Shown piece by piece: positions 1 to 15,320 of a stretch of 15,320 bases of DNA (the stretch's first letter is position 1; each line of letters begins with the position of its first letter). Where the stretch lies: positions 1 through 15,320 of the forward strand of contig NW_021825591.1 of the NCBI RefSeq assembly GCF_006345805.1. The letters are read 5' to 3'. Source of the DNA: Octopus sinensis. Its lineage: Eukaryota. The translations under genes and the position numbers were made by a program. The notes beneath the pieces are model-generated. The model saw only the letters and a list, made by a program, of their open reading frames with translations. It was not told where the DNA came from and made no database searches.

Positions 1-46
1 GAACTCGGAATCTTGGGGTTAGTAGCCCGCATTCATAACCACATGC
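1..46 (-). mobile_element. tRNA-derived SINE head fragment, cut by the window edge
   Basis: Reverse complement reads GCATGTGGTTATGAATGCGGGCTACTAACCCCAAGATTCCGAGTTC. It has an A-box-like GTGGTTA and the start of a B-box (GAGTTC). Confidence 0.6.
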
Positions 47-50
47 TCAC

Positions 51-87
51 GGGCATATTGCGTAGTGCTTAAGAGCGCGAGCTGCTC
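51..87 (+). mobile_element. Second, truncated tRNA-derived head in the opposite orientation
   Basis: GGGCATATTGCGTAGTGCTTAAGAGCGCGAGCTGCT aligns with the reverse complement of 1-46 (GTG(C/G)TTA.GA..GCG.GCT.CT). Confidence 0.55.
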
Positions 88-230
88 ATGAATAGCAATA
101 GCGAAAGCGGTCGATATATTGAAAATTATATTAAAACTATGTAAGTGTGCGTATTTTCCTTTTTTAATTTCTTATATACATTACAACTCACCACGTGGGG
201 ATAATCGAAATTCCTCTATTCTGTTGCTAC

Positions 231-256
<26 letters not shown>
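231..256. repeat. (TA)n microsatellite
   Basis: Direct reading. Confidence 0.95.
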
Positions 257-263
<7 letters not shown>

Positions 264-431
264 ATCTATTGATAAAAATGGTAAACGACGAAAGAAAGAA
301 AGAGATCTCGATATTAATGTAAATAGAGGAATTTACCTGTAAATGTAATATGTGACAATTATTCGGTAGCCATGATAAAACTCAGAGTTTTATCATGGCT
401 ACCGAATAATTGTCACATATTACATTTACAG

Positions 432-435
<4 letters not shown>

Positions 436-472
<37 letters not shown>

Positions 473-770
473 GTGTGTGTGTGTGTGTGTTTGTATGTGT
501 GGTGTGTATGTATGTATGCATGTATACACACAGGCATAGATAGACACAGACACTCAGACACGCACATTCATATACAGACACACCTACAAATACATCGGCA
601 TTTTTGCAAATAAATGCCGATCTATATTTTGTTGTTTATTACACACAAATACGCATGCGCACAAGCTTACACACGCACATGCATGAGCACACCTAAATAA
701 ATAAATACATACATTCATACATACATATATACATTCGTTCGTTTATATGTACGCATGTATGTAAATTATA
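436..770. repeat. Compound microsatellite: (TA)n, (TG)n, then degenerate TATG/CA/TACA
   Basis: TA 436-470 and TG 472-490, with a degenerate continuation. Confidence 0.85.
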
Positions 771-1393
771 TTAGTTCAGTCTATAAAGTTATATAAACAC
801 AATTTGCTTTCATTAATTCGCAGCGGAATTTCAATTAGGTTAAGTTAAGAAATGGATTTTTCCTGTATCATAGATTGTGTTTGCAAATACATTTTGCTCT
901 GTTACTTGTGTGAATAGAAATATTAAATCGATTGAGAAGAAACACGGGTACAGTATTATGAAATTGCATTAAAGTGCTAGGCTAAACGTCTGTATAGACA
1001 ATTTGTTACGTCAATGATTAGTGTTTGGGTTGAATATTGCACATTGGGAATAAACCACCAGCGTTTTGGAGATAAATATCAAGACCATTTTTATTTAGAT
1101 ATTCATGAAATTTGCCATCTTGGACTCTAAGCATATCAGATTATAGTGTCTGCTGTTTATATTCCTTTTGGATTATCTGTGCTAGTTCGGTTACCTCTGA
1201 GGAATTTGGCTTTTAATAACTATTGAATTTTGTACTTCTGGTGTTTTGCTGCTTTATATGGTTGGGTATTATCGTACAGATCTAACCGTTGGTTTGACAA
1301 AATCTATACGTACAATAGTAGGTTGAATTTTTCATTTAGAGAAAAAGAATATTTTTTTATTGTTAGCATTTCAACATTTTAAGAAATATGGCA

Positions 1394-1423
1394 TCCGTTT
1401 CCCATAGCAACGAAACGGAAGTG
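1394..1423. promoter_or_regulatory. Candidate RFX X-box-like site next to an ETS-like site
   Basis: GTTTCCCATAGCAAC (1397-1411) is a 15-bp variant of the X-box GTTNCCATRGCAAC. CGGAAGTG (1416-1423) matches the ETS/GABP core. Motif match only. Confidence 0.35.
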
Positions 1424-2298
1424 AGACAAAAACGATGATAATAAACCCTGCTACCACAATAAATGCTGTAAGATATAACATTATAACTATTGTTTTTCAA
1501 GTACTTTGCAGAGATTGGAAAAAAGAAGTGGCATAAGAAGGATAAGAAGCTCTACTACTGGATTTAGTGCAATAATCTTTCCCATTATGAATATTGTCAA
1601 CACTAATTCTGTTCAGGTTTAAGACGGCAACAGAGAGATATCATTGGTCATCTTGCCGCCGTCAGCCACATCACGGCTACCTCGGTCTGAGAAAGAACCA
1701 GAAATAGGAAAGAATTAGAGGAGAGTATAATATAGACCAAAATGAAGCATGACCAGCCGTGGAATCGATACGTCAGTTCCCTAAACTATAAACAATATAT
1801 TCGCCCATTATAGTCCTCGGACCACTCCAGGTTGTACCGCCAATAAATAAAATCCAACCTTATATGATATCAGGAGTTGCAGTATCTAAGCATTAGAAAA
1901 CAGAGTAGGAAAGTAATTCCCTCAACAACGGGGTCCACAATAATGTTTCGATCATATCGTCTTGGTTTAACCAAAATGACATTTGTGACAAGAAGTTCTA
2001 CAGTAGGAAAGAAACGAAAGGGATTCGCAAATGTAAACCTAAGTTCGGTTATTATGTGGGCTGACAAGAGCGATATAATGAGCCACATCTTCCTTCACCT
2101 CCTCATTTTGAACAATTTAAGAGCAATAGTGCTCATCGAGACAGAAAATTAACAGATCTTTGGTGAAATCATATGAATAGTTTATATACTAATCACAGAT
2201 GTATTTTTATATGATACCAGGAATTTCCTATCAGTGCAAAGGCTTACTTACCTATGCATGCAAAGTTTGGATCTGGCAGACTTTGGGGCGAAGAAACC

Positions 2299-2355
<57 letters not shown>

Positions 2356-2368
2356 AAGAGAGAGAGAA

Positions 2369-2399
<31 letters not shown>

Positions 2400-2453
2400 A
2401 AAAGAGAAAGAGAAAGAGAGCGAGAAAGAGAGAGAGAAAGAGAGAGAGAGAAA

Positions 2454-2494
<41 letters not shown>
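2299..2494. repeat. (GA)n / GAGAAA compound purine microsatellite
   Basis: Direct reading. It explains the RE-rich and SL-rich ORFs in the track. Confidence 0.97.
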
Positions 2495-2497
<3 letters not shown>

Positions 2498-3112
2498 CTA
2501 GCAAAATATGGAAATCAATACCCCTTGGTCATACACAAAAACCTGTCAACATCATCAGCCATCTTGACCTGCTCTTGCTCCCCACGGATTAAGATTGTAA
2601 CTGACGCGAGGGTGACGTTGAGGGTGGTCCACCCTGTACCTTAAACAAAAAAAATCATTGCACAAGACATCAGTCATCCTTAAGGACCACGTGATGTTCA
2701 TCATGGATCCGACAAACGAGGAGAGATATTAGCAATTAATGAAGCGATAATGTCGGAATGATGCGGAAGCAAATTTCGTTAGTGAAAGTAGAGGTCAAAA
2801 CCAGATGCAGTCTTCTGGTCAATGCTCGTGCTTCTACTATTGTTGTTTTATGTAATCGCAGCTGTTGTTTCTCTTATCGTCATTAATGAGTCAATTCTCC
2901 TATTTTTGTTGTTATTTTTGTTGTTGTTTTTAACAGATATTCAGCAGTTGCTGACGCTTTTGTAGTTGTTAATCAAATATTATTAATGCCGTTCATAACG
3001 CAAGGCATAGAAATGATAATGAGAGTGTTTGATTTTTAATTCTTAACTTTTAATTCTTCGAGAAGTTGCTGTGACAGATGCATTAGTTATGTCATAAAAT
3101 TATTAAATTGTT

Positions 3113-3541
3113 TCAGCCTGTAATGATATGCATAAGATCTGGTCATCAAATCTAAGTAGAGACTTCAAACTTAAAATCTTCGAAGCCACAGTCGAACCAG
3201 TTCTACTATATGTCTCAGAAACCTGGACGTTATTAAGGAAGCTTGAGAGGCGGTTGGATGGAACCTACACTCGCCTCCTTATGAGAGCTCAAAATCTCTC
3301 GTGGGAGCGTCATCCAATCAAAGTACAAATATATGGGAAATTACCACCTGCATCATCTCTTGTGAAAGGTAGAAGAGTCCAGTTTGCTGGACATTGTTGT
3401 AGAGCTGAAAACGGTAATTTCTACTCTTCTCCTCTGGAAGCCATCTGCTCTCGATACCAGAGGGCGCACTCTCTCCTACCCTGATGTAATCTCCTGGGAT
3501 ACACGCATCCATCAACAGGGCTGATGATGATGATGATGATG
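3113..3541 (+). mobile_element. 5'-truncated RTE-clade (RTE/RTEX-like) LINE, 3' end of the RT ORF, frameshifted, with (GAT)n tail
   Basis: Translation SACNDMHKIWSSNLSRDFKLKIFEATVEPVLLYVSETWTL..RLDGTYTRLLMRAQNLSW..H....IYGKLP....RRVQFAGHCCR matches the RTE C-terminal pattern LLYGSETWT/RRLRFAGH. After a frameshift near 3412 it continues VISTLLLWKPS..RGRTLSYPDVI. It ends in (TGA)n at 3522-3541. Confidence 0.9.
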
Positions 3542-3632
3542 TTGGGGCAAGGAATGGATGTTATTGTTGTTGTTGGAAGAATTACTAGTAATAACGGTCG
3601 GTATGTAAAAACTTGTGCACAACGGGATTTAC

Positions 3633-3800
3633 TTCCCATTTTGCTTAAGTCGAATCGCACACATCCAAATATTTGATCGCATGATGTTTAATGAGGAAGA
3701 AACATTCACATTTCTACCCATTCCGCGGTTTATGTGATACGTTGAATTGTACATGTAATAGAGTTCAGAATTCCGTTTCAAATACAAGAGTAATTCATGG
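3633..3800 (-). CDS. Candidate coding exon A (168 nt, phase 2-2), paralog of 3974-4129
   Basis: Acceptor TTTTCATCAG with an upstream CTAAT branch-like site, and donor GTAAAT. The frame is open, with 30/39 aa identity to exon B over the aligned core. Confidence 0.55.
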
Positions 3801-3973
3801 CTGATGAAAATTACAGCACTATAAATTAGCAAAAAGGTGTTAAAAATTTGTTTTTAAATTTTAGTTCAGCTTGTCTAGAAAATATATGATAGATAAAACC
3901 AGACAAATGAAGGAGTTGATAAAGAAACCCCTATTAAAATGTCATGTTTCTAAGAAGAAATGATGGAATTTAC

Positions 3974-4129
3974 TTTGCATTTTGTTTAAGTCTAATCGCA
4001 CACATCCAAACATTTGATCGCATCATGTGTAATGAGGAAGGAATATTCATATTTTTGCCCATCCCGCGGTTTATGTGATACGTGGACGTGTACTTAAAAT
4101 AGACTTGAGAATTTTGTAAAGAAAATTTC
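3974..4129 (-). CDS. Candidate coding exon B (156 nt, phase 2-2)
   Basis: Acceptor TTTCTATCCAG and donor GTAAAT. The frame is open, with 16 differences and no indels versus exon A over 119 nt. Confidence 0.55.
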
Positions 4130-4974
4130 CTGGATAGAAATGTTTCATACTGGAATATCTGTGAAGCCAACTTATTTTCGGTGCAAATTTATATGGCATC
4201 AATATCCTGCCAAAATGAGATTTACCATCCCCAAAAGCATAAGCCAAATGCAATTATTGAAAGTTGTTACATTGAACCGGATTCATAAAGAACGCCGGCC
4301 TTTCGAAGATATGTCACACTGTTTCAAAAGTGGAAGGCGATTTATTTTAAAATCAAAGGTCAAAATAATGATAAGCGTAAAATATTGTTTACGATGGGTT
4401 TTAAATTGAATATGAGAGCAAAAGATATTTTCTGTAAAAGGCAATCGCAGAAAATACAATAAAGAAATAGTAATATTTTTATCAAATGATTTGTATGCAT
4501 TCACAAATGAGCAGATTGATATATGGAGATATGGATGTATTTGCCTGTTACATTTGTGGATGTACATACACATAGCTATCTATATATCAACCTCTCTCTT
4601 TCTCTCTCTCTCACCATCTCTCCCTTTATATATATATATATAAATTTAAATAATAAGAAAATGGAGAAAATTTTTAATCATCAAACAAACAAATTGAATT
4701 ACATCGGTTGATTGCTATTTAATACAACACATGACATAACATTCCTTACGGCCGTTTCCACTTCCAGTGTTGGTCGGTACTTACGTAGGACATTCCGAGA
4801 GTAATATTCGTCATGTCATCTTCATAGCACATTCTATTTATTCTGTTGTTACATGTACCCTATAAGCTGAGCATAGTGTACTTGCATACCCACACCCAGG
4901 GATAGCACAGGTAATTGATACCGATACTGTTATCTCTTAGTCGGTTACTACAACCGGTAACTCTGCCTGCCTTT

Positions 4975-4976
<2 letters not shown>

Positions 4977-5024
<48 letters not shown>
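4977..5024. repeat. (TA)n(TG)n microsatellite
   Basis: Direct reading. It abuts the tail of the SINE at 5026. Confidence 0.95.
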
Positions 5025-5025
<1 letters not shown>

Positions 5026-5420
5026 TCCTTTACTCTTTTACTGATTTCATCCAGAGGCTGGGGCCATGCTGGAGCACCGCCTTTAGTCGAACAAATCGAC
5101 CCAAGGACTTATTCTTTGTAAACCTGGTACTCCTATCGAACTCTTTTGTCAACCCCTAGGTTAACGGGTGGTAATCACATCAACTTCAGTTGTCAAGCGA
5201 TGCTGGGGAGACAACACAGACACACAAACATATCTACATACATTCATATATATATATATATAAGGGACTTCTTTCAGTTTCCGTATTTACAAGTCTTTAG
5301 TCGGCCTGATGTTATCGGGTCATAGTAGAAGATTCTTGCCCAAGGTGCCATGGAGTTGGACCGTATCTAGAACCATGTGGTTGGGAAGCAAGCTTCTTAC
5401 CACACAGCCACGTCTGTGCT
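5026..5420 (-). mobile_element. Near full-length, diverged copy of tRNA-derived SINE family 1
   Basis: Reverse complement aligns along its length to the plus-strand copy at 7530-7927 (e.g. GGCGGTGCTCCAGCATGGCC, CTTGACAAC, GGAAACTGAAAGAAG, AACCACATGGTTC). Confidence 0.9.
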
Positions 5421-5504
5421 TATACATATATAATATTTGTGGTGAATTGACTCTCGAAGTACATATAATTATATATATATACTTCGAAACTTTGCAGGAA
5501 AGTG

Positions 5505-5592
5505 GTTAGTCTATTAGATATACCCCACTGTTAGACTGAAACTTATTTTATCGACCTCGAAAGGATCAACGGCAAAGTCAACCTCGGTAGCA
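5505..5592 (-). mobile_element. Central/3' fragment of a second SINE family
   Basis: Reverse complement CCGAGGTTGACTTTGCCGTTGATCCTTTCGAGGTCGATAAAATAAG resembles a cephalopod SINE core as I recall it. It shares GATA.AATAAGT with family 1. Confidence 0.5.
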
Positions 5593-5661
5593 TCTTGTCC
5601 GGAGAGTGACCAATAATAATAGATAATTTTGGGGTTGGAAAACTCTTTTCGATAGCAAAAT

Positions 5662-5730
5662 TCGAAACATCTGGTATTCGAACCCACATCCTTTGTGAAC
5701 GGGATTTTCTAGCATAGTACCAACGCTATC
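5662..5730 (-). pseudogene. Degenerate tRNA-like fragment (tRNA pseudogene or SINE head)
   Basis: B-box-like GTGGGTTCGAATACC on the minus strand, preceded by a variable-arm-like segment. No complete cloverleaf. Confidence 0.3.
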
Positions 5731-5767
5731 ACTTTAATAGTATGTAACGACAATATGTATAAATATA

Positions 5768-5820
5768 AGGGGGTGCTCCAGCATGCCCACAGTCAAATGA
5801 CTCTAAAAGAGTAAAGGAAT
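5768..5820 (+). mobile_element. 3' fragment of SINE family 1
   Basis: GGGGGTGCTCCAGCATGCCCACAGTCAAATGACT..AAAGAGTAAAGG matches 7876-7927. Confidence 0.8.
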
Positions 5821-5867
5821 ATATCCGCACAGGGCGCGGGTTTTAAGCTAGTACTTATTTAAACTGC

Positions 5868-6198
5868 AATTGAAAAATTAACAATTGCAGCGTGGAAGGT
5901 GTTTGTAAGCCATTTAAGAAACACACAAAAGCCGTTCGATTCACTTCAACTTTTAAGTTTAATTTGTTCACTAACAAAATCCGTCAGCACGGATTTTTGT
6001 CAGTGAACAGGTCGCGGATTTTAGCGACGAAAATATTTTGACAAATTAAACTTAAATGTTGAAGTGAATCGAACGGCTTTTGTGTGTTCCTTAAATGGCT
6101 TACAAACACCTTCCACGCTGCAATTGTTTTCGTTCCAGCACACGATCTCAGATCAAATCACTTGCTATGCGAGTACATCTCCGTAATTGAAAAATTAA
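5868..6198. mobile_element. Foldback/MITE-like element with 88-bp inverted arms, nested hairpin and 14-bp flanking direct repeats
   Basis: Arms 5880-5967 and 6041-6128 are reverse complements with 2 mismatches. The inner hairpin at 5966-6008 has loop CAGC. AATTGAAAAATTAA occurs at 5868-5881 and 6185-6198. Confidence 0.85.
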
Positions 6199-6464
6199 AA
6201 ACTTGAAAATCGATTAATATTTCAAAGTGGGGGTATTATAAAACTATTTGTTTACTGTTTCGTTTATAGTTTATTAATGTGATGAAACGGAATAAAAGCA
6301 TACGCTCTCGCAAATTTTTACACCTATAAACTCCCTTTTCCCTATCTCTGTTTAACGTTTTATTTACTACTTCCGATATGTGTATAATATATATCACTCC
6401 CAAGGTCTAAATTCTTTCATCTATAACTATCGGTTACTCAAAATCGGATTCTATCTAACGCTAG

Positions 6465-6621
6465 AAGAGCGAAAATGCTTAAAGTATTTGAAGTCATATT
6501 CGAATCATTACCATCAGGTATGCATGTATATTATAACTTAACGCAACAGTAGATAAACGGTGAGCTGACACTATCTTTATTTTTCCATGTAGATCTTCGA
6601 TGTTACCATGAGAATATTTTG
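6465..6621 (+). CDS. Candidate pair of short exons (6465-6517 and 6593-6621) around a canonical 75-nt intron
   Basis: Donor CAG|GTATGC, branch-like CTGAC (6565-6569), TTTATTTTTCCATGTAG acceptor and downstream donor TTG|GTAAAG. One spliced frame gives RAKMLKVFEVIFESLPSDLRCYHENIL. No homolog recognised. Confidence 0.35.
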
Positions 6622-7529
6622 GTAAAGATTATTTGTTTGAAGGTGACAGTGTAATATGTATATTGATTTTAAAAAAAATATATTTAAGAGTTATGTCGAA
6701 ACTTCCGCTTTCGTTTTCACACATTTTAATCAAACACAATAATCGATCGACTGATGCTTGTGATAAACATGTTGTTATCAAACTGAAAAATATAAATGAA
6801 TATATAAATAATTATATGAATTAAATTTATATAACTGAATTGGAATTATATTTGTGAAAATAAAAATCATGTTTAAATCGCTAATGGGAAAGCTAAAAGC
6901 GAATAATACGATGCATCGAGAAAATAAATACAAAATTTACTATTCAGAAACCATAGATATGATTTTGATATAAGTTTTAATTACTAAAACTAATATATCT
7001 GTAAATTGAAATTTGGGGAATCTATTGAATTATACCATTAGATGTACTCTGAGTGGAAATACATGCATAAAACATCACCATGATTGTCAAGCTATTGAAA
7101 TGTAAATGGTTTGCCGACATATTGCATTATATCAGTTTTCATTTTCTTGAAGTAGTTTTCATAACGCACTTAACTGAAACAACTCATATGAATATTTATC
7201 TCTGCATAGACATTGCTGATTATGAAACTTAGATTATTATTCTGTCGATTTTCTGGTTCGTACCTCTCCTTCTAGAGGCAACGGTTGGGTATGGCTTGGA
7301 TGTTTCAATCAAATATGTCGGTTTAATATGCAGAATAATTTATTACGCCGCATCAAAATTTTATTTTCGATTTTGTATGAGATGCACACATTACAAAAAA
7401 ACTAATAAACAGAAAACAAAATAAACAACAAAAATAGAATATGCTGGGAATGCTTTTATTTATTTGTACTCTTCCTGCAAACTCCCATACAAGCACGTGA
7501 AGTTCATTAGATATATATATATAGATATA

Positions 7530-7924
7530 GGCGCAGGAGTGGATGTGTGGTAAGTAGCTTGCTAACCAACCACATGGTTCCGGGTTCAGTCCCACTGCGT
7601 GGCATGTTGGGAAAGTGTCTTCTGCTATAGCCCCGGGCCGACCAATGCCTTGTGAGTGAATTTGGTAGACGGAAACTGAAAGAAGCCTGTCGTATATATG
7701 TATATATATATGTATGTGTGTGTGTTTTTTTTTTTTTTTGTCCCCCTAGCATTGCTTGACAACCGATGCTGGTGTGTTTACGTCCCCGTCACTTAGCGGT
7801 TCGGCAAAAGAGCCCGATAGAATAAGTACTGGGTTTACAAAGAATAAGTCCCGGGATCGATTTGCTCGACTAAAGGCGGTGCTCCAGCATGGCCGCAGTC
7901 AAATGACTGAAACAAGTAAAGAGA

Positions 7925-7927
<3 letters not shown>
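7530..7927 (+). mobile_element. Full-length tRNA-derived SINE family 1 with internal (TA)(TG) microsatellite
   Basis: tRNA-like head GGCGCAGGAGTGGATGTGTGGTAAG...GGGTTCAGTCCC (A-box and B-box), internal microsatellite at about 7692-7740 and a purine-rich tail. Multiple homologous copies occur in this window. Confidence 0.92.
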
Positions 7928-7979
<52 letters not shown>

Positions 7980-8068
7980 TAAAGAGAGATAGAGAGATGG
8001 ATAGATAGATAAATAGATATGTAGATACATACATACATTCTTACATACATTCATGCATACATACATAC
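7928..8068. repeat. Compound (TA)n(GA)n(GATA)n(TACA)n microsatellite
   Basis: Direct reading, directly after the SINE tail. Confidence 0.93.
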
Positions 8069-8089
8069 CGTGTTAGCTTTTACCTGTTT

Positions 8090-8748
8090 AATTAATTGGA
8101 CTGAGACCATGCTGGTGTGCTGCCTGGAAATTTTAGTCGAACTTGTCAACCTATTTTAAAGCCTAGGTACTTATTCTATCAGTCTATTTTCGTGAAACGC
8201 CAAAGCACGGGGTCATAGATACACCGACAGTGAATGTCAAGTGGTGATGTGGTGTACACACAAAGATATATATTTACATACTAGCAGTATCGCCCGGCGT
8301 TGCTCGGGTTTGTAAGGGAAATAACTATATAAGCATTTTTAGAGAGTTACTTCCCTTATATAAACCGAGCAAAAAAAACCCATTAAAAATGTGGAAAAAT
8401 GATGGTAAATTTTTTTTTAAATCGTAGACTCATCGTAGACGCGCGGTAATACCCAGAAGGGCTCGATATGAATCATGACTATAAGATACCCGCTTTTGGT
8501 TACACTGTACCGCAAAATGTGGGAGTAGTTAGGAATCTAAATCGTAGGAGACAGACATACATACAACTTCAGTTTTATATATAAAGATATACGACGGCAT
8601 TTTTTCAGTTTCAGTCTACGAATTCCACTCGTGAGAATTTGGTCGGCCCGATGCTAATGTAGAAGGCATTTACCCAAGGTGCCATGCAGTGGGACTGAAA
8701 CTCGAACCATGTGGTTAGGAAGAAAACTTCATACCACACAGCTTCTCC
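8090..8748 (-). mobile_element. Old SINE family 1 copy split in two by a Helitron (3' half about 8090-8280, 5' half 8588-8748)
   Basis: Both halves align colinearly to the reverse complement of 7530-7927. Removing 8281-8587 rejoins the internal TA tract (CATA|TATACGACGG). Confidence 0.8.
8281..8587 (-). mobile_element. Complete 307-bp non-autonomous Helitron
   Basis: On the minus strand it starts TCTTTATATATAAAA and ends CTAG. A GC-rich hairpin (8293-8308) lies 8 nt from the terminal CTAG. It is inserted between A and T with no TSD. These are all canonical Helitron hallmarks. Confidence 0.9.
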
Positions 8749-9146
8749 TATAGAACGTCGATTGACCTCGACCAAAAGGGACAGATGAATATAATTATAA
8801 AATGTCAACTCTCCATTACAAATGGCAGCTGACATATTAGAGAAATGGTCTGAAAAAAATTATGAAATTATTATTAACATATCAAAGCCCGTACGCCAGC
8901 ATTGCTGCCGTTGCCTAATATTGAATCACATAAAAGATTAAAGGTATTTTTTCACTGAAGTTTAAATGTTCTTACCAAACTCGAACCTATAATGAAAGAC
9001 TTTAGTGCTTGAAAAACCATTAACCATTTTACCACGACGATCAAAGCCATACGTTTCTACCATGATTATCTACCATTAAAAACACATATTACTCTCTAAC
9101 AGCATCTACAGCGGACTTATTCATTAATGATTTACAATATAATTAC

Positions 9147-9197
9147 CTGCTCTTTAAAATTCTGGTCCATTAGAAATATCTGGCATTATGTATAGAC
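9147..9197 (-). other. Candidate 51-nt exon with strong splice sites but no open frame
   Basis: Acceptor TTGTTTTCCCCCAG and donor CAG|GTAATT. There are stops in all three frames; the phase-1 frame reads GLYIMPDISNGPEF*RA. Confidence 0.3.
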
Positions 9198-9576
9198 CTG
9201 GGGGAAAACAACGTTCGAAGACACTGCTCTCAATTTTGTTTTGTTTACAATCTTAATGATCACATAACTTAAGCTAATCAAAACACATTCTTTTTCTTTC
9301 TGTAATGCTGCTTTTTATACTTGTTTTCTCTATAAATCTGAGCTAAAATATAATAGAAAAACAAGTAGTACAATAGCTTTTATTTAGAGATATAACCATA
9401 ATTCTACTATCTGTCTCTCAGTCATTTATTTCTTATAAAGCGCTGCTCGTAGAAAATATATCCAAAATGGTTAATTATGACAAATAATAATTGGTGAAAT
9501 AATTTAGTTAATAGTAATAATCAAATTAAGGAATATATATGCATACATCTATATGCATACAGAAACTGACACTCAA

Positions 9577-9680
9577 TCGGTTACGGCGACGAGGGTTCCA
9601 GTTGATTCGATCAACGGAAAAGCCTGCTCGTGAAATTAACGTAAAAATATTAAGCATTCCACAACCTCGCGCACCTTTAA
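9577..9680 (+). mobile_element. 3'-truncated copy of SINE-like repeat family 3
   Basis: Aligns to 14734-14840 (TCGGTTA.G.CGA.GAGGG, GATC, TGCTCGT.AAATTAAC, CC.TTAA). Confidence 0.75.
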
Positions 9681-10100
9681 TGATGTTGTTTTTTGTATGC
9701 ATTAGTTCCTGAGCGGACATGCAGATTTCTTAAGACAGCTACAATTATTTGCACTATTAATATTTTTGTAGTTATTTGGTGACTTTTTGTTGCTGTCTTC
9801 TTGAGGTTCTGCTTGATAAGCAGTGTGATCTTGATGTTTAAGCCTGATTTTTATTCTTTGTTTTTAGTTTTTCTTTGAATCCTGTTATAACTGTCGGGAT
9901 CACTATACATGATTTTGTGATCCCTATTGTGTTAATTCTTGTTATTGTTCATATACCTTGTATTGTGTGTTCTGTTTGTTCGACGTATGTGGTCGTGGCT
10001 TGCGTGTATATGTTTTTACTGTCGTATATGTGTATGTTGTACTCATGTTGTTGGATGTGGCGTGCGATACATTCGTTGTGTGTTTGTTGAAGATACGATT
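9681..10100 (-). mobile_element. Penelope-like element fragment (RT-to-GIY-YIG linker region), decayed
   Basis: Minus-strand RIFNKHTTNVSHATSNNM (10097-10044) resembles the Penelope motif KIFN.NT.K.SYS...NM. NCSCLKKSACPLRN*CIQK (about 9746-9690) resembles the Penelope CNC....CPL...C motif upstream of GIY-YIG. The two are in the expected order, with stops and frameshifts between. Confidence 0.7.
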
Positions 10101-10104
10101 ATAT

Positions 10105-10172
<68 letters not shown>

Positions 10173-10500
10173 CGTGTGTGTATGTATTTATACACACACA
10201 CATACATACATACACACATACATACATACATACATATACACATACATATTATACATACTTACATACATATATATACATACATACATGCATGCATGCATAC
10301 ATACATGTATGCATACATACATATTATACATACTTACATACATACATACATATATATACATACATACATGCATGCATGTATACATACATACATGCATGCA
10401 TACATACATACATACATACATACATACATACATACATACATACATACATACACACATACATACATACGTCGTACATACATACATACATACAGGTATACAT
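10101..10500. repeat. (TA)n followed by a long degenerate (TACA)n
   Basis: Direct reading. It explains the YIHT/MYVC ORFs. Confidence 0.95.
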
Positions 10501-10503
10501 ACG

Positions 10504-10587
10504 TATAGTAGACGGCAATAGGTGTCACGCAGTAGGGCTGAACGTAAACTCATGTGGTTACAGAGCAAATTTCTTAACCAGGAAGCC
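10504..10587 (-). mobile_element. Diverged head fragment of SINE family 1
   Basis: TATAGTAGA...GGTGTCACGCAGTAGGGCTGAAC....CATGTGGTT matches the reverse complement of 7545-7630. Confidence 0.65.
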
Positions 10588-10772
10588 GAGCGTGTGGCTA
10601 TGATAGAGATTACTATAAAAAAAACGCTTTTAATATGTGCAACATGCTTTTGTGTAGATCTAACTTATCTCTGAACAGCCGAACCTCTCATCAAGTATTT
10701 CCGTTCAAAATCATACAATTTGTTATGGTTATGTTAAACTACGTTATCTGTTAGTTTCCTTCCCTATTTAAG

Positions 10773-10863
10773 ACCGAATCCCGCTATTTGCCAGAGGTCC
10801 AGTGAGCATATTGTGGAAGTTTTATTTGAAATGGCATTCAATATTCATGGAATAATCATTCGT
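10773..10863 (+). CDS. Candidate orphan coding exon (91 nt, phase 2-0)
   Basis: Acceptor TTTCCTTCCCTATTTAAG and donor CGT|GTGAGT. The only open frame gives PNPAICQRSSEHIVEVLFEMAFNIHGIIIR. No homolog recognised. Confidence 0.3.
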
Positions 10864-11214
10864 GTGAGTATTAGAAATATGTCCAAATTGATGAGGTCGC
10901 TTCGTTCTGAGTAACTTTAATTAATATCTCATGAATGAAAATTTGATCACATAACACCCTAAAGATTCAGGTTCATCCAGCATTCTGAAGAATGACTTGA
11001 CGTTGTATATATCCTACATTTTCAATATGCCATACACAGCAAAAATGACGGAGCGATCTTAACGCGGCAATAACACTTAAAGGCATGAAAGCATGAAAGG
11101 GTGAGTACATGTTTCAATGATTTGTTAATCCGTATCGATCATGCGAATAATCAGGAGTAGTTTCCGTCATTTCTGTGACACGTTACTACTGCAAACATAT
11201 ATGAACGGGAATTG

Positions 11215-11215
<1 letters not shown>

Positions 11216-11307
<92 letters not shown>

Positions 11308-11326
11308 AATCTACCTATCTATCTAC
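11216..11326. repeat. (TATC)n / GATA microsatellite
   Basis: Direct reading. It is perfect to about 11306. Confidence 0.97.
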
Positions 11327-12198
11327 TGTGGGTGTGTATGTGTGTATATATATATATAAATGCATTTATGTGTACAGGACGTCACCAGCTGTATAAACAA
11401 CACGAAGCACGAATACAAACGAATTAAATACGCAAGCAAAGAGAGAAAAAATGGAAAACAGGACAAGTAAAAAGAGAACGACCCTTAATCAGTTGTCGGC
11501 TGTCTATCTACCCCTCATTTCGAGCATTCAACGACAATGTGTGTCTTTAAAGACAGTTGTTCCCATAAATTCCAAGATAAAATTTTGGATTTATTGAAGT
11601 GCAAATTTGTGAAAAAAATTGGACAGTAGAGACATACAAAGAAACCGAACGAAAACAATCATTGAGGGACGTTAGACCAGAACGAGAGGAAAATATTGAA
11701 CGCTGGGAAAATATTTTCTTTGAAAAGATACAAGATACAAGAGAGGCAGAAAAATTAAATCCTTAGAAAATTGTGCAGGAAAAGAAAGATGGTGACGTGG
11801 GGAAAAGAAATATGAACGATGGTCCCGTGTGAGAGAAAAAAAAGAAAGTGTGGGGAAAGAGACACAGATAGAAAAGGGTGGATGAGGAGAAGAAGGGAAT
11901 TAGTGAAGGATGGGGTAAGAAAACAATAGAGGGTAGCATCGCATCAAAAAAGGTTAGGATAAACTTACATCAAAATGGATGCGTGGTGTTCAATTAAATA
12001 ATAATACAAATAAATAATTGTCCGTATTTTTTTCCTGCGTGACGTTCTAAAGATTGGACGTATTCATTCTCTTCTAACTTTCTTCTTTAAGTATTTCAAG
12101 ATGTTTCTATGTAATATTGTTAAATATAACTTTTAAAATGAGATATTAGTGTTATTTTCATTTCTGTATAATTTAGACGACAATATATTCACCGCATA

Positions 12199-12310
<112 letters not shown>

Positions 12311-12316
12311 AAAAAA

Positions 12317-12367
12317 TTTTTTATCTAGTTTCAGCTCACAAGCTGTGGCCATGCTGGGGCACCGCCA
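12317..12367 (-). mobile_element. 3' terminal fragment of a SINE family 1 variant
   Basis: Reverse complement GGCGGTGCCCCAGCATGGCCACAGCTTGTGAGCTGAAACTAGATAAAAAA matches the family 1 3' end. Confidence 0.75.
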
Positions 12368-12436
12368 TTTGGTGTGCTACATGATTTTACTTCACGAATG
12401 CTTTTTAGAAATTGTCATTTGGTGCATGAGAGAGTT

Positions 12437-12560
12437 TATATGTATATATATGCAATATATACATGCATACATACATACATACATATATATACATATATAT
12501 ATATACATACATACATACATACATATATATATACACACTCACATATATATATATACACTC
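12437..12560. repeat. (TA)/(TACA) compound microsatellite
   Basis: Direct reading. Confidence 0.9.
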
Positions 12561-12723
12561 ACAACTGAATAATATGAAAATGCGAGCTACTATTGGTTCC
12601 ATGCTGTTACAACACAATAAAGTACTAAGAGTAAGCATTTTGTGTCCGAGTAAACTTTTACATTCGAATATACACAATAGTTGGTAGTTTTCGGTCGATC
12701 ACATCAATTAAAGGACAGTAAAT

Positions 12724-12895
<172 letters not shown>

Positions 12896-13190
12896 CGTTC
12901 GGGGGAAGGTTATATAACTAATTTCAGCAGGTGCAATATCCATGCTAATTAGAGCCATAGTGATATGGGGTCCCTTCAACCACTGATAACTGAAAATGGC
13001 TACAGCCTATAATTTACTGCACCGTTTTTCCCCTTCTACAATGGAGTCCAGTGGGAATACGTGAAATCGATTAGGAAAAAGGAAGGCAGTCAATCACGGT
13101 GATAATATCTTTTAGAATGCAGTTGATTATTGTTTACGCATTCATGTCAAATATGTTTCATGCAAGATTCAGTTAATTCCCAGGAAAAGC

Positions 13191-13209
13191 AATAATAATA
13201 ATAACAATG

Positions 13210-13249
<40 letters not shown>

Positions 13250-13474
13250 TAATAATAACGATAATAACGATAATAATGATAATAATAGTAATAATAATAA
13301 CAATAATAATAATAACGATAATAATGATAATAATGATAATAATGATAATAATAATAATAATAATAATAATGATGATAATAATAATAATAATAATAGTAGT
13401 AGTAATAATATTAATAATAATTAAAGTAATAATAATAATGATAGTAATAATAATATAATAATAATAATAATAAT
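13191..13474. repeat. Degenerate (AAT)n trinucleotide tract with GAT/AAC/AGT variants
   Basis: Direct reading. It explains the poly-Ile ORFs. Confidence 0.96.
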
Positions 13475-13480
13475 ATTTAA

Positions 13481-13602
13481 TGATATATATATATATATAT
13501 TTTTTATATATATGTATATATGTGTATATATATATAATATATATGTATATATATATATATAATATATATATTATATATATGTGTGTGATGTATATATATA
13601 TG

Positions 13603-13654
<52 letters not shown>

Positions 13655-13684
13655 TAATATATGATATATACATGCGTGTGTGTG
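13481..13684. repeat. (TA)n interrupted microsatellite
   Basis: Direct reading. Confidence 0.93.
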
Positions 13685-14179
13685 TATTCATGACATTAAA
13701 CACATTAAAAACTGTGACAGCCATCCCTGGAGAAAATTAATTAGTTGCCATGTAATATAAACCAAATTTTCTATGTCCCTTATCTAACTAATTTAACGCA
13801 TTAATTATTGCCTGTAGTAGATTATACAAAGTCATTGTATGAAATTAATATATGATTTTTATCAGAAATTTATATATATTTATAACTCGACTGCAATGAA
13901 TTGAGATATTTTCTCGATGATATATCGCTGAAATTACTTGTCAACAAACTTTTGTTGTGAACGTAATGAAGCTAGACTACAATGATGTGAAAACATATAA
14001 GTTTAAAATTTTTAATTCCATTAGAGCATTTTCTTGATAGTTCAGCTACAATATTTACTGCTGGACAAATACAGCAGTCCATAAACGTGCCTGGAATTCA
14101 TTTTGTTCATACAAACAGATAATATTTCGTTTTTGGATTTGGTTTGCAAGATTCTTTATAAGAGTTCGTGTGTTGAAGC

Positions 14180-14392
14180 ATATTCTGTTTTGTCTGGGAG
14201 AGTCATTTTCTTTTTGCGCCTCACTGGTAAAATTTCCACTTTTTTCTTATTTTTATTGTCCTAAAATTTTCGTTGTGTCTTGCAACCTTTTCAATAAAAA
14301 TAATAAAAGAGTGGACATTTTTACCAGTGAGTGTGTTTCATAACAAGGCACAAAAAGAAAATGACTCTCCCCAGACACAACAAAACATATAA
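14180..14392. mobile_element. Second foldback/MITE-like element, unrelated to 5868-6198
   Basis: 14186-14258 is the imperfect reverse complement of 14292-14382 (GTCTGGG.AGAGTCATTTTCTTTTTG.GCC, CACTGGTAAAA, TTATTTTTATTG). The spacer is about 33 nt. Confidence 0.8.
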
Positions 14393-14733
14393 TAGTTCTA
14401 CATAATGTTACATTTTTGAAAGTTATATTAAAATTTCAAACAACAAATTAACAATTTAATACAAGGTGTTATTATTTTCCTGTCACTGTTTAAACTTTTC
14501 TTATGCATCACAATGCGTAGGTTGAGTTTTCTGGAATATTTTGATGGCGTGTTACTTAATAGCTTTATCTAACATGTTATTCTTTCGCATATGTCTGATT
14601 ACAGAGCGTTTGTAACTTCATATGTACCGATGTTCAACGTTACTAATTAAAGCATGTGATAAAATTTTACTCTCGACACCAATGAAAAACCTGAGTAACT
14701 TCAGAATATATTATGTATCAAAAGAGCTCTCCG

Positions 14734-14897
14734 TCGGTTATGACGATGAGGGCCCCATCTGATACGATCAGCCGGACATCTTGCTCGTCAAATTAACATA
14801 CAAGTGGTTGAGAACTCCAGAGATACGTGCTTCCCTTAACGTAGTTCTCAGCGAGATTCGGCGTGACACAGCGTGTGACAAGGCCGGCCTTATGAAA
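14734..14897 (+). mobile_element. Longer copy of SINE-like repeat family 3
   Basis: Homologous to 9577-9680. It continues with CTTAACGTAGTTCTCAGCGAGATTCGGCGTGACACAGCGTGTGACAAGGC. Confidence 0.75.
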
Positions 14898-14905
14898 TAT
14901 TAATC

Positions 14906-15043
14906 AAACATACCAGCATCGGTTGTCAAGCGATGGTGGGGGGACAAACACAGACACACAAACATATACACACATGTACATATATATATACATATATGCG
15001 ACGGGCTTCTTTCAGTTTCCGTCTACACAGCGACTCCTGCGCC
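14906..15043 (-). mobile_element. SINE family 1 copy with an internal ~118-bp deletion and 3' truncation
   Basis: Reverse complement GGCGCAGGAGTCGCTGTGT is joined directly to AGACGGAAACTGAAAGAAGCCCGTCG. The segment equivalent to 7549-7666 is missing. Confidence 0.85.
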
Positions 15044-15065
15044 GAAAATTGCCTGTATATAAATC

Positions 15066-15091
15066 ATATATATATATATATGTGTGGTGTG

Positions 15092-15130
<39 letters not shown>

Positions 15131-15171
15131 TATAATTTTAATACACCCACACACACACAGACATACAACAC

Positions 15172-15248
<77 letters not shown>

Positions 15249-15250
15249 TA
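15066..15250. repeat. (TA)n/(CA)n compound microsatellite
   Basis: Direct reading. Confidence 0.93.
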
Positions 15251-15312
15251 TCGACGGGCTACTTTCAGCTTCCATCTAATAAATCTATTCAGAATGCTTT
15301 GGTCGGTCTTCG
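15251..15312 (-). mobile_element. Fragment of the SINE family 1 5' half
   Basis: CGACGGGCTACTTTCAGCTTCCATCTA...GCTTTGGTCGG matches the reverse complement of 7637-7692. Confidence 0.7.
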
Positions 15313-15320
15313 GCAAAAAT

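What the first reader, a model, noticed from the sequence alone, without database searches (positions are those of the whole stretch)
3633..4129. Tandem-duplicated symmetric exons encoding an unrecognised ~56-aa repeat
Seen: two copies 341 bp apart, with 119 nt aligned, no indels and 16 differences. Five differences are purely silent and most amino-acid changes are conservative (R/K, V/M, V/I, I/M, I/V, G/A). Amino-acid similarity extends upstream (NSQVYFKY vs NSELYYMY). Similarity stops just inside the flanking introns. Both copies have independent AG acceptors in phase 2, GTAAAT donors in phase 2 and lengths divisible by 3 (156 and 168). Inference: modular exon duplication under past purifying selection, compatible with constitutive splicing, skipping or mutually exclusive splicing.
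Basis: partly seen in the sequence, partly recalled or inferred. Interest (0 to 1): 0.8.

Follow-up and report, generated by a model that had tools for sequence, protein, structure and literature searches.

The report
Duplicated 150-bp coding-like module in octopus
Two diverged copies of a 150-bp segment sit 341 bp apart in repeat-rich octopus DNA; they change the way coding sequence changes and carry splice-like motifs, so they may be two unannotated exons, but no known protein or transcript product matches them and splicing could not be tested.

Summary
The repeat is real. Positions 3624-3772 and 3965-4113 are 149 nt long, 85% identical, free of indels and 341 bp apart. They are the only two copies in the window.

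The window is Octopus DNA. One minus-strand frame is open in both copies. In that frame the amino-acid replacements are far more conservative than random placement of the same base changes gives (P about 0.004). Sixty control tests on non-coding repeats from the same genome all gave P above 0.05. A known LINE reading frame gave 0.005.

Classical dN/dS is only marginal (omega 0.37, p 0.056).

Against exons:
- The peptide has no relative among 5.8 billion protein clusters or 1.84 billion representatives, and the former includes Octopus sinensis RefSeq.
- The flanks are unrelated, yet third codon positions are still 81% identical.
- Similarity ends inside the proposed exons on the acceptor side.

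The unit is not the tail of the neighbouring RTE LINE, not an Rfam RNA, and not a high-copy repeat as far as I could test.

Verdict: a genuine short duplication. Unannotated or recently dead exons are the leading reading (about 0.45). A neutral non-coding duplicate is the main rival (about 0.3). Genome-wide copy counts and RNA-seq junction reads would decide.

The parts
3624..3772 (-). Copy B of the 149-nt unit. Two further matching bases reach 3776.
3965..4113 (-). Copy A of the 149-nt unit. 85% identical to B, no indels.
3773..3964 (.). Spacer between the copies. It resembles neither the sequence after copy A, nor anything else in the window, nor 20 kb of O. sinensis DNA.
3629..3832 (-). ORF over copy B. 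67 codons plus TAA; the only open frame of six.
3970..4170 (-). ORF over copy A. 66 codons plus TAA, in the same frame as in B.
3633..3800 (-). Proposed exon B. 168 nt, phase 2 at both ends. An inference from motifs only.
3974..4129 (-). Proposed exon A. 156 nt, phase 2 at both ends. An inference from motifs only.
3627..3632 (-). GTAAAT after copy B. Candidate donor; contains the in-frame TAA; conserved between copies.
3968..3973 (-). GTAAAT after copy A. Candidate donor; contains the in-frame TAA.
3801..3802 (-). Candidate acceptor AG of B. It is the first AG upstream of the core. The 20 nt upstream are 60% pyrimidine.
4130..4131 (-). Candidate acceptor AG of A. It is the first AG upstream of the core, 12 nt closer to the core than in B. 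The 20 nt upstream are 55% pyrimidine.

Best explanation
The two copies are most likely a tandemly duplicated coding module read on the minus strand. That means two internal exons, A (4129 to 3974) and B (3800 to 3633), of an unannotated octopus-restricted gene or one that died recently.

Each proposed exon starts and ends in phase 2. Either or both could therefore be included without shifting the frame. Each would add a module of about 48 residues (xNSxxYxxYxSTYHINRGMGxNxNxxSSLxxMRSNxWMCAIRLKQNx).

Shown:
- the duplication;
- the shared open frame;
- the conservative pattern of replacements;
- the conserved GTAAAT and the in-phase AGs.

Inferred:
- that these motifs are used as splice sites;
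- that the module is or was translated;
- that only the exon core was copied, or that the two cores were later homogenised by gene conversion, since the flanks share nothing.
For: - Exactly one of six frames is open in both copies.
- The 14 replacements average +1.14 in BLOSUM62, against -0.14 for the same 23 base changes placed at random (P = 0.0002). Total score loss gives P = 0.0036 (A to B) and below 0.001 (B to A). The other five frames give P >= 0.11.
- Calibration: 60 tests on non-coding repeat pairs from this window and from O. sinensis had a minimum P of 0.057. The true LINE ORF frame gave 0.0048.
- Omega is 0.32 (NG) and 0.37 (ML), below 1. Synonymous changes number 8.5 against about 5 expected.
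- There are no indels in 149 nt at 15% divergence, whereas five of the six other repeat pairs in the window show gaps.
- The stop is inside a conserved GTAAAT. Only 13-18% of stop triplets in the window follow a G.
- The nearest AG upstream of the core is in the symmetric phase in both copies, about 1/9 by chance. The 12-nt length difference is a whole number of codons.
Against: - The peptide has no relative. There was none at E <= 10 among 5.8 billion clusters. Among 1.84 billion representatives the only hit was a spurious 15-residue motif. Pfam and PDB gave nothing. The collection does hold O. sinensis RefSeq proteins and Logan-derived ORFs. Neither ORF is on record as a called gene.
- The number of amino-acid differences (14) is not below the neutral expectation (16, P = 0.2).
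- Codon positions carry 8/6/10 differences, and the LRT for omega below 1 gives p = 0.056.
- Third positions are 81% identical, yet the flanks are at background similarity. A plain exon-plus-intron duplication does not fit.
- Similarity ends inside the proposed exons at the 5' side.
- The donor lacks G at -1 and +5.
- Stop-free stretches of 66 or more codons cover 56% of this microsatellite-rich window.
- The AlphaFold model is weak (pLDDT 66) and barely better than a control ORF from the window (57).
Confidence: 0.45

Rival explanations
1. A neutral, non-coding local duplication. A segment of about 150 bp of intergenic or intronic DNA was copied once about 190 bp away, or duplicated in tandem and later split by an insertion. 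It has since drifted to 85% identity. The open frame, the GTAAAT and the AGs are coincidences of AT-rich sequence.
For: - No protein, RNA family or structure match of any kind.
- All three codon positions are about equally conserved: 83, 87.5 and 81%.
- The count of amino-acid differences is near the neutral expectation, and omega is not significantly below 1.
- Long stop-free stretches are common in this window.
- The frame stays open in 29% of random placements of the same changes.
- Octopus genomes are 42-66% repeats (PMC13282606).
- The unit begins GGRATTT and ends GAATTY, a possible microhomology for the duplication (read directly from the sequence).
Against: - The conservative-replacement signal (P about 0.004) falls in exactly the one open frame. 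It was calibrated against 60 non-coding controls, none below 0.05.
- There are no indels.
- The in-phase AGs and the G before the stop each need a further coincidence.
Confidence: 0.3
2. Two copies of a low-copy interspersed element, such as a heavily 5'-truncated retroelement or a short non-autonomous element. Its 3' end would carry the last 48 or so codons and the stop of an element-encoded protein. The coding-like differences would then have arisen in active master copies before insertion.
For: - Both copies share sharp boundaries.
- Similarity ends 8 nt after the stop codon, as expected where an ORF ends close to an element terminus. The neighbouring RTE shows that arrangement.
- Copies of the RTE LINE show the same kind of replacement signal.
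- Octopus carries hundreds of unclassified SINE families (PMC13282606).
Against: - No further copy in the rest of the window, nor in 20 kb of O. sinensis or 41 kb of other cephalopod-like contigs, whereas the window's real dispersed repeat is found about four times in those 20 kb.
- No ORF from such an element is in the protein collection, whereas the RTE gave 106 hits.
- Two independent insertions of a rare family 341 bp apart, in the same orientation and with identical ends on both sides, is improbable.
- No tRNA-like head, Rfam match, terminal inverted repeats or target-site duplication.
Confidence: 0.12
3. A functional non-coding element duplicated in place, either a small structured RNA or a regulatory module, conserved at the nucleotide level.
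For: - Conservation is fairly even over codon positions and strongest in the centre of the unit.
- A weak hairpin around 3676-3740 is predicted in both copies on the + strand.
Against: - No Rfam family at gathering score, and only E > 2 noise otherwise.
- Fold z-scores are -0.7 and -0.95 on the + strand and +0.45 and -2.8 on the - strand, so they are not consistent between copies.
- A G-to-C difference in the hairpin stem is not compensated.
- This reading does not explain the frame-specific replacement pattern.
Confidence: 0.05

Closest known systems
Tandem exon duplications and candidate mutually exclusive exons, as defined by Pillmann 2011 and Hatje 2017 (PMC5740500)
   Same: Neighbouring intervals on one strand. 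Similar lengths (156 and 168 nt). Same reading frame and phase. No in-frame stop. 67-70% amino-acid identity. GT-AG borders present.
   Different: No host gene is known. No transcript or junction evidence. No homologue of the peptide in any species. Similarity does not reach the acceptor. Third codon positions are not more diverged than the first two, and the introns share nothing. Known cases are mostly ancient and lie in conserved genes (PMC9741552, abstract).
Short local duplications and unclassified short interspersed repeats of Octopus genomes (PMC13282606)
   Same: A unit of about 150 bp with sharp ends in a window dense with LINE, SINE-like and microsatellite sequence. Divergence (JC 0.165 between copies) lies in the range of the repeat expansions reported for octopus.
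   Different: Only two copies were found, and they are adjacent. There are no SINE or MITE hallmarks. The substitutions are frame-specific, which the window's true dispersed repeats are not.
RTE-clade LINE of Octopus (annotated 'craniofacial development protein 2-like', XP_029651369.1)
   Same: It lies 82 bp from copy B. Like the unit, it has an ORF that ends almost at the end of the conserved sequence.
   Different: It is on the opposite strand. Five related copies (L001, L002, L003, L008, L009) all end at the (ATG)n tail and are followed by unrelated DNA, so the unit is not part of this LINE.

Membership tests
Tandem duplicated exons / MXE candidates | Neighbouring intervals with significant sequence similarity | tested here: met
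   149 nt at 85%, E = 4e-40. Peptides 67-70% identical.
Tandem duplicated exons / MXE candidates | Same reading frame, no in-frame stop, similar length (within 20 aa) | tested here: met
   One shared open frame; 156 vs 168 nt. The divisibility by 3 follows from the choice of sites.
Tandem duplicated exons / MXE candidates | GT-AG splice sites at corresponding positions | tested here: inconclusive
   The donor GTAAAT is homologous and conserved. The AGs lie outside the homologous core, 12 nt apart in register. This is compatible with a 4-codon indel or with chance.
Tandem duplicated exons / MXE candidates | They lie inside a protein-coding gene whose product contains the peptide | tested here: not met
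   No protein with this peptide among 5.8e9 clusters or 1.84e9 representatives. O. sinensis RefSeq is in the collection. No nearby ORF has a relative.
Tandem duplicated exons / MXE candidates | Spliced reads across the junctions | not testable with these tools
Tandem duplicated exons / MXE candidates | Purifying selection on the encoded peptide | tested here: inconclusive
   Omega 0.37, LRT p = 0.056. Conservative-replacement test P about 0.004, calibrated. Count of amino-acid differences is near neutral.
Dispersed repeat (SINE/MITE/truncated retroelement) | Many copies at unrelated loci | tested here: inconclusive
   No further copy in the remaining 15 kb of the window, nor in 20 kb of O. sinensis or 41 kb of related contigs. 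This excludes only a very high copy number.
Dispersed repeat (SINE/MITE/truncated retroelement) | Pol III/tRNA-like head, terminal inverted repeats or target-site duplications | tested here: not met
   ARAGORN found none. Rfam found none. There are no terminal inverted repeats, and no matching flanks were seen by eye.
3' end of the adjacent RTE LINE | The unit follows the LINE in other copies of the family | tested here: not met
   All five related copies end at (ATG)n, with unrelated DNA after it.
Known structured RNA (Rfam 15) | Match at the family's gathering score | tested here: not met
   Zero matches in the window. The best sub-threshold E-value was 2.4.

The most novel reading that the evidence does not exclude
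These are real, spliced coding exons of an octopus-lineage orphan gene. Its ~50-residue module has no relative among about 15 billion predicted proteins. That would be a new protein repeat born recently and already amplified by exon duplication, and missed by every annotation.
Probability: 0.3. Interest if true: 0.5.

Novelty: new member of a known kind. Interest (0 to 1): 0.3.

Why it matters
If the exons are real, this is an unannotated cephalopod-restricted gene caught while growing by exon duplication. It would be a small but concrete case for the origin of lineage-specific proteins in a genome known for novelty. It would also be a reminder that octopus annotations miss such genes.

If the exons are not real, the locus is an ordinary micro-duplication in repeat-rich DNA. 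It then becomes a useful warning that an open frame, AG/GT motifs and 'conservative' changes can line up by chance.

The calibrated replacement test used here can be reused. It compares the observed changes with the same base changes placed at random. Non-coding repeats of the same genome serve as negative controls and a LINE ORF as the positive control.

Tried and rejected
1. Unit as the 3' UTR or tail of the neighbouring LINE. Rejected: five related LINE copies, including a 93% identical one from O. sinensis, end at the (ATG)n tail with unrelated DNA after it.
2. Known RNA or conserved hairpin. Rejected: no Rfam match, inconsistent fold z-scores and an uncompensated stem change.
3. tRNA-derived SINE. 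ARAGORN found nothing.
4. Old tandem duplication of the whole 341-bp period. Rejected: the flanks are at background similarity, also when the LINE is removed in silico.
5. Spacer as a known repeat insertion. No match.
6. Other copies outside the window. The back-translated pattern scan and an 18-mer scan of JGI metagenomes, and a 17-mer scan of IMG/VR, gave only seed-length chance hits. A full-text search for four 14-15-mers of the unit found no paper.
7. Orthologous locus via called ORFs. A concatenate of six ORFs from 3421-4573 found nothing. Exact look-ups of the unit ORF and the LINE ORF were not on record. Cluster members of LINE hits were nearly all short ENA contigs, so more Octopus DNA could not be fetched.
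8. AlphaFold2 on the two-sequence alignment. It gave two helices, pLDDT 66 and pTM 0.34, against 57 and 0.28 for a control ORF from the window. This is uninformative.
9. CpG retention as a sign of constraint. The window's CpG observed/expected ratio is 0.95, so this is uninformative.
10. TRIM-like reading (terminal direct repeats around a short internal domain). By eye there is no TG..CA, primer-binding site or target-site duplication. Not pursued.

Full report
**1. What is in the sequence**

The window is AT-rich (about 33% G+C) and full of microsatellites. The repeat finder reports one clean direct repeat in the region, 3624-3772 and 3965-4113. It is 149 nt long, 85% identical, 341 bp start to start and has no gaps.

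Sensitive blastn and tblastn of either copy against the whole window find no third copy.

The flanks in the same register drop to 21-25% identity.

Gapped local alignment of the flanks scores no better than shuffles (P = 0.36, 0.95, 0.44). This also holds after taking out the LINE fragment that lies left of copy B (P = 0.16). The duplicated thing is therefore a discrete segment of about 150 bp, not a 341-bp tandem unit.

**2. Where the window comes from**

Positions 3113-3541 on the + strand are a 5'-truncated, frameshifted LINE. Pfam gives a sub-threshold DUF6451 match, and the protein ends in a typical RTE-like tail.

Its protein has 106 relatives in the protein collection. One cluster includes XP_029651369.1, 'craniofacial development protein 2-like' of Octopus sinensis.

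Twenty kb of the O. sinensis chromosome CM016860.1 (L008) contain a 93% identical copy of this LINE. They also contain four copies or part-copies of the window's 400-470-bp dispersed repeat, at up to 94% identity.

All five related LINE copies end at an (ATG)n tail and continue with unrelated DNA. The unit, which starts 82 bp further on, is not part of the LINE.

**3. The coding question: evidence for**

Only one of six frames, on the minus strand, is open in both copies. The ORFs are 3970-4170 and 3629-3832.

I placed the same 23 base changes at random on the same kind of base, and kept only outcomes that add no stop. Results in the open frame:
- The observed alignment loses far less BLOSUM62 score than expected: -52 vs -85 +/- 13, P = 0.0036. 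In the other direction P is below 0.001.
- The 14 replacements average +1.14 against -0.14 (P = 0.0002).
- None of the other five frames is significant; the best gives P = 0.11-0.13.

I calibrated the test on every other ungapped repeat block of at least 60 nt in the window and against O. sinensis:
- 60 tests on non-coding repeats gave a minimum P of 0.057.
- The true reading frame of the LINE gave 0.0048.

The unit thus behaves like the known coding sequence and unlike the non-coding repeats.

Further points in the same direction:
- There are no indels at 15% divergence, whereas five of six other repeat pairs in the window have gaps.
- The frame-ending TAA sits in a conserved GTAAAT. Only 13-18% of stop triplets in the window follow a G.
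- In both copies the first AG upstream of the homologous core is in the phase that makes the interval a multiple of three. The two AGs are 12 nt, or four codons, apart in register.

**4. The coding question: evidence against**

- Differences fall 8/6/10 on codon positions. Identity is 83, 87.5 and 81% at positions 1, 2 and 3.
- NG86 omega is 0.32, but an antisense frame with stops gives 0.29. ML omega is 0.37 with LRT p = 0.056. The synonymous excess has P = 0.03-0.055.
- The number of amino-acid differences (14) is close to the neutral expectation (16).
- The spliced 108-residue peptide has no hit at E <= 10 among 5.8 billion protein clusters.
- A profile of the two copies, searched exhaustively against 1.84 billion representatives, finds only a repetitive protein. 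That protein shares a 15-residue motif with the profile six times.
- Pfam and PDB give nothing meaningful.
- The collection does contain O. sinensis RefSeq and Logan-derived ORFs. A normally expressed and annotated exon should therefore have been found.
- No ORF within 3421-4573 has any relative.
- Third positions are far from saturation, yet the flanks are unrelated. Either only the core was copied or the cores were homogenised by gene conversion.
- Similarity ends inside the proposed exons on the acceptor side.
- The donor lacks G at -1 and +5.
- AlphaFold2 gives a low-confidence helix-loop-helix (pLDDT 66), little better than a control ORF from the window (57).

**5. Other readings**

No Rfam family matches, and predicted folds are not consistent between the copies.

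There is no tRNA-like head, terminal inverted repeat or target-site duplication.

The unit is absent from 61 kb of fetched cephalopod-type DNA, and scans of metagenome and viral collections gave only chance seeds. A very high-copy repeat is therefore unlikely. A low-copy family cannot be excluded.

**6. Weighing**

A neutral non-coding duplicate needs several independent coincidences:
- one frame open in both copies;
- a replacement pattern at P about 0.004 in exactly that frame;
- no indels;
- a G before the stop;
- in-phase nearest AGs.

The exon reading has difficulties of its own:
- it must explain complete absence from all protein collections;
- it needs a duplication or conversion confined to the core.

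My rough odds, which are inference and not a computation:
- about 0.45 for coding exons, present or recently dead;
- 0.30 for a neutral duplicate;
- 0.12 for two copies of an element-borne ORF end;
- 0.05 for a functional non-coding element.

The divergence between the copies is JC 0.165. On the calibration quoted for octopus repeats (JC 0.09 about 25 My, 0.2 about 56 My from consensus; PMC13282606), and if neutral, this suggests an event roughly 20-25 My old. That is near the O. vulgaris / O. bimaculoides split, so orthologous loci should be informative.

**7. Comparison with what is known, and verdict**

The pair meets the sequence-only criteria used to nominate tandem duplicated or mutually exclusive exons: neighbouring position, similarity, same frame, similar length and GT-AG borders (PMC5740500). 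It fails the criterion of lying in a known gene, and the transcript criterion cannot be tested here.

Whichever reading holds, it belongs to a known kind, either exon duplication or micro-duplication.

Interest is modest.

Noticed in passing
window 3113-3541 (+): A 5'-truncated RTE-type LINE fragment. Its ORF runs 3128-3484, with a frameshift near 3415-3420, and it ends in (ATG)n at 3523-3541. It is 93% identical to a copy on O. sinensis CM016860.1. Relative to that copy and to L009 it lacks about 85 nt just before the tail, apparently deleted between an internal ATGATG and the terminal (ATG)n.
   Followed up: yes
window 4979-5436 (+), 7511-7967 (-); partial copies at 8576-8742, 14906-15026, 12270-12370, 5767-5824: A dispersed repeat of about 400-470 bp, probably a SINE-like element. 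Several copies lie in the window, and four copies or part-copies (up to 94% identity) lie in 20 kb of O. sinensis. I used it as the non-coding control for the substitution test.
   Followed up: partly
window 14186-14258 / 14292-14382: An inverted repeat with arms of about 75 nt at about 90% complementarity, about 35 nt apart. It may be a foldback or MITE-like element.
   Followed up: no
window 2299-2495, 10190-10502, 11216-11325, 13191-13475, 12206-12310, 12724-12888, 15056-15251: Long microsatellites: (GA)100, (ATAC)79, (TATC)27, (AAT)95 and several (TA)n. They create many long stop-free 'ORFs', so ORF length alone means little in this window.
   Followed up: partly
L001, L003 (ENA ERZ25072740), L009 (ENA ERZ907990, Tara Oceans PRJEB4352): Assemblies filed as metagenomes hold cephalopod-type nuclear DNA. 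They carry LINE copies 72-85% identical to the window's at the DNA level, and contigs of up to 50 kb with reverse transcriptase, integrase and PHD_Pygo hits.
   Followed up: no
window, whole: The CpG observed/expected ratio is 0.95 over the window. It is 0.53 in the LINE fragment and 0.28 in the 192-bp spacer between the two copies.
   Followed up: no
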